DNA of 64,000 bases. Source: Flavobacteriales bacterium. Its GTDB lineage: Bacteria > Bacteroidota > Bacteroidia > Flavobacteriales_F > PHOS-HE28. Below are positions 1-64,000 of this stretch, piece by piece (positions within the stretch are counted from its first letter, which is position 1; every line of letters starts with the position of its first letter). The notes beneath the pieces are model-generated. The model did not search any database and was not told the origin of the DNA. It saw only the letters and a list, made by a program, of their open reading frames with translations. Location of the stretch: contig JBGTES010000002.1 of NCBI GenBank assembly GCA_041747675.1, forward strand, positions 66,538-130,537, written 5' to 3'. The position numbers were made by a program, and so were the translations under genes.

Positions 1-928
1 GCTTCTTCATCACCTGGCGCTTGAACAGCTTGTCACTGTCGCGCTTGAACATGTTCTCCATGCCCTGCTTCACCCGCTCGCGGAAGGCGGCCTCATCGGC
101 CACGGCGCCCTTGCCATATACGCGATCGAAAAGCTCCGGACCCAGATCCACAGCCACCATGCGCTTGATCTCCACGACACGAAAGCGGAATTGGTCGGAG
201 ATCCCGTGCACCTGTTCGTGTTCCACCCCGAGCATGCGGGCCAGATCCTCGTGGTCCCGGCTCACCTTATGGGGATCCACGCTTACCTCGTCACCCACGG
301 ACCTGCCGGTAAGGGCCTCGCGGGTGGCCGCATCCTCCATGTACTCCAGGCTGATGGTGGCGCGGTGCATCAGTCCGCCTTCCTTCACGGCGCCATCTGC
401 ATCCAGTTCGATCATGTCGCCCAGCAGCATGTCGTTGGAGCCGCTCTCAGTGGCATCCTCCAGCTTCCCAAAGCGGCGGCGCATGTCTTCGATCTCCCGT
501 TGCACGAGTTCATCGGTCACCTCAACCACGGGATACTCCACGCCCAGCCTGTCGCTCAGCTCGATGTCGAATTCGGGCGCCATGCCCAATTCGTAGGTGA
601 ACTCGAACTCGCTGGGCTTGTCCCAATCGTTCCGGTCCGCCTGATCCTGCCTGGGCAGCGGCTGGCCCAGCACTTTCACAGCGTGGTCCTGCAGGTACTT
701 GCGCAGGTTCTCGTCGATCAGGCGTTCAACCTCATTCACCAGCAAGGCCTTGCCCACGCGCTTGCGAATGATCGTCATGGGCACCTGGCCGGGCCGGAAA
801 CCGGGCAAAACGGCCTGGCGACGCTGCTCCTTCAGGGCTTTTTCCACGCCGGGTGTGTAGTCTTCAGGGCTGAGCTTCACCTTGAGGGTGGCGGTGAGGG
901 TGCCGGTGTCTTCGCGTTCGATGTTCAT
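1..928 (-). CDS. tig: Trigger factor, partial (C-terminus runs off the window start)
   Basis: Reverse translation from ATG at 928-926 gives MNIEREDTGTLTATLKVKLSPEDY... and the PPIase/C-domain continues to the window edge. Plus-strand ORFs 21..596 and 191..1006 are shadows of this gene. Not in the ORF track because it has no stop inside the window. Confidence 0.85.
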   Translation of the reverse strand, partial: MNIEREDTGTLTATLKVKLSPEDYTPGVEKALKEQRRQAVLPGFRPGQVPMTIIRKRVGKALLVNEVERLIDENLRKYLQDHAVKVLGQPLPRQDQADRNDWDKPSEFEFTYELGMAPEFDIELSDRLGVEYPVVEVTDELVQREIEDMRRRFGKLEDATESGSNDMLLGDMIELDADGAVKEGGLMHRATISLEYMEDAATREALTGRSVGDEVSVDPHKVSRDHEDLARMLGVEHEQVHGISDQFRFRVVEIKRMVAVDLGPELFDRVYGKGAVADEAAFRERVKQGMENMFKRDSDKLFKRQVMKK

Positions 929-1027
929 GGTCTTGCTGCTGCTCGGTTCTCAGTTGTCAGATGTCCGTTCTCCGATCCGTATGTGCGATCAACAACGCAC
1001 AACTGAGCACGGAATACTGCTCTTCAG

Positions 1028-1109
1028 TACGGACGGGGGGACTCGAACCCCCACACCTTGCGGTACCAGATCCTAAGTCTGGCGCGTCTACCAATTCCGC
1101 CACGTCCGT
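1028..1109 (-). tRNA. tRNA-Leu (anticodon TAG)
   Basis: Reverse complement folds as a cloverleaf. Acceptor ACGGACG/CGTCCGT, D-arm GCGGAATTGGTAGACGC, anticodon stem CCAGA/TCTGG with loop CTTAGGA (anticodon TAG), long variable arm, T-arm GGGGGTTCGAGTCCCCC. Class II leucine tRNA. Confidence 0.8.
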
Positions 1110-1203
1110 GCTTTGAAAAGGGTGGCAAAGATAGCCGCCCTGGGGGCACGTCCGGGGCATGATGGTCACCCTTACCTTCGCCCTCCCACGGCTGGCTTGC
1201 CTC

Positions 1204-2100
1204 ATGAAGCACCTGGAACCCAAGGAACTGACGATCTCGGAGTTGCACGGCCACCTGGTTGGTGCCGTGGGGCCGCGTCCCGTGGCCTTCGCAAGTACGA
1301 TCGACCCCGAAGGGCGGCCCAACCTCAGCCCCTTCAGTTTCTTCAACGTGTTCGGTGCCAACCCGCCGCTGATGATCTTCAGCCCTGCCCGGCGCGGCCG
1401 TGACAACACCACCAAGCACACCTACCATAACGTGAAGGTCGTACCCGAGGTGACCATCAATGTGGTGACCTACGACATGGTGCGCCAGGTGTCGCTGGCC
1501 AGTGGCGAATACCCTGAGGGCGTGAACGAATTCGTGAAGGCCGGACTTACACCGATCCCCTCCCAGAAGGTGCGCCCGTTCCGCGTAAAGGAGAGCCCCG
1601 TGCAATTCGAGTGCGAAGTACGGCAGGTGATCGAGACCGGCACCGGTGGTGGCGCAGGAAACCTGGTGATCTGCGAGGTGGTGATGATCCACATCGACGA
1701 AGCGGTCTTGAATGAGAAAGGCCGCATCGATCAGCAGAAGATCGACCTGGTGGGGCGCATGGGAGGGAACTTCTACTGCCGCGCACATGGAGCGGCGCTC
1801 TTCGAACTGACCCAACCCAATACCAACATCGGCGTGGGTGTGGACGCACTGCCCGCCGAAGCAAGGAACAGCACTGTGCTGACCGGCAGCGATCTGGGGC
1901 AGCTGGGGGCCCTTCAGGTCCTGCCCGACGAGACCAGCGTGAACGAATACAAGCTCACCGAGTTGAGCGATATCTTCATCGGCCAGAAGGATAACCCCGG
2001 TGAGTTGGTCCTTGCCCTGCACCGCCTTGCGCAGCAACTGCTACGGCAGGATCGCGTGGAGGATGCCTGGAAGACCCTGCTTGCCCACAACGCCCATTGA
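1204..2100 (+). CDS. Flavin reductase-like FMN-binding split-barrel protein
   Basis: ATG at 1204 (MKHLEPKELT...). Motifs LSPFSFFNVFGANPPLMIF and VICEVV are typical of the flavin reductase family. Confidence 0.7.
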   Translation: MKHLEPKELTISELHGHLVGAVGPRPVAFASTIDPEGRPNLSPFSFFNVFGANPPLMIFSPARRGRDNTTKHTYHNVKVVPEVTINVVTYDMVRQVSLASGEYPEGVNEFVKAGLTPIPSQKVRPFRVKESPVQFECEVRQVIETGTGGGAGNLVICEVVMIHIDEAVLNEKGRIDQQKIDLVGRMGGNFYCRAHGAALFELTQPNTNIGVGVDALPAEARNSTVLTGSDLGQLGALQVLPDETSVNEYKLTELSDIFIGQKDNPGELVLALHRLAQQLLRQDRVEDAWKTLLAHNAH

Positions 2101-2105
2101 ACAAC

Positions 2106-2495
2106 ATGGCACAAGTCAATATCACAGGCACCATCAAGGTGGTCGGCAAGACGCAGGACGTCTCCGAGAAATTCCGCAAGCGCGAGGTGGTCATCACCGA
2201 GGCCGGCGGCCAGTACCCACAGCATATCCCCGTGGAATTCACACAGGACGGATGTGGTCTGCTTGAGGGCTACAAACCCGGCGATGAAGTGATCGTAAGT
2301 TGCTTCGTGAATGGTCGCGAGTGGACCGGCAAGGACGGAGTGACCAAGCACTTCCTGAGCCTGAAGGGGAACCGGATCGAACGCAGCGGTGCCACCGCAA
2401 CGGCAGGTAACAACGGCGGCTACCAGGCGGCACCCCCACCCTCCGCCACGGACATGCCACCGGCGGCCGGCGATGAGGACGATCTGCCTTTCTAA
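2106..2495 (+). CDS. DUF3127 family protein
   Basis: MAQVNITGTIKVVGKTQDVSEKFRKREVVITEAGGQYPQHIPVEF... matches the DUF3127 pattern. The track start at 2097 is TTG; the first ATG is at 2106. Confidence 0.65.
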   Translation: MAQVNITGTIKVVGKTQDVSEKFRKREVVITEAGGQYPQHIPVEFTQDGCGLLEGYKPGDEVIVSCFVNGREWTGKDGVTKHFLSLKGNRIERSGATATAGNNGGYQAAPPPSATDMPPAAGDEDDLPF

Positions 2496-2504
2496 GCGCC
2501 TAGC

Positions 2505-3596
2505 TCAACGGGCCGTGATGCCACGCGTGTCCATTGCATCACGCAGGCCATTGCCTACCAGCATGAAGGCCAGGGTGAGCAGCATGATGCACACGCCGGG
2601 CAATAACGCCAGGTGCCAGAGCTCGGTGGTGATGTACGGGTAGTAGCTGCGGATCATACCGCCCCAACTGACCATGGGCAGTTGCGCGCCTATGCCAAGG
2701 AAGCTCAAGCCCGCCTCCATGAGGATCGCCGTGGCGAAGTTCGCCGCGCTGATCACGATCACCGGGCCCATCACATTGGGAAGGATGTGCCGGAAGATGA
2801 TGCGGCCATGGTCGTAGCCCAGCGCCCTTGCAGCCTCCACATATTCCATCTCGCGGGTGCGGATCACTTCGCCGCGTACGATGCGCGCCACCTCCACCCA
2901 CATGGTAAGCCCCACGGCGATGAATACCTGCACGAAGCCCTTGCCGAGGGCGAGCGTGATGGCGATCACCAGCAAGAGTGTGGGAATACTCCAGATGACA
3001 TTGACCAGCCACATGATCGCATCGTCCACAGGCCAGCGGATGCGGCGGCCAAAGATCCGGAAGGTGGGCGCCTCGGCCCGGAAGTACCCCGCCAGGGCAC
3101 CGAGTGGAATACCGATCAGCAGGGAGATCAGCACAGCGATGAGACCCACGCTGAGACTGATCACCGTGCCGGCCATCAGGCGGCTCAACACATCGCGGCC
3201 GAAGCTGTCGGTGCCGAGCAGGTAGTACCGTTCTTCCAGGTCGTGACCCGCTGGCGCATGGATGCGTTCCAAAGTTCCGGGTACCAAGGCATTGTAGCCG
3301 TTGAAGCGCTCGAACACCACACTGTCCCCCACCGTGTGAAGGCGGTGCACTGGGACCACCTCCGGATGACCCGGAACGATCAGGAAGCGCGCACGAGATC
3401 CGGGTGACTGGTCCCTGATCTCCAAAACCTGCTGATTGGCCCATGGACTGCTGTCCGGCCGGATGACCCTGCCGAGCAATGCCACCACCACGGCGATGCC
3501 GATCACCACGAGCCCGGCCACGGCATTGCGGTCGCGCAGCAGGCGGTGCAGCGCGATGCGCCACAGGCTTTCACTGACGTGTCGGGTGGAGCTCAA
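2505..3596 (-). CDS. ABC transporter permease (DppC/OppC-like binding-protein-dependent family)
   Basis: Six TM segments and an EAA-like loop (EAARALGYDHGRIIFRHILPNV). Overlaps the upstream GT2 gene by 4 nt. Confidence 0.8.
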   Translation of the reverse strand: MSSTRHVSESLWRIALHRLLRDRNAVAGLVVIGIAVVVALLGRVIRPDSSPWANQQVLEIRDQSPGSRARFLIVPGHPEVVPVHRLHTVGDSVVFERFNGYNALVPGTLERIHAPAGHDLEERYYLLGTDSFGRDVLSRLMAGTVISLSVGLIAVLISLLIGIPLGALAGYFRAEAPTFRIFGRRIRWPVDDAIMWLVNVIWSIPTLLLVIAITLALGKGFVQVFIAVGLTMWVEVARIVRGEVIRTREMEYVEAARALGYDHGRIIFRHILPNVMGPVIVISAANFATAILMEAGLSFLGIGAQLPMVSWGGMIRSYYPYITTELWHLALLPGVCIMLLTLAFMLVGNGLRDAMDTRGITAR

Positions 3597-4765
3597 ACGC
3601 GGCGGCCTTTCCAGGTAGGACGGACGAAGATCGACAGCAGGGCGATGACCGGCGCGTAGATCAGGAACGCCGCCAGTGCGGGCAGGGTGAAGAACGGTCC
3701 ATCTCCGGCCCTTTGCACTCCCTCTCCCGCAGCAAGCAGGTAGGATCGTTCACTGACACCCGCCAACCGCAACACGGGGAACAACCAGGCCAGCCACGCG
3801 GCGGCCAGCAGCGTCGCTGTGTAGAAGAGGCCCTGCCCTACCTGCACATGGCGGGCCACCCAAAGCGATAGGAAGGCCAACGACCACGGGAGGAGCAGCG
3901 CGGCCACAGCGCCGACCAACGCGCCCAGGTCCTGGTATGCGCGCATCTTACCGGCCCAGCGCGAACGTTGCGCAAAGAAGGCCCCCCATCCTGATACAGG
4001 CGCCGTGTGGACCACCACCTCCGGCTGTGCAAGGCCATCCACCGCAAGTCCGTGTGCGCGCATGCGGGCCAGCAGGAACATGTCATCGCCACTTGCGAAC
4101 CGCTCACCGGCATAGCCTCCCACACGTTCGAAGGCCTTCCGCGAGAATGCCATGTTGGCCCCATTGGCCAGCAAGGGCCCATTGACCAGCACACTGCCCA
4201 TGGCCACGCCCTGCAGGGCCGCCTGCTCCTTGCGTTGCAACCAGGCCACGATGCCCGATCCGCCGATGGTATGCACGGGCATCAAGAGCATATCCGGGCC
4301 CGCGATCTTCCAATACGCGGCGATACACCCCAACCGTTCCGGTCCACAGCGCACATCAGCATCGGTCATCACCAACACCTCGCCACGCGCCTGTTCCACT
4401 CCCGCTGCGATGGCCGCTTTCTTACCCACCTCCTCCGCGAGGGAAAGGACCCGCAATTGGGGCCAGCGCTCCGCCATGCCCTCCACCAGCGCCACCGTTC
4501 CATCGCTGCTGTGATCGTCCACCACCATCACCTCATATGCATCTTTGGGATGGGTCTGCGCATACAAGTCCTGGAGCAGGGGTCCGAGCGTGTGCGCAGC
4601 GTCACGCGCCGGCACGATCACGCTAAGTATGGCGGAGGTCCCTCCCGGATCCCGCACCGGTATCACACGCTCCCCGATGATGGCTCTGTACCAACGGTCC
4701 AGCATCAGGGCATGGATCAGCGCCATCCCGAACGCCAGCATGGCCAGTGACATCTCCATGCTCAT
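3593..4765 (-). CDS. Family 2 glycosyltransferase (membrane-bound GT-A)
   Basis: SVIVPARDAAHTLGPLLQDLYAQTHPKDAYEVMVVDDHSSDGT plus DAD motif and C-terminal TM helices. Start moved to internal ATG (MSMEMSLAM...) so the gene abuts the upstream stop rather than overlapping 90 nt. Confidence 0.7.
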   Translation of the reverse strand: MSMEMSLAMLAFGMALIHALMLDRWYRAIIGERVIPVRDPGGTSAILSVIVPARDAAHTLGPLLQDLYAQTHPKDAYEVMVVDDHSSDGTVALVEGMAERWPQLRVLSLAEEVGKKAAIAAGVEQARGEVLVMTDADVRCGPERLGCIAAYWKIAGPDMLLMPVHTIGGSGIVAWLQRKEQAALQGVAMGSVLVNGPLLANGANMAFSRKAFERVGGYAGERFASGDDMFLLARMRAHGLAVDGLAQPEVVVHTAPVSGWGAFFAQRSRWAGKMRAYQDLGALVGAVAALLLPWSLAFLSLWVARHVQVGQGLFYTATLLAAAWLAWLFPVLRLAGVSERSYLLAAGEGVQRAGDGPFFTLPALAAFLIYAPVIALLSIFVRPTWKGRRV

Positions 4766-5814
4766 GGAACAACGCGATCGTTGGTCCGGATGCGGGCCAT
4801 GACCAGGATGAAGCTGCCGAGTATCGCAGGCAGCACCAGGTTGATGGCCCACAGCGCCGTGGTGGCGAGGAGCACCGGACCATGAGCGGCACCCAGCGGA
4901 GCGAAGAACGCCAGTGCCGTGCTACCCCGCACGCCCAGTTCGGTGAGCAGCACGGTGGGCACCAGCGTAGCCACGAGGTACACCACGGGGATCACCAGCA
5001 ATGTCACCGAGGTGGGAACACCCACATGGAAGGCACGGCACAACAACAGGAACTGCAGCGTGAAGACCATGTAGCGAAGGGCACTCCATGCCAGGATCAC
5101 CACCAACTCGCGCATTTCATAGGAGTTCAGTACAGCGGATGCACGCTCCAACCGTCGCAGCAGTGGCAAAGAGATCAACACCTGGCGCAGCAAGGCGGGG
5201 AACAGGTAGAGCAGCAATGTACCGGCGGCAACGAGCGTGGTAAGGGAGACCAGTGCGACCGAGTACCAGCCATCCGGCCAGGGCATGGGGTGGGCAAAGA
5301 CCATCAACAGGACCAGCGCTGTGCCGCCCGCCAACATGGTGATCACGAATTGCGCGATGCTGCCGAGTGCCGTAGCGAATCCACCCGGTACACGATTGCC
5401 AGGAGCAAGGAAGAGCACCCTGCCAAGGAATTCACCGGTCCGGTTGGGCGTGACCAATCCGATGCTCGTACCAGCTATGGTGGCTGTGAAGGCACGCCAC
5501 GCACCGACGGGCTCCAGGCCATGTACCAGACAACGCCACTTCCGCGCCTCTATGCCCCAATTCACGGGCACCAACAGCAGGGCCAGGCCCATCAGACGCA
5601 GGGCTGGAGCATCGCCAGGCAATGCCTGTAGCACCTGGAGGGCCTGAGTACCTTTATCCGCACGCAGCTGCCACCACAGGAATAAACAGGCCAGCAGGAA
5701 GATCCCCCAACGGAAGAGCAACAGCAACGTGCGGCCGGAAATGATGGATGACAAGGAAGCGGGCCTTTCGGCCAAAAGTAGGCGCGGGCCATCCGAGCGG
5801 ATCATCCTGGGCAT
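4762..5814 (-). CDS. Polytopic membrane protein, lysylphosphatidylglycerol-synthase-TM-region / flippase-like (UPF0104-like)
   Basis: About 8 TM helices, arginine-rich loops, and co-oriented with the GT2 gene. Start uncertain: GTG at 5829, ATG at 5814 or 5805. Confidence 0.5.
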   Translation of the reverse strand: MPRMIRSDGPRLLLAERPASLSSIISGRTLLLLFRWGIFLLACLFLWWQLRADKGTQALQVLQALPGDAPALRLMGLALLLVPVNWGIEARKWRCLVHGLEPVGAWRAFTATIAGTSIGLVTPNRTGEFLGRVLFLAPGNRVPGGFATALGSIAQFVITMLAGGTALVLLMVFAHPMPWPDGWYSVALVSLTTLVAAGTLLLYLFPALLRQVLISLPLLRRLERASAVLNSYEMRELVVILAWSALRYMVFTLQFLLLCRAFHVGVPTSVTLLVIPVVYLVATLVPTVLLTELGVRGSTALAFFAPLGAAHGPVLLATTALWAINLVLPAILGSFILVMARIRTNDRVVP

Positions 5815-6346
5815 CGACCCGGGCACCACCGTAATGGGCTATGGTGTGCTGCTGGTGGCCTCCGGCAAGATCACCCTGATTGATGCGGGCGCCATCCGAT
5901 TCACCGCAGGGGACGACCATACCTTGAAATTGCGCGCCATCTTCCGCGAGACCATGACCATCATCGAGCGCCACACACCCGATGAACTGGCCATCGAGGC
6001 GCAGTTCTTCGGAAAGAATGTGCAAAGCATGCTTAAACTGGGCCGGGCCCAGGGCGTGGCCATCGCAGCGGCACTGCAGCGCGAGGTCGCCGTGGTGGAA
6101 TACGCTCCCAAACGCATCAAGCAAAGCATCACCGGAAATGGGAACGCCAGCAAGGAACAGGTCGCTGCCATGCTGACCAACATTCTTGGCGTGGCACAAC
6201 TGCCTTCCAGCACCGATGCCACGGACGCCCTGGCGGTGGCGGTGTGCCACCATTTCGCAGGCAATGGAACCGCTGCCGTTAGAGGACGATCCGGAGGAAA
6301 AGGATGGTCCTCCTTCCTGAGGAACAATCCGGACCGGGTGATCTAA
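5741..6346 (+). CDS. ruvC: Holliday junction resolvase RuvC
   Basis: ILGIDPGTTVMGYGVL catalytic N-terminus and RuvC fold motifs (EAQFFGKNVQSMLKLGRAQG). Track start is GTG at 5729; ATG at 5741. Confidence 0.85.
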   Translation: MMDDKEAGLSAKSRRGPSERIILGIDPGTTVMGYGVLLVASGKITLIDAGAIRFTAGDDHTLKLRAIFRETMTIIERHTPDELAIEAQFFGKNVQSMLKLGRAQGVAIAAALQREVAVVEYAPKRIKQSITGNGNASKEQVAAMLTNILGVAQLPSSTDATDALAVAVCHHFAGNGTAAVRGRSGGKGWSSFLRNNPDRVI

Positions 6347-6361
6347 GAGCCTGTTTAGGCT

Positions 6362-6751
6362 CTATGCCTGCCGGATGCGCCCGGCCAGTGCCGACATTTC
6401 CTCTTGGGTCATCTTCAACTTCGGCTGGCTGAACGCCATGTCATGGATGCCATCGATCGGGATGAGATGGATGTGCGCATGAGGCACCTCAAGACCGATC
6501 ACCGTGATGCCGATGCGGGTGCAGGGCACCACCGCCTGGATCTTCCGCGCCACCTTCTTTGCGAAAGGCAGCATGCCCGCCAATTGCTCATCGTCCATGT
6601 CGAAGAGGTAGTCCACCTCCTGCTTGGGGATGACCAGGGTGTGACCAGCGCGCAGGGGGGCGATATCCAGAAAGGCGAGATAGCGTTCATCCTCGGCCAC
6701 CTTGTGGCAGGGGATCTCGCCCCTAATGATGCGCGTGAAGATGGAGGCCAT
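6362..6751 (-). CDS. HIT-family (histidine triad) nucleotide hydrolase
   Basis: Histidine triad PHAHIHLIP; N-terminal IIRGEIPCHKVAEDERYLAFLDIAP. Confidence 0.85.
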   Translation of the reverse strand: MASIFTRIIRGEIPCHKVAEDERYLAFLDIAPLRAGHTLVIPKQEVDYLFDMDDEQLAGMLPFAKKVARKIQAVVPCTRIGITVIGLEVPHAHIHLIPIDGIHDMAFSQPKLKMTQEEMSALAGRIRQA

Positions 6752-7224
6752 CAGCGGCTGATCTCGATGATCTCGAACCGTGCGCTACCAGTGGGGGTGG
6801 CCACCTCGGCGATCTCGCCACGTGCCTTGCCCAACAGGCCCTTCCCGATGGGCGAGCCCACACTGATCTTGCCCACCTTGATGTCCACCTCGGTCTCGGC
6901 CACCAGGGTGAATTCGCGTTGTGTGCCGTTGTCCACGTGGCGCACCGTGACCCGCGAATGGATGAACACACGCGAATCATCCAACAGGGAGGGGTCGACC
7001 ACGCGGGCATTGGCCAGCTGTTCCTCCATCTTGGCGATGCGTGCCTCCAGCAGACCCTGTTCCTCCTTGGCGGCGTGATATTCCGCATTCTCGCTCAGGT
7101 CACCCTTGTCGCGTGCATCGGCGATCTGCTGGCTCAGGTGCGGGCGATCCACGGTCCTCAGATGATGCAGTTCCTCCTGCAGCTTCCGGAGACCCTCCTC
7201 GGTGTAGTAGGCCGGTGTGCTCAT
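6751..7224 (-). CDS. greA: Transcription elongation factor GreA
   Basis: MSTPAYYTEEGLRKLQEELHHLRTVDRPHLSQQIADARDKGDLSENAEYHAAKEEQ... ATG verified at 7224-7222. The 270-aa track ORF is an upstream extension. Confidence 0.85.
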   Translation of the reverse strand: MSTPAYYTEEGLRKLQEELHHLRTVDRPHLSQQIADARDKGDLSENAEYHAAKEEQGLLEARIAKMEEQLANARVVDPSLLDDSRVFIHSRVTVRHVDNGTQREFTLVAETEVDIKVGKISVGSPIGKGLLGKARGEIAEVATPTGSARFEIIEISR

Positions 7225-7330
7225 GGTATGTCCGCCTGGATCCGGCGTGGTGTTGCAACGAATGGAACGGTGGGGTGGATAGCACGGAAGAGGACCCCGA
7301 AGGGCCCTCTTCCCAAGGTGTGTTATGTGC

Positions 7331-8386
7331 TCAGAGCGTGATCCGGAGACCGATGCTGTGCACGCCGGCAAAAGGGTTGGTGGCGCGGTATCCATAATCG
7401 ATGGCCAGGGCGGACTTCTTCTCATCGCCGAAGGGGAAGTCCACACTAAGACCTGCCGAGGGGCCGGTGAATACCGTGGTGCGCTCCGCATCGTCTGTGA
7501 TGCCATCCTCATAGAGGTAACCTGCCCGCAGGTGGAACATCTTACGGAAGGCGTACTCCACACCCACGATCCCCTGGTCCTTCGTGAAGGAATTCGACAC
7601 GAAGGTGCCGGCGAAGGAGAGGCGGTGCATGTCGCTCACATGCCAGTCATATGCGAAGCCGATGGTGAGCAATGAGGGGATCTCGAAATGGGCAGAGCGC
7701 TGCTCTAGTGTAAGCTGGTCACTCCCCTGCACCAACAGTCCCTGTACCGAAAGACCATCACCGGCGAACTGCATCGCGGGTCCCACATTCTTCAGTGCGA
7801 TGCCGAAGTGCACATTGTCCATCGGACCGGTCACATACTGGATGCCAGCATCGAAACAGATCCCGCTGGTTCGCACATTGGAGATCGCCTCGGACACAAC
7901 ACGCACGAGCATGCCGCCATGGATACTATTCGAAAAGCTTTTCGAGTAGGATACCCCGATGTTCGCCAGGCTGGGGCTGAAGGTTCCCCGGCCTCCCTCG
8001 GGTACATCGACGGTGGTCACCTCCAATTCGCCGAAGGACATGGTGGTCGCACTAAAGCCCAGCACTCCGGACGCGCCCACCTTCTGGCCCAGGCCCACAC
8101 TGTTTATCTGCACCCCGGAACCTGAGAGCCAGGTGGTGTTGGTGAAGAGCACCTCTGTGCGGTTCACATGGGCCAGGCCGGCGATGTTGCCGAACATGGA
8201 CTCCACACCGCGTATGGAAGCGGTATTCGCCAAACCCCAACCGGCCGATCGCGCCCAGGGATTGATCAGAAGTTGGGTGGCCCCTGCCGACCCCGCACGG
8301 TGGGTTTTGCCCGCCCTGGGGGGTACGGTGGCCTGGGCCACCAGGGCCGCGATCATGGCGGCCGGCCGTTTCATCGTTCGCATCAT
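7331..8386 (-). CDS. porV: PorV-like (LptO) T9SS outer-membrane shuttle protein, FadL-like beta-barrel
   Basis: Signal peptide. N-terminal INPWARSAGWGLANTA ... NIAGLA motifs resemble the PorV signature (PDARSGGMG...NPAGLA). C-terminal beta-signal ...IGLRITL. Lies immediately downstream of a large CTD-bearing protein, matching the conserved porU-porV arrangement. Confidence 0.55.
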   Translation of the reverse strand: MMRTMKRPAAMIAALVAQATVPPRAGKTHRAGSAGATQLLINPWARSAGWGLANTASIRGVESMFGNIAGLAHVNRTEVLFTNTTWLSGSGVQINSVGLGQKVGASGVLGFSATTMSFGELEVTTVDVPEGGRGTFSPSLANIGVSYSKSFSNSIHGGMLVRVVSEAISNVRTSGICFDAGIQYVTGPMDNVHFGIALKNVGPAMQFAGDGLSVQGLLVQGSDQLTLEQRSAHFEIPSLLTIGFAYDWHVSDMHRLSFAGTFVSNSFTKDQGIVGVEYAFRKMFHLRAGYLYEDGITDDAERTTVFTGPSAGLSVDFPFGDEKKSALAIDYGYRATNPFAGVHSIGLRITL

Positions 8387-8422
8387 CTCGAGCTTCCTTA
8401 TGGAGAGTGGTAGTGCTTGTGC

Positions 8423-11400
8423 TTAGAAATTCTGCAGATCGAGTGGCCTGAGCGTGCCGAACCATTTGATCACTTTCTCGCCCACGTTCGGAACATCCAC
8501 ATGGCATATGTACACTCCGCCCGCGATCGGGATGTTGTTGGCATTCTTCAGGTCCCAATCCAGGTAGGTGAGGTCATTGTCCTTGCGGAACTTCCGCACC
8601 AGCGTGCCGCTCACGTTGTAGATCGAGATCGTACACGTTTGCGGCAGGTTGATGAACTTCACACGGTTATCCAGGCGCGAGGTCTCATAGCCACTGAAGG
8701 CATTGTAGGGGTTGGGCACGATGTTGATCATGGCCAAGGCCTCATTCGCTACTTCGGCCACACCGGTCTCCGTGGCGAAGCCGAGCGTGCTGAACCCATA
8801 CAGCGGCAGTCCATTGTTGCGCTCGGGCTGGATCGGGGAGAGTGAGCCCGGGTAATCCACATACCGCGTGTACTTACGCTCCACGTTCAACACGATGCGC
8901 ACATCGGTCTCCAGCAGTTGGCGACCGGGTGCCACCATGGCGCTGCCCACCCAGCCCACGGCACGGAACACACGGCGCAAGGGTTCTGGCTGGGTGCTTT
9001 GGATGGTCTGGTAAATGAAGCGACACTCGTCGTAACCCGGAATACGCTGTTCGGAGTTGGCCACACCGGCCGACTGGCGACGATCGTTCTTGAACACATA
9101 GATCCAGTGACTTCCGCCGAAGACAGGTTCACCAGCCCCGGTGAGCAGTTCATCGCTGGGATTCCAGATCATGTCACGTCCGATCTCACCACCCCAGAAA
9201 CTGTTCTCCCCGTAAGCCATGTTCAGGCGCTCACCGGTCTCCAGGTCGATCGCATAGCCAGGGAACCAACCGGCACCCGTGGGTTGCTCACCGCCCAGGG
9301 TGGCTTCATCGTTGTTGGCCCCGGGAGTACCGGCTTTGCGGCCGTCCTTGTCGATGCTGGGTGAGGCACGCAGCTGCAATTTACCCGCACCACCTTCGCT
9401 GAGAGCGGTATTGTCCTCCTGCTCCAGCACCACCGCACGGCTCCACTTGCTCTTGTCCTTGGTGATCACCAGTTGGATGCTCGGGGTCTCATGCAGGAAG
9501 GATGCGCTATTCTGAGTGAGGGAGACCTGCTGGTTGTTGCTTGGCTGGAATGGCGCCTGGCCCACCAGTGCCCACGGCGCCCATGTACCGCCCAGGATGT
9601 TCTCGTACCACTGCTGGTCATCACGACCAGTACGGTCATTGTAGATGGGAACATCAGGGAAGGTCTGCGTGCCGGAGCGGATCCAGTTCTGGTCGATCGG
9701 ACCCTCTGTGTCCGGAATGCCCGTGAACCAGGGCTTGGAGGGATCCTGGAAAGTGATCGTCCCCGTGCCGATCGGACGCGTGGTCGAGTTGTTGTTCCCA
9801 TCGCGGGGGTAGTTCACCTGGCCGATGGTCACCGAGATGCCCCAGTCTGGCAGCAACTGCTCATACAGCAGGTCGATCGCCCGATCACTGTTCACTGTGA
9901 CCCCGGAATTCAGGTTGGTGATGTACCAGTACGCATCATCGAGGTTGCCCGGCGTGGCCGTATCCTGGAACCAGACTTCGAATGCTGCCTCTGGCACGCT
10001 CAAGGGGTCCACGATCTTCACATCGATCGGGCCGGCATTGCGCCGATAGAGCAACTCGTCGCTCCGCCAGGGTGGCCCGGCCATGATGGCATTCTCGGAC
10101 TCCGGTGTCAGTTCGAGCCGCAGGCCACCATTGCCCGCACCCTCGTAGCGCGTCACCTGCAGACGATCGCCGAACTGGGCGTTCTGAATGGTGCCGCCGT
10201 TGGCCGGGTCGGGTTTGTGGGGGATACCCACATAGGAGCGGATCGCCCCGAAAGCGGCCTTGCGGCCTGCCACATACCGGAAGGCCTGCCCTGTTCCTCC
10301 GAATGGGTCGAACTCCTCGAAGTTGTTGTAGCCGTATGTGATTGCCAGATAGTAGTAGGATTTGAAGTTCACCAGACGGCGGTCGCCTTGTGCGAACTCG
10401 TCCTCCGTGATCTGAATGGCGTGCTCGATGCCTTCATCTGCTCCGGCCACCATCTCACGCGGCACGGTCAGGTCCAGGGTCGGATCGTAGAGGTAGTTGA
10501 TGATCTGCCCCACCCCATCCTCTACGTCGGCCTGGTACACCAACCGAGCCTTGGATACATCCTCGATATCGGACACGCTCACCGTGGCATCCTTCAACTG
10601 GTAAAGCTTGTAGCCCTGGAAACGGTAGAACCGGTCGTACGGATTGCCATCCACATCCTCCTCAGGGATCGTGGGGTCCAACTCCTCGTACATCTCGTTC
10701 TCGTTGTTGCTGCCCGGCGGATTGATCAGATAGATGACCAACTCGCGGTCGAACTCACGTATGTCCAGATCAGGTGCGTCAGGGCCATCCAGGATCTTGA
10801 AGCAATTGTCGAACAGAGCCTGGGCCTTGTCATCGGCCAGGCGCAGCAATTCCACACTGGCCACTGCCCCTCCTTGCGAGGCACGGGCGTATACCACACC
10901 CACGGTCACGTTGTTGTAAGCACCAGGTTCCAGGGTGAAAGGGCCTGCACTTTGGGCGAAGCGGCGGTCCGGCTGGGCGGGCGTCTGCTCCAATTCACGC
11001 CAGTCCGCCTGTGGTACGCAATCGGTACCCCAACCCACCGGGTCGGAGCTCCAGGGGAACATGTAGAAGGCCCGCGTAGCGTTGGGGTCCTCGCTGTATC
11101 CGTTGCCACCGTAGCTCTGTGGGCGGTTGTTCTTCCAGATGGAACGCAGGTAGTTGTAAAAGTGCGTAGCGTTGGATGGGTCGGTCAGGTTGGGATTTCC
11201 CTCGCGATTGAAGTAGATGAAGGCGCGCATGCCGAAGCGCTCATTATCCGCCTTGCCATCGCCATAGCCGATGCCGATACCGCCGTATGGGATGCCACCC
11301 AACTGCTGGTATTCCTGGCAGCTCAGGTTTTGATCCGGGCCCGGGTTATCAGTGCCGTCATAATCCTGGAAGGGACCCTCGAAGAAGTCGACCCCGATGG

Positions 11401-12526
11401 CAGGGGGCGGCGGGGCGGGGCCTCCATAACCCACAGCACCCAGGCAGGGCTCGTCCACATCACTCCAGTTGTAGCAGAACCCAAGACCACGCTGAACGTC
11501 GCAACCCGTGAAGTCATCATTGGAGCAGCCCACATCCGGGTCCACGAAGTGGCCGAAGTAGGTGTTCAACAAGGTCTGGGTACCGCGGTTGATGACCACG
11601 TAGTTGTAAAAGGTCATGTTGTTGATCTCATCGTTCGAGTTGAACGAAAAGCCCTGGGCCTGCACCTCCAGGCCGATGGGCTGGCCCTGGGTCTCGGTAT
11701 GCACGTTGCCCTTGTCATTGAAGATCCAGTAGATATTGTCATCGCCGAACAAAGGCACAGGATCCTCACGCTCTTTCCCCTTGCAGTCCTCCACCGTGAG
11801 GTTGAAGCCGTAGTCCGGATAGTCGCCTGCGAATGGGTCATAGAAACCGTCCACATCCCAGTCCACAAAGGGGGCCAGATAGAGGGCCTGCCCGGCATCC
11901 ACGTTGCCCATGGCGGGCCAGGTGATGAAGTCCGGTGGTATCGAATAACCGTTGGGGAAGATGACATCCAGGTCGCATTCGGGATCTTCGCTGCACAGTT
12001 TCCACTGGATATGTGCTTCGGCCTGCGTCCGCTTGGTCTGCCAGAAGCGGTCGTATTGCAGACACACGTCGAAATCCACCGAGGCATCACCGGTCACGGT
12101 AAGAGGCCCGGGCCAGAAATCATTCCGGCCCTGCGCGCGGTACAGCACCGCGGCGATCTTCAACTGGTTGTCGGGCGAGAGGCCACCCATCCAAAGTGCA
12201 CCGGCATAAATGGCATTGGGTCCGCTGAAGTCCGGGGTCTTAGGCACCTCATATCCGGAGCGGCCGGAGGCCCGGCGGGTCCATTTGTTGCCGCCGTTCT
12301 CGATCACCGCGCGCACGTTGTTGAAATTCAACTGTGTGATGCGGCTTGCCGGCGAGCAACTGGCCGCCTTGCCCAGATTGGGTGGCGGTGGTGGCGGTGC
12401 CCCCGAGGTGGCGGGCGGTGCAATGGCCCAGGCATGCATGCCCAGGGACACGGCGAGGCTCAGAGCGAAGGTTCTGGTGAGGAGCGCGCTTTGAAAGCCT
12501 TTCATGTTGTGTGGTCGTTTTAGCAT
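8423..12526 (-). CDS. Large secreted T9SS-CTD protein, candidate PorU-like (C-terminal signal peptidase family)
   Basis: 1367 aa with signal peptide. C-terminal 90 aa (NPYNAFSGYETS...ISIYNVSGTLVRKF...WDLKNANNIPIAGGVYICHV...KWFGTLRP) resembles a T9SS CTD, closest to type B. The gene sits directly upstream of the PorV-like gene. Peptidase C25 motifs could not be verified by eye. Confidence 0.45.
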   Translation of the reverse strand: MLKRPHNMKGFQSALLTRTFALSLAVSLGMHAWAIAPPATSGAPPPPPPNLGKAASCSPASRITQLNFNNVRAVIENGGNKWTRRASGRSGYEVPKTPDFSGPNAIYAGALWMGGLSPDNQLKIAAVLYRAQGRNDFWPGPLTVTGDASVDFDVCLQYDRFWQTKRTQAEAHIQWKLCSEDPECDLDVIFPNGYSIPPDFITWPAMGNVDAGQALYLAPFVDWDVDGFYDPFAGDYPDYGFNLTVEDCKGKEREDPVPLFGDDNIYWIFNDKGNVHTETQGQPIGLEVQAQGFSFNSNDEINNMTFYNYVVINRGTQTLLNTYFGHFVDPDVGCSNDDFTGCDVQRGLGFCYNWSDVDEPCLGAVGYGGPAPPPPAIGVDFFEGPFQDYDGTDNPGPDQNLSCQEYQQLGGIPYGGIGIGYGDGKADNERFGMRAFIYFNREGNPNLTDPSNATHFYNYLRSIWKNNRPQSYGGNGYSEDPNATRAFYMFPWSSDPVGWGTDCVPQADWRELEQTPAQPDRRFAQSAGPFTLEPGAYNNVTVGVVYARASQGGAVASVELLRLADDKAQALFDNCFKILDGPDAPDLDIREFDRELVIYLINPPGSNNENEMYEELDPTIPEEDVDGNPYDRFYRFQGYKLYQLKDATVSVSDIEDVSKARLVYQADVEDGVGQIINYLYDPTLDLTVPREMVAGADEGIEHAIQITEDEFAQGDRRLVNFKSYYYLAITYGYNNFEEFDPFGGTGQAFRYVAGRKAAFGAIRSYVGIPHKPDPANGGTIQNAQFGDRLQVTRYEGAGNGGLRLELTPESENAIMAGPPWRSDELLYRRNAGPIDVKIVDPLSVPEAAFEVWFQDTATPGNLDDAYWYITNLNSGVTVNSDRAIDLLYEQLLPDWGISVTIGQVNYPRDGNNNSTTRPIGTGTITFQDPSKPWFTGIPDTEGPIDQNWIRSGTQTFPDVPIYNDRTGRDDQQWYENILGGTWAPWALVGQAPFQPSNNQQVSLTQNSASFLHETPSIQLVITKDKSKWSRAVVLEQEDNTALSEGGAGKLQLRASPSIDKDGRKAGTPGANNDEATLGGEQPTGAGWFPGYAIDLETGERLNMAYGENSFWGGEIGRDMIWNPSDELLTGAGEPVFGGSHWIYVFKNDRRQSAGVANSEQRIPGYDECRFIYQTIQSTQPEPLRRVFRAVGWVGSAMVAPGRQLLETDVRIVLNVERKYTRYVDYPGSLSPIQPERNNGLPLYGFSTLGFATETGVAEVANEALAMINIVPNPYNAFSGYETSRLDNRVKFINLPQTCTISIYNVSGTLVRKFRKDNDLTYLDWDLKNANNIPIAGGVYICHVDVPNVGEKVIKWFGTLRPLDLQNF

Positions 12527-15500
12527 CAGAAATCGAAACGTACACCCAGGCGGATCTGCCGGGGCAGGCCAAAGTTGAATGGGTTCTGCACCTTGGTGGT
12601 GTAGAGGTCACGGAAAGCATTGGGGTCCACCTGGCTGGTGTCGGTGAGCAGGGCCAGGAAGCCGTCGTTGTCCGGTGAACCGGTGAAACGGTACACGTCG
12701 ATGGTATTCCGCGTGTTCAACACGTTGGTCACCAGCAGGAAGATGTTCAGGTTCGCACTCTTGGCCTTGTCCCCTTCACCACCGAAGCTCAGCGGGATGT
12801 CGCGATCGATCTGCATGTCGGTCGTGAACTGCCATGGGAGTCGGGCACCGTTGAGCGAGCCATCCAGGCGGTAGTTGCCGCTACCGGCTCCTTCGTTCAC
12901 CACCTGAAGGCTGCGGCTGTACGGTGTGCCGCTGCCCAGGATGCTCACCACGTTCACACCGGTGCGCTGTAAGATCGCTTTGTCGAACAGCATCGGGCCG
13001 TTGTAGTCCTTTCCACCGCCATAGCGGAAGTCCACGGTCATCTGGAAGCGATGACGCTGGTCGAAATCAAGTGGTGAGATGGTGCGCAGGTTCGGCTGCC
13101 CGGAGTTGATCAGGTTGATGCCCGTATTGGGGCCGGAACCTGTTCCATCGGCGAACTGCAGGGTGTAGCCCAGGCGCATCCACACGTTGCCGGTCCGGCG
13201 CAGATCGTAGCTGGTGCTGAAGCCCTTCACGGTACCGAAATCGAAGTTGTCGTAGGTGCGATAGTCACGCGGCCAGGCGTTGAGCACATTGCGGATCTGG
13301 ATCTGGTCGCGCAGTTCGCGATAGAAAGCCGAGATCTTCAAAGAAGAACTCTTGGACAACACCTGCTGGAAGCCCAATTCGTAGTCGATGGTCTTCGTGG
13401 GCCGCAGGTTCGGGTTGGCAAGGATGTCGCCGGTGTTCTCGATGTAGGAGAAGCCGATCAGGTCCAGGCGGCTCTGCAAGGCATTGGGGCGCTGGGTCAA
13501 CACGTCGTAGTGGGCGAAGAACACGGCCTCATCGCTGATCGGGAAGCTGAAGGCGATCCGGGGCATGATATTCACCGCCGGGGAGTAATCCCGGAAAGCT
13601 TCCTTGCTCAGGTTGGAACCGATCAGGCTGCCCGCCCCTCCCCCGTCGATCAGGTAGGGCTGGATGATCCCGCCTTCCTGCAGGCTCGTGCCGTCCGCGA
13701 GTTCCACACCAGTGGCGCTGTACCACACGTCGCCGTCGCGGTAGCCTTTAATGATGTTGGCATTCTCCAGATTGTCCACATACACCACGAAGTCGTCGCC
13801 GATGTTGCCGGGGCGATTGGCCAGTTGGTTGGCGATATCGCTGTTGGGCACAGCTGATCCAGCCGTCCAGGCATCCTGCCAGAGATACTTATCCTTCAGC
13901 ACGTTCTGGTTCGCATCATAGCGGTCCACCCGCACACCCACGTTGAAGATGATGTCGTCGAAGGCGAATTTGTCCATCACATAGCCGGCCATGTAGATCG
14001 GCTGGAAGGGGGCCTGCACGCGGGTGTACTGTCCATTCCCGTCCTGCTCGTCGAAGAAGCTGTTGAAGCTGGGACGGCCGGTGAGACGGTTGCCGAGGTA
14101 ATCATAACCCACATAGCTCACCAGATTGTTGCCATCGTTGATCAACTCGTCCGGTGAGAACATATCCAGCGAGAACACGCTGGGGTCCAGTGCGTCCACG
14201 TCGATGAAGTCGAGCCCATTGGGGTCCAGGCCCAGTGCTTCACGCAGACTGCGATCGAAGAAGCGCTGGTCGTCCCCCCTGTTGCGGGAATAGAAGTAGA
14301 ACGGGAAGGGGCTGCCCGGTACCTGTACGATGCTCGTGGGCAGTGTATCCTGCCATTCCTGGATGTGGAAGTTCGCCAATTGACGTGCACGGGTCCATAG
14401 ACCCACGGGGGCCAGGTCGTAGCGTCGCTGGCTCAACTGCTCGTATTCCACACCCACCGAGATCGCGTGCTGTCCGATGTCGGCACTGCCGGCCGCAGTG
14501 AAGCGTACCTGATCGTTCTGGCGGCGGCGGAATTGTGCACCATTGGGGTCGTCGATGAAGCCGATGTTGTTCCACAGATCATAGAGCGATGCAGGGCGCA
14601 TGCCATTCCACAACACGCCGCGCTGCACCGTCTCCTGGAAATTCTGGTAGAAACCAACGTAGTTCGGGTCGCTGCCGGCCTCGGCTCCGAAGAGTTCCTG
14701 GATGGGGAACTGCTCGGGCGCGAAGGCATTGAAATAGAAATTGTTCACGGCGGCCAGGTCGGGGTTCTGTGTGCCCGGGGTGAAGGTCACCAGGGTGTCG
14801 CGCAAGCCCACCTGGTCCCAGCGGCCGTTGCGGAATTCGAACTGCGGGGCCCGGTAAATGTCGAAGCGGCCTACATATCCGTAGTCGAAGAAGCGGTCAC
14901 CGTGGGTGAAGTCCTCCACATTGTTCTGGTAGCGCGAGTAATCGAGCTGCAGGGTATAAAAGGCGTTCTGGATGGTGGCCCTGCGCTCTTCCTGCTCGGT
15001 CCTGTTCTGGAAGCGCTGTGTGAACCTCACGAAGGCACGCCAGGTGCTTTCTTTAATGCGTGTGTTATTCTCCGCGTTCAGCAGTGAATTGCGGCGGTTG
15101 TACACCTGGCGGTTACCGTAATCGAGCGACCCGCCCACACTGAGATTGATGGTGGGTGTGGTGGTGATGTCGATCTTGCCCGATGCCAGATAACTCAATT
15201 CCCCGGCGTTCTGGCGGGTGGGTACCGCCTCCAGGTCATTGAAGCGCAGGTATTCGCTGCTATAGACCATGGTGAAATCATTCACCCCACTCTGGAACAG
15301 GCGCGCGGGATTCTCCAGCAGGCCGTCACGCACCTCAGGCTTCACGCGCACATCACCATCGAACAAGGGGCGACCGTCCACCACGTTGGTGTACTGGCCG
15401 GATAGGAAGAAGCCGATGAGCGGACGGGTCTTGTTCCCCACACTGTCCTTCTTGAACAGCAGCGGACCCGAGAGGCTCGCCTCGAGCTGGTTGAATCCGT

Positions 15501-16278
15501 ATTTATCCAGGCCGTACACGTTGGCTATGTCATCACCGAGTTTGAATCCTGATGTAAGGTATTCCATCCCACCGAAGAAATTCCTGCTCGGACCACGTGT
15601 GGTGATGTTGATCAAACCACCGGTCACATCACCATAGTTGGCGGGCACGCCGCCGGTGATCACCTGCACTTCCTCGATGGCGCTCTTGGGCAGGCCGATA
15701 CCCGCACCGGCGGGCACCTTCACACCATCTATATAGTAATAGGTGTTCTCCGCACGTGCTCCGCGGATGCTGATGCCACCTCCCGTACCCGCATCGCTTG
15801 TACCAGCCACGGTGGTGGCGATGGATGCTGCGGAACGGCCGGGCATCTTGGCGATGTCCTCCCGTGTGACGGTACCTCCGCTGGCACCACCATCCCTGTC
15901 GATCAGCGGTACGGTATACTGGATCACCTCGAATTCCTTGAGCTCGATGCCCTGGGTGAGCTTGAGATCAAGGAAGGTGATGCGGTTGGCGCTGACCACC
16001 ACCCCCACCTGCTTGTAGGGTTGGTAACCCACATAGGTCACCACCACATCATACGAGCCGGGGTCGATCGGCTTGATGTCATATGCACCGTTGAAGTCCG
16101 AAGCGGAACCGGTGACCTGCTGACCACCGCGCTCGAGCACGACGTTCACGAAGGGCAACGGCTCGCCGGACTTGTTATCGGTGATCTTGCCCCTGAGACT
16201 GCCGGAACCCACCTGGGCTTGCAGTGTCATCACCAAAGGGAACAGGGCGATCGTGGAGAATAGCCTTCTCACCATCAA
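12526..16278 (-). CDS. TonB-dependent-receptor-like outer-membrane protein with N-terminal carboxypeptidase-regulatory domain
   Basis: 1250 aa. Signal peptide, CarboxypepD_reg-like N-domain (GSLRGKITDNKSGEPLPFVNVVL), plug-like region (ISIRGARAENTYYYIDGVKV...EVQVITGG), long beta-barrel ending ...LGVRFDF. Its stop overlaps the next gene's start by 1 nt. Confidence 0.7.
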   Translation of the reverse strand: MMVRRLFSTIALFPLVMTLQAQVGSGSLRGKITDNKSGEPLPFVNVVLERGGQQVTGSASDFNGAYDIKPIDPGSYDVVVTYVGYQPYKQVGVVVSANRITFLDLKLTQGIELKEFEVIQYTVPLIDRDGGASGGTVTREDIAKMPGRSAASIATTVAGTSDAGTGGGISIRGARAENTYYYIDGVKVPAGAGIGLPKSAIEEVQVITGGVPANYGDVTGGLINITTRGPSRNFFGGMEYLTSGFKLGDDIANVYGLDKYGFNQLEASLSGPLLFKKDSVGNKTRPLIGFFLSGQYTNVVDGRPLFDGDVRVKPEVRDGLLENPARLFQSGVNDFTMVYSSEYLRFNDLEAVPTRQNAGELSYLASGKIDITTTPTINLSVGGSLDYGNRQVYNRRNSLLNAENNTRIKESTWRAFVRFTQRFQNRTEQEERRATIQNAFYTLQLDYSRYQNNVEDFTHGDRFFDYGYVGRFDIYRAPQFEFRNGRWDQVGLRDTLVTFTPGTQNPDLAAVNNFYFNAFAPEQFPIQELFGAEAGSDPNYVGFYQNFQETVQRGVLWNGMRPASLYDLWNNIGFIDDPNGAQFRRRQNDQVRFTAAGSADIGQHAISVGVEYEQLSQRRYDLAPVGLWTRARQLANFHIQEWQDTLPTSIVQVPGSPFPFYFYSRNRGDDQRFFDRSLREALGLDPNGLDFIDVDALDPSVFSLDMFSPDELINDGNNLVSYVGYDYLGNRLTGRPSFNSFFDEQDGNGQYTRVQAPFQPIYMAGYVMDKFAFDDIIFNVGVRVDRYDANQNVLKDKYLWQDAWTAGSAVPNSDIANQLANRPGNIGDDFVVYVDNLENANIIKGYRDGDVWYSATGVELADGTSLQEGGIIQPYLIDGGGAGSLIGSNLSKEAFRDYSPAVNIMPRIAFSFPISDEAVFFAHYDVLTQRPNALQSRLDLIGFSYIENTGDILANPNLRPTKTIDYELGFQQVLSKSSSLKISAFYRELRDQIQIRNVLNAWPRDYRTYDNFDFGTVKGFSTSYDLRRTGNVWMRLGYTLQFADGTGSGPNTGINLINSGQPNLRTISPLDFDQRHRFQMTVDFRYGGGKDYNGPMLFDKAILQRTGVNVVSILGSGTPYSRSLQVVNEGAGSGNYRLDGSLNGARLPWQFTTDMQIDRDIPLSFGGEGDKAKSANLNIFLLVTNVLNTRNTIDVYRFTGSPDNDGFLALLTDTSQVDPNAFRDLYTTKVQNPFNFGLPRQIRLGVRFDF

Positions 16279-16525
16279 CGGAAAGGTTTAGCGTTCAGCG
16301 AAACAGCGCAACGAGGGGGCGTAAATATAGGAAGATCCCGGATCGGCAAAAATTTCTGTGTACTGCAGGAAAGGCCTATTCCCCTAAGGATCGCCGGGGG
16401 GCCATGGTCCGTTGAGGGGCGCGTCCTGCACATGGGGCGGTGATCTGGGGGAAAGATATTGGTAACGATCGCCAAGTCCGTTCGCGATGGCCTGCCAACA
16501 TCATTCTATACTATACACCTCCGAG

Positions 16526-16822
16526 CTACCGCTTGCGGTTGAAGAGCCGGCCCGGGAAGCGGTCGCGATGTGCGCCGATGCCACCACGCTCGGCCCGTCT
16601 CTGATGGCGTTTCAGGCGTTTGCGCGTGTCCTTGTCCTGGATGGCGAGATGCCGTTTCCGATCCTCCTTCTCCTTGGACTTCTTCGCCTTGGCATCCTCC
16701 TTCGCCTGGCGTGCCTCGTTCTTCTCGAACTGCTTGCGGCTGACCCCCTCCTGGGCGTTCAAAAGCACAGGGGCTCCCAACAGAAGGGTGTGGATCAACA
16801 GGAAGTGGAGTGTGTGACGCAT
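16526..16822 (-). CDS. Small secreted lysine/arginine-rich protein (hypothetical)
   Basis: Signal peptide MRHTLHFLLIHTLLLGAPVLLNAQE followed by a low-complexity K/E/R-rich tail. Weak coding evidence. Confidence 0.3.
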   Translation of the reverse strand: MRHTLHFLLIHTLLLGAPVLLNAQEGVSRKQFEKNEARQAKEDAKAKKSKEKEDRKRHLAIQDKDTRKRLKRHQRRAERGGIGAHRDRFPGRLFNRKR

Positions 16823-16898
16823 GGGATGGTGCAAGGATAACGCACGCCAGGGGCGTTCGCGCATACCTAACTTCGCGTCACCGCGTTACTGCCTGCGC

Positions 16899-17333
16899 AT
16901 GACCAGCTCCACCCTGTTCCGCATCATCATTCTATCCCTGCTGGCAGGCGTGCTGTTGTTCGGCTGCAAGAAGGACCGCCCGGGTGGGGTGCCATTGACA
17001 CCTGTGGACGTCAGCATCAACATCAACAATCCCTCCTATGCGGACCTGGCCGTGCCGGGGGGCTGGCTCTACCTTACCGGCGGGTCCATGGGCATCATCG
17101 TGTACCGCAAGTCCATGAGCGAATTCGCCGCAATGGACCGCCACTGCCCCTACCAGCCGCAGGACCTGTGCAGGGTGTATGTGGATGAGAGCGAGGTGAT
17201 CGCGCGCGATACGCTATGCTGCGGATCGTCCTATCTGATCATGGACGGCAGCGTGACACAGGGCCCCACCGCACTACCGTTGCAGCGATACAACACGTCA
17301 TTCAACGGGACGACACTACGGATCTACAACTGA
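16899..17333 (+). CDS. Hypothetical lipoprotein
   Basis: Lipobox LLFGC (MTSSTLFRIIILSLLAGVLLFGCKKD), then a Cys-rich 120-aa domain. Confidence 0.4.
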   Translation: MTSSTLFRIIILSLLAGVLLFGCKKDRPGGVPLTPVDVSININNPSYADLAVPGGWLYLTGGSMGIIVYRKSMSEFAAMDRHCPYQPQDLCRVYVDESEVIARDTLCCGSSYLIMDGSVTQGPTALPLQRYNTSFNGTTLRIYN

Positions 17334-17382
17334 TCCGTATACGGTGCTGGTGCATGACCGGCAGCACCTGTTCCAACAAGCA

Positions 17383-18696
17383 TCAGTACCTGTACTCGTC
17401 GCTCTTGAAGGGACCTTCCTTCGGCACGCCGATATACCTGGCCTGCGCATCGGTGAGTTCCTCCAACTCCACGCCGATCTTGTCCAGGTGAAGCCGCGCC
17501 ACCATCTCATCCAGATGCTTGGGCAGCACGTAAACCTTGTTCTCGTAATTGTCCCGGTTCTTCCAAAGCTCGATCTGGGCCAGCGTCTGGTTGGTGAAGC
17601 TGTTGCTCATCACGAAGCTGGGATGACCCGTGGCGCAGCCCAGGTTCACCAGTCGGCCTTCGGCGAGGATGATGATGTCCCTGCCATCGATCGTGTACTT
17701 GTCCACCTGTGGCTTGATCTCCACCTTGGTGTGTCCGTGGGTCTTGTTCAGCCAGGCCATGTCGATCTCATTATCGAAGTGGCCGATGTTGCACACGATG
17801 GTCTTGTCGTTCATCTTCCGGAAGTGCTGCTCCGTGATGATGTTGAAGTTACCCGTCGCGGTGATCACGATGTCCGCCCGATGGATGGCGGTGCTGAGCT
17901 TCTTCACCTCATACCCGTCCATGGCCGCCTGCAGCGCACAGATGGGGTCGATCTCCGTAACGATCACCCGCGCACCTGCACCGCGCAAGGAAGCGGCCGT
18001 ACCCTTGCCCACATCACCGTAGCCGCACACGATGGCCACCTTGCCGGCCATCATGATATCGGTGGCCCGGCGGATGGCGTCCACGGCGCTTTCCTTGCAG
18101 CCATACTTGTTGTCGAACTTGCTCTTGGTGACACTGTCGTTCACATTGATCGCCGGCATCACCAGGGTGCCGTTCTTCTCACGGTCCTTCAGTCGCAGCA
18201 CGCCGGTGGTGGTCTCCTCGCTAAGCCCCCGGATGCCGTTCACCAGCTCGGGGTATTTGTCGAAGACCATGTTGGTGAGATCACCGCCATCGTCCAGGAT
18301 CATGTTCAGGGGCCGACCCTCGGGGAAGGCATGGAGCGTTTGCTCGATGCACCAATCGAACTCCTGTTCATTCAAGCCCTTCCATGCGAACACGGGTATA
18401 CCAGCAGCTGCTATCGCGGCGGCGGCATGGTCCTGTGTACTGAAGATGTTGCAGCTGCTCCAGCTCACCTCGGCACCGAGCTCCTTCAGGGTCTCAATGA
18501 GTACGGCGGTCTGGATGGTCATGTGCAGACATCCGGCGATGCGGGCACCATTCAGGGGTTTGTCCTTACCGTATTGCTGGCGCAGGGCCATCAGGCCAGG
18601 CATCTCGGCCTCGGCCAGTTCGATCTCCTTGCGGCCCCATTCGGCCAGGGAGATATCCTTCACCTTATACTTCAGTTGCTCTTGTGTCTGGGGCAT
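17383..18696 (-). CDS. ahcY: Adenosylhomocysteinase
   Basis: Full-length match with NAD-binding GYGDVGKG and the catalytic region. Track start at 18717 is TTG; ATG verified at 18696 ([14 protein letters not shown]...). Confidence 0.9.
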
Positions 18697-18839
18697 GGTC
18701 GTTCGCATGGGCGGCAAAGGTAGTGTCCTTCAAGCTTTCAGACTTGTTGATCGAACTCCTGGCAGAGGAGTTCCATCCACAGCGGTCCACCGGCCGTCAA
18801 CCATCCAGCGATCAGCCGGGCAAAGAGTAAGTTCGCACC

Positions 18840-19580
18840 ATGGGCACTGTGCTTCAACAGCTCGAAGCAGCGAAGGGTTCAGGCAGGAAGTTGCTGGCCG
18901 TGCTGATCGATCCCGACTTCGGGCAGGATGAGCACATGCTGGAGCGCACCGTGCAGAACGCTTGTATGGCACGTGCGGACCTGTTACTCGTGGGCGGCAG
19001 TCTGCTCACTTCCTCCTCGTTCGACCGATGTGTGTCTCTTGTGAAGCAATGGAGCAACAAGCCCGTGGTGCTCTTTCCGGGCAGCCCGGCCCAGCTCAGC
19101 CGACATGCCGATGCGGTGCTCTTCCTATCGCTCATCAGTGGCCGTAACCCGGAGTTGCTCATCGGCCACCACGTCACGGCAGCACCCACCATCAAGGCCA
19201 TCGGTATCGAGCCCATTCCCACGGGCTACCTGCTGATCGATGGCGGAAAGCCCACCACGGTGAGCTATGTAAGCCAGACCCTGCCCATCCCATACGACAA
19301 GCCCGGTATCGCAGCTGCCACGGCACTGGCCGGAGCGATGCTCGGATTGCGCACGATCTACATGGACACGGGTAGCGGCGCTCTGCGCACAGCGTCCCCT
19401 GAGATGATCGCCGCTGTGCGCGAGGCCGTTGAGTTGCCGATCATCGTGGGAGGTGGTATCCGCACGGTGGAACAGGCACGCACCCTATGCGGGGCCGGCG
19501 CCGATGTGTTGGTGGTGGGCACGGCCTTCGAGGAGGATCCCGAGCATGTGTTCGCCATGAGCGAGGCGGTCCATGGGTGA
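18840..19580 (+). CDS. Geranylgeranylglyceryl / heptaprenylglyceryl phosphate synthase family (PcrB-like TIM barrel)
   Basis: LAVLIDPD...LLLVGGS...YMDTGSGA...PIIVGGGIRT motifs are typical of the GGGPS/PcrB family. Confidence 0.75.
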   Translation: MGTVLQQLEAAKGSGRKLLAVLIDPDFGQDEHMLERTVQNACMARADLLLVGGSLLTSSSFDRCVSLVKQWSNKPVVLFPGSPAQLSRHADAVLFLSLISGRNPELLIGHHVTAAPTIKAIGIEPIPTGYLLIDGGKPTTVSYVSQTLPIPYDKPGIAAATALAGAMLGLRTIYMDTGSGALRTASPEMIAAVREAVELPIIVGGGIRTVEQARTLCGAGADVLVVGTAFEEDPEHVFAMSEAVHG

Positions 19581-21576
19581 GCTCTCCTCATCAACCTCGC
19601 GGTCCATGGGACGCGTCACGGCCATCTGCCTGCTTCTCCTGGGTCATTCACCCAGCGGATCAGCGCAGGCGGACCCACTCTGGACGGTATGGAACGACAC
19701 CACCCAGCCGGACAGTGCACGCCTGAATGCCATGCAAGTGCTGGCCTGGAGAACCGTATTCGAGCAGCCGGACAGCGGCATCACACTTGCCGGACTACAA
19801 TTGGATCTGGCCCGGCGCAGTGGTTTCCGCCACTTGGAATATGAAGCTCATACGACCCTGGCTGTGGGCAGCACATTGCGCAGCGATTATGCGATGGCGC
19901 TGGAACACCTGCGCAGTTGTCTGCGGATCGCGCGTGGGATCGGCGACCGACGTCGCGAGGCGAACGCGCACAGCAACATGAGCAATGTGTATCGCAACCT
20001 GGGCGACCTGCCCCGGGCGCTGGAGGAACTTCAAAGCAGCATGCACATCGACCTGCTGTTGGGAAACAAGGAGGGTCTCGCGGGCACGTACAGTAACATC
20101 GGCAACATCCATTCGGAACTCGGCGACCTGGACCTGGCGCTGGATAACTACCAGCGTAGTGCGGACCTCGCCGAGGAACTTGACAGCGACCGTATCCGCG
20201 CGCAGGCCCAAATGAACCTGGGCGCCGTCTGGTTGCGAAAGGAACGGCCGGACACCGCCATCGCGGAACTCCACCGGGCCCTTGCGCTCTACCGCACCAT
20301 GGGCCGGAAACTAGAAATGGGCATGGCCTTGAACAATCTGGGGCGCGCTTTGGGCCAGTTGGGGCGCATGTCCGAGGCCCACACCAGTCTTGATTCCGCA
20401 TTGGTGCTTCTCAACAGCGTGGGAAGTGGCCGGCAGATCGCGCGCAACTGGATGAACCGTGGGGAACTGCACCGGCTCGACGGAATGCATGAACGCGCGA
20501 TCGCAGCCTGCACCAGGGGATTGCGTATCGCTTTGGAAGAGGCACTTCCGCAGCAGGAGATGGAATGCAGGCAGTGCCTGATGCAGGCCCACGAGGCAAT
20601 GGGCGACTACCGCAAGGCCTTCATCGAGCAGCGCAGGTACATGGCTCTGAACGATTCCCTGGAGACATTGAACAACAGCCGCGAGGTGACCCGTCTGGAA
20701 GTGACACGCGTGTTCCAGGAGCGCATGCTCTCCGACAGTCTCGTCAATGTGCGCCAGCGATTCGAGCAGGAACTGGCCTTTCAAGAGGACCTGGGGCGGG
20801 AGAAGCTGAGGCGCAATGCCTTGCTGTTCTCCGGTATCGGCATCCTCGTTCTCAGCATCGGGCTTTGGACAAGGCTGCGCCACGTGCGCCGTTCGCGTGC
20901 GGCCATCCAACACGAGCGTGACCGAAGCGAGCACCTGCTACTGAACATCCTACCCGCGCAGGTGGCCGAGGAACTCAAATCGAAAGGCGTGGCCGAAGCC
21001 AAACAGATCGATCAGGTCACCGTGCTCTTCACCGACTTCAAGGGCTTCACGGCCATGAGCGAGCAGCTAACACCCAAGCAACTGGTAAAGGACCTGCACG
21101 AGTGCTTCAGCGCTTTCGACGCCATCTGCCAGAAATACGGCATTGAGAAGATCAAGACCATTGGAGATGCCTATATGGCGGCGGGTGGTTTGCCCGTGCC
21201 CAATACCACCCATGCCTTGGACGTGATCGGGGCCGCTTTCGAAATGCGCGACTTCATCGCTGAGGGCAAAGCGCGGAAAGTCGCGATGGGGCAGCCATAC
21301 TTCGAGATCCGCATCGGTATCCACACCGGCCCTGTCGTCGCCGGCATCGTGGGCGTGAAGAAGTTCAGCTACGACATCTGGGGCGATACCGTGAACACCG
21401 CCAGCCGCATGGAGTCCTCAGGTGAGGTGGGGCATGTGAACATCAGTGAGGCGACATACACGCTGGTCCGTGAACGGTCAGGACGCCTGTTCGACTTCAC
21501 CCCCCGCGGAAAGATCCGGGCGAAGGGGAAAGGCGAAATGGCGATGTACTTCGCGGAGCGGGCCGTGATCACGTAG
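19573..21576 (+). CDS. Membrane-anchored class III adenylate/guanylate cyclase with periplasmic TPR repeats
   Basis: Signal peptide, multiple TPR-like repeats (NMSNVYRNLGDL..., YSNIGNIHSELGDL...), TM helix, C-terminal cyclase homology domain (VTVLFTDFKGFTAMSE...IKTIGDAYMAAGGLP...GIHTGPVVAGIVG...FSYDIWGDTVNTASRMES). Likely start at ATG 19606. Confidence 0.8.
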   Translation: MGELSSSTSRSMGRVTAICLLLLGHSPSGSAQADPLWTVWNDTTQPDSARLNAMQVLAWRTVFEQPDSGITLAGLQLDLARRSGFRHLEYEAHTTLAVGSTLRSDYAMALEHLRSCLRIARGIGDRRREANAHSNMSNVYRNLGDLPRALEELQSSMHIDLLLGNKEGLAGTYSNIGNIHSELGDLDLALDNYQRSADLAEELDSDRIRAQAQMNLGAVWLRKERPDTAIAELHRALALYRTMGRKLEMGMALNNLGRALGQLGRMSEAHTSLDSALVLLNSVGSGRQIARNWMNRGELHRLDGMHERAIAACTRGLRIALEEALPQQEMECRQCLMQAHEAMGDYRKAFIEQRRYMALNDSLETLNNSREVTRLEVTRVFQERMLSDSLVNVRQRFEQELAFQEDLGREKLRRNALLFSGIGILVLSIGLWTRLRHVRRSRAAIQHERDRSEHLLLNILPAQVAEELKSKGVAEAKQIDQVTVLFTDFKGFTAMSEQLTPKQLVKDLHECFSAFDAICQKYGIEKIKTIGDAYMAAGGLPVPNTTHALDVIGAAFEMRDFIAEGKARKVAMGQPYFEIRIGIHTGPVVAGIVGVKKFSYDIWGDTVNTASRMESSGEVGHVNISEATYTLVRERSGRLFDFTPRGKIRAKGKGEMAMYFAERAVIT

Positions 21577-21585
21577 GAGTGATCC

Positions 21586-22551
21586 TCAACGCATGACCAC
21601 CACGCGGGAGGAACCCAGCACACCCACTGACGAGATGGCCTGCATCACATAGGTGCCGGCGGGAAGTCCGGATAGGTCGAGCCAGCCGACGCCATCAGTG
21701 CCTTCGGGGATCCGCGTTTCCAGGACGGCCCGTCCCATGGCATCCAGCAGGAGGAACCGATCGGCACCCCGTACATCTCCATCAAAGGTCACGCGCAACG
21801 GACCATTGGTGGGGTTGGGGGCCACAGCGAACGCAGGGGTCGTCGTTGCAGCGTCGATGCCTTGCACGATACCCGTGATGAACCCTTCACTGTGGATGCC
21901 ACCTTCCCAGGATGCGGCGATGACCACTTCCTGGCCTTCGCTAAAGAGCTGCGCCTCGCATCCACCGCCACCCGACACTTCCAGGGCGTAGCAGCTTGCT
22001 GGGTCCAGCATCACCCACTGATCCTGGTCTTCCGCGCTGGCATAGGGACCACCCTGCACCACGGGCTGCCCCAGTGCATTGATCACGCGCCAGGTGGTGG
22101 TGTACGCGACGGGGCCGGGGACCACCACTTGCACCAGAAAACTCTCGGCGGTGGAAGGTGGATCTTCCACAATAAGTGAAAGGATGTTGCCCGAAGCATC
22201 CTCATCCGGGTTTCCGTTCACGCTGATGATATGGAACTCCAGCACATCACCGGCCTGAACATCGTTCACCGCGGGAAGGGCGGGGTTGCGCGACTCGTCC
22301 GGCTCCGCTTCCACGGGGAGCTGCCAGTCGAAACTACCCACGTGTAGACCGTTCTTCCAAGTATCCACCACGCAACTGCTCATGGCGGCCGCGCCGGTGT
22401 TCTTGATCGTCACCACCGGCGTGAAGATCCCGTCGCATACATAGCGCAGGCCCTTGTAGCGCACGAAGGATGCATCGTAGGTGAACTGCGCCACGGCGTG
22501 GAATGGTGCGCTCAGAAGGAAGGACAAAAGGATGGTATTGAAGTGCTTCAT
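21586..22551 (-). CDS. Secreted protein with T9SS type-A C-terminal sorting domain (hypothetical)
   Basis: Signal peptide. C-terminal about 80 aa (VAPNPTNGPLRVTF...LLLDAMGRAVLE...LDLSGLPAGTYVMQAISSVGVLGSSRVVVMR) fits the type-A CTD. Lies 110 nt downstream of the riboswitch-controlled TBDR on the same strand. Confidence 0.65.
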   Translation of the reverse strand: MKHFNTILLSFLLSAPFHAVAQFTYDASFVRYKGLRYVCDGIFTPVVTIKNTGAAAMSSCVVDTWKNGLHVGSFDWQLPVEAEPDESRNPALPAVNDVQAGDVLEFHIISVNGNPDEDASGNILSLIVEDPPSTAESFLVQVVVPGPVAYTTTWRVINALGQPVVQGGPYASAEDQDQWVMLDPASCYALEVSGGGGCEAQLFSEGQEVVIAASWEGGIHSEGFITGIVQGIDAATTTPAFAVAPNPTNGPLRVTFDGDVRGADRFLLLDAMGRAVLETRIPEGTDGVGWLDLSGLPAGTYVMQAISSVGVLGSSRVVVMR

Positions 22552-22660
22552 GGAAAAGCGGTTGAAGTGCCAAACCTAGGCCACCTCGTTGTGGACAGCA
22601 ATAGAACCTTGGTTAGTGGCCCCTGCCACAGAGCGATGCCAAAGTGCAGGGGCAGGGCCC

Positions 22661-25063
22661 TCACCACCGCACCACCACCCCGCCCAGCACATGGAAGGGC
22701 GCCTGCGGGAAGAGGCCCACCATGTCCTGGCGTGTTCCGCCTTCGACGAAGCTGTACACCCAGCCGTTGTTCTCGTACAGCTCGCTGAAGAGGTTGCGCA
22801 ACGTGAGGTTGAGGTCGATCGATCGCATGCCCTTGAAGCGCAACAGCGATACGTTGAAGCGCAGGTCGTGTACCAGGAAGGGATCCAGCATGCGGTCGCG
22901 GCTGGCGGTGTTGTCCAGGTACTGCTCGCCCACGTACTTGGTCACGAAGGCCACATCGCCCTGGCCCTTCCCGGGCTTGTCCCAGAAGCGGAAGCCCAGC
23001 TCGCTGCCTACGACGATCGATGGCGAGAAGGCGATGTCCGTGTCCCCCACTGCGCGCTCCACCTGCCCGCCATTGTCCCAGTCATCGAGGAACTCGGTGA
23101 AGCCCTTGATGCGGTTGCGGCTGAAGGCGGCGTTGGCGCGCCACACCAGCCGGCGTGTGAGTTGCGTGGTCCAGGTGAGCTCGGCGCCGGCACGGTAGCT
23201 CTCGGACACGTTGGTGCGCAGCGGATAGCCCACGTCATTCAACTCACCTGTGAGAACCAGCTGATCGGTGTAGTCCATGTAATACAGGTTGATACCCCCG
23301 GCGAAGCGGCCGCTGCGGCGCTCGTAGCCCAGCTCGTAGTCGATCATGCGCTCGTGTGTGGGACGGCTCTGCGGGCTGCTTTCGATCAGGTCGCGGCGAT
23401 TGGGCTCGCGGTTACCCACGGCCACGCTGGCATAGACGCGGCCTCCCTCATGCGCCTTCCATTGCACACCGCCCTTCGGGTTGAAAAAGGTCCAGTCGGC
23501 CTCCTGCGTCACGTTCTCCAGGTCGTTGTTGAAGCCAAGGAAGTCGTGCGTGACGGTGCGCAGCTGTGCATCGGTGAAGAGATCCACACGATCGTTGACC
23601 ACATAGTTGAACTTGGCGAAAGCATTGCCGTCCGTCTTGGTGCCTGTGTTGTCGTAGTAGCGTTCGCGGATGTCACTTTCACCGGCCCAGCGCGCCCAGA
23701 TCACCTCGCCGAAGTGGTCGTTGCTGTAGTGGCTGTAGCTGCCGCCCAGCACCAGCTTGTGCGCGCCCAGGCGCTGCTCCAGCGTCACGTTCACGCCGTC
23801 CAGCGTGTTGTCCAGCCAGCGGCGGCGGATCAGGTCGCTCCGCGTGATGGTGGTGTCTCCGACAACGATCGGTGTGATGCCATAGTTGCTCAAGGGATCG
23901 TCGTCCCGGAACTGCTCAAAGAAGCCCGTACCCAGTACGCGGAACAGGGTGATGTTGAGGTTGGCGTGCTCACTCAGTTCCTGGTCGAAGAGCAACTGGT
24001 AATGCGTCTGCTGGTAGTCGTCCACCTGGTTGTCGTAGTTGTAAGGATTGAAGGTGCGGTTGGTGTCAAGCACTTCGCGTGGCACGCCTTCCCAGGCCTG
24101 GTAGGTGACCTCCTTGCCGCTCATGGTGAAGAAGCGCAGCGAACGTTTCTTGCCCAGCCATGCCGCCTGGAACTGGTAGCTGCGCAGGTCAGCGGTGGCG
24201 CGATCGATGTAGCCGTCGCTGCTGATGCTGCTGAGCCGTCCATCGATGGAGAAGGCACCCGCTTCGCCGCCCTGGTTCATGAGCCCCGTGCCGAAGCGCG
24301 CGTTGTAGCGCTGCGTGTTGAAGCTGCCTCCGAAGGCGCTGATCTCGCCAAAAGCTTCCTTGCGGATGGCCGCGCTGCGCATGTTGATGCTGGCCCCGAA
24401 AGCGCCCGGCCCGTTGGTGCTGGTGCCCACGCCACGCTGGATCTCGATGTCCTCCAAGCCGCTGGCCAGATCGGGCATGTTCACCCAGAACACGCTCTGG
24501 CTCTCGGGGTCGTTGATGGGCACACCGTTGAGGGTGACGTTGATCCGTGTGGCATCACTACCGCGGATGCGCAGGCCGGTGTAGCCGATGCCCGTGCCCG
24601 CATCGGTGGTGGTGACCACACCGGGTTGCTGATCGAGCAAGATGGGCAGGTCCACCCCGGTGTTGATGCGGTCCAGTTCCTCGCGCGTCACCTTGCTCAC
24701 GGCGAAGGGCGCACGGTCGCCAGCGCGCAGTGCGGTCACCTCGGCCTCGCGCATCAGCACCAGGTTCGGCAGCATACGCAGGTTGAAGCTGTTCTCGCCG
24801 GAGGCAAGCTCAAGCAACGTATCCACCGGCAGGTAGCCGATGTACGACAACCGAAGTCGCAGTGCGCCGGAACGCAAACCGCCGATGGCAAAACGGCCTT
24901 CACGGTCGGTGCTGGTGCCGAAGCGTTGTTCATCGCCCACGATGAGGCTCACGCCATCGAGCGGGGAATCGCCTTCGCCGGTGATGGTGCCCGAAAGGCG
25001 TGTCTGGGCGTGCGTGGAAAGGGCCAGCAGTGTGGCCGCGAACAGGGTGTACATGATCTTCAT
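22661..25063 (-). CDS. TonB-dependent receptor, candidate thiamin / thiamin-derivative outer-membrane transporter
   Basis: 800 aa. Signal peptide, CarboxypepD_reg-like N-domain, plug (TQRYNARFGTG...), beta-barrel ending aromatic ...VVVRW. ATG verified at 25063-25061. Immediately preceded by a TPP riboswitch. Confidence 0.85.
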   Translation of the reverse strand: MKIMYTLFAATLLALSTHAQTRLSGTITGEGDSPLDGVSLIVGDEQRFGTSTDREGRFAIGGLRSGALRLRLSYIGYLPVDTLLELASGENSFNLRMLPNLVLMREAEVTALRAGDRAPFAVSKVTREELDRINTGVDLPILLDQQPGVVTTTDAGTGIGYTGLRIRGSDATRINVTLNGVPINDPESQSVFWVNMPDLASGLEDIEIQRGVGTSTNGPGAFGASINMRSAAIRKEAFGEISAFGGSFNTQRYNARFGTGLMNQGGEAGAFSIDGRLSSISSDGYIDRATADLRSYQFQAAWLGKKRSLRFFTMSGKEVTYQAWEGVPREVLDTNRTFNPYNYDNQVDDYQQTHYQLLFDQELSEHANLNITLFRVLGTGFFEQFRDDDPLSNYGITPIVVGDTTITRSDLIRRRWLDNTLDGVNVTLEQRLGAHKLVLGGSYSHYSNDHFGEVIWARWAGESDIRERYYDNTGTKTDGNAFAKFNYVVNDRVDLFTDAQLRTVTHDFLGFNNDLENVTQEADWTFFNPKGGVQWKAHEGGRVYASVAVGNREPNRRDLIESSPQSRPTHERMIDYELGYERRSGRFAGGINLYYMDYTDQLVLTGELNDVGYPLRTNVSESYRAGAELTWTTQLTRRLVWRANAAFSRNRIKGFTEFLDDWDNGGQVERAVGDTDIAFSPSIVVGSELGFRFWDKPGKGQGDVAFVTKYVGEQYLDNTASRDRMLDPFLVHDLRFNVSLLRFKGMRSIDLNLTLRNLFSELYENNGWVYSFVEGGTRQDMVGLFPQAPFHVLGGVVVRW

Positions 25064-25104
25064 CTTCCTCCGTGTTGGTCGTCATCGCACGGAGGCGCCC
25101 ACTC

Positions 25105-25200
25105 AAGTGGGATCGGTTCTTCCTTGGCAGCATTACCTGCCCAGGTTCTGCGGGTGTGATCTCAGCCGGCCTATTGGCGGGCACCCCGGGGATGACGGGG
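25105..25200 (-). promoter_or_regulatory. TPP (thiamin pyrophosphate) riboswitch, THI-box aptamer with RBS-sequestering expression platform
   Basis: Minus-strand read: CCCCGGGGUGCCC-GCCAAUAGGCCGG-CUGAGA-UCACACCC-GCAGAACCUGGGCAGGUAAUGCUGCC-AAGGAAG. This aligns block-for-block with the E. coli thiM aptamer (GGGGUGCCC...CUGAGA...ACCC...ACCUGAUCUGGAUAAUGCCAGCGUAGGGAAG). Downstream 8-bp stem CCUCCGUG...CACGGAGG (25093-25066) occludes a GGAGG 3 nt before the AUG at 25063. Confidence 0.75.
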
Positions 25201-25271
25201 CGAAGGTAATCAGATGATGGGGCGATCAGATGATCAGATGATGGGGGCTGATCGATGCGCCTCCCACCCCA

Positions 25272-25925
25272 TCAACTCGCCGCCCCGCGCATCATCGCCT
25301 CCACCACATCCACCGCCTTCTGCACGCGCTCCTCAGGGTCGCCTTCGATGATCACGTAAGGGAAGCCGTAGGCCTTCAGCTCGCGCTCCCACACGTCGAA
25401 CAGCCGGTCGCGGTCGTGCGGGTTCTCGCGCTGCGGGTCGGGCTCCCAGGGGATGTCCGGCCGGCAGAGCAGGCGCAGGTCGTACCTCAGCACACGCACC
25501 AAGTGTTCGATCTCCGGGTGTACCTGTCCGAATTTCTCCTGGCTCCAGATCTTGATGTTGAGAATGTCGGTGTCGAAGAACATCGGCTTGCGGGGTGCGC
25601 GCCTGGCGATCGGGTCCTTGCCATGAATGGCCTGGTGGTGTTCCTCACCGAACCGGGCCGCATCGCCGAACCACTGCGCATGGCCCCGGGCCATCTCCAC
25701 CAGGTCCTCTTCGTTGTAGGGCCGGTCCAGTTCATCGAGGTACTCGCGCGTGGCGTCCCCGACGTATCCGCCCATGGTGCGGAACATCAGTTGCTCGGCG
25801 AGGGTGGTCTTGCCAGAGCTCTCGGGGCCTACGATCGCGATGCGCAAGGGCAGCCTGTTCTGTTGGGAGAGCCAAGTTATCGAGCTGGCGGAAATGAAAT
25901 GTTGGTATCGCCATCCGCAAGGCAA
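25272..25925 (-). CDS. NadR-type (AAA_28) P-loop kinase, ribosylnicotinamide-kinase-like, paralog 1
   Basis: Walker A IAIVGPESSGKTTLAEQL, Walker B-like FFDTDILN. Overall architecture of the NadR C-terminal RNK domain. Confidence 0.65.
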   Translation of the reverse strand: MPCGWRYQHFISASSITWLSQQNRLPLRIAIVGPESSGKTTLAEQLMFRTMGGYVGDATREYLDELDRPYNEEDLVEMARGHAQWFGDAARFGEEHHQAIHGKDPIARRAPRKPMFFDTDILNIKIWSQEKFGQVHPEIEHLVRVLRYDLRLLCRPDIPWEPDPQRENPHDRDRLFDVWERELKAYGFPYVIIEGDPEERVQKAVDVVEAMMRGAAS

Positions 25926-25951
25926 GACCTGAAGGGGGTCGAACGCATCGC

Positions 25952-26548
25952 TCAGTTGGTCGCGCCCCGCAGCATCGCCTCCACGATGCTCACCGCCTTG
26001 CTCACCCGGTGCTCATGGCTGCCTTCGATGATCACGTATGGGAAGCCGTAAGCTTTCAGTTCACGCTCCCAAACGGCGAAGATCCGGTCGCGGTCAAGCG
26101 GCGGCACGCGCAGCGGGTCGGGCTTCACCGCAAAGTCCGGCCGGCAGAGGAGGCGCAGGTCGTACTTCAGCTCGCGCACCAGCCGCTCGATCTCCGGATC
26201 TACGCGGCCGAACCGCTCCAGGCTGAGGATCTTCAGGTTGAGGATGTCCGAGTCGAAGTAGGTGGGTTCCAAGGGCACGCTCTGGCCGATCACGGGGTCG
26301 TCGCCATGGATGATCTCCCAGTACTCTGCCGCCAAACCGGGGACACTCTGGAACCATTGGGCCTGGCTGTACGCCATCTCCAGGAGATCCTCCTCGGTGT
26401 GGCGCTCCTCCTCCTCGTCATCCACGTACTCGTGTGTTCCATCCGAGATGCGCCCACCACCCAGGCGCAGCATCAACTCATCGGAAATGGTGGTCTTCCC
26501 GCTGCATTCGGGTCCCACGATGGCGATGCGGACAAGTGTGATCGACAT
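25952..26548 (-). CDS. NadR-type (AAA_28) P-loop kinase, ribosylnicotinamide-kinase-like, paralog 2
   Basis: IAIVGPECSGKTTISDEL, YFDSDILN. About 50% identical to the adjacent paralog, with strongly conserved C-terminal halves (KYDLRLLCRPD...RDRIF.VWERELKAYGFPYVIIEG). ATG at 26548. Confidence 0.65.
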   Translation of the reverse strand: MSITLVRIAIVGPECSGKTTISDELMLRLGGGRISDGTHEYVDDEEEERHTEEDLLEMAYSQAQWFQSVPGLAAEYWEIIHGDDPVIGQSVPLEPTYFDSDILNLKILSLERFGRVDPEIERLVRELKYDLRLLCRPDFAVKPDPLRVPPLDRDRIFAVWERELKAYGFPYVIIEGSHEHRVSKAVSIVEAMLRGATN

Positions 26549-26653
26549 GGGTCGAGGTGATCGGTGCGGTGGCCACAAGATAACTTTCCACCACAGGCAG
26601 GCAGCGGAACGCCCATCCCGCGCGTCGATGGAATAGACCCTGACCCCGGTACC

Positions 26654-28504
26654 ATGATGCGCACCCTACTCCTCCCGATCGCCCTTTCGTTCGCATGTGG
26701 CACTCAAGCCCAACTCGGCCCTTGCACGGAAGCTCCCATCGCAGCCCACCTGTTGGAAGTGAATGCGCAGTGGTCCCAATTGGATCCGATGGCATTAGGA
26801 AGTACAGCACCTACCTCCTTCCACAATGACACTGAACGCATCGCCACGCACCTCTATATGGTCCACGACCGTCTCCTGGAACGTATGCCGGAAGGGCTCT
26901 CGGCCGATCAACAAACGAAACGGATGCGTTCGCTCGAGCGCCTGACACACTATGCCAACGATCAGCGTTTCCCGAAGAACAACATCCTGCCCTATCGCAA
27001 TCCGGTCTTCATCGATCCGAACGGAACAGCCTGTGCAGTGGGCTGGCTGATGATCGAAAGCGGGCACCACGCGCTTGCCGAGGAGATCAGCACATCGATG
27101 AACCTGGCCTATGTGCTGGAGATGCCCGGCTCCCCACAATGGCCTGCGATCTCATCTTGGGCTATGGAGCATGGCTTCAACGCGGAGGAACTGGCCTGGA
27201 TCCAGCCGGGTTATGCCCCCAACATTCCCTGGATCGCGCTGGGGGGGGGCACGAACGGACCCGTGCATGTGCTGCATAGTCTCGCCAATGGCGAGTTGCT
27301 TGTGGCGGGTGACTTCACCGAAGCGGGCGGCGTGCTGGCCCAGCGCGTGGCCATCTGGGATGGCGACAACTACATCGCCCTTGGTGGCGGGCTGCAGGGG
27401 GAAGTCGCCTGTGCCGTGGAATTCGAAGGATCCATCTACGTCGGTGGCATGTTCCTCAATGGTCCGGAGGACCTGGCCCGATGGGACGGCACATCATGGA
27501 GCTTCAGCACAGTGTTCGATGGAAAGCTGCCGCGCATCACCGCCCTGCATGTGCATGACGGCAGGCTCCATGCAGCGGGTTCCATCATGGGATTCGCTGG
27601 CGAGACCTTCCAGGTGATGCATCGGGAAAATGAACAGTGGTCCGTTCTCGGCGATCCTTTCAACGATCAGATCTTCGCCATGACCACCTTCAACAATGAA
27701 CTGGTGGCCGGTGGTGCCTTCACCCAGCCGGTCTCCGAGATCGATCCGCTCATGCTGCGTGTGGCACGCTACGATGGTTTCGGCTGGGCCCAGCTCGCCG
27801 ATGGTCTCGATGCCGTGGTGCGATGCTTCGCGCAGATGGATGGGAAACTTTACGCCGGGGGCGACCTGTATGCCGCTGAGGAGGAACCCGCTTTCGGTCT
27901 TGCACGCATCGCGCCCTTGGCGGATACCTGGGAGCACCTGCTGCCCAACCACCCCATTTACATGCCGCTGGACGAGGAATGGAGTGTGCAGCCCAAGTGG
28001 ATCGCTGCCCTGGCCGTGCAGGACGATGCCCTTTACTTCGGCGGCGAATTCCCCCTGTTCGAAGGCTTCGATGTTGTCGGCAGCCATGTCGGGCAGTTCC
28101 ATGCACCGGACCAAACCTCCGTGCTGGCTCCGATCTTCCCACCGGTCCATGCCCTGGCGATGTATGACTGGCGCCTTGTTCGCGGTGGTGAGTTCTGGTC
28201 TCCCATACCCTACGTGGCCATCACCGATATGACCATGGGCACAGGACCGTCCCCAGGGATGCCTACCACCACGATGTGCTATCCCAATCCCGCCGAAGAC
28301 CAGCTGGTGGTGGTACTGCCTGAAGGGATGCGCGACCTGCGTGCCTGGGTCGTGACCAACGTGCAAGGTCAACGGGTATCGCCGCCCACGGTAGGCACTG
28401 GTGATGGCCTGCGGATCGATGTATCCGCTTTGGCCGCCGGGATGTACCAGGTGACGATGCTCGTGGATGAACACTCCATGACCACCACGTTTCTGAAAGA
28501 ATAG
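26654..28504 (+). CDS. Secreted beta-propeller protein with T9SS type-A C-terminal sorting domain
   Basis: Signal peptide MMRTLLLPIALSFACGTQAQ. Repeated blade-like units (GDFTEAGGV..., ARWDGTSWS..., ARYDGFGWAQ...). C-terminal CTD CYPNPAEDQLVVVLPEG...LRIDVSALAAGMYQVTMLVDE...TTFLKE. Confidence 0.65.
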   Translation: MMRTLLLPIALSFACGTQAQLGPCTEAPIAAHLLEVNAQWSQLDPMALGSTAPTSFHNDTERIATHLYMVHDRLLERMPEGLSADQQTKRMRSLERLTHYANDQRFPKNNILPYRNPVFIDPNGTACAVGWLMIESGHHALAEEISTSMNLAYVLEMPGSPQWPAISSWAMEHGFNAEELAWIQPGYAPNIPWIALGGGTNGPVHVLHSLANGELLVAGDFTEAGGVLAQRVAIWDGDNYIALGGGLQGEVACAVEFEGSIYVGGMFLNGPEDLARWDGTSWSFSTVFDGKLPRITALHVHDGRLHAAGSIMGFAGETFQVMHRENEQWSVLGDPFNDQIFAMTTFNNELVAGGAFTQPVSEIDPLMLRVARYDGFGWAQLADGLDAVVRCFAQMDGKLYAGGDLYAAEEEPAFGLARIAPLADTWEHLLPNHPIYMPLDEEWSVQPKWIAALAVQDDALYFGGEFPLFEGFDVVGSHVGQFHAPDQTSVLAPIFPPVHALAMYDWRLVRGGEFWSPIPYVAITDMTMGTGPSPGMPTTTMCYPNPAEDQLVVVLPEGMRDLRAWVVTNVQGQRVSPPTVGTGDGLRIDVSALAAGMYQVTMLVDEHSMTTTFLKE

Positions 28505-28601
28505 GGAGGTTCCAGCCATGATCGGATGATGTGCGGGCCGATCGCCCCAATGGACCCTGGACGAACGATCTCGTGCATGGCGTGTTCCTTTGTGTCCGTA
28601 T

Positions 28602-29285
28602 ATGGAACGCTTCCTCTACCTGGGCCTTGTTGTGTTCAGCATCAGCTTTCCGCTGCTGGCCAGCTTCGAGCCACGCATCCGCTTCCACCGCAAATGGCCG
28701 GGCTTGTTCCTGGGCATCGCCGTCATGGCATTGGTGTTCCTGATATGGGATGCGTTGTTCACCGCGCACGGTGTGTGGGGCTTCAACCCTCGCTACCTGG
28801 TGGGACCGCACCTGTTCGGCATGCCCATCGAAGAGTGGTTGTTCTTCCTGATGATACCTTATGCCTGCGTGTTCCTCTACGAGGTGATGCGCTACTATGT
28901 CAGGCGTGATCTGCTGGGACCATTGGCCAGGCCCTTCAGTATCATATTGATGATCGCGCTTGTGGTCATCGGGACACTGAACCTGGATAAGCTGTACACA
29001 TCCATCACCTTCCTGAGCACCGCAGTCTACCTCGCTTTCGTTGTATTCGTGCTTCGGCCCAACTGGCTGGGGCGCTTCTACATCGGCTACGCAGTAAGCC
29101 TGATCCCCTTCTTGTTGGTGAATGGTCTGCTCACCGGCTGGCTGCTGGAGGAGCCGGTGGTGTGGTACAATGATGCGGAGAACCTCGGCATCCGCCTGGG
29201 GACCATTCCCGTGGAGGACAGCATCTATCTCTTGTTGATGCTGTTGATGGTGGTCACCTTCTACGAGCGGCCGCTGAAGCGCTGA
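28602..29285 (+). CDS. Lycopene cyclase domain protein (CrtYcd-type small membrane cyclase)
   Basis: 227 aa, 6-7 TM helices. PxEE(W/F) motifs (MPIEEWLFFLMIPY and TIPVEDSIYLLLM) are characteristic of the heterodimeric/fused lycopene cyclase domain. ATG at 28602; the track start is TTG. Confidence 0.7.
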   Translation: MERFLYLGLVVFSISFPLLASFEPRIRFHRKWPGLFLGIAVMALVFLIWDALFTAHGVWGFNPRYLVGPHLFGMPIEEWLFFLMIPYACVFLYEVMRYYVRRDLLGPLARPFSIILMIALVVIGTLNLDKLYTSITFLSTAVYLAFVVFVLRPNWLGRFYIGYAVSLIPFLLVNGLLTGWLLEEPVVWYNDAENLGIRLGTIPVEDSIYLLLMLLMVVTFYERPLKR

Positions 29286-29862
29286 GCAAGCCCGAAGAGC
29301 CCCGCCATTGCCGGTGCCACCGCAGCAGGGCCGCCACCGAAAGGCCCACGTACACGGCGTACAAACCCGCGTAGGCATATAGTTCCAGCAGGATGTAGAG
29401 CACGATGGCGGCGAGGTCCGTGACGATCCACCAGGCCCAGTTCTCCAGGATCTTGCGTGCCAGCATCCACGTGGCCAACAGGCTGAAGGCCGTGACCGAC
29501 GCATCGAGGCCGACGTGCTGGCCATCGGGCCAGACGCGCGCGGCATGATACAGAAGCACTGCGGCCATGGTCCCTGCGAGCAGTATCAGCAGATGGAAGA
29601 TCGGGCCCCGCCGGGTGATGGGCAGTTCGCCGCCGCGCCCCTGCCCCCATTGCCACCAGCCGTAGGCCCCCATCAGGACATAGAAGGCATTGAGGCCCAC
29701 TTGTGCATACACCTGGAGATGCCAGAACAGTACCACCCCCAATGCCGAGGCCCCGATGCCGAAGAGCCAGCCAATGCGCCGCTCGTATAGCATCAGCACC
29801 GTGTAGGCGAGATTGCCCGCCACGGCAAGGAGTTCGATGTGGGTGTAGGAGGACAAGGGCAA
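29254..29862 (-). CDS. pnuC: PnuC-family vitamin transporter (NR, thiamin PnuT or riboflavin PnuX type; specificity unresolved)
   Basis: TM1 aligns with E. coli PnuC (LSSYTHIELLAVAGNLAYTVL vs LSWIEAVGTIAGLL). Conserved YGWWQW motif and ILENWAWWIVTDLAAIVLY. No in-frame ATG ahead of TM1. Candidate TTG starts at 29862 and 29856; the track start at 30006 is also TTG. Confidence 0.7.
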   Translation of the reverse strand: MPLSSYTHIELLAVAGNLAYTVLMLYERRIGWLFGIGASALGVVLFWHLQVYAQVGLNAFYVLMGAYGWWQWGQGRGGELPITRRGPIFHLLILLAGTMAAVLLYHAARVWPDGQHVGLDASVTAFSLLATWMLARKILENWAWWIVTDLAAIVLYILLELYAYAGLYAVYVGLSVAALLRWHRQWRGSSGLLSASAAARRR

Positions 29863-30019
29863 AAGATGAATAGGGAAAAGGGAAAGGAAGGTTGAAGGTT
29901 GAAGGTTAAAGATCTGGGTCGAGGGTCGCTCAGCTACCAAGAAGTGATCGGCACCCTGCTGACAACAGCCAAGACCCCACCCCAACAGAACTCCGCACTG
30001 GGACAATGCCCGATCATCC

Positions 30020-30622
30020 CTACATCCCGCAATTACAGGGCTGCGAGAAGAAGATCTTCGCTTTGGGGAGCAGTTCCTCGATGCGGTCCATCTCGGGTTG
30101 TTCCATTTGGATCGCCCGCAGGTCGAAGAAGCGAAGTGCCTTCATGCCCTCGATCTCGTCGGGAAACTCCGCCAGGTCGTTGCTCCACAAGTCCAATGAG
30201 ATCAGTTCGGAAAGCTTGCCCATGCACTTGGGCAGCCCGCGGATCTGGTTGCGGCTCATGTCCAGGCGCTTGAGGTGGCGCATTTTGCAGATGGTCTTGG
30301 GGATCGTTTGCAGCTTGTTGCGCGAGATCCGCAGCTCCTGCATGTGCTCCAACTCGCCGAACCAATCCGGCAGTTCGCGCAGGCGGTTGCCGGAAAGGTC
30401 CAATGCGTTGAGATCCTTGAATCCGCGCACTTCTTCGGGCACGGTCTTCAGTTTGCGGCCGCTGAGATCCAGGCGGTACACCGGTCCATCATGTTTCAGG
30501 GCGCGCTCCATACTGCGGAAGGTGCGCACCGAGTCCAGCGCTGACTGCGACAGCAATTGTGCCTGGCCGGAGAGACCATGCGCCAGGCAGGCGATCAACA
30601 GTATGTGGGTGATCTTCTTCAT
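30020..30622 (-). CDS. Secreted leucine-rich-repeat (LRR) protein
   Basis: Signal peptide, then about 6 LRR units (LDLSGNRLRELP, LRISRNKLQTIP, LDMSRNQIRGLP, LDLWSNDLAEFP). ATG at 30622 overlaps the ribF stop (ATGA). Confidence 0.75.
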   Translation of the reverse strand: MKKITHILLIACLAHGLSGQAQLLSQSALDSVRTFRSMERALKHDGPVYRLDLSGRKLKTVPEEVRGFKDLNALDLSGNRLRELPDWFGELEHMQELRISRNKLQTIPKTICKMRHLKRLDMSRNQIRGLPKCMGKLSELISLDLWSNDLAEFPDEIEGMKALRFFDLRAIQMEQPEMDRIEELLPKAKIFFSQPCNCGM

Positions 30623-31581
30623 TCCTTGTCGATCCGGTGTGCCATGGCCTGCTCACGGTCGCGGCCCAGTTGTTCGCGCAGGCCATCCAGCCCATCAAAG
30701 CGCATATCGCCACGTATCCTCTCCACAAAACGCACGTTGATCGCCTCGCCGTACAGATCCCGTTCCCCTGTTCGGTATTCGTCGGCCAGGCCGAAGATAT
30801 TCACCTCCACTACTTGTTGCCCCGCCGCGCCAGGTACTGTGGGTCGCTGGCCGATGTACAGCATACCCTGGAAGATACCCTCGCGCAGTTCCACCGCCAC
30901 TACGTACACCCCCTCGCCCGGCACCAGCTTGTGCGGATCGATGGCCCCGATATTGGCCGTGGGATAGCCCAGGGTCCGTCCCAACTGGTCGCCCTTCACC
31001 ACCACGCCGCTGAGCGGATAACGGTAGCCCAGCAGTTCATTGGCTGTTGCCACATCACCCTGGGTCAGCGCATGCCGCACCTTGGTGCTGCTCACGGTGA
31101 TATGGTCCACCTCATGGGCGGGGATCTCCACCACCTGGAAGCCATGCAACGGGGCCATCCGCTCCAGCATGGGCAGGTCGCCTGCGCGGTCGCGCCCGAA
31201 GCGATGGTCGTGGCCGATCACCACCGCATGCACGCCGATGGATCTCACCATCACATTTCGAACGTATTCCTCCGCCGCCATGTTGGAGAAGGCCCGCGAG
31301 AAGGGTACCACAAGCAGGTGGTCCAGTCCGGTGTGGTCCAAGAGCGCTGCCTTCTCCTGTGGCGTGTTCAGGAGCTTCAGGTCGGTGTGCTCGGGGAAGA
31401 GCACCATGCGCGGGTGGGGGTGGAAGGTGAAGAGTACGCTCTCGCCACCTTCCCTTTTTGCCATGGCCGTAAGGCGCTCCAGTACCATGCGATGGCCCCG
31501 ATGCACACCGTCGAAGGTGCCCGTGGTGAGCACAGGACGCGTGACATCACGGAAAGCCGACAGGTCGGTGTGGATGCGCAT
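30619..31581 (-). CDS. ribF: Bifunctional riboflavin kinase / FAD synthetase
   Basis: FMN adenylyltransferase N-domain (LTTGTFDGVHRGHR) and riboflavin kinase C-domain (GYPTANI...). ATG verified at 31581-31579; the track ORF extends 55 aa further upstream. Confidence 0.9.
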   Translation of the reverse strand: MRIHTDLSAFRDVTRPVLTTGTFDGVHRGHRMVLERLTAMAKREGGESVLFTFHPHPRMVLFPEHTDLKLLNTPQEKAALLDHTGLDHLLVVPFSRAFSNMAAEEYVRNVMVRSIGVHAVVIGHDHRFGRDRAGDLPMLERMAPLHGFQVVEIPAHEVDHITVSSTKVRHALTQGDVATANELLGYRYPLSGVVVKGDQLGRTLGYPTANIGAIDPHKLVPGEGVYVVAVELREGIFQGMLYIGQRPTVPGAAGQQVVEVNIFGLADEYRTGERDLYGEAINVRFVERIRGDMRFDGLDGLREQLGRDREQAMAHRIDKE

Positions 31582-31663
31582 GGGCGCCAAAGGTCGCTTT
31601 CGGAACCGAGGTGCGATGTGTCGATCTGGCTTGTGCGGATCTCCTCGACCGACCGGCATGTAA

Positions 31664-33316
<1,653 letters not shown>

Positions 33317-33387
33317 GTGCGCTGGACCGATCGAGGCATTCTCTGTGAACGCGCAGCTTTCCATAGCGATGTAGTATTTGTCCAAAG

Positions 33388-33447
33388 TCTTATGTCCTAT
33401 GCCTGACCCCCTACGTGGACGATCGGGGTCAGGCATAGGGCATAAGA
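33388..33447 (+). repeat. Perfect 23-bp inverted repeat (hairpin) in the atpD-atpC intercistronic spacer
   Basis: TCTTATGTCCTATGCCTGACCCC - loop CTACGTGGACGATC - GGGGTCAGGCATAGGGCATAAGA. One G-U wobble. No U-tract on either side. Confidence 0.8.
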
Positions 33448-33469
33448 CAACAGTCAACAGACATTCCTC

Positions 33470-33703
33470 ATGAGAGTAGAGATCATCACCCCGGATAAAA
33501 AGCTCTTCAACGGCGAAGCTTCCTACGTGGGCGTGCCCGGCATCGACGGCAGCATGGGTTTCCTGGAGAACCACGCCCCGCTGATCACCGTGCTGAAGGC
33601 TGGCGATGTGAAGGTGAAGACCACCGAAGGTGAGAAGACCTTCCCTGTGAAAGGTGGCGTGGTGGAGGTGAGCAACAACACGGTGATCGTGCTGGCGGAG
33701 TAG
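33470..33703 (+). CDS. atpC: F0F1 ATP synthase subunit epsilon
   Basis: 77 aa: MRVEIITPDKKLFNGEASYVGVPGIDGSMGFLENHAPLITVLKAGDVKV... Confidence 0.9.
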   Translation: MRVEIITPDKKLFNGEASYVGVPGIDGSMGFLENHAPLITVLKAGDVKVKTTEGEKTFPVKGGVVEVSNNTVIVLAE

Positions 33704-33783
33704 GCGCCGAAGTCTTCGACCCCTACTCCGTCAGCGCACATGTACAACTGCTAACAGCGCTCCGGTGGGGCGCGGTTCCTGTT

Positions 33784-36700
33784 ATGTGTAATGCCACCCA
33801 CTGTCATTCATCCCTGGCGTTGCGCACCACCGAGCGCAGTTGCACGTCGCCGCCAGCATCGGGGCTACCTTTCCCGGGCTTGAACCGCCTGCTCGCTACC
33901 GCCTTCCTACCCTTCGCCATCACTGCTGCCGCACAACAGGCCGAGGTGACACGCTACGACGTGGCCGATGGCCTGCCGCAAAGCATGGTGAACCATGTGC
34001 TGCAAGACAGTGATGGCTTCATCTGGCTGGGCACCGGAGATGGATTGGCACGCTTCGATGGACAGCGTTTCGTAGTGTACAAGCATGATCCGCAGGACAG
34101 CACCACGCTTTCGCACAATAACATTTGGGGATTGGCGGAAAGGGACGAACACTCCCTGTGGGTGGGAACACGCAGCGGGCTGGACGTGCTGGACCGCCGC
34201 ACGGGGCGGGTGAGGCACCACCCCACAGGCCTGCCGTCCAAGGAGGACGGCTGCTGGACAGTGCTGGGCACCACAACAGACGAGCAGGTGTGGTACTCGC
34301 CACTCAACGGCCATCTGCTGAGGATCGGTCCGCATGGGCAGCGGCTGCAGCGCCTCACGCACGCAGCGAGCTACGCCACGCATCTTGATGCATCCAGTGG
34401 CACGATCAGCCAATACCTCTCGCATGACAGCCTGCTTACGATCCATGCGGAAGGCGAAGAAACAGTGGCGCAATTACCCAAGTCAAAACAAGAGCGCATC
34501 ACGGACCTGGTCAAGATCGGCGATCGCTGGCTGATGCTCTCGGACCAGAGCGCCTGGCTTTGGTCACCACAGCTTGGCCGCCTGCCGCTGCCACCCGCTA
34601 CACAGGCCTGGATGGACCATCCATCAGTAAAGAAGCGCGGCGCCATCGCCGATGACGGGAGCATCTGGGTGGGCGGCTCCGGGCAAGGGGTGGTCGTGTT
34701 GGACACCGCGCTGCACATCGTCCGATCATATCCGCTGTTGCCTCCCACAGAACGGCCGTTGGACATCACCTCCATCACCTTCGACCGGCAGGGCAATATC
34801 TGGGTGGGCACCGACGGAAAAGGGGTGTTCAAGATCGCGCCACAGCGGATCAAGTTCGGGCGTTGCATGCCTGGACAGGGCCTGCCATGGGAGCCTCCCT
34901 CATGGTTCGTACGCGGTTTCGCGCCATGGGACGCCCACCAGGTATTGGTGAACCTCTATCAAGGTGGCTTCGCGGTCTTCGATGAACGTACCAACATATT
35001 GCTGCCACTGGAACTTCCACCGGCGACCAGGCAATTGATACAGGAAGCCGACCTCTTCGGTCCCTCGGCGGACCTGCGCGGCACGCTCTGGCTACGTGAC
35101 CCCACAAGGGTGTCCGCCCTGGTCATGGGCAGTGGACGATCGCTGTTCCCCGATGGATGGATCGCTAGAAACGCCCTGGCCTGCAATAAGGATGGGGACA
35201 TGGTCACCTTGGACAAGCGCGGACTGTGGGCCATGCGATATGGGACTGAAGGCATCCGTGCGGAAGCACTTCCCTCCACACGCCTGAGTCATTGGATGGA
35301 TAGCATGGGAATGGTCCCCAACCGCATGGCCTTTGATGCGCAGGACAGGCTTTTCCTTTGCCAGAGCGTATTGCCGATCACTGTTTGGAAGGATGATCGG
35401 CGGATCGCCGCAGGCCCGTTCCATGACGATCTGCGCTTCACCTCGATCCAGCCGGACGACAGTGTGGATCTTTGGATGACCACCAATGATGGCCTGTATT
35501 TGCTTGCCGGCAGCGACCTGTCGGTGAAACGCCATTGGACCACGCATGATGGCCTGCCGGATCAGTTCCTCTATGGCATGCTCCCGGCCGGTGATGGCAC
35601 TTGGTGGATCTCCTCCAATAGTGGCCTGAGCCATTTCGACCCTGAGGCGGAAACCTTCACCAACTACGGTGTCGCGGATGGCGTGCAAAGCAGCGAGTAC
35701 AATTCGAACGCCTTCTACCGCTCGCGCAGCGGGCGCCTGTATTTCGGTGGCGTGAATGGCTTCAATCATTTCCTGCCCGGCGATGTCGGCACCGATCCCG
35801 ATACCGCCCACGTGCTGATCGTCGGTCTCGCCGTGCAGGACAGCATCGTTGATCTGGCAGTGTTGGGCAATGCCCCCGGCGTGGTGCTGCCGCATGGCCG
35901 CAACCACCTGCGCATCGATCTGGCGGTGCTGGAATTCTCGGCGCCGGAACACAACCGGTATCGCTATCGTGTCACCGGCTATTCGGAGTGGCAGGAGCAT
36001 GAGGTGATCCGCCCCATCAGCCTCACCAACATGCCGGCCGGAGCATACACACTGGAGGTGGTGGGCATCAATGGCGACGGCCTGGCCTCCACCCCGCGCA
36101 CACTGCTCAGCATCTCCGTGCCACTGCCATTCACTTCCTCACCCGGATTCTACGTGGTGCTGGGAATGCTATTCATCGGTGCGGCAGGCGGCATCGGCTT
36201 CCTTGTCTATCGCCAGCGCATGGAACGACGGCACGAACGCATCGCACAAGAAATGAAGGAGTTGCGGATCAGAGCAAGGATCGCACAGGACCTGCACGAC
36301 GATCTGGGAAGTGGCCTGGCGCGCATCACAGCACTATCGCGCACCGCCGAACGCAACATCGTCAAGGGCGATGATGTGCGCATACCAGTGGGCAAGTTGA
36401 CCACGCTCTCGCAGGAATTGATGCATGACCTGCGCGATGTGGTGTGGGTGAACGATCCCTGTGGGGGTGAACTGGCCGACCTTCTTTTGCGGATCCGCGA
36501 CCACGCCCTTGACCTGTTCGAGGGAACGAACACCATCTGCACAGTCCACTATCCCAGGCCACTACCCGAAAGGAACATCGGGCCCACGGCCAAGCGCGAT
36601 CTGTATCTCATCGCCAAGGAGGCAGCTCACAATGCCTTGAAATACAGCGGAGCATCAGCCTTCGACCTCGTCTTTCACATCGATGTCGAAGGCTTCCGAA

Positions 36701-36876
36701 TGGAACTGCGTGACAATGGGCGTGGGCTGAATGATGGCGCCAAGACCCAGGGGCACGGCCTGCGCAACATGCAGGACCGGGCGGTGGAGATCGGCTGCAC
36801 GCTGGTGGCCGGGAAACACGACCAAGGTGGATTCCAATTGGTGCTTGCCGGACCGGTCGCCAGCCTCGACCTTTGA
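33784..36876 (+). CDS. Sensor histidine kinase with periplasmic two-component-regulator beta-propellers and Y_Y_Y domain, HisKA_3 type
   Basis: Repeated propeller units (GLPQSMVNHVLQDSDGFIWLGTGDGLARFDG...), a Y_Y_Y-like region (NRYRYRVTGYSEWQEH), one TM helix, dimerisation/His box AQDLHDDLGSGLARI, and HATPase_c (EAAHNALKYS...DNGRGL). Confidence 0.85.
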   Translation: MCNATHCHSSLALRTTERSCTSPPASGLPFPGLNRLLATAFLPFAITAAAQQAEVTRYDVADGLPQSMVNHVLQDSDGFIWLGTGDGLARFDGQRFVVYKHDPQDSTTLSHNNIWGLAERDEHSLWVGTRSGLDVLDRRTGRVRHHPTGLPSKEDGCWTVLGTTTDEQVWYSPLNGHLLRIGPHGQRLQRLTHAASYATHLDASSGTISQYLSHDSLLTIHAEGEETVAQLPKSKQERITDLVKIGDRWLMLSDQSAWLWSPQLGRLPLPPATQAWMDHPSVKKRGAIADDGSIWVGGSGQGVVVLDTALHIVRSYPLLPPTERPLDITSITFDRQGNIWVGTDGKGVFKIAPQRIKFGRCMPGQGLPWEPPSWFVRGFAPWDAHQVLVNLYQGGFAVFDERTNILLPLELPPATRQLIQEADLFGPSADLRGTLWLRDPTRVSALVMGSGRSLFPDGWIARNALACNKDGDMVTLDKRGLWAMRYGTEGIRAEALPSTRLSHWMDSMGMVPNRMAFDAQDRLFLCQSVLPITVWKDDRRIAAGPFHDDLRFTSIQPDDSVDLWMTTNDGLYLLAGSDLSVKRHWTTHDGLPDQFLYGMLPAGDGTWWISSNSGLSHFDPEAETFTNYGVADGVQSSEYNSNAFYRSRSGRLYFGGVNGFNHFLPGDVGTDPDTAHVLIVGLAVQDSIVDLAVLGNAPGVVLPHGRNHLRIDLAVLEFSAPEHNRYRYRVTGYSEWQEHEVIRPISLTNMPAGAYTLEVVGINGDGLASTPRTLLSISVPLPFTSSPGFYVVLGMLFIGAAGGIGFLVYRQRMERRHERIAQEMKELRIRARIAQDLHDDLGSGLARITALSRTAERNIVKGDDVRIPVGKLTTLSQELMHDLRDVVWVNDPCGGELADLLLRIRDHALDLFEGTNTICTVHYPRPLPERNIGPTAKRDLYLIAKEAAHNALKYSGASAFDLVFHIDVEGFRMELRDNGRGLNDGAKTQGHGLRNMQDRAVEIGCTLVAGKHDQGGFQLVLAGPVASLDL

Positions 36877-36879
36877 GAC

Positions 36880-37506
36880 ATGCCGATCCGTGTCACCATC
36901 GTGGAGGACGATGACGTTATGATGGAGGCGCTCTACAACGCGATCCAGGATGACCCCGAACTGGTCCTGGCCGGTCGGTTCAACACTGCCGAGCGCTTCC
37001 TGGAAGGGATGCCAGCGGACCCACCCCAGGTGGTGATCATGGATATCAATCTGCCAGGGATCAGTGGTGTGGAGGCCGTGCGGACCATGAAGCCCCGCTT
37101 CCCCGAAATGCAGTTCCTGATCTGCACGGTGCAGGACGATGACGATAATCTGTTCCGCGCGATCTGCGCGGGTGCCACGGGCTATCTACTGAAGGACGCG
37201 TCTTCCGAAAGGATCATCGCATCCGTGAAGGAGGTGCACACTGGAGGTTCACCCATGAGCGCGGGCATCGCCAGGCGCGTGCTTCACATCGTGCGGCAGC
37301 AGCATGATCCGGCACCGGAGATCGCCCACCTCACCGAACGGGAACGCCAGGTGCTGGAGGAACTTGCACAGGGCTTCCGTTACAAGGAGATCGCCGACCG
37401 ATTGTCGTTGAGCATGGACACGGTGCGGACCCACATCCGCAACCTGTACCACAAGCTGCAGGTCAGTTCGCGCACCGACGCGTTGAACAAGCTCTATCCG
37501 CGCTGA
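36880..37506 (+). CDS. NarL/LuxR-family response regulator (REC + LuxR HTH)
   Basis: IVEDDDVMMEAL...VVIMDINLPGISG receiver and C-terminal HTH ERERQVLEELAQGFRYKEIADRLSLSMDTVRTHIRNLYHKL. Begins 4 nt after the kinase stop. Confidence 0.9.
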   Translation: MPIRVTIVEDDDVMMEALYNAIQDDPELVLAGRFNTAERFLEGMPADPPQVVIMDINLPGISGVEAVRTMKPRFPEMQFLICTVQDDDDNLFRAICAGATGYLLKDASSERIIASVKEVHTGGSPMSAGIARRVLHIVRQQHDPAPEIAHLTERERQVLEELAQGFRYKEIADRLSLSMDTVRTHIRNLYHKLQVSSRTDALNKLYPR

Positions 37507-37652
37507 TCTCGGAAAGAGGGACCCCATACCAACATGCCATAGCGCATGCATAAGGGCTGAGGTGCCGTCAGGACACTTCACACAAAAGCGGTATTGTGGA
37601 GGGTGTGGATCTGGGGAACATTTGACCCCCACCCACAAACCATCGTTGCATC

Positions 37653-39224
37653 ATGCGCTCCGCCCTGCTCACGTTCCTGCTCCTACCCATCACGCTCCTG
37701 GCCCAAAAGGAATTCCCCGAGGTGTGGGCAAGCAAATTCGCGGTGGAGGCCAGATGGAAGGTCTACAGTCCGGACCTCACCTACCTGATCGGGGGCGATA
37801 TGAACGAGATCCAGGTGCTCGAGGGGGCCACGGGCAAGTCCTTGTGGGTCTATAACTTCAAGGAGCAACTGGGTGTGAAGAAGTGCGAGGATTGGAACAC
37901 GGACCACACCACGGAGTCCATCGAAGTGATCATCCAAAAGGGGAAGGATGGAACGCGGGAGTCCGTCCACCTCGACTATCGTACGGGAGCGGTCGTGGCC
38001 CAGAAGGACCTAGCCGCACGGACTAAAGAGAAGGTCAAGGTGAAACGAAGCCGCTTTCGCAAGAGCCACATCAGTCAGACACAGTGCTACGACGAGGCCA
38101 CCAACACCACCATCGACCTGGACTATGAGAACAAGCGCAATATCGGGGTGAAGAAAGGCACCGAACTGGAACTCACGGTGGAGGCCTCGGGCGGCAAGAC
38201 ATGGAAGACCACCTTCACAGGCCGGGTGGTTTCACGGCTTACACAGCAATACCTCTCCGCCGATGAAGGGGATGTGATCCTGGACATCATCTGCAGCCAT
38301 GGTAAAGTGTTCGTCGTGTACGAAGGCATCACGTGCCTCGACCTGGCAACGGGCAAGGTGCTCTGGAACACCACCTTCGATAATGTGGAGTTCAGTTCCG
38401 GATTGAAGGCCAAGCAGGAGATCGGCCGCAGTGCCATGCCATTGGTCGCCGCGGACGGCGTGTACATCTGCGACTTCACCAAGGGCGAACGCGCCATCAA
38501 GAAGCTGGATGTGAACACCGGTGCCGTGATCTGGCAGGCGGACAAGCTGAAGAAGGACGACATCGTCTCGGCGCTCCTGCTCGATGGCGGCAACCTCATC
38601 GCACGTTTCGGGGGCGTGATCCGTGTGGAACAATACATCCCGGGCATGGATGGGAATCCCGATGTCTACAAGGCGGAGTACGTCTTTGAGGGCAGCACCA
38701 GCCTGCGCGCCTACAATGCTGGCACGGGTCAGGTGGTATGGCATACCGCCGACATGGACCTGGCGGACAATTTCAAGAAGAGCGAGTGCAACATCCTGAA
38801 CGCGGACGGGAAGGTCTTCGCCTGCGGGGAGAAGAACCTCTACATCTTCGATGCTGCCACCGGTGCGCTGGTCAAGCAGGGGGAATACAATGCGAAGGAG
38901 GTGGGCAGGGCCCGTGCGTTATACAACTACGAGGGCTCATACCTCGTGGCGGGTGAGAAGGGTGTGGCGCGGCTGGACGCGGAACTGGGACAGATGTATG
39001 CCACCAATACCGGCAAATGCCTGGACATGGATGTATACGGCGATGCGCTTATCGTATGGACCGGTAAGGACTTCGACGACCGGAAACAGTTCGTGCGATT
39101 CGACCCGGAATCTGGTTCCATCCTTGGGATCATCAAGGATTGCCCGAACCCCTATTTCAACAACGTTGGCGACCGTTTCGTGAAGTTCGATGGGCAGAAG
39201 GTGATGCAGTATCGGACCAACTGA
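37653..39224 (+). CDS. Secreted PQQ-like / BamB-like beta-propeller repeat protein (hypothetical)
   Basis: Signal peptide. Repeated units of the form TGKxLWxxxF / TGAVIWQAD / TGQVVWHTAD are typical of PQQ-enzyme-repeat propellers. Confidence 0.55.
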   Translation: MRSALLTFLLLPITLLAQKEFPEVWASKFAVEARWKVYSPDLTYLIGGDMNEIQVLEGATGKSLWVYNFKEQLGVKKCEDWNTDHTTESIEVIIQKGKDGTRESVHLDYRTGAVVAQKDLAARTKEKVKVKRSRFRKSHISQTQCYDEATNTTIDLDYENKRNIGVKKGTELELTVEASGGKTWKTTFTGRVVSRLTQQYLSADEGDVILDIICSHGKVFVVYEGITCLDLATGKVLWNTTFDNVEFSSGLKAKQEIGRSAMPLVAADGVYICDFTKGERAIKKLDVNTGAVIWQADKLKKDDIVSALLLDGGNLIARFGGVIRVEQYIPGMDGNPDVYKAEYVFEGSTSLRAYNAGTGQVVWHTADMDLADNFKKSECNILNADGKVFACGEKNLYIFDAATGALVKQGEYNAKEVGRARALYNYEGSYLVAGEKGVARLDAELGQMYATNTGKCLDMDVYGDALIVWTGKDFDDRKQFVRFDPESGSILGIIKDCPNPYFNNVGDRFVKFDGQKVMQYRTN

Positions 39225-39228
39225 GCCC

Positions 39229-39987
39229 ATGGTGTTCCGGCTCACCGTGGTCCTCATGATCCTTGGGATCGTGTCGATCAAGCTCCAGGCCCAACAGAAG
39301 GTCACTGTCTACGATGCCTCGCGCTACATCCTGGTGGATGCGAAATTCCTGCGGGGCTCTTTCGGTTACTCGGCGTTCAAGATCGGCGAGGTCGATACAC
39401 TGCCGGATCGGCACGCACAGGGCATCGACGTGTACATCGAAGCACGTCTGGTCTCTGGTCTGTTGAAACGCGACGAGGGCTTCGTGATCGCCGATGCCTT
39501 CTACCTCGGCATGTCCCTGGGACGGCTCGCCAGTGCACCACTGTACTACTACACCAGCCCGGAGGGCCGATTCAGTGGCGTCACCCGCACCGGGTATTCA
39601 TTGATGGCAGGCTACAGCGCCGAGCGCTTCGGTGTGCTGGCAGGCAAGCGCTTCGATTGGTCCGGCGCCTTCGTGGGTGGCAGCGAGCTGCCTGCCTCGG
39701 ACATCTTCATAGCCACCGCGCCGTGGATGGCCCGCGTGGAACTGCGGCCGGCTTTCTCCAGGGAGTTCCGACTGATGCTCACTGGGTGGGACAATTTCAA
39801 CGATGCGAAGCGCCACAACGGTTTCCGCGTGGATGTGCCCTTCCTGCCGGAGAAGCGCTTTTTTCTGAGCTATGAGTTCACCCGCATCGGTGCGGATGTG
39901 AGCTATGCCACTTTCGACAATGGGGTTTCAGCACCAGGCGTGTTGACCCAGCATATGATCGGCATGCGCTTCGGGTCGATCTACTAG
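39229..39987 (+). CDS. Small outer-membrane beta-barrel-like protein (hypothetical; PorT/OMP_b-brl_2-like?)
   Basis: Signal peptide MVFRLTVVLMILGIVSIKLQAQQ. Alternating amphipathic strands and a C-terminal aromatic (..MRFGSIY). A decayed paralogous fragment lies at 41640-41854. Confidence 0.4.
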   Translation: MVFRLTVVLMILGIVSIKLQAQQKVTVYDASRYILVDAKFLRGSFGYSAFKIGEVDTLPDRHAQGIDVYIEARLVSGLLKRDEGFVIADAFYLGMSLGRLASAPLYYYTSPEGRFSGVTRTGYSLMAGYSAERFGVLAGKRFDWSGAFVGGSELPASDIFIATAPWMARVELRPAFSREFRLMLTGWDNFNDAKRHNGFRVDVPFLPEKRFFLSYEFTRIGADVSYATFDNGVSAPGVLTQHMIGMRFGSIY

Positions 39988-40072
39988 CAGCATTAAGTTG
40001 GATCCGCAGGAGTGAGACCCCGGCGTTGTTCAGCATCCACGTTCCAGAGATCAACACTCACAACCCGTATCC

Positions 40073-41611
40073 ATGAAACATCTTCTACTGCGTCTCTCCC
40101 TCGGCAGTGCGCTTGCGCTTCCGGCTTTCGATATCAGCGCTCAGAGCGACTACTTCAAGCGTTGGGAACTACCGCAAACCGCAGCCGTGTATAACATACA
40201 AGCCGCAGCGGACGGGGGCGCGTACCTCACCTTGGTACCGGGGATCGCCGCGCTGGCACGCGTGGACGCCACGGGTGATATGCTCTGGGTAAAGCGCCCC
40301 ACATTGGTCGCTCACGAAGGGACGAACCTGCATGTGGCGAACGGGCAACTCATCCTGGTGGGCACCATCGGTTCCCAGATCGATGGTGGCAACATGCCTG
40401 TGATCCACAAGATGACATTGGACGGGGACACGCTGTGGACCAACGGCATCAACGGCGCCATGTCGGACATTTCGTCGCTTGCCAGCGTCGTGCTTTCCGA
40501 TGGCTCCGTGGTGGTGTCGTTGACCGGGGCCACCGATCCGCTGGACCCCAACACCCAGCGCCCCTTCCTGTCCCGAACCAGTGCTTCGGGCGTTGTGCTC
40601 TGGACCATGGTGCCCGGATTCCAGAATGACGCCAATGTGAACCGGATGGCAGAGACCGCAGGTGGCGACATCTGGACCGCAGGCTACCATAATGACGTCG
40701 CGTATGGCGCGGGCCTTTTGATGCGACTATCGCCCGCTGGTGAATTACTGGAGAGCTACAGTGTTCCAAGCCAGTTCCCCAATTCAAGTGTGACGCTGTT
40801 GCATGTACAACCCCAACCCGATGGCCGCATCATACTGTGGGGCCGGGTGTCCAACGGAGCATTGGGCCAGAACAGTTGGGCCACCTTCACGATCGCTGCC
40901 AATGGCACCCCTGGCAACTGGACGTACTATGGCACCCAGGGGGCGGACAACCCCACCGGCGTGGCCTATCGTGCCGATGGGTCCGTTGTGGTGTCCGGCA
41001 ACTGCGGGCTCCAGTGGGTTCAGGCGATCATCGCCGCGGACGGGACCGTTACGGACGCGGTGTCCATCGGTAGTGTGGGCCCAAACAACATGAACATCGC
41101 CATGGCCCTGAGCGGAAATGACCACGTGCTGATGGGTGGCCACCAAGGGACCACATCCCCCCATGTGGCCTTCGCGCGTGTCACCCTCGGTTCGGGCAGC
41201 GGCTGTGTGGCTCCCTTCGAACTGACCCGCGTAGAGGGGGTGGCGGCGACGCTGGTCCCGATCACTGTGTCCACCAGCGCCTTCGGCAACAGCGAGCACC
41301 CCATCCACTTCCCCTTTCCACCCGAGCCCATGGTCGTCGAGAACCTGTGCATAGGCGCATCCATAGCCCCCATAACGGGGATGGAGGTGGCCGTATGGCC
41401 CAACCCCACCGATGGGTTGTTGAACATTGACCTGGGCAACACCTCCGGCAGCTATCAACTGATCGACCCCAGTGGCCGTACCGTGGTTGGGTCCACGAAG
41501 ATCCCAGGTGGCACGCAACACCTGGACCTGTCCGGGCTTGCTGCGGGGTTGTACGTGCTGCGGGTGTCCGCCGGGAACGGATCACGATCGATCATGGTGG
41601 TGCGGCGCTGA
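40073..41611 (+). CDS. Secreted protein with T9SS type-A C-terminal sorting domain (hypothetical)
   Basis: Signal peptide. CTD VWPNPTDGLLNIDLGNTSGSYQLIDPSGRTVVGS...LDLSGLAAGLYVLRVSAGNGSRSIMVVRR. Confidence 0.7.
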   Translation: MKHLLLRLSLGSALALPAFDISAQSDYFKRWELPQTAAVYNIQAAADGGAYLTLVPGIAALARVDATGDMLWVKRPTLVAHEGTNLHVANGQLILVGTIGSQIDGGNMPVIHKMTLDGDTLWTNGINGAMSDISSLASVVLSDGSVVVSLTGATDPLDPNTQRPFLSRTSASGVVLWTMVPGFQNDANVNRMAETAGGDIWTAGYHNDVAYGAGLLMRLSPAGELLESYSVPSQFPNSSVTLLHVQPQPDGRIILWGRVSNGALGQNSWATFTIAANGTPGNWTYYGTQGADNPTGVAYRADGSVVVSGNCGLQWVQAIIAADGTVTDAVSIGSVGPNNMNIAMALSGNDHVLMGGHQGTTSPHVAFARVTLGSGSGCVAPFELTRVEGVAATLVPITVSTSAFGNSEHPIHFPFPPEPMVVENLCIGASIAPITGMEVAVWPNPTDGLLNIDLGNTSGSYQLIDPSGRTVVGSTKIPGGTQHLDLSGLAAGLYVLRVSAGNGSRSIMVVRR

Positions 41612-41639
41612 CCGTGCGTATCGTGGCGCGGAACACGGT

Positions 41640-41854
41640 CACATCGTGCCGCTGCACGGCGAGGTGCCGAGGGTCCTACTACTGGGCGCGACCGGCCAAC
41701 ATGCCAGGGAGCCATTGTCCAGCTACAAGATCCCCGGAGGGCCGCTTCTGGGTTGTTGCTCGTACCGGCTATTCGTTCATGGCGGGCTACAGCGCAATAC
41801 GATCCGGTGCTTGCTGGCAAGAGCTTCAGCATGCGCTGCGGGTCGATCCACTAG
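41640..41854 (+). pseudogene. Degenerate fragment of a paralog of the 39229-39987 gene
   Basis: Nucleotides 41730-41822 align at about 75% to 39559-39650 (...PEGRF.G..RTGYS.MAGYSA.R.G...). The last 25 nt (CATGCGCTGCGGGTCGATCCACTAG) match the gene's 3' end (CATGCGCTTCGGGTCGATCTACTAG). About 310 nt of the interior are missing and the frame is broken. Confidence 0.5.
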
Positions 41855-42015
41855 GCGCGAGTGACCGGATCCCGGAAAGATCCACTGTCGTTCCCTTCCG
41901 ACCTTTCATCGCGTGCTAGACCATGCGGCAAGAATTATATGGACCTCGCACAAAAGTGGTATTGCGCCCCCCGGGTGGTGTCACTTCACCTTTGGGTCCA
42001 CATCAAACCCATCAC

Positions 42016-42903
42016 ATGACCAAGACCCTTACTCTCGTCCTGCTGTTCTCAACTACTCTGGCACATGCCCAGGTGACCCTCAACTACGGCGACATCAGCC
42101 CGACCGGCGTGCAGACCAACATCTATCTGCTGACATCCGGGGCTCCTCCTGCACCACCCAGCGATGGCATCGATCAGACCTGGAACCTGACCGGAGCCAC
42201 GTGGCAGCCGATCGGCACCATGCACTTCCGTCCGGCGGCAGGCACCCCCTACGCGGCCACCTATCCGGCGGCCAACTGGGCATGGGAGATCGTCCTCACG
42301 GGGATCGGGACCACGTACATGTATCTGCAGATCGACAATAGTGGCATGTACGTGGTGGCCGACAAGGTGCCCACGGATATCCAGTTGTACACCAACACCA
42401 AAAAGGTGCTTCAATTCCCGATGGCTTACGGGAATTCATTCTCGGATGATTACGTGGACAACGGAAGCCCCGATAACGTCACCTGGTCCTACACCGGGCA
42501 CGGCACCTTGCAAACCACCTTGGGCAACTATCCGGATCTCGCCAAGGTGTGGAGTGACGAAGGCGACATCCTCTTCTGGAACAAAGCCCCATTGTACCCG
42601 GTCGTTCTCGCTTCTTCTTCTGGTGTGCGTGCGTTCGTGGACGCGATGGTGGGCATCTCGGAAGTGAACAATGGCCGCACCGTGCTGGCCTACCCCAACC
42701 CCTGCACGAGCCAATTGATGGTGGACGGACTGGACGCCGCTCCATGGCGCATCACCGACATGCACGGCCGTCTCGTGCACACTGGGTCCTTCCCGGTCAC
42801 CGGGGTCCAGACCCTGGACGTGTCCATGTTGGATGCAGGCACCTATCTCTTCATGAGCGATGCCACAACGGGCACCCGGGTGGTGCGTTTCACCAAGGAG
42901 TGA
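42016..42903 (+). CDS. Secreted protein with T9SS type-A C-terminal sorting domain (hypothetical)
   Basis: ATG at 42016 (MTKTLTLVLLFSTTLAHAQ). CTD AYPNPCTSQLMVDGLDAAPWRITDMHGRLVHTGSF...LDVSMLDAGTYLFMSD...RVVRFTKE. Confidence 0.7.
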   Translation: MTKTLTLVLLFSTTLAHAQVTLNYGDISPTGVQTNIYLLTSGAPPAPPSDGIDQTWNLTGATWQPIGTMHFRPAAGTPYAATYPAANWAWEIVLTGIGTTYMYLQIDNSGMYVVADKVPTDIQLYTNTKKVLQFPMAYGNSFSDDYVDNGSPDNVTWSYTGHGTLQTTLGNYPDLAKVWSDEGDILFWNKAPLYPVVLASSSGVRAFVDAMVGISEVNNGRTVLAYPNPCTSQLMVDGLDAAPWRITDMHGRLVHTGSFPVTGVQTLDVSMLDAGTYLFMSDATTGTRVVRFTKE

Positions 42904-42962
42904 GTACGGACCATTGATATAGAATGCTGCGAGGGACGCCGATCGGGGCGTCCCTCGTGCGT

Positions 42963-43934
42963 TCAGTTCCCCTTGCGTTCCTCCCTGGCCTTCTCCTTGA
43001 AATACTTCCGGAAGAACCAGTTGCGCTGTAGTGCGCGCAGGTTCTCCTCCAGCGTGGCGCTGCTCTTTTCCAGGTTCGCCATGGTGCGGCGCACATCGCC
43101 TGCGGCGGCAGTATCATGCGCCAGGGTGTACGCCGTGCCACCAGGTGTATTGAGGCCTTTCGCGAAACGATCCACCTGGGAGGAGGCATGGGCCAGTGTA
43201 TCGGCCATGCGCTGCATCGCAGTAAGCCCATCGCGCACCTGTTGCTCCGTGGCGGGGTCGCTCACCAGCATGCCCAGCACGCCCTTGCCCGCCTTCATGT
43301 CGGCGATCATCGCGTTCGCATTGGCTGTTACGGCACGCACATGCTCCACGGAACGCTGCAGGTCCGTGATCGAACCACGCATTTCCATGGCGAACACGGA
43401 GTCGCTCAGCATGTGAATGAGACCACCCGGCTGCGTGAGGCGCTTGCTCAGTTCCTTGAGATCATCGGTGATCTCGGCCATGTTCATGTTCGTGCGGTCC
43501 AGTGTGCGCATCATCTGGTCGGTGTCCAGCGGTATGCTGCTATCCAGGACGGTACCATCCACGATGGCGTTCCCATTCCCCGTGCTTGAGGCGATGTTCA
43601 CAAGTTTGTTGCCCATAAGCCCATCGGTGCCCAGGCTGGCGATGGCGTTGTCGCGGATGTACGCCGCATCCTCCTCGCGTATCGCCATGGTCACCAGCAC
43701 GGTGGTATCGTTCATGATCCGCACCTCCTCCACCGTGCCCACGTTGATGCCGGCGTAACGCACGTTGTTGCCTGGTCTGAGACCGCCGGCATTCTGGAAG
43801 TTGGTGCTGATCTCCACTGTGCTGCGGAACAAATTGCGTTTGCTACCGAGCATGTACAGGCCCACGACCAGCAGGACGGAGCCGGCGAGGACGAAGAGAC
43901 CGAGTTTGATGTGGTCACCGGGTTTGGAAGCCAT
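42963..43934 (-). CDS. mlaD: MlaD/MCE-domain substrate-binding protein of an Mla-type ABC system
   Basis: N-terminal TM helix then the MCE domain (RSTVEISTNFQNAGGLRPGNNVRYAGINVGTVEEV), followed by an extended helical C-terminal region. Confidence 0.85.
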   Translation of the reverse strand: MASKPGDHIKLGLFVLAGSVLLVVGLYMLGSKRNLFRSTVEISTNFQNAGGLRPGNNVRYAGINVGTVEEVRIMNDTTVLVTMAIREEDAAYIRDNAIASLGTDGLMGNKLVNIASSTGNGNAIVDGTVLDSSIPLDTDQMMRTLDRTNMNMAEITDDLKELSKRLTQPGGLIHMLSDSVFAMEMRGSITDLQRSVEHVRAVTANANAMIADMKAGKGVLGMLVSDPATEQQVRDGLTAMQRMADTLAHASSQVDRFAKGLNTPGGTAYTLAHDTAAAGDVRRTMANLEKSSATLEENLRALQRNWFFRKYFKEKAREERKGN

Positions 43935-43947
43935 GGGTGTGGTGGGC

Positions 43948-44050
43948 GGTTGAGGGGTTGAGGGGTTGAGGGGTTGAAGGTGGTTGAGGGTTGGAGGTGG
44001 TTGAGGGTTGGGGGTGGTTGAGGGTTGGGTGGTTGAGGGTTGAGGGGTTG
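43948..44050. repeat. Tandem array of about 11 GGTTGAGGG-like 8-10 nt units in the mlaF-mlaD intercistronic spacer, plus an inverted partial copy at 44082-44095
   Basis: ggttgagggGttgagggGttgagggGttgaaggTggttgagggttggaggtggttgagggttgggggtggttgagggttgggtggttgagggttgagggg. Read on the minus (coding) strand it is CCCTCAACC repeats immediately 5' of the mlaD ATG. Confidence 0.85.
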
Positions 44051-44107
44051 TGTCACCTGGGAACTTTCAACTTATCACCTTCTCAACCCCTCAACTTCAA
44101 CAGGTCT

Positions 44108-44890
44108 CTACATGAAAATGAAGAATTTCTTGACGAGTTCGTCCTCCGAGGCGAGTAGGTCATCGTAGGTGCCTTCCAGATAGTTCTTCCCCTCGTGTAA
44201 CAAGGCGATCCGGTTGGCGGCCAGCTTGGCGACGTGCAGATCGTGCGAGATGATGATGGACGATGTGCCATAGGTCCGTTGCAGTTCCAGGATAAGTTCC
44301 ACGATCTCCTTGCCACTGATGGGATCGAGGCCGGTGGTGGGTTCGTCGTAGAGCACGATCTCCGGTTTCAGGATCAGGGTGCGGGCCAGGCCGATGCGCC
44401 GCTTCATGCCGCCGCTGAGTTCGCTGGGATATTTGTCGCGGGTATTCGGCAGACCTACGGCAGTAAGGACCTCCTCCACGAGCTCATCCACGTTCTGCCC
44501 ACCCTTGTCGATCCAATGTCTGCGCAGTGGGAACTCCAGGTTCTCCTTCACCGTCATGCTGTCGTAGAGCGCGCTGCTCTGGAAGAGGAAGCCGATCTTC
44601 ACGCGGATGTGATCCAGCGCGTCCTGGTCCATGGTAAGGATGTCCTCGCCCAGTACGGTGATACTGCCCGCATCGGGATCAAGCAACCGCACGATGCACT
44701 TGATCAGCACGCTCTTGCCACTGCCGCTCTTGCCCAGCACCATCAGGTTCTCCTTGCGGCGCACATCGAGGTCGAAGCCCTTCAGCACATCGAGGTCCCC
44801 GAACGACTTGGTGAGCCCGCGTATGCTGATCACCACCTCGGCATTCTCGTCCGGTGGGGCTTCGATGATATCGGGCTTTTGTTCCTCCAT
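44108..44890 (-). CDS. mlaF: ABC transporter ATP-binding protein (MlaF-like)
   Basis: Walker A GKSGSGKS, signature LSGGMKRR, Walker B LYDEPTTGLD. ATG (MEEQKPDIIE) overlaps the mlaE stop as ATGA. The track ORF is extended 47 aa upstream. Confidence 0.85.
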   Translation of the reverse strand: MEEQKPDIIEAPPDENAEVVISIRGLTKSFGDLDVLKGFDLDVRRKENLMVLGKSGSGKSVLIKCIVRLLDPDAGSITVLGEDILTMDQDALDHIRVKIGFLFQSSALYDSMTVKENLEFPLRRHWIDKGGQNVDELVEEVLTAVGLPNTRDKYPSELSGGMKRRIGLARTLILKPEIVLYDEPTTGLDPISGKEIVELILELQRTYGTSSIIISHDLHVAKLAANRIALLHEGKNYLEGTYDDLLASEDELVKKFFIFM

Positions 44891-45642
44891 CAGTTGAGTC
44901 CCATGAAATCGGTGATCTGCACAGCGATGAGGTCCAGGATGAAGATCAGCAGGGAGGCCACCACCACCGCGCTGTGTGCGGCCTGGCCCACACCTTCGGT
45001 ACCCTTCAAAGTGTTGTAGCCCTTGAAACAACCCACCACACCGATCGCCAGCCCGAAGAAGTAGCTCTTGATGAACGCGGGGATGAAATCCGAGAACGCA
45101 AGCGATTCGAAGACCTGGCGATAGAACAAGTTCCAGCTCACCGAGTCCTTGATGTTCACACCGATCCAGCTGGCCCAGATGGAGATGCCCATGGCCAGCA
45201 CCACCAGGATGGGCAGGGTGAGGATGGTGCTCCAGATGCGGGTGACCACCAGATAACGGAAAGGGTTGGTACCGCTCACCTCCATGGCGTCGATCTGTTC
45301 GGTCACCTTCATGCTGCCCAGTTCGGCACCCATGCTGCTGCCGATCTTACCCGCACAGATGAGGGCGGTGATCACCGGGGCGATCTCGCGCACCATGCTG
45401 ATGGCCACCATGGCCGGAAGCATGCTCTCCGCGCCGAAGTTGGCCAGGGTGGGCCTGCTTTGTACGGTGAGCACCAGTCCCATGATAAAAGCCGTGATCC
45501 CCACCAGGGGCAGGGAGCGGTAGCCATTCTCTGTGCATTGCCGCAATAATTCACGCCATTCAAAGCGTGGATGGAAGGCATTGGTGAAGAAACGCCCCGT
45601 AAAATGGGCGATACTCCCCACTTCATCCAGCAAGGTCTTCAT
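44890..45642 (-). CDS. mlaE: ABC transporter permease (MlaE-like)
   Basis: About 250 aa, 5-6 TM helices, typical MlaE/YrbE sequence (VTEQIDAMEVSGTNPFRYLVVTRIW). ATG at 45642. Confidence 0.85.
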   Translation of the reverse strand: MKTLLDEVGSIAHFTGRFFTNAFHPRFEWRELLRQCTENGYRSLPLVGITAFIMGLVLTVQSRPTLANFGAESMLPAMVAISMVREIAPVITALICAGKIGSSMGAELGSMKVTEQIDAMEVSGTNPFRYLVVTRIWSTILTLPILVVLAMGISIWASWIGVNIKDSVSWNLFYRQVFESLAFSDFIPAFIKSYFFGLAIGVVGCFKGYNTLKGTEGVGQAAHSAVVVASLLIFILDLIAVQITDFMGLN

Positions 45643-45880
45643 GGTCGAATGCGGCTTGGACACGTTGCTGGGTGGGAAGTTAAGTGCCGGGGCTGCCTGC
45701 GAAAATGACGGATCGCATCAACGCAAAAAGGGAGTTGGCCCAAGGACCGTGCTGCGAACCACACTTGGGACCGGTATAAGGCCCGTTCCGCCGATCACAC
45801 CATCGGCGCTAACGATACACCGGTGGCCATGCAACACATACGGCCCCTGCTACCTTCGCCCCCCTACCAACCTGCACGGC

Positions 45881-46822
45881 ATGCTGCGACTGGAGGGCAT
45901 CGAGAAACGATTCGGGACCTATACGGCCCTGGATGGCGTGAGCATGGAGGTGCAGGCAGGTCGCATCTTCGGTTTGCTGGGACCCAATGGGGCAGGCAAG
46001 ACCACGCTGATCCGCATCATCACCCGCATCACGGGCCCTGACGCCGGACGCGTGCTACTGGACGGACATGAGATGCGGCCGGAGGACGTGGCCCGCATGG
46101 GCTACCTGCCCGAGGAGCGTGGACTATACAAGAAGATGAAGGTGGGCGAGCAGGCCCTTTACCTGGCACGGCTGAAGGGCATGAGCCGGGCCGAGGCCAC
46201 CAGACGCCTCAAAGAGTGGTTCGCACGTTGGGAGATCGATGGATGGTGGAACAAGAAGGTGGAGGAGTTGAGCAAGGGCATGGCCCAGAAAGTACAATTC
46301 ATCATCACCGTACTGCACGGGCCCAGGTTGCTGATCCTGGACGAGCCCTTCAGTGGCTTCGACCCCATCAATGCGGAGCTGATCCGCACCGAGATCCTGC
46401 GTCTGCGCGATGATGGCGTGACCGTGATGCTGAGCACCCACAACATGGGCAGTGTGGAGGAATTGTGCGACGACATCGGCCTGATCGACAAGGCACGGCT
46501 GGTGCTGCATGGCCCGGTGAACGAGGTGCGCCGCCGCTATGCCACGGACACCTATCAGATCGAATTCCAAGGTACCGCGGTTGCGCTGGCGAATGCTCTT
46601 GGCTTCAGCGGGGAGCTGGTGCATACCGAAGATCGCGGTGAATGGACCCGGGCACGGGTGCGCATCACCAAAAGTGCGGACCTGAACCAGGTGCTGCGGC
46701 AGCTGCTACCGGCGGTGCGTATCCACGGCGTGCAGGAAGAGATCCCCCGCATGCACGACATCTTCATCCGCGCTGTAAGTGAACAGGAACCCACCCATGT
46801 GGTGGCGGATATGACCGAATGA
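45881..46822 (+). CDS. ABC transporter ATP-binding protein (ABC-2 / GldA-like subfamily)
   Basis: ATG verified at 45881 (MLRLEGIEKRFGTYTALDGVSMEV). Walker A GPNGAGKTT, signature LSKGMAQK, Walker B LLILDEPFSGFD. The track ORF starts 116 aa upstream in the same frame and is not credible. Confidence 0.85.
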   Translation: MLRLEGIEKRFGTYTALDGVSMEVQAGRIFGLLGPNGAGKTTLIRIITRITGPDAGRVLLDGHEMRPEDVARMGYLPEERGLYKKMKVGEQALYLARLKGMSRAEATRRLKEWFARWEIDGWWNKKVEELSKGMAQKVQFIITVLHGPRLLILDEPFSGFDPINAELIRTEILRLRDDGVTVMLSTHNMGSVEELCDDIGLIDKARLVLHGPVNEVRRRYATDTYQIEFQGTAVALANALGFSGELVHTEDRGEWTRARVRITKSADLNQVLRQLLPAVRIHGVQEEIPRMHDIFIRAVSEQEPTHVVADMTE

Positions 46823-46830
46823 GCAGGCCA

Positions 46831-46942
46831 TGTGCAAAAGTGGAAAAGTGCAAAAGTGGAATGATGCCAGGGGGCTGTTGCCCAGCAACGGTGTCTTCGA
46901 CCCTTGCACGATATCAACCTTCCACTTTTGCACCTTTCCACT
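46831..46942. repeat. Intercistronic palindromic repeat element, copy 1 (unit GTGCAAAAGTGGAAAA)
   Basis: Left arm tGTGCAAAAGTGGAAAAGTGCAAAAGTGGAA (two direct 16-nt units). Right arm TTCCACTTTTGCACCTTTCCAC is its near-perfect reverse complement. The 57-nt loop holds a small GGGC/GCCC hairpin. Sits between the ABC ATPase stop and the permease start. Confidence 0.75.
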
Positions 46943-46966
46943 CCAACACCCTTCGCGCAGCGAACA

Positions 46967-48283
46967 ATGAACAAGATCCTCCTCATCCTCCAGCGCGAGT
47001 TCATCACCCGCGTGCGCAAGCCCAGCTTCATCATCATGACATTGCTTGGGCCGCTGCTGATCGCCGGGGGTATCACGCTGATGGTATACCTGGGCATGCA
47101 GGGTCGTAGTGAGGAACACGTGCTGGTGATCGATCGCGAGCAGGTGATCGGCACCAAGCTGCGCAGCAATGACAGGGTGAAATTCTTCGTGGATCACCAG
47201 CTCTGGTCCGACAGCGCTTTTCTTGAAAGCCCCTACACGGTGCGGGTGATGCTGCTGGACAACGTGCTCAACGCGCCACAGGCCGACCTCTACTATAAGG
47301 AATTGCCAGGTGCACCCGCACAAACGGTGATCCGAAATGAGATCGAGAAGGCCCTGGAACTGGCCAAGCTCCAAAGCGAAGGCATCGATGAGGAGGCGTA
47401 CCGTCGCGTGCGCAAACCGCTCGACCTGAAACTTTTCGACATCAAAAAGGTGGGTGAGGAATCGCTTGAGCAGGAACGCGCCGGTATCGGTTTCTTCTTC
47501 GGTTACTTCATGTTCTTTTTCATTTTCCTTTACGGCATCCAGGTGATGCGTGGGGTGATGGAGGAGAAGCAGAATCGCGTGGTGGAGGTGATCATCAGCA
47601 GCGTGCGGCCCTTCCAGTTGATGATGGGCAAGATCACCGGCATCGCACTGGTAGGTCTCACCCAGTTCATCCTCTGGATCGTGGTCACCACCGCACTGGT
47701 CACCGCCGGAAGCGCCCTGCTGATGAAGGATCGTTTCGATCCCGCTGCACTGGCTGAAACACCCATGACCGCCGGCATGAAGGAGCAGTTGGACAAGCAG
47801 GCCATGGCCATGCCCGATGTGAACGACGTACAGATCCTGAAGGCCCTGGCGCAGATCAACATTCCCGTGACCCTGTTGATCTTCTTTTTCTTCTTCATCA
47901 GCGGCTACCTGCTGTACAGCTCGCTGCTGGCGGCCATCGGTAGTGCGGTGGACAGCGAGGCGGAGACCCAGCAGTTCATGTTCCCCGTCACCCTGCCCAT
48001 GATCCTGGCCATATTCGTGGCGCAGATGGCCGTCTTCAACCCGGGAGCGCCGGCCGTGATGTGGTGCAGCTTCATCCCATTCACCAGTCCCATCGTGATG
48101 ATGGTGCGCGTGGTGATGGGTAACGTGCCCCTTTGGCAGTTGCTGCTCAGCATGGGCTTGCTGGTGGCCACCTTCCTCTTCACCACCTGGCTTGCCGGCC
48201 GCATCTACCGCACCGGCATCCTCATGTATGGCAAGAAGGCGAGCTGGAAGGAGATCGGGAAGTGGCTCTTGTACAAAGGCTAG
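46967..48283 (+). CDS. ABC-2 type transporter permease
   Basis: ATG at 46967 (MNKILLILQREFITRVRKPSFIIMTLLGPLLIAGG). N-terminal TM, large extracytoplasmic loop, then 5 TM helices. Partner of the upstream ATPase. Confidence 0.75.
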   Translation: MNKILLILQREFITRVRKPSFIIMTLLGPLLIAGGITLMVYLGMQGRSEEHVLVIDREQVIGTKLRSNDRVKFFVDHQLWSDSAFLESPYTVRVMLLDNVLNAPQADLYYKELPGAPAQTVIRNEIEKALELAKLQSEGIDEEAYRRVRKPLDLKLFDIKKVGEESLEQERAGIGFFFGYFMFFFIFLYGIQVMRGVMEEKQNRVVEVIISSVRPFQLMMGKITGIALVGLTQFILWIVVTTALVTAGSALLMKDRFDPAALAETPMTAGMKEQLDKQAMAMPDVNDVQILKALAQINIPVTLLIFFFFFISGYLLYSSLLAAIGSAVDSEAETQQFMFPVTLPMILAIFVAQMAVFNPGAPAVMWCSFIPFTSPIVMMVRVVMGNVPLWQLLLSMGLLVATFLFTTWLAGRIYRTGILMYGKKASWKEIGKWLLYKG

Positions 48284-48358
48284 GAAACATGAGGGCTTGT
48301 GCTCATATGCACTTGTGCCCATCGGATCCCGACCATGTGATCAGAAGCACATGAGTAC

Positions 48359-49288
48359 ATGAATGAGCCGGGAACACGCGTGGCCATCATCGATCTTGGC
48401 ACGAACACCTTCAAGCTGTTGGTATGCGAGCGTCAGGAGGGCCGCATGCGTGTACTACACCGTGACGAACTGCCCGTGTACCTGGGTCGTGGCGGGATCG
48501 AGCAGGGGATCATCGCCGATGAGGCCTTTGCACGCGGGATCGCCACACTGCGCACGCTGGCGGATCGGGCCCGCGAATTGGGCGCTTCCATCCCGCGCGC
48601 ATTCGGCACCTCGGCCCTGCGCAACGCCCGCAATGCGCCCGAATTCGCAAGTGCAGCGTTGGACGCCACAGGCATCACGATCTCCATCATTCCCGGCGAA
48701 GAAGAAGCGGGGTTGATCCTCGAAGGTGTGCGACAGGCGGTCCGCATGGGCGACCGGCCCGCACTGATCATGGACATCGGCGGTGGCAGCACCGAGTTCA
48801 TCATCGCAACGGACAAGGCCCTGCTGTGGAAGCGCAGCTTCGAGCTGGGGGTGACCCGCCTGCGGGAACGCATCCCGGTGAGCGATCCGATGAGTATGGC
48901 AGAGGAGACCCGCATCTCCGCCCATCTGGATGAAAGGCTGGCGCCGCTTTACGCCATGATCGAACGGTACATGCCGCGGATCCTGATCGGCAGTGCGGGC
49001 AGTTTTGATACGCTGGCAGCGATCATCATCGGGACCACCCCGCCTGCGGAAGAGACCTCGTTGGCCTTCACTGCGGATGCCTTCGATGAGTTGAAGGATC
49101 GCCTGCTGCGCATGACCCGCGATGAACGACTCCGCGTGCAAGGTCTGCCGGAACACCGTGTAGATACCATCCCTTATGCCCTGGTCCAGATCGAGCGCGT
49201 GCTACAGGCCGGCGGCATATACGAATTGGCATGGAGCCGCTATGCGCTGAAGGAAGGTGCAGCGGCGCGGATCATGGGCATTCCGTGA
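48359..49288 (+). CDS. ppx: Ppx/GppA-family exopolyphosphatase / guanosine pentaphosphate phosphohydrolase
   Basis: VAIIDLGTNTFKLLV, GTSALRNARN, DIGGGSTEF actin-like ATPase-fold motifs of the Ppx/GppA family. Confidence 0.85.
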   Translation: MNEPGTRVAIIDLGTNTFKLLVCERQEGRMRVLHRDELPVYLGRGGIEQGIIADEAFARGIATLRTLADRARELGASIPRAFGTSALRNARNAPEFASAALDATGITISIIPGEEEAGLILEGVRQAVRMGDRPALIMDIGGGSTEFIIATDKALLWKRSFELGVTRLRERIPVSDPMSMAEETRISAHLDERLAPLYAMIERYMPRILIGSAGSFDTLAAIIIGTTPPAEETSLAFTADAFDELKDRLLRMTRDERLRVQGLPEHRVDTIPYALVQIERVLQAGGIYELAWSRYALKEGAAARIMGIP

Positions 49289-49299
49289 AGAAAGGCAAC

Positions 49300-49349
49300 G
49301 GGCCCACGCATGGTGTTCCCTGAACTGCGAACGTTGCGCCCGTGGGCCC
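49300..49349. terminator. Candidate bidirectional terminator hairpin between convergent ppx and S8 protease genes
   Basis: GGGCCCACG...CGTGGGCCC 9-bp GC-rich stem with a structured 32-nt loop. No clear U-tract. Confidence 0.3.
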
Positions 49350-49370
49350 TTCGACATAAGAGCAGTACTG

Positions 49371-52070
49371 TCAGGGCAACAACGCAGCCCGTGTATTGGT
49401 GGGCACTGCACCGCCAATGTTCACCAGGATCGGATCGCGATCGTTGCCAATTCCAGTGTATTTGATCATACCATCCAGGTTCACATCCGAAAGGTTGTAT
49501 CCCGTGTTGGTATTGGAAGGCACCGTACCTCCGATCGTACTCAACACCGGGTCGCGGTCGTTGCCGGGGCCCGTGTATTGGATCACCCCGTCGCCTGTCA
49601 CATCACCCGCCCATAGCGCGCGAATGCTGCCGATGGTCTTGCGTGCGGCAGCGCCACCGTAGGTGGAGGTGCCGCCAAGCGTAAGGTCCACCGAGGTGGC
49701 CGTGGCACTCAATGCCACTGTGGAGGCGGTCATGCAGCCCAGGTGATTCCGATGCCGGATGGCCACGTGATAATTGCCCGCCGGGGCGAGGAATCCGATG
49801 GAAGAGGTCCCATCGACGGCATCGACAACGTCACCGTCGCGCTGGATCAGGGCATTGCGCGCGGCCACCACGACAGCGGGGTTGGCGGCCTGTCGCAGTT
49901 CCACCCGCACCCAATCCACGATCGCGTTATTGCCCGTGACCCCGAGTACACCCCCGCCGATGGTCTCGCCACCACCACCTTGTTGGGGCCATCCCATGGC
50001 GGTGTATGGCTCCTGTTGCGGAATATACCCGCCGGTACGCAATCCGTCACTCATCAATGGTCCCACATAGGGTCCTTCCAGGAAGGCCTTCAAGTTCAGG
50101 CGCACCTGGGAACTGACGCAGAAAGGCAGGGTGACCTGCGAATAGTTGCCCGATGGAGTGGCCGCCAGCACCTGCCCCCCGGGGCCGATCACCTGGATGC
50201 TGCCATTGCCATACGCGCAACAGATGCCATCGCCCCAGCTATCATTCACCACCAGTTGGTAGCAACCATCCGGCAGGCATGCGTTCACCGAAGGTTGAGG
50301 ATAGGACCCGTTGGCGCCATACTCAGGATAAGGGCCTCCACTGGCGTAAGTGGTACCGCCGCCGGAAAGACTCCATGTGATGTCAATGCCATAGCGGTCC
50401 GACACCACAGTGACGGTGACCGGGGTGCAGCAGGCGGAATAGACCCAGGTGATCGATGAGGACCAGTTGCTGGTGGCGCCGGAACCGCAGTCGCGTTGCA
50501 CCTGGAATTCATACTGCGTGCAGGTCGCCAGGTTGTTCGCGGTATGGCTGCCCTGCGATAGTCCGTTCACCGTGGTCCAGGTCGGCCCGCCCACCGGCCG
50601 GTACCGCAGGTTGAAGGTGCCTCCGCCGGATGCATTCCATGTGGCGGTGGCCGATGTGGCTGAATTCTCCTGCACTGCCAGACCACCGGGTGCGGTGCAG
50701 ACCGAACCACACTCGTTCATGATCAGCTGCATGCTGTTGTTCACATTGATCCGGCCTCCGGTGACGATCGTACCCGGCAGATTCCCCACCTGTTGCACGC
50801 CCTGGAAGAGCTTTTGCCGCACATACAGCGCACCGGCCTGTGGATCCGACTGCACCAGGGCCATCAGTGATGGGCAGGGTGCGCTGTACAAGAGACCGAT
50901 CACACCCGCGGTGAGCGGGCTGGCGAAGGAGGTGCCGCTGGTATAGGTATAGCCGCTGCTCCCGCTGGTCGTGTAAATGTTGTCGCCCGGCGCCCCCACA
51001 TCGATCGTGGTCGGTCCGTAGGCGCTGAAGGTCCTGTTGTTGCTACTGTTGGTGGCGGTAACACTCACCATGAAGGGACTGGGACAGGCCGTGGGCATAT
51101 CACCTACCACGTCCACATTCACATTATTGTTGGCCGTGGCTCCACAGTTCAGAACACCTTCCGCACCCAACGAGTCGTAGATGGCGCACCACAGTGGGTA
51201 GTTGTTCGGGTTGGCGCCATCGAGTCCCCAACTGGCGTTGGTGGCCACCACAAAGGCGCCCTGCTGTCCGTTGCTCTGGTTATAGCGGCGGCGCATGACC
51301 CAGGGGTAGGTATAGCTCTGGATCACATTGGCCTGGGTGAGATTGCCCACATCCACCACCATGATCTTCACGTTCCAATTGGCGCCGGCCACCCCCACGC
51401 CGTTGTTGCCCACCGCACCGATCATTCCCGCCACGTTGGTGCCATGGCCAGCGTTGGGACCATACAAATTCTGGTCGTTGTTGGACACCGGGTTCCAGCC
51501 CAGGTAGTCGTCCACGTAGCCGTTGCCGTCGTCATCGATGCCGTTGTTGGGGATCTCTGCGGTATTCAGCCACCGGTTGGCCACCAGATCGGTATGCAGC
51601 AGGTTGGACCGCTCGATCACGCAGACCACGATCTCATCGCCCGTGGCGGTGGTACCACCTGTAGTGACATCCCATGCCTGTGGCGATTGGATGTTCGGAT
51701 GCTGCCACTGATTGCTGTAAAGGGGGTCATTCGGCACGACGCGGAAGGCCACCGGGTGGTCGTTCTGGGCCATCATCACATCCCGGTGTCGCTGCACGGC
51801 CGCCAGCATGCGGTCCTGGCTTACCGTGCCCGGGGTGAACTTCAGCAACCAGATACGCATCGGCTCGCTCACCAGATGGTCCACATGCAGGCCGGTTTCG
51901 ACACCGTCCAGCAGACAGAGGTCGCGCACCACTTCGCCAGCACGGCCTTCCGGGGTGAGCATCAGCAGGATATCCCCGGGGATGATGCCGGGGTCGGACT
52001 GTTGCGCGGTGGTCTGATGGGTGAGGAAGGGGATGGCCAGGGCCAGGAGGAGCGTACGGTCCCAATTCAT
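49371..52070 (-). CDS. Secreted subtilisin-like serine protease (peptidase S8) with fibronectin-III-like domain and C-terminal dockerin-like Ca-binding repeats
   Basis: Signal peptide. Propeptide-like N-region. Catalytic D (DDDGNGYVDD), H (GHGTNVAGMIG), S (SGTSFASPLTAGVIG). FN3-like SATSATATWNASGGGTFNLRYRPVGGPTWTTV. Two C-terminal DVTGDGVIQYTG.GNDRDP / DVNLDGMIKYTGIGNDRDP repeats. No T9SS CTD. Confidence 0.85.
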   Translation of the reverse strand: MNWDRTLLLALAIPFLTHQTTAQQSDPGIIPGDILLMLTPEGRAGEVVRDLCLLDGVETGLHVDHLVSEPMRIWLLKFTPGTVSQDRMLAAVQRHRDVMMAQNDHPVAFRVVPNDPLYSNQWQHPNIQSPQAWDVTTGGTTATGDEIVVCVIERSNLLHTDLVANRWLNTAEIPNNGIDDDGNGYVDDYLGWNPVSNNDQNLYGPNAGHGTNVAGMIGAVGNNGVGVAGANWNVKIMVVDVGNLTQANVIQSYTYPWVMRRRYNQSNGQQGAFVVATNASWGLDGANPNNYPLWCAIYDSLGAEGVLNCGATANNNVNVDVVGDMPTACPSPFMVSVTATNSSNNRTFSAYGPTTIDVGAPGDNIYTTSGSSGYTYTSGTSFASPLTAGVIGLLYSAPCPSLMALVQSDPQAGALYVRQKLFQGVQQVGNLPGTIVTGGRINVNNSMQLIMNECGSVCTAPGGLAVQENSATSATATWNASGGGTFNLRYRPVGGPTWTTVNGLSQGSHTANNLATCTQYEFQVQRDCGSGATSNWSSSITWVYSACCTPVTVTVVSDRYGIDITWSLSGGGTTYASGGPYPEYGANGSYPQPSVNACLPDGCYQLVVNDSWGDGICCAYGNGSIQVIGPGGQVLAATPSGNYSQVTLPFCVSSQVRLNLKAFLEGPYVGPLMSDGLRTGGYIPQQEPYTAMGWPQQGGGGETIGGGVLGVTGNNAIVDWVRVELRQAANPAVVVAARNALIQRDGDVVDAVDGTSSIGFLAPAGNYHVAIRHRNHLGCMTASTVALSATATSVDLTLGGTSTYGGAAARKTIGSIRALWAGDVTGDGVIQYTGPGNDRDPVLSTIGGTVPSNTNTGYNLSDVNLDGMIKYTGIGNDRDPILVNIGGAVPTNTRAALLP

Positions 52071-52227
52071 GTCCGGAGCGGTTTACGCGAGCAAGATAGC
52101 GGAACCAGCCCTCTCCTGCCGCATACCGACATGGCCACTTCCTTGGAAGCCAAAGGGATGGGACGGGGCAAGGGGCGTATTCGCATCATGCCGTGCATCT
52201 TTGCGCCGCATCATCACCCAACCTGCA

Positions 52228-53403
52228 ATGGCGCACATTCTGATCATCGACGACGAAAAAGCCATCCGCTACGCCTTGCGCGAGATCCTGGAACATGAAG
52301 GCCACAAGGTGGAGGAGGCCGAGGATGGCGCCGCCGGGCTGGACAAGGCGAAGAAGGGCCGGTTCGACCTGGTACTCTGTGACATCAAGATGCCCAAGAT
52401 GGACGGTATCGAGGTGTTGGAAAAGCTTCAGGCCCACAACGAGGAGTTGCCTGTGGTAATGATCAGCGGACACGGCACGATCGACACCGCCGTGGATGCG
52501 TTGAAGAAGGGCGCGTTCGACTTCATCCAGAAGCCGCCCGACATCAACCGGATCCTGGTGAGCGTACGCAATGCACTGGACCGTGGCGACCTGGTGAAGG
52601 AGACCAAGGTGCTGCGCAGCAAGGTGGGCAAGGCCAAGGGCAATGGCGTGCAGATGGTGGGCGAAAGCAAGGCCCTGCATGCCATCCGCGAGATGATCGA
52701 CAAGGTGGCGCCGAGCGACGCACGCGTGTTGATCACCGGAGGCAACGGAGCTGGCAAGGAGGGTGTGGCACGCCTGATCCACCAGAAGAGCAACCGCGCC
52801 ACCGGACCGTACGTCGAGGTGAACTGCGCGGCCATCCCCGGCGAGTTGATCGAGAGCGAACTCTTTGGCCACATGAAGGGAAGCTTCACCAGCGCCATCA
52901 AGGACCGTAAAGGGAAGTTCGAACTTGCCCACGGCGGCACGCTATTCCTGGACGAGATCGGTGATATGGCCCTGGCCGCACAGGCCAAGGTGCTGCGCGC
53001 CTTGCAGGAAGGCCGCATCACTCCGGTAGGTGGCGACAAGGACGTGACAGTGGATGTACGCGTGATCGCGGCCACCAACAAGGAATTGAAAAAGGAGATC
53101 GCGGAAGGTCGTTTCCGCGAGGACCTCTTCCACCGCCTCAGTGTGATCCCCATCCATGTGCCAAGCCTTGGCGAGCGTTTGGACGACATCCCCCTGCTGG
53201 CCGAGCACTTCATCGGGCAGGTCTGCGGAGAGCAGGGCATCGCACCGAAAAAGATCGCCGACAAGGCGATCAAGGAACTTCAGAAGCTGCCTTGGACGGG
53301 CAACGTGCGCGAGTTGCGCAACGTGGTCGAACGGCTGGTGATCCTAAGTGGCAAGGAGATCACCGAGGCGGACGTGAAGGCCTATGCTGCGCCAAAGTCC
53401 TGA
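52228..53403 (+). CDS. Sigma-54-dependent response regulator (REC + AAA+ sigma54-activator), lacking a C-terminal HTH DNA-binding domain
   Basis: ATG at 52228 (MAHILIIDDEKAIR). Receiver D (LVLCDIKMPKMDG). Sigma54-interaction motifs GESKAL, ITGGNGAGKE, GAFTSA-like GSFTSA, ESELFGH. Protein ends about 25 aa after the AAA+ domain with no Fis-type HTH. Confidence 0.8.
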   Translation: MAHILIIDDEKAIRYALREILEHEGHKVEEAEDGAAGLDKAKKGRFDLVLCDIKMPKMDGIEVLEKLQAHNEELPVVMISGHGTIDTAVDALKKGAFDFIQKPPDINRILVSVRNALDRGDLVKETKVLRSKVGKAKGNGVQMVGESKALHAIREMIDKVAPSDARVLITGGNGAGKEGVARLIHQKSNRATGPYVEVNCAAIPGELIESELFGHMKGSFTSAIKDRKGKFELAHGGTLFLDEIGDMALAAQAKVLRALQEGRITPVGGDKDVTVDVRVIAATNKELKKEIAEGRFREDLFHRLSVIPIHVPSLGERLDDIPLLAEHFIGQVCGEQGIAPKKIADKAIKELQKLPWTGNVRELRNVVERLVILSGKEITEADVKAYAAPKS

Positions 53404-53606
53404 TAGTCATCAGGAAACGTTCGTTCCACCACCAGCCGATCGGGGAACGCGGCCTTCCGTACATGACCGCTCCCCGTTCACATTGCGCCGTTCATATCCG
53501 TGGGCCACGATCGGGGTCCATGTAGGCAACCCGGGGCCGCAGATAGCGTCTTACACTTGGAACCACTTGGACACGGACTCGCTGTGATGAACCAAAACCT
53601 GCCCCA

Positions 53607-54053
53607 ATGGACTTCCTGATCAACATCCACGATTACTTCTATGGCAACATGGGCGTTGCTTTCTACTATATGCTGATGTTCCTTGCCGTGATCGCGGCAC
53701 TGGCACAATGGCGCCTCTACGAAAAGGCCGGCCAGCCAGGCTATACGGCTTTGATCCCGGTGTTGAACATCATCGTCTTCCTGCGCATTGTGGGCCGCCC
53801 GGCCAAGGATGCCTGGCTGATGTTGATCCCCTTTTACGGACAGTTGTACTTCATCCCCAAGGTGTGGATAGAGGTATGCCAGAGCTTCGGCAAGCGCACC
53901 ACGCTCGATTATGTGCTGGTGATCCTGCTCAACGGGCTGTACATCCTGAACCTGGCGATGAGCGAGGACACCCGCTATGTGGGACCCGTGCATGGCCGGC
54001 AGGAGCTGAAACCCGCCCGTCCGCTGAGCCCGCGTCCCAGTCTGGCCGCCTGA
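53607..54053 (+). CDS. Small integral membrane protein (DUF5684-like, hypothetical)
   Basis: 148 aa, 3-4 TM helices, conserved-looking WRLYEKAGQPGYTALIPVLNIIVFLRIVGRP. Confidence 0.45.
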   Translation: MDFLINIHDYFYGNMGVAFYYMLMFLAVIAALAQWRLYEKAGQPGYTALIPVLNIIVFLRIVGRPAKDAWLMLIPFYGQLYFIPKVWIEVCQSFGKRTTLDYVLVILLNGLYILNLAMSEDTRYVGPVHGRQELKPARPLSPRPSLAA

Positions 54054-54139
54054 ATCCCTTTCTCATGACCACTCTGAAAGCCGCCTCCGGGCGGCTTTCT
54101 TCATTCCTTTTGGCCCCCGGTATACCTTTCGCGACGACC

Positions 54140-54871
54140 ATGAAACTCTTTAATAAGGTCCGAAGGCGTTTGCTGGATGATGGCCGTTTCCAACGGTACA
54201 TGCTCTATGCGGTCGGGGAGATCGCACTGGTGGTGATCGGCATTTTCATCGCGCTGCAGTTGAATGCCTGGAAGGCCAATGTAAAGGACCGGGACCTGGA
54301 ACGGACCTACCTCAGGAACCTTCGCGATGACCTGGTCCTTCAACAGGAGATCATCGACGAACAGATCGCACACGAAGCCGGCAAAGTGGCCATGGCCGAT
54401 TCCGCCATGAGCTGCTTCGAAGCTGCTTGTCCTTTGGATATCCTCGAATCCATGTTGACCGGTACCGGCAATTTGTACCAGCGCAAGACCTTCATTGCCA
54501 ACCAACCCACCTTCAACGACCTGGTCTCTTCCGGGAACATGGCACTGCTAAGGGACCAGAAGGTGAAGGCTGAATTGATGCGCTATCACCAGGAACTGGA
54601 ATTGCAGGCCACGGTGATCAACTCGAACAACCGGTTGCTCATCGACCAGCAGTTCGGCCAGAGCATGATGGAGAACAGACTCGGCTTCAGCCTGAACGAC
54701 CAAGGCGAGTTGGACGGGACCAAGACCTTGAGCGGTGATCAGCGCTACACACTGCGCACACTGCTGCGGATGCGGCGGCGGATATCCGAGCTTCATCGAG
54801 AGCGTTGCGAAGTGTTGAACCTCGCCACGGCGAACATGATCGACGTGCTGGACAAGGCGACCAGGCCGTGA
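54140..54871 (+). CDS. DUF6090-like membrane-anchored protein (hypothetical)
   Basis: ATG at 54140 (MKLFNKVRRRLLDDGRFQRYMLYAVGEIALVVIGIFIALQLNAWK), the typical DUF6090 N-terminus, then a coiled-coil-rich region. The 387-aa track ORF is an out-of-context upstream extension. Confidence 0.5.
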   Translation: MKLFNKVRRRLLDDGRFQRYMLYAVGEIALVVIGIFIALQLNAWKANVKDRDLERTYLRNLRDDLVLQQEIIDEQIAHEAGKVAMADSAMSCFEAACPLDILESMLTGTGNLYQRKTFIANQPTFNDLVSSGNMALLRDQKVKAELMRYHQELELQATVINSNNRLLIDQQFGQSMMENRLGFSLNDQGELDGTKTLSGDQRYTLRTLLRMRRRISELHRERCEVLNLATANMIDVLDKATRP

Positions 54872-54875
54872 TCTC

Positions 54876-57482
54876 TCAAGCGAGCAGTTCCGCCGCTTTC
54901 TTCAGCGCCTCAGCCATACCGCCAGGGTCCTTGCCACCGGCCGTGGCGAATTCGGGCTGACCGCCACCGCCGCCCTTGATCAGCGGGCCAAGCTGCTTGA
55001 TAAGGTCGCCCGCCTTCAGGCCGGAAACCTCCATGAAGCTCTTCCCCAGCGAAACGGCCAGGAGCGGTTTGCCGTCGATCACAGACCCGGCGATGAAGGC
55101 GAGGTCTGGCCGCTGCTCGCGCAGTTGGTAACCCAGGTCCTTCAGGCTCTGGGCATCGAGATCCAGTCGTTCAACCAGGAACCTGGCACCTGTGCCGTTC
55201 GATTTCGCGTTGGCGGGCAATGAAGAGGCGAGGCCTTTCACTTTCTCCTTGGCGAACTTCTCCAGTTCCTTGGCCATGGTACTGTGCTGATCCATGAGCT
55301 TCTTCACGGCACCGACCACATCGACGGGGTTCTTCAATAGTGCGTTGATGGCCTCCAGCTTGTCGAGCTTTTCGTTGATCATGCGCTCGGCTTCCACGCT
55401 TGTGATCGCCTCGATGCGGCGTATCCCTGCGGCCAGGGCGCTCTCACTCACGATGCGGAAAGGGCCGATGGTGCCGGTGCGTGGCACGTGCGTACCACCA
55501 CAGAGCTCCACACTGGGGCCGAACTTCACTACACGCACATTGTCGCCGTACTTCTCGCCAAACAGGGCCATGGCACCCATGGCTTTCGCCTCGGCGATGG
55601 GCACATTGCGCTTGTCCTCGAAGACGATATCCTCGGCGATCATGGCGTTCACCGCGTGCTCGATGGTGGCAAGTTCCTCCGGCGTCACCTTGGCGAAGTG
55701 GCTGATATCAAAGCGCAGGCGGTCGGGTGCGACCAGCGAGCCCTTCTGCTCCACGTGTGTACCAAGGTGCTTGCGCAGTACGTGATGCAACAAGTGCGTG
55801 GCCGTGTGGTTGCGTGCGGTGAGGCTTCTGCGCGTGCTGTCCACCTGTGCGGTGACCGGCTTGCTCACATCCTTGGGCAGTTCCTTGGTGAAGTGGATGA
55901 TCAACTCGTTCTCACGCTTGGTATCCACGACCTCCACGTTGTCATCACCCTGCAGCAGCCATCCCTGGTCGCCCACCTGACCGCCGCCTTCCGGGTAGAA
56001 GGAGGTCCGATCCAGCACGAGTTGGAATTGATCCCCCCCCTTGCCGCTGACCTTTCGATAGCGTAGAATGCGAGACTTGCAGTTCAACTCATCGTAGCCG
56101 ATGAATTCGGTCTCCCCCTTTGCCAGTTCCACCCAATCGCCGGTGGTGACGGCGGTGGCAGCGCGGCTGCGTTCCTTCTGCTTTTGTAGTTCGGCCTCGA
56201 AACCTGCCATGTCCACTTCACGGCCTTGTTCGCGCGCCATCAACTGCGTAAGGTCGATGGGGAAACCGTAGGTGTCGAACAGCTCGAACGCCTTGTCGCC
56301 GGGTAGGACTCCTTTACTCTCGGCAAGCGCTTGCTCGATCCGTTTGGTGCCTTGCTCCAAGGTGCGCAGGAAGGCCCGCTCCTCCTCCAGCATCACGTTC
56401 TTCACGATGTCCTGCTGCTTTTTCAGTTCGGGGAACTGCTCCCCCATCTGACCAACCAGCACAGGCACCAACGCATGCATGAATGGCTCATTGAAGCTTA
56501 AGAAGCTATATCCGTAGCGCACGGCACGGCGAAGAATGCGGCGGATCACGTAGCCTGCACCAGTGTTGCCGGGGAGTTGTCCATCGGCAATGGCGAATGC
56601 AATGGCGCGCAAGTGGTCCGCGATCACCCGCATGGCGATGTCTGACCTCTCTTCCTTGCCATAGACCTTACCGCACTGATCCGCCAGTTCCTGGATCAGC
56701 GGCTGGAACACATCCGTGTCGTAGTTACTGCGCTTGCCTTGCAGTACCATGCAAAGGCGCTCGAAACCCATGCCGGTATCCACATGTTGCGAAGGCAATG
56801 TGTGCAGCGAGCCATCGGCCTTGCGCTCGTACTGCATGAACACATTGTTCCAGATCTCGATCACCTGCGGGTGGTCGTTGTTCACCAGTTCGTGCCCCGA
56901 CTTGGCGGCCTTTTCCTCTTGCGTTCGCACGTCCACATGGATCTCCGTGCAGGGGCCACAGGGGCCGGTGTCGCCCATTTCCCAGAAGTTGTCCTTCCGG
57001 CTGAAGGGCAGGATGCGCTCGGCCGGCAAGTACTTCAGCCATAGCTGGCGGGTCTCCTCATCAGGCTCCAAGCCATCCCTGGCATCACCACCGAAGTAGG
57101 TGACGTAAATATCCCTGGTGTCGATCTTGTACTCGTCCACCAGCAGTTCCCAGGCCCACTGGATGGCTTCGGCCTTGAAGTAATCGCCGAAGCTCCAGTT
57201 GCCCAGCATCTCGAACATGGTGTGGTGGTAGGTATCGATGCCTACTTCCTCCAGGTCGTTGTGCTTGCCACTTACACGCAGGCACTTCTGCGTGTCGGCG
57301 ATGCGCTTGTGTTTCGCTTCCCGGTTGCCCAGGAACAGGTCCTTGAACTGGTTCATGCCCGCGTTGGTGAACATCAGCGTGGGATCGTCCTTGATCACCA
57401 TGGGCGCGCTGGGCACGACGGTGTGGCCGCGCCGGGCGAAATGATCGAGGAACTTCTGGCGGATCTCTTGGGAAGTGGGCAT
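54876..57482 (-). CDS. alaS: Alanine--tRNA ligase
   Basis: Full-length (868 aa) class II aaRS with the AlaRS catalytic core, editing domain (HxxxH...CGGTHV) and C-Ala domain. ATG at 57482. Confidence 0.95.
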   Translation of the reverse strand: MPTSQEIRQKFLDHFARRGHTVVPSAPMVIKDDPTLMFTNAGMNQFKDLFLGNREAKHKRIADTQKCLRVSGKHNDLEEVGIDTYHHTMFEMLGNWSFGDYFKAEAIQWAWELLVDEYKIDTRDIYVTYFGGDARDGLEPDEETRQLWLKYLPAERILPFSRKDNFWEMGDTGPCGPCTEIHVDVRTQEEKAAKSGHELVNNDHPQVIEIWNNVFMQYERKADGSLHTLPSQHVDTGMGFERLCMVLQGKRSNYDTDVFQPLIQELADQCGKVYGKEERSDIAMRVIADHLRAIAFAIADGQLPGNTGAGYVIRRILRRAVRYGYSFLSFNEPFMHALVPVLVGQMGEQFPELKKQQDIVKNVMLEEERAFLRTLEQGTKRIEQALAESKGVLPGDKAFELFDTYGFPIDLTQLMAREQGREVDMAGFEAELQKQKERSRAATAVTTGDWVELAKGETEFIGYDELNCKSRILRYRKVSGKGGDQFQLVLDRTSFYPEGGGQVGDQGWLLQGDDNVEVVDTKRENELIIHFTKELPKDVSKPVTAQVDSTRRSLTARNHTATHLLHHVLRKHLGTHVEQKGSLVAPDRLRFDISHFAKVTPEELATIEHAVNAMIAEDIVFEDKRNVPIAEAKAMGAMALFGEKYGDNVRVVKFGPSVELCGGTHVPRTGTIGPFRIVSESALAAGIRRIEAITSVEAERMINEKLDKLEAINALLKNPVDVVGAVKKLMDQHSTMAKELEKFAKEKVKGLASSLPANAKSNGTGARFLVERLDLDAQSLKDLGYQLREQRPDLAFIAGSVIDGKPLLAVSLGKSFMEVSGLKAGDLIKQLGPLIKGGGGGQPEFATAGGKDPGGMAEALKKAAELLA

Positions 57483-57607
57483 AGGGGCTTTCTGAAGTGG
57501 CGGCAAAAGTACCGAGCCACGGATCCACATTCTTTAACAAGCAGCCAGCCCCTCAGTAGGGCGTAACCCGGCAGGTGCGGCTATATTCGCCTGCCTCCGC
57601 TCCCACC

Positions 57608-58579
57608 ATGGCCGAGCTCAAGTACCGCTTCAATCCCGAGACGCTCAATTTCGAGCGCATCCGGCTGTCCGCCTGGCAGAAGGCCAAGCGCCTGGGATGG
57701 ATGCTGCTGCCCGGGCTGCTGGTGGGTATCATGGGTATTTTCCTGGTGTACCAGTTCGTGGATTCGCCCAAGGAGGCGGCCATGCGGCGCGAGAATCAGC
57801 AACTCCTCACCCAGTATGAATTGATGAACCGCCAGCTGGCCGAGTTGGAACGCGTGATGAGCGATGTGCGTCGGAGAGACGACAACCTGTACCGGGTGAT
57901 CTTCGAGGCGGACCCCCTGCCGGAAAGCATGCGTATGGCGGGGTCCGGCGGAGTGGACCGCTATAAGGGCCTGGAAGGCTTCATTACCAGCGACCTGGTG
58001 GTGGCCACCAAACGCAGGCTGGAAAAATTGACGCGTCAACTGGTGGTGCAATCGAAGTCTTTGGACGAGGTGGTCTCCATGGTGCTGCTGAAACAGGAGA
58101 TGCTCGCGAGCATCCCGGCGATCCAGCCCGTTGCCAATGAGGATCTCACACGCACAGCAGGTGGCTATGGTTGGCGCATCCACCCGATCCACAAGATCAA
58201 CAAGTTCCACGCGGGCATGGACTTCACCGCCAAGGTGGGTACACCCATCCATGCTACGGGCGATGGCCGCGTGGTGACCGCCGAGTACAGCACGAATGGA
58301 TATGGCCTACACGTGGTGATCGACCATGGCTACGACTATCAAACCCTTTACGCACACCTGAGCAGACTGGAGGTGAAGAAGGGGCAGAAGTTGAAGCGCG
58401 GCGACGTGATCGGTCTGGTGGGCAATACCGGCTTGAGCGCTGGTCCCCACCTCCACTACGAGGTGCACAAGGGTGGTGAAGCGGTGGATCCGGTGAACTT
58501 CTTCTTCAATGACCTGAGCCCTGCCGAGTACGCCCTGATGCTGGAGATCTCGCGGAACGCAGGGCAGTCACTGGACTGA
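57608..58579 (+). CDS. M23-family (LytM-type) peptidoglycan endopeptidase
   Basis: N-terminal TM/coiled coil. C-terminal M23 motifs HAGMDFTA...GNTGLSAGPHLHYEV. Confidence 0.85.
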   Translation: MAELKYRFNPETLNFERIRLSAWQKAKRLGWMLLPGLLVGIMGIFLVYQFVDSPKEAAMRRENQQLLTQYELMNRQLAELERVMSDVRRRDDNLYRVIFEADPLPESMRMAGSGGVDRYKGLEGFITSDLVVATKRRLEKLTRQLVVQSKSLDEVVSMVLLKQEMLASIPAIQPVANEDLTRTAGGYGWRIHPIHKINKFHAGMDFTAKVGTPIHATGDGRVVTAEYSTNGYGLHVVIDHGYDYQTLYAHLSRLEVKKGQKLKRGDVIGLVGNTGLSAGPHLHYEVHKGGEAVDPVNFFFNDLSPAEYALMLEISRNAGQSLD

Positions 58580-58594
58580 TACCTTTGGGCACAC

Positions 58595-58945
58595 ATGCCC
58601 TACAAGGAGAGGACGGTCGGCAAGCTCTACTGGACCATCGGCGAGGTGGCCTCTGAACTGGGTGTGAACACCTCCACGATCCGTTACTGGGAAAAGGAAT
58701 TCGGCACTGTGCGGCCCAAGCGCACCGAGCGTGGCGACCGGCACTATACGGGCAAAGACATCGAGCAGCTCAAACGCATACAGCACCTATTGAAGGAGAA
58801 AGGCTTCACGTTGCAAGGTGCAAAGGATCAATTGCGAACGGGTGCTGCACATGCTGCCCCCGGGCCCATTGACCGCATCGCCGATCTGCGAGAACGCCTG
58901 CTGGCTGTGCGCAAAGCGCTGGTGGTCCTGCGCAACAAACTGTAG
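58595..58945 (+). CDS. MerR-family transcriptional regulator
   Basis: HTH YWTIGEVASELGVNTSTIRYWEKEFG, then a coiled-coil dimerisation helix. Confidence 0.75.
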   Translation: MPYKERTVGKLYWTIGEVASELGVNTSTIRYWEKEFGTVRPKRTERGDRHYTGKDIEQLKRIQHLLKEKGFTLQGAKDQLRTGAAHAAPGPIDRIADLRERLLAVRKALVVLRNKL

Positions 58946-58953
58946 GTTTCCGG

Positions 58954-59922
58954 TCAGAGGTACGCGGCCCGCTCCAGATAGTTGGTCACGTAGTCCGTCA
59001 CACCCTCCTCCAAGGTCATGAAGGGCTTGTCGAATCCGATGCCCCGGAGCTTCTCCATGCGTGCTTCGGTGAAATACTGATACTTGTCCCGGATGTCAGC
59101 AGGAGTGTCGACGAATTCGATGTGATCCTTCTTTCCCATCGCTGTGAAGGTGGCGCGCGCCAGGTCCAGGAAGCTGCGTGCCCTGCCACTGCCAAGATTG
59201 TAGAGGCCACTGTCCTTGCGATGCTCCATCAGGAAGAGGCACACCGCGCAGACATCCTTCACGTACACGAAGTCGCGCAACTGTTCGCCATCCTTGTAGT
59301 CGGGCCGGTGGCTGCGGAAGAGCTTCACGCCACCCGTGTCGCGGATCTGATCGAAGGCATGGTAGACCACGCTGGCCATCCGGCCCTTGTGGTACTCATT
59401 GGGACCATACACATTGAAGAACTTCAGGCCAGCCCAGAAGTAAGGCTTCTTCTCCTGCGCGAGGGCCCACAGGTCGAAGGCATTCTTGCTCTCCCCGTAA
59501 GGATTCAATGGCCTCAGGCATTGCGGCAGGGTGTCGTCGGCATCACTGTAGCCCAGTTCACCGCCCCCATAAGTGGCCGCGCTGGATGCGTAGACCAGTG
59601 GGATACCGAACTTCACACAGGCCTGCCACATGCGCTGGCTGTAGCCCACGTTCAATTCGTCGAAGATGGCTTTGTCGAACTCGGTGGTATCGGTGCGCGC
59701 ACCCAGATGGAAGATGAACTGCACCAGTTTCTCGTTCGCTTCCAGCCAGGCGAAGAACTCGCTTCGGTCGATCCTGGCGCTCAGCTTCTTACCTTGAAGG
59801 TTGGGAGCCTTGTCGGCCCGGGAAAAATCGTCCACCGCCACGATGTCCTGCCAGCCCTCGCGCAGCAATTCACTCACCAAGGCACTTCCAATGAAGCCGG
59901 CCGCTCCGGTCACTACGATCAT
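58954..59922 (-). CDS. hldD: ADP-L-glycero-D-manno-heptose-6-epimerase (SDR family)
   Basis: MIVVTGAAGFIGS Rossmann start. YASSAATYG / YGESK catalytic region closely mirrors HldD/RfaD. ATG at 59922. Confidence 0.75.
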   Translation of the reverse strand: MIVVTGAAGFIGSALVSELLREGWQDIVAVDDFSRADKAPNLQGKKLSARIDRSEFFAWLEANEKLVQFIFHLGARTDTTEFDKAIFDELNVGYSQRMWQACVKFGIPLVYASSAATYGGGELGYSDADDTLPQCLRPLNPYGESKNAFDLWALAQEKKPYFWAGLKFFNVYGPNEYHKGRMASVVYHAFDQIRDTGGVKLFRSHRPDYKDGEQLRDFVYVKDVCAVCLFLMEHRKDSGLYNLGSGRARSFLDLARATFTAMGKKDHIEFVDTPADIRDKYQYFTEARMEKLRGIGFDKPFMTLEEGVTDYVTNYLERAAYL

Positions 59923-60003
59923 GTTCCAGTCGCTTAAGCCTGATGGCGAAAGCGGACCGCGAAGGTAGGAGCCGTCCAACCTCGGCCCCTACCTTCGCTG
60001 CCC

Positions 60004-60432
60004 ATGCCCATTGTCCACATCACCCGTCGGGAGCGCTTCTCTGCTGCGCACCGTTTGGCCCGGCCGGATTGGAGCGATGAAAAGAATTCACAGGTCTTCG
60101 GTAAATGCGCGAACCCCAACTGGCATGGGCACAATTATGTCCTTTGGGTGACCGTGGCGGGGGAACAGGATCCGGAAACGAGCTTCGTGACCGACTTAAG
60201 CAAGCTCAGCAGGCTCATCAAGGAATACGTGATCGACCATCTGGACCATAAGAACATCGACCTGGACGTACCGTTCATGAAGGGGCGTTACAGCAGCACA
60301 GAGAATTTGTGTGTGGCCATCTGGGAACAATTGGAGGCTCCCGTCAAGGCTTTGGGCGTCGCACTGAAGACCGTGAAGGTGGGGGAGACGGAGAACAACT
60401 ACGCTGAATATCATGGTATCCAGGGAACATGA
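60004..60432 (+). CDS. queD: 6-carboxy-5,6,7,8-tetrahydropterin synthase / 6-pyruvoyl-tetrahydropterin synthase family (QueD-like)
   Basis: RFSAAHRL zinc-binding start, CxxxHGH motif ([11 protein letters not shown]), 142 aa. Confidence 0.8.
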
Positions 60433-61042
60433 ACCCACGGGCGAGGGCTACGAGCGCATCGACCAGTACGACCCTGCGCTGATAGACCGCATCGCGGGCA
60501 AATACGGGGAGATCCTGCGTGCGATCGGCGAGGACCCGCAGCGCGAGGGGCTTTTGAGGACCCCCGAGCGTGTGGCCAAGGCCTTGCAATATCTCACCCA
60601 CGGCTACGATCTGGACCCCGCGGCGATACTGCGCAGCGCGATGTTCACCGAGGATTACAGCCAGATGGTGCTGGTGAAGGACATCGAGGTATACAGCATG
60701 TGCGAACACCATATGCTGCCCTTCTTCGGCAAGGCGCATATCGCCTACGTGCCCAACGGTCACATCGTGGGCCTGAGCAAGGTGCCCCGAGTGGTGGACG
60801 CCTTCGCGCGCCGCTTGCAGGTGCAGGAGCGTCTCACCAATGAGATCCGGGACTGCATGCACGACACTCTGGCTCCCCTAGGCGTGGCCGTCGTGATCGA
60901 ATGCAGCCACCTTTGCATGCAGATGCGCGGCATACAAAAACAGAATTCTGTGACCACCACATCGGCATTCACAGGCATCTTTCTGGACGACAGCAGGACA
61001 CGCGAGGAATTCATCAAACTGATCAGCGCCAAACTGCATTGA
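60413..61042 (+). CDS. folE: GTP cyclohydrolase I
   Basis: [22 protein letters not shown]...[16 protein letters not shown] canonical FolE motifs. Overlaps queD by 20 nt. Confidence 0.9.
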
Positions 61043-61126
61043 TGCATTGACCTCGTTCAACGAGCCATTACCCGTCGATCAATACTGAAGACAGTCACAG
61101 TGGAGGTCGACCTTAGCACCTGAACC

Positions 61127-61876
61127 ATGGAAACACCAAGCAACTTCCCCACACAACCGACCGGCCAGACCATTTACGGCCCCGACACGCAAGCAGCATC
61201 CACGGTACGCACTTTTCTCGCCAGTGTCTTCACCTACATGGCCATGGCTCTGTTGATCAGCGGCGTGATGGCGTATTGGTTCGGCCATGATATGGAGAAG
61301 CTGCGATACTTGATCAACTTCGAGACCGGCAGCCACACCGTCCTTGGTTGGGTGGTGATGCTGGCTCCGCTGGGCCTGGTCTTCGTGATGGGTGGCTTGA
61401 TGGAACGCATGAGCGGTGGTGCCTTGCTGGCCACCTTCATCGCCTTCTCCACCATCATGGGCATCAGCCTCAGCTACATCTTCCTCATCTATTCCATGTC
61501 GGCCATCGCCAATGTGTTCTTCATCACGGCCGTGGTATTCGGCATCATGGCGGTGATGGGCTACACCACCAAGACAGACCTCACCAAGTTGGGCAGCCTG
61601 CTCTTTATTGGGCTTATCGGCATCATTCTAGGCTCACTCGCCAACGCCTTCATTTTCAAGAGCGGTACTATGGACTACATCATCACCATCATCGGTGTGG
61701 CGGTGTTCACCGGCCTCACTGCCTACCACACACAGCGTCTGAAACAGATCGGAGAGACGGTGTTCAACGGCACCGAAGGAGCCCAGAAAATGGCGTTGAT
61801 GGGGGCCCTGAGCCTCTATCTGGCGTTCATCAACCTCTTTCTGATGTTGCTGCGTTTGCTGGGCGGCCGGCGATAA
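61127..61876 (+). CDS. Bax-inhibitor-1 / YccA-family membrane protein
   Basis: 7 TM helices. BI-1-family pattern (RTFLASVFTYMAMALLISGV...LYLAFINLF). Confidence 0.8.
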   Translation: METPSNFPTQPTGQTIYGPDTQAASTVRTFLASVFTYMAMALLISGVMAYWFGHDMEKLRYLINFETGSHTVLGWVVMLAPLGLVFVMGGLMERMSGGALLATFIAFSTIMGISLSYIFLIYSMSAIANVFFITAVVFGIMAVMGYTTKTDLTKLGSLLFIGLIGIILGSLANAFIFKSGTMDYIITIIGVAVFTGLTAYHTQRLKQIGETVFNGTEGAQKMALMGALSLYLAFINLFLMLLRLLGGRR

Positions 61877-61951
61877 GCAACAAGGAGAATTGAACATGCA
61901 CCACCTGTACATTCGACCCATTGGGCCGACCGAAAGACAAAATACCAACCG

Positions 61952-62827
61952 ATGACCGCCTACGTATTCCCCGGCCAAGGCAGCCAGTTCCCTGGCATGG
62001 GCAAGGACCTGTACGATGCTGACAGCAATGCCCGCATCTGGTTCGAACATGCCAACGATGTCCTGGGTTTCAACCTCACGGATGTGATGTTCAACGGTAG
62101 TGAAGCCGATCTGAAGCGGACAAATGTCACACAGCCCGCGATCTTCCTGCACAGCGTGGTGAAGGCCAAGGTGCTGGGGGATACGTTCCGTCCCGACATG
62201 GTGGCAGGGCATTCACTGGGGGAATTCAGTGCATTGGTGGCCGCCGGGGCGATGGAATTCGCCGATGGGTTGAAGCTGGTGGCCGCGCGTGCCAATGCGA
62301 TGCAGAAGGCCTGCGATCTGCAGCCCAGCACGATGGCTGCCATCCTTGGCCTGGAGGACGAAAAGGTGGAGGAGGTCTGCCGTACCATCCCCGGCGTGGT
62401 GGTGCCCGCCAATTACAATTGTCCCGGGCAGCTGGTGATCAGCGGCAGCGTGGTGGCCGTGAACGCCGCCTGCGAAGCTCTGAAGGCCGCCGGGGCCAAG
62501 CGCGCGCTGGTGCTGTCTGTGGGGGGCGCATTCCATAGCCCGCTGATGGAACCCGCCCGCGTGGAACTGGAAACGGCCATCGCGTTCACCCCCATCGTGG
62601 ACCCGCGCTGCCCCATCTATCAGAATGTGGATGCCCGCTCACATACCGTACCCGCCCGGATCAAAGCCAACCTCATCGCGCAGCTTACCGCACCGGTGCG
62701 CTGGACACAGACCATGCAGCACATGCTAAACGCTGGGGCCAACAAAGTGGTGGAGGTGGGTCCTGGCAATGTGTTGCAGGGGCTGTTCAAGAAGGTGAAC
62801 AAGGAGGTGGAGACGAGCGCGGCGTGA
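61952..62827 (+). CDS. fabD: Malonyl-CoA:ACP transacylase
   Basis: FPGQGSQ and GHSLGE active-site motifs, 291 aa. Confidence 0.9.
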   Translation: MTAYVFPGQGSQFPGMGKDLYDADSNARIWFEHANDVLGFNLTDVMFNGSEADLKRTNVTQPAIFLHSVVKAKVLGDTFRPDMVAGHSLGEFSALVAAGAMEFADGLKLVAARANAMQKACDLQPSTMAAILGLEDEKVEEVCRTIPGVVVPANYNCPGQLVISGSVVAVNAACEALKAAGAKRALVLSVGGAFHSPLMEPARVELETAIAFTPIVDPRCPIYQNVDARSHTVPARIKANLIAQLTAPVRWTQTMQHMLNAGANKVVEVGPGNVLQGLFKKVNKEVETSAA

Positions 62828-62842
62828 GCGCTCAGGCGGAAT

Positions 62843-63592
62843 TCAAAGCGTGCTGTTAAGCAGCTTCCCGCTCCCGATCAACTTGTGCAGGTATGGCCGC
62901 GTGAGGGTGTTGTGGATGGCCTGCACGTGATTCATGTTGTGGCAGTCACTGCCCAGGAGTTCGTAGTAGCCCGCGTCGATCATGCGCTCGGCGAGCTGTT
63001 TGGCCTGCGGCCCGTAGGCACCGGATAAGGCGATCAGGTTCAGTTGGAACAACACGCCACGCTCTTTCAATTCCGTGAACTTGCTGAAGTCATTGTACCA
63101 GAAGCTGTAGCGCTCGGGATGGGCCAGTACAGGATGATAGCCCTGGGTCTGCATCTGGAAGACCACCTGCCGCAACATGGCCGGCTCGCCGATGAAGGGG
63201 ACCTCGAAGAGCAGCAAGCGCTCGCCGAAGGTGAGCACCGCACCAGCGGTCACCTGCTCCTGAAGCGCATGGTCCAGGTAGTACTCGGCAGCAGCATCCA
63301 CTTCGATGTCAAGCCCCACGCTGCGGACCTCGGCTCGTAGTTTCTCCAGCCCACCGAGGATGATCGCCGGCGAGTTGCGGTAGCCATCGGCCATGCTGTG
63401 CGGGGTGGTGATCACCTTGCTGTAACCCAGTGCACGCATGGCGGTGAGCATCTCGATACTTTGCGCAAGGGTCTGTGCGCCATCATCGATCCCGGGGATC
63501 ATGTGTGAATGCACATCGGTACCCAACACGCCAAGATCCGCAGGCCCGAGCTCCGGTTCCTTCTTGCCGAATATGTTGGTGAGTAGGCCCAT
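62843..63592 (-). CDS. PHP-domain Mn-dependent protein-tyrosine phosphatase (CpsB/YwqE-like)
   Basis: DVHSHMIPGIDDGA N-terminal metal-binding motif and later HPERY, characteristic of CpsB/CapC/YwqE. Sits next to an rfbB gene. Confidence 0.75.
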   Translation of the reverse strand: MGLLTNIFGKKEPELGPADLGVLGTDVHSHMIPGIDDGAQTLAQSIEMLTAMRALGYSKVITTPHSMADGYRNSPAIILGGLEKLRAEVRSVGLDIEVDAAAEYYLDHALQEQVTAGAVLTFGERLLLFEVPFIGEPAMLRQVVFQMQTQGYHPVLAHPERYSFWYNDFSKFTELKERGVLFQLNLIALSGAYGPQAKQLAERMIDAGYYELLGSDCHNMNHVQAIHNTLTRPYLHKLIGSGKLLNSTL

Positions 63593-63602
63593 TCCTTAGG
63601 AA

Positions 63603-63698
63603 GAGGGTGCAAAGGTGGAAAAGTGCGAGGGTGGAAATGTGCAAAGGTGCGCGCATGAACGGCCACCTTGCACTGTTCCACCTTTCCACTCTTGCACA
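63603..63698. repeat. Intercistronic palindromic repeat element, copy 2 (GTGCAAAGGTGGAAAA family)
   Basis: GGTGCAAAGGTGGAAAAGTGCGAGGGTGGAAATGTGCAAAGGTG - CGCGCATGAACGGC - CACCTTGCACTGTTCCACCTTTCCACTCTTGCACAC. Same unit and palindromic architecture as 46831-46942. Lies between rfbB and the PHP phosphatase. Confidence 0.7.
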
Positions 63699-63708
63699 CG
63701 TTCCATCA

Positions 63709-64000
63709 TCACCCAGCGTAATGCGCCGCGTAATACTTCTGATACGCCCCGCTCGTCACATGCTCCAGCCACTCCGTATTGGCCAGGTACCAGTCCACCG
63801 TGCGCTCCAGGCCTTCCTCGAAGGTGATGCCCGGCTTCCACCCCAGCTCACGCTCGATCATGCCCGCGTCGATCGCGTAGCGCAGGTCGTGCCCGGCACG
63901 GTCGGTGACGTAGGTGATCAACTTCGCACTCTCCCCTTCGGCACGACCCAGTTTGCGGTCCATGATGCCACAGAGCAAGTGTATCAGGTCGATGTTCTTC
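63709..64000 (-). CDS. rfbB: dTDP-glucose 4,6-dehydratase, partial (N-terminus beyond window end)
   Basis: C-terminal region ...DRAGHDLRYAIDAGMIERELGWKPGITFEEGLERTVDWYLANTEWLEHV is the conserved RmlB C-terminus. The ORF runs off the window edge. Confidence 0.8.
   Translation of the reverse strand, partial: KNIDLIHLLCGIMDRKLGRAEGESAKLITYVTDRAGHDLRYAIDAGMIERELGWKPGITFEEGLERTVDWYLANTEWLEHVTSGAYQKYYAAHYAG

Follow-up and report, generated by a model that had tools for sequence, protein, structure and literature searches.

Two intercistronic spacers in an uncultured Flavobacteriales genome (~60% G+C) each harbor a palindrome made of short tandem repeats facing their own inverted copies. Both lie in the window, the 64-kb stretch of DNA analyzed here: one (locus 1) between the genes of an ABC transporter ATPase and an ABC-2 permease, the other (locus 2) between those of an rfbB-like dehydratase and a CpsB/CapC phosphatase. 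Each is best explained as a locally evolving, presumably transcribed simple-sequence palindrome inside an operon that would most likely serve in RNA processing or stability between the cistrons, a reading given about even confidence. The elements look like fast-evolving, locally grown simple-sequence palindromes, and not like mobile repeats of the REP or MITE type. They are best filed as a variant of the intergenic simple-sequence repeat or intercistronic hairpin, real and unusual-looking, outside any REP/BIME-like family.

Architecture and predicted fold of the two palindromes

The two elements map to 46832-46942 (forward strand) and 63604-63697 (genes on the reverse strand), where an earlier note on this DNA had placed them. 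As that note described, direct units are followed by a spacer and then by reverse-complement units. Its longer repeat unit stands as a 16-nt periodicity, but the true unit is the octamer GTGSAAAR, present in three to five tandem copies per arm array; the 16-nt period results from the alternation of GTGC and GTGG octamers. TRF detects periods of 8 or 16 with scores of 47-70 at both loci, and of 107-133 at 43948-44050. When GTGCAAARGTGGAAA was searched in the 64-kb window with up to two mismatches, nine matches were obtained against 0.14 expected, a count equaled by none of 100 shuffles, and GTGSAAARGTGSAAA gave 13 matches against 0.46 expected. Both loci thereby carry a tandem unit in the 5-11-nt range that is longer than chance allows (TRF, shuffles), the hallmark of long simple sequence repeats. 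The 64-kb window holds no third copy, the sole extra match, at 58810, being a two-mismatch one inside a coding region.

Locus 1 occupies a 144-nt spacer. The upstream gene (45533..46822, forward strand) encodes an ABC transporter ATPase with ABC_tran (PF00005) and DrrA1-3_C domains; the gene probably begins somewhere inside this ORF, and its stop codon is at 46820-46822. The 5' arm (46832..46866) starts 10 nt past the stop codon (TGA, then gcaggccat) and comprises four tandem octamers, GTGCAAAA GTGGAAAA GTGCAAAA GTGGAAtg, at which the inverted repeats I2 and I24 were detected. It is followed by a unique 48-nt core (46867..46914) having its own inner stem-loop and an extra CCCTTGCAC unit (46901-46909), and then by the G-poor 3' arm (46915..46942; cCTTCCAC TTTTGCAC CTTTCCAC), in which CACTTTTG fits the pattern nAnnTTTG. 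A G-poor, mostly single-stranded leader of 24 nt (46943..46966) connects the hairpin to the ATG (46967) of the ABC-2 family permease gene (46967..48283, forward strand; PF12698).

Locus 2, read on the reverse strand, occupies a 116-nt spacer extending from the rfbB-like stop codon (63709-63711) to the CpsB/CapC ATG (63592). Upstream lies the 3' end of the gene for an rfbB-like dTDP-glucose 4,6-dehydratase/epimerase (63709..64000), whose stop codon is doubled by a second TGA; in mRNA sense, TGA TGA and tggaacgt precede the 5' arm (63666..63697; GTGCAAGA GTGGAAAG GTGGAACA GTGCAAGG; inverted repeat I4). The 14-nt loop (63652..63665) matches only the same-organism Logan contigs L001 and L002. The 3' arm (63604..63651) reads CACCTTTGCAC ATTTCCAC CCTCGCAC TTTTCCAC CTTTGCAC; its final CACCTTTG ends 17 nt upstream of the cpsB ATG, and the arm-to-ATG distance is 14-17 nt, against 24 nt at locus 1. 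The downstream gene (62843..63592, reverse strand; PF19567) encodes a CpsB/CapC-type (PHP) tyrosine phosphatase. Domain matches thus agree with the earlier placement of both elements between co-directional genes.

RNA folding bears out the long imperfect mRNA hairpin anticipated at both loci. The predicted structure reaches -58 kcal/mol at locus 1 (z -4.59) and -50.7 kcal/mol at locus 2 (z -5.10), with stems of about 28-40 bp, and at neither locus was any of 200 shuffles as stable. The elements also look undescribed, as had been proposed: in Rfam scans, the gathering mode returned tRNA only, with nothing at either element, and the E-value mode just generic miRNA-precursor hairpins, scoring 15-31 bits against thresholds of 62-105. 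A known RNA family was rejected on these two scans.

The same junctions in relatives, and other junctions of the clade

The spacer between the ATPase and permease genes measures only 10 nt and 2 nt in the two closest relatives (L123, permease 87% identical; L126, 80%). At 76% permease identity (L128), it reaches 128 nt and displays purine-rich GAAAGYTG units after the stop codon and G-free CAACAACC units before the ATG; the two are not complementary, and the spacer folds with z +1.26. At 72% (L130), it is a C/A-rich stretch of 97 nt. The relatives' spacers differ from one another and from that of the window, and the locus 1 element is therefore lineage-specific.

The rfbB-cpsB junction could be followed in ~75 relatives. 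In ~37 of them, stop and start codons are separated by -4 to +3 nt (TGATG-type overlap), and termination-reinitiation coupling needs such very short distances (PMC10666635). In ~27 others, spacers of 21-324 nt are found, built from many different short C/T-rich units, so that the same junction alternates between overlapped codons and repeat-built spacers. At least 10 distinct spacers keep the motif [C/T]A[C/G]CTTTG[C/T]AC, with CACCTTTGCAC as its core, 5-17 nt before the ATG. The window, L143, L131, and L132 together form the closest sub-lineage, which shows related GTGxxAGx palindromes. Unit number and unit sequence differ among these four orthologues, yet each of them keeps a 3' arm complementary to the 5' arm of the same spacer. 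In L143, the stem is near-perfect over 38 bp (z -9.8); the window's spacer folds with z -4.4, and those of L131 and L132 with z of about -2.1. In other sub-lineages, the folds are no better than shuffles (z ~0), and the orthologues of the element shade off into different repeat types or into junctions lacking a spacer. This divergence and grading point to local growth rather than to the insertion of a fixed element. The earlier note had weighed the element against an ordinary conserved spacer; compared across relatives, the junctions are neither that nor uniformly hairpin-forming, and strict conservation of the hairpin is ruled out by the many orthologous spacers with z ~0.

Other junctions exhibit the same design with unrelated units. 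The clearest sibling element (43948..44101, reverse strand) is found in the spacer (43935-44107) between the genes of an MlaF-like ATPase (44108-45031) and of MlaD (42963-43934). There, ~12 GGTTGAGG units (plus strand), which correspond to a C-rich 3' arm in the mRNA, face 4-5 complementary units (inverted repeat I1), with an RNA fold of z -6.6. The equivalent spacer in L123 is degenerate, G-rich then C-rich, without a significant fold (z +1.09). A strong hairpin is also present at 33387-33448, downstream of a gene ending at 33316, and a relative carries a different repeat hairpin upstream of an atpC-like gene at what is apparently the same junction. Smaller repeat or inverted-repeat structures lie at 943-1013 and 25191-25290. 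Conversely, L201 possesses a GTGGAAAG palindrome between Bax1 and fabD, with a perfect stem of 24 bp and a fold of z -5.7; the window's spacer at that junction is an ordinary one of 75 nt. The two loci therefore exemplify a manner of building spacers that extends across the clade.

Folding and base composition also show a clade-wide pattern. When the window and the loci of six relatives were pooled, 59 co-directional spacers measured 50-260 nt; 13 of them (22%) fold with z < -3 and 20 with z < -2. The sense-strand GC skew has a mean of +0.10 over the first 40% of a spacer and of -0.24 over the last 40% (Wilcoxon p = 1.4e-5), and it is higher in the first part for 45 of 60 spacers; start codons in the clade are thus, as a rule, preceded by a G-poor stretch. 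Many of these stretches are short tandem arrays. They agree with initiation in Bacteroidota, whose mRNAs lack Shine-Dalgarno sites and in which weak structure around the start favors initiation (PMC6847099).

Local growth, mobility, or neutral by-product

The earlier note had offered a REP/BIME-like repeat and a miniature mobile element as possible identities, and neither holds up well. REPs, which follow a family consensus and have a conserved head, measure 20-40 bp, occur in hundreds of copies, and are linked to RAYT transposases (PMC3733652). The present elements resemble them in being extragenic and imperfectly palindromic at an intercistronic position, where REP/BIMEs are often found, co-transcribed and thought to stabilize the upstream mRNA (PMC3733652). 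Here, in contrast, the arms are octamer arrays of 28-48 nt, the octamer units are all that the two copies have in common, neither a conserved body nor a head of the GTAG/CGTC type is found, and the 64 kb contain two copies.

Mobility in the broader sense would mean that a non-autonomous palindrome of the GTGCAAAR-GTGGAAAR kind spreads by copy-and-paste to new junctions within the genome. Several features can be read in this manner, the first two of which also count against the preferred reading: the alternating 16-nt period is common to both window copies, the locus 1 spacer is missing from the two closest relatives, and the similar L201 palindrome sits at another junction. The flanks of locus 1, GCAGGCCAT and GCAGCGAACA, loosely resemble a relative's 10-nt spacer, GCATGGACAC. 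The presence/absence pattern at orthologous sites (144 nt against 10 and 2 nt; L201) would, however, also be explained by local array growth or loss. Against a MITE stand the lack of a common body, the loops and flanks of both copies being unmatched elsewhere in the window or in ~2 Mb of compared DNA, and the lack of clear terminal inverted repeats beyond the units themselves. No target-site duplication is convincing, the comparison of GCAGGCCAT with GCAGCGAACA providing a weak hint. Furthermore, the diverged orthologues of locus 2 occupy the same site, 478 kb of clade DNA contain just two further palindromes of this unit type (that of L143 at the orthologous site and that of L201 at Bax1-fabD), and no link to a transposase is known. 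Copy-and-paste spread is accordingly regarded as quite unlikely.

The main rival to a functional element is a neutral origin, in which slippage and template-switch inversion make palindromes that are tolerated as harmless, self-folding, functionless inserts. It is a serious possibility, though well short of an even one. Spacers at one and the same junction span 0-324 nt with many unrelated unit types, and many orthologous spacers are devoid of a hairpin. Permuted octamers point the same way. The pattern GTGSAAARGTGSAAARGTGS yields more than 120 stretches among the matches listed from a genome collection (Opitutae, Cloacimonadota, Acidobacteriota, and Bacteroidota), which might have suggested a conserved cross-phylum GTGSAAAR family. 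This candidate was rejected, as three permuted units give 26, 9, and 19 stretches against 15 for GTGSAAAR in viral contigs, a collection other than that of the cross-phylum matches. Since permuted arrays are equally common there, the GTGSAAAR unit itself is not special, and the cross-phylum matches are generic octamer repeats, with no evidence of one family. Long near-perfect palindromes are normally unstable in bacteria, which is difficult to reconcile with neutral persistence. The neutral account also fits poorly with the 22% of co-directional spacers that fold with z < -3, with arm complementarity being kept among orthologues while the unit sequence changes, and with the conservation of the G-poor segment and CTTTGCAC core before the ATG. 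Even if the palindromes are no more than by-products of mutation, they still single out a clade whose spacers are unusually active in octamer slippage and inversion.

Outside the clade, single-arm arrays show a suggestive orientation. Among the matches listed from other phyla, 20 arrays read YTTTSCAC and eight GTGSAAAR within 60 nt upstream of an ATG, and after stop codons the G-rich reading prevails, 52 to 19. Arrays thus tend to be G-rich after stops and C-rich before ATGs, a tendency drawn from crude gene calls in which antisense ORFs may create artefacts.

Among described systems, the elements most resemble long simple-sequence repeats, the start-proximal TAACTGA repeats, and the repeat hairpin of the Haemophilus influenzae hmw genes. 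As summarized in PMC4679880, the long simple sequence repeats of prokaryotes have units of 5-11 nt (Mrazek et al. 2007). Judging from that summary, they share with the present loci, as do the cyanobacterial STRR heptamers, non-coding tandem units of 7-8 nt that are scattered among lineages and whose number appears to shift between relatives, consistent with slippage. Here, the array is joined to an inverted copy to form a long hairpin, it lies between cistrons of an operon, and its units are octamers instead of heptamers.

A more speculative account combines local growth with dispersal. The high-GC Flavobacteriales would possess an unrecognized class of self-renewing intercistronic palindromes, in which a dedicated process (template switching, gene conversion, or RNase III-linked repeat dynamics, for example) would maintain complementarity between the two repeat-array arms. 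These palindromes would seed new copies at coupled stop/start junctions and serve as tunable insulators, replacing termination-reinitiation coupling with a processed hairpin and a G-free leader or -7 box. This proposal appears improbable on present evidence.

Putative roles in operon expression

The preferred reading, a locally grown palindrome acting on the operon mRNA, can be laid out as a succession of putative steps. It would begin with a short C/T-rich, G-poor unit (YTTTSCAC) located just 5' of the downstream gene's start; at rfbB-cpsB, the unit would be CACCTTTGCAC, a conserved core with a resemblance to the sigma-A -7 box of Bacteroidota, TAnnTTTG. Slippage would amplify the unit in tandem, and an inverted copy, GTGSAAAR, would come to lie just past the upstream stop codon. 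The spacer, presumably co-transcribed with its neighbors, would fold as a hairpin of 25-40 bp and loop out the inserted DNA between cistrons that are directly coupled (TGATG overlap) in many relatives. Long double-stranded stems are natural RNase III substrates and barriers to 3' exonucleases, and the likeliest action of the hairpin would be on the processing or stability of the RNA between the two cistrons. From its G-poor 3' arm, the downstream gene would receive an unstructured leader, and perhaps a weak internal promoter. Gain and loss of units would then retune expression, with a possible effect on fitness.

A precedent exists in H. influenzae, where RNase III cleaves a long hairpin of the hmw1A 5'-UTR, one arm of which is an (ATCTTTC)n repeat; this cleavage sets expression, and the number of repeats matters (PMC12721329). 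In both systems, a C/T-rich array of heptamers or octamers pairs with a G-rich partner in a long hairpin upstream of a gene, and in the predicted folds described above the array arm is part of a double-stranded stem of at least about 20 bp, transcription being assumed from the operon position. The hmw hairpin, however, resides in a promoter-proximal 5'-UTR and has a single repeat arm, whereas the present ones are intercistronic, with RNase III processing proposed by analogy (PMC12721329). The preferred reading also has to accommodate a hairpin that is not kept clade-wide: relatives' spacers fold with z +1.1 at MlaF-MlaD and z +1.3 at ATPase-permease. Because many orthologous spacers fold like shuffles, the hairpin structure may not be needed.

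If functional, such elements would illustrate how high-G+C bacteria lacking Shine-Dalgarno sites build and retune operon junctions, a junction switching between overlapping stop and start codons and a hairpin of repeats followed by a G-free leader. They would offer a cheap and evolvable control of subunit ratios in transporters and envelope pathways.

The 3' arms may contribute at the level of transcription. The sigma-A -7 box of Bacteroidota is TAnnTTTG, with transcription starting 4-5 nt downstream and with T-12, A-11, T-8 to T-6, and G-5 nearly invariant (PMC6847099). In clade relatives, TAnnTT[TC]G occurs at 3.88/kb in sense upstream regions and at 0.01/kb in coding sequence. Of 19 such boxes, 17 are 4-24 nt from the ATG, and most end 4-7 or 15-17 nt before it. 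With a box so near the ATG and transcription starting 4-5 nt further downstream, leaders would be very short or missing altogether. In the arrays, the units have the form cAnnTTTG (CACCTTTG, CACTTTTG), hence without T-12, and half of them end in TTTC; the last cpsB-proximal unit stands at a box-to-ATG distance typical of the genuine clade boxes. To judge by these letters, a promoter role is possible and unproven.

An internal promoter cassette has accordingly been considered, in which tandem CACYTTTG units would be reiterated -7 boxes driving a short-leader downstream transcript, the inverted arm being an antisense or divergent copy. The idea draws on the published Bacteroidota consensus (PMC6847099; PMC9723704), on the core [C/T]A[C/G]CTTTG being kept 5-17 nt from the cpsB ATG, where real boxes also lie, and on divergent gene pairs that carry palindromes with two -7 boxes (L132, 16025-16073; window, 59954-60003). 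It is weakened by the C that replaces the near-invariant T at -12, by the TTTC half of the units, and by an 8- or 16-nt period that does not yield the usual -33 to -7 spacing, no well-placed -33 element being found. Moreover, the box of locus 1 is 36 nt from the ATG, and the sibling elements (GGTTGAGG and GTGAGGT units) have no such box. The cassette is rated as unlikely. A canonical sigma-70 promoter was searched for separately and reported at neither element.

The strong GC-containing hairpin found immediately 3' of a stop codon might also be taken for an intrinsic terminator or attenuator, by which less transcription would read through into the downstream gene. After the stem come TCCAACACCC at locus 1 and CCTCTTCC at locus 2, with no T-run in either case, and a simple scan for a hairpin plus T-run gave no call at the two elements. 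Partner subunits or pathway partners are encoded downstream, for which co-expression is expected, and the probability of a terminator is rated as slight.

Short tandem units with an orientation preference near start codons might instead be an array of sites to which S1, a Csp-like protein, or a regulator binds on RNA or DNA, or a phase-variable contingency repeat tuning envelope genes. The flanking genes are indeed envelope-related (capsule phosphatase, Mla, ABC-2 exporter), and the TAACTGA repeats provide a precedent. These are start-codon-proximal direct repeats of Beggiatoaceae, Cyanobacteria, and some Bacteroidetes, of unknown function, with a suggested role in translation (MacGregor 2015, PMC4679880). 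They resemble the present elements in their short tandem units placed a few to tens of nt before starts, in a preferred orientation, and in hosts or genes without Shine-Dalgarno sites. They differ in their unit and layout, their sets being direct in 169 cases and indirect in one (PMC4679880), against a palindromic layout here, and in copy number, hundreds against the two seen in 64 kb. No candidate binder is known, the units vary from junction to junction, and arrays of three to five imperfect units are short and so weakly slippage-prone. The Logan contigs L001 and L002, from the same organism, agree with the window in unit number and length. Both versions are very improbable.

Two further observations concern the start regions. 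Sequestration of the start region by the hairpin, enforcing translational coupling, fits the geometry of locus 2 and of the Mla element and was rejected on locus 1, the hairpin of which leaves 24 nt free before the ATG, so that the start region is not sequestered. Separately, GAAAGGUGG resembles GAAAGGAGGUG, which may hint at Shine-Dalgarno/anti-Shine-Dalgarno mimicry by resemblance alone. As regards annotation, the elements do generate spurious ORFs, as had been remarked from the six-frame translations. The L133 rfbB gene was called 27 codons too long, and such elements can push gene callers through the junction.

Promoter elements and implied leader length

In the regions upstream of genes from six loci of clade relatives (L123, L128, and L130-L133), the Bacteroidota sigma-A -7 box, searched as TAnnTT[TC]G, often ends just 4-7 nt upstream of the ATG; distances of 15-17 nt form another cluster. 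Examples in the window lie directly upstream of the starts at 18708 (-), 18840 (+), and 60004 (+). As transcription starts 4-5 nt downstream of this box in Bacteroidota (PMC6847099), this spacing implies that many mRNAs of this high-GC clade would be leaderless or carry a very short leader. Most mRNAs of Flavobacterium johnsoniae and F. psychrophilum have leaders.

Divergent gene pairs, both in the window (59954-60003) and in the relative L132 (16025-16073, CAAAGGTAGGGGCGCGAAATTTCGCGCCCCTACCTTTG), are separated by a near-perfect palindrome formed by two back-to-back -7 boxes. The entire intergenic region of the L132 pair is just 49 nt long.

Other repeats and inverted repeats

The spacer between the genes of the MlaF-like ATPase and MlaD contains a (GGTTGAGG)n array (43948-44050), which reads GGGGTTGAGGGGTTGAGGGG on the + strand, the template strand for the Mla genes. 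By its sequence, GGGGTTGAGGGGTTGAGGGG is a canonical G-quadruplex-type motif. A GGTTGAGG-like unit is found again in two relatives (L133, 15850-15957; L130, 11315-11400).

A 24-bp hairpin, 96% complementary and made of GTCTTATGTCCTATGCCTGACCCC and its complement, occupies positions 33387-33448, ~70 nt past the gene ending at 33316 and ahead of a short ATP-synthase-epsilon-like ORF. In the relative L130, a different repeat hairpin precedes the gene that starts at 1207, apparently at the same junction. Two more small structures made of repeats and inverted repeats lie between genes of the window: one at 25191-25290, with its own units GATGATGGGG and their complement CCCCATCA, and one at 943-1013, with TCAGTTG/TCAGATG units, adjoining the tRNA at 1028-1109.

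A composite element was also observed in 22 copies among the matches listed, mostly in Opitutae/Verrucomicrobiota MAGs (L011, L022, L025, L034, L038, L041, L043, L048, L051, L061, L071, L073, L074, L080, L083, L084, L090, L100, L108, L110, L116, and L122). It is composed of GTGCAAAGGTGCAAAnn, a stem-loop of 4-5 bp, and GTGCAAARGTGCAAARGTGG, in that order. The stem co-varies between copies (cggc..gccg, ggcc..ggcc, ggagc..gctcc), and a single MAG has several of them. The element has the look of a genuine repeat family, dispersed and structured, from a phylum other than that of the window.

Gene calls and neighbors in relatives

The automatic call of rfbB in L133 (8862-10001) is 379 residues long, versus 352 in the other relatives. 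The 80 nt ahead of the ATG of cpsB align as the C-terminal end of rfbB and finish in a TGATG overlap; the surplus length thus probably stems from an early start call. This call exemplifies how variable junctions can confuse annotation.

Proteins of the bAvd / 23S-rRNA-intervening-sequence family are often tied to diversity-generating retroelements. One of them is encoded by the gene following the permease (2267-2629) in L126, the 80%-identical relative; the window carries Ppx/GppA at this position.
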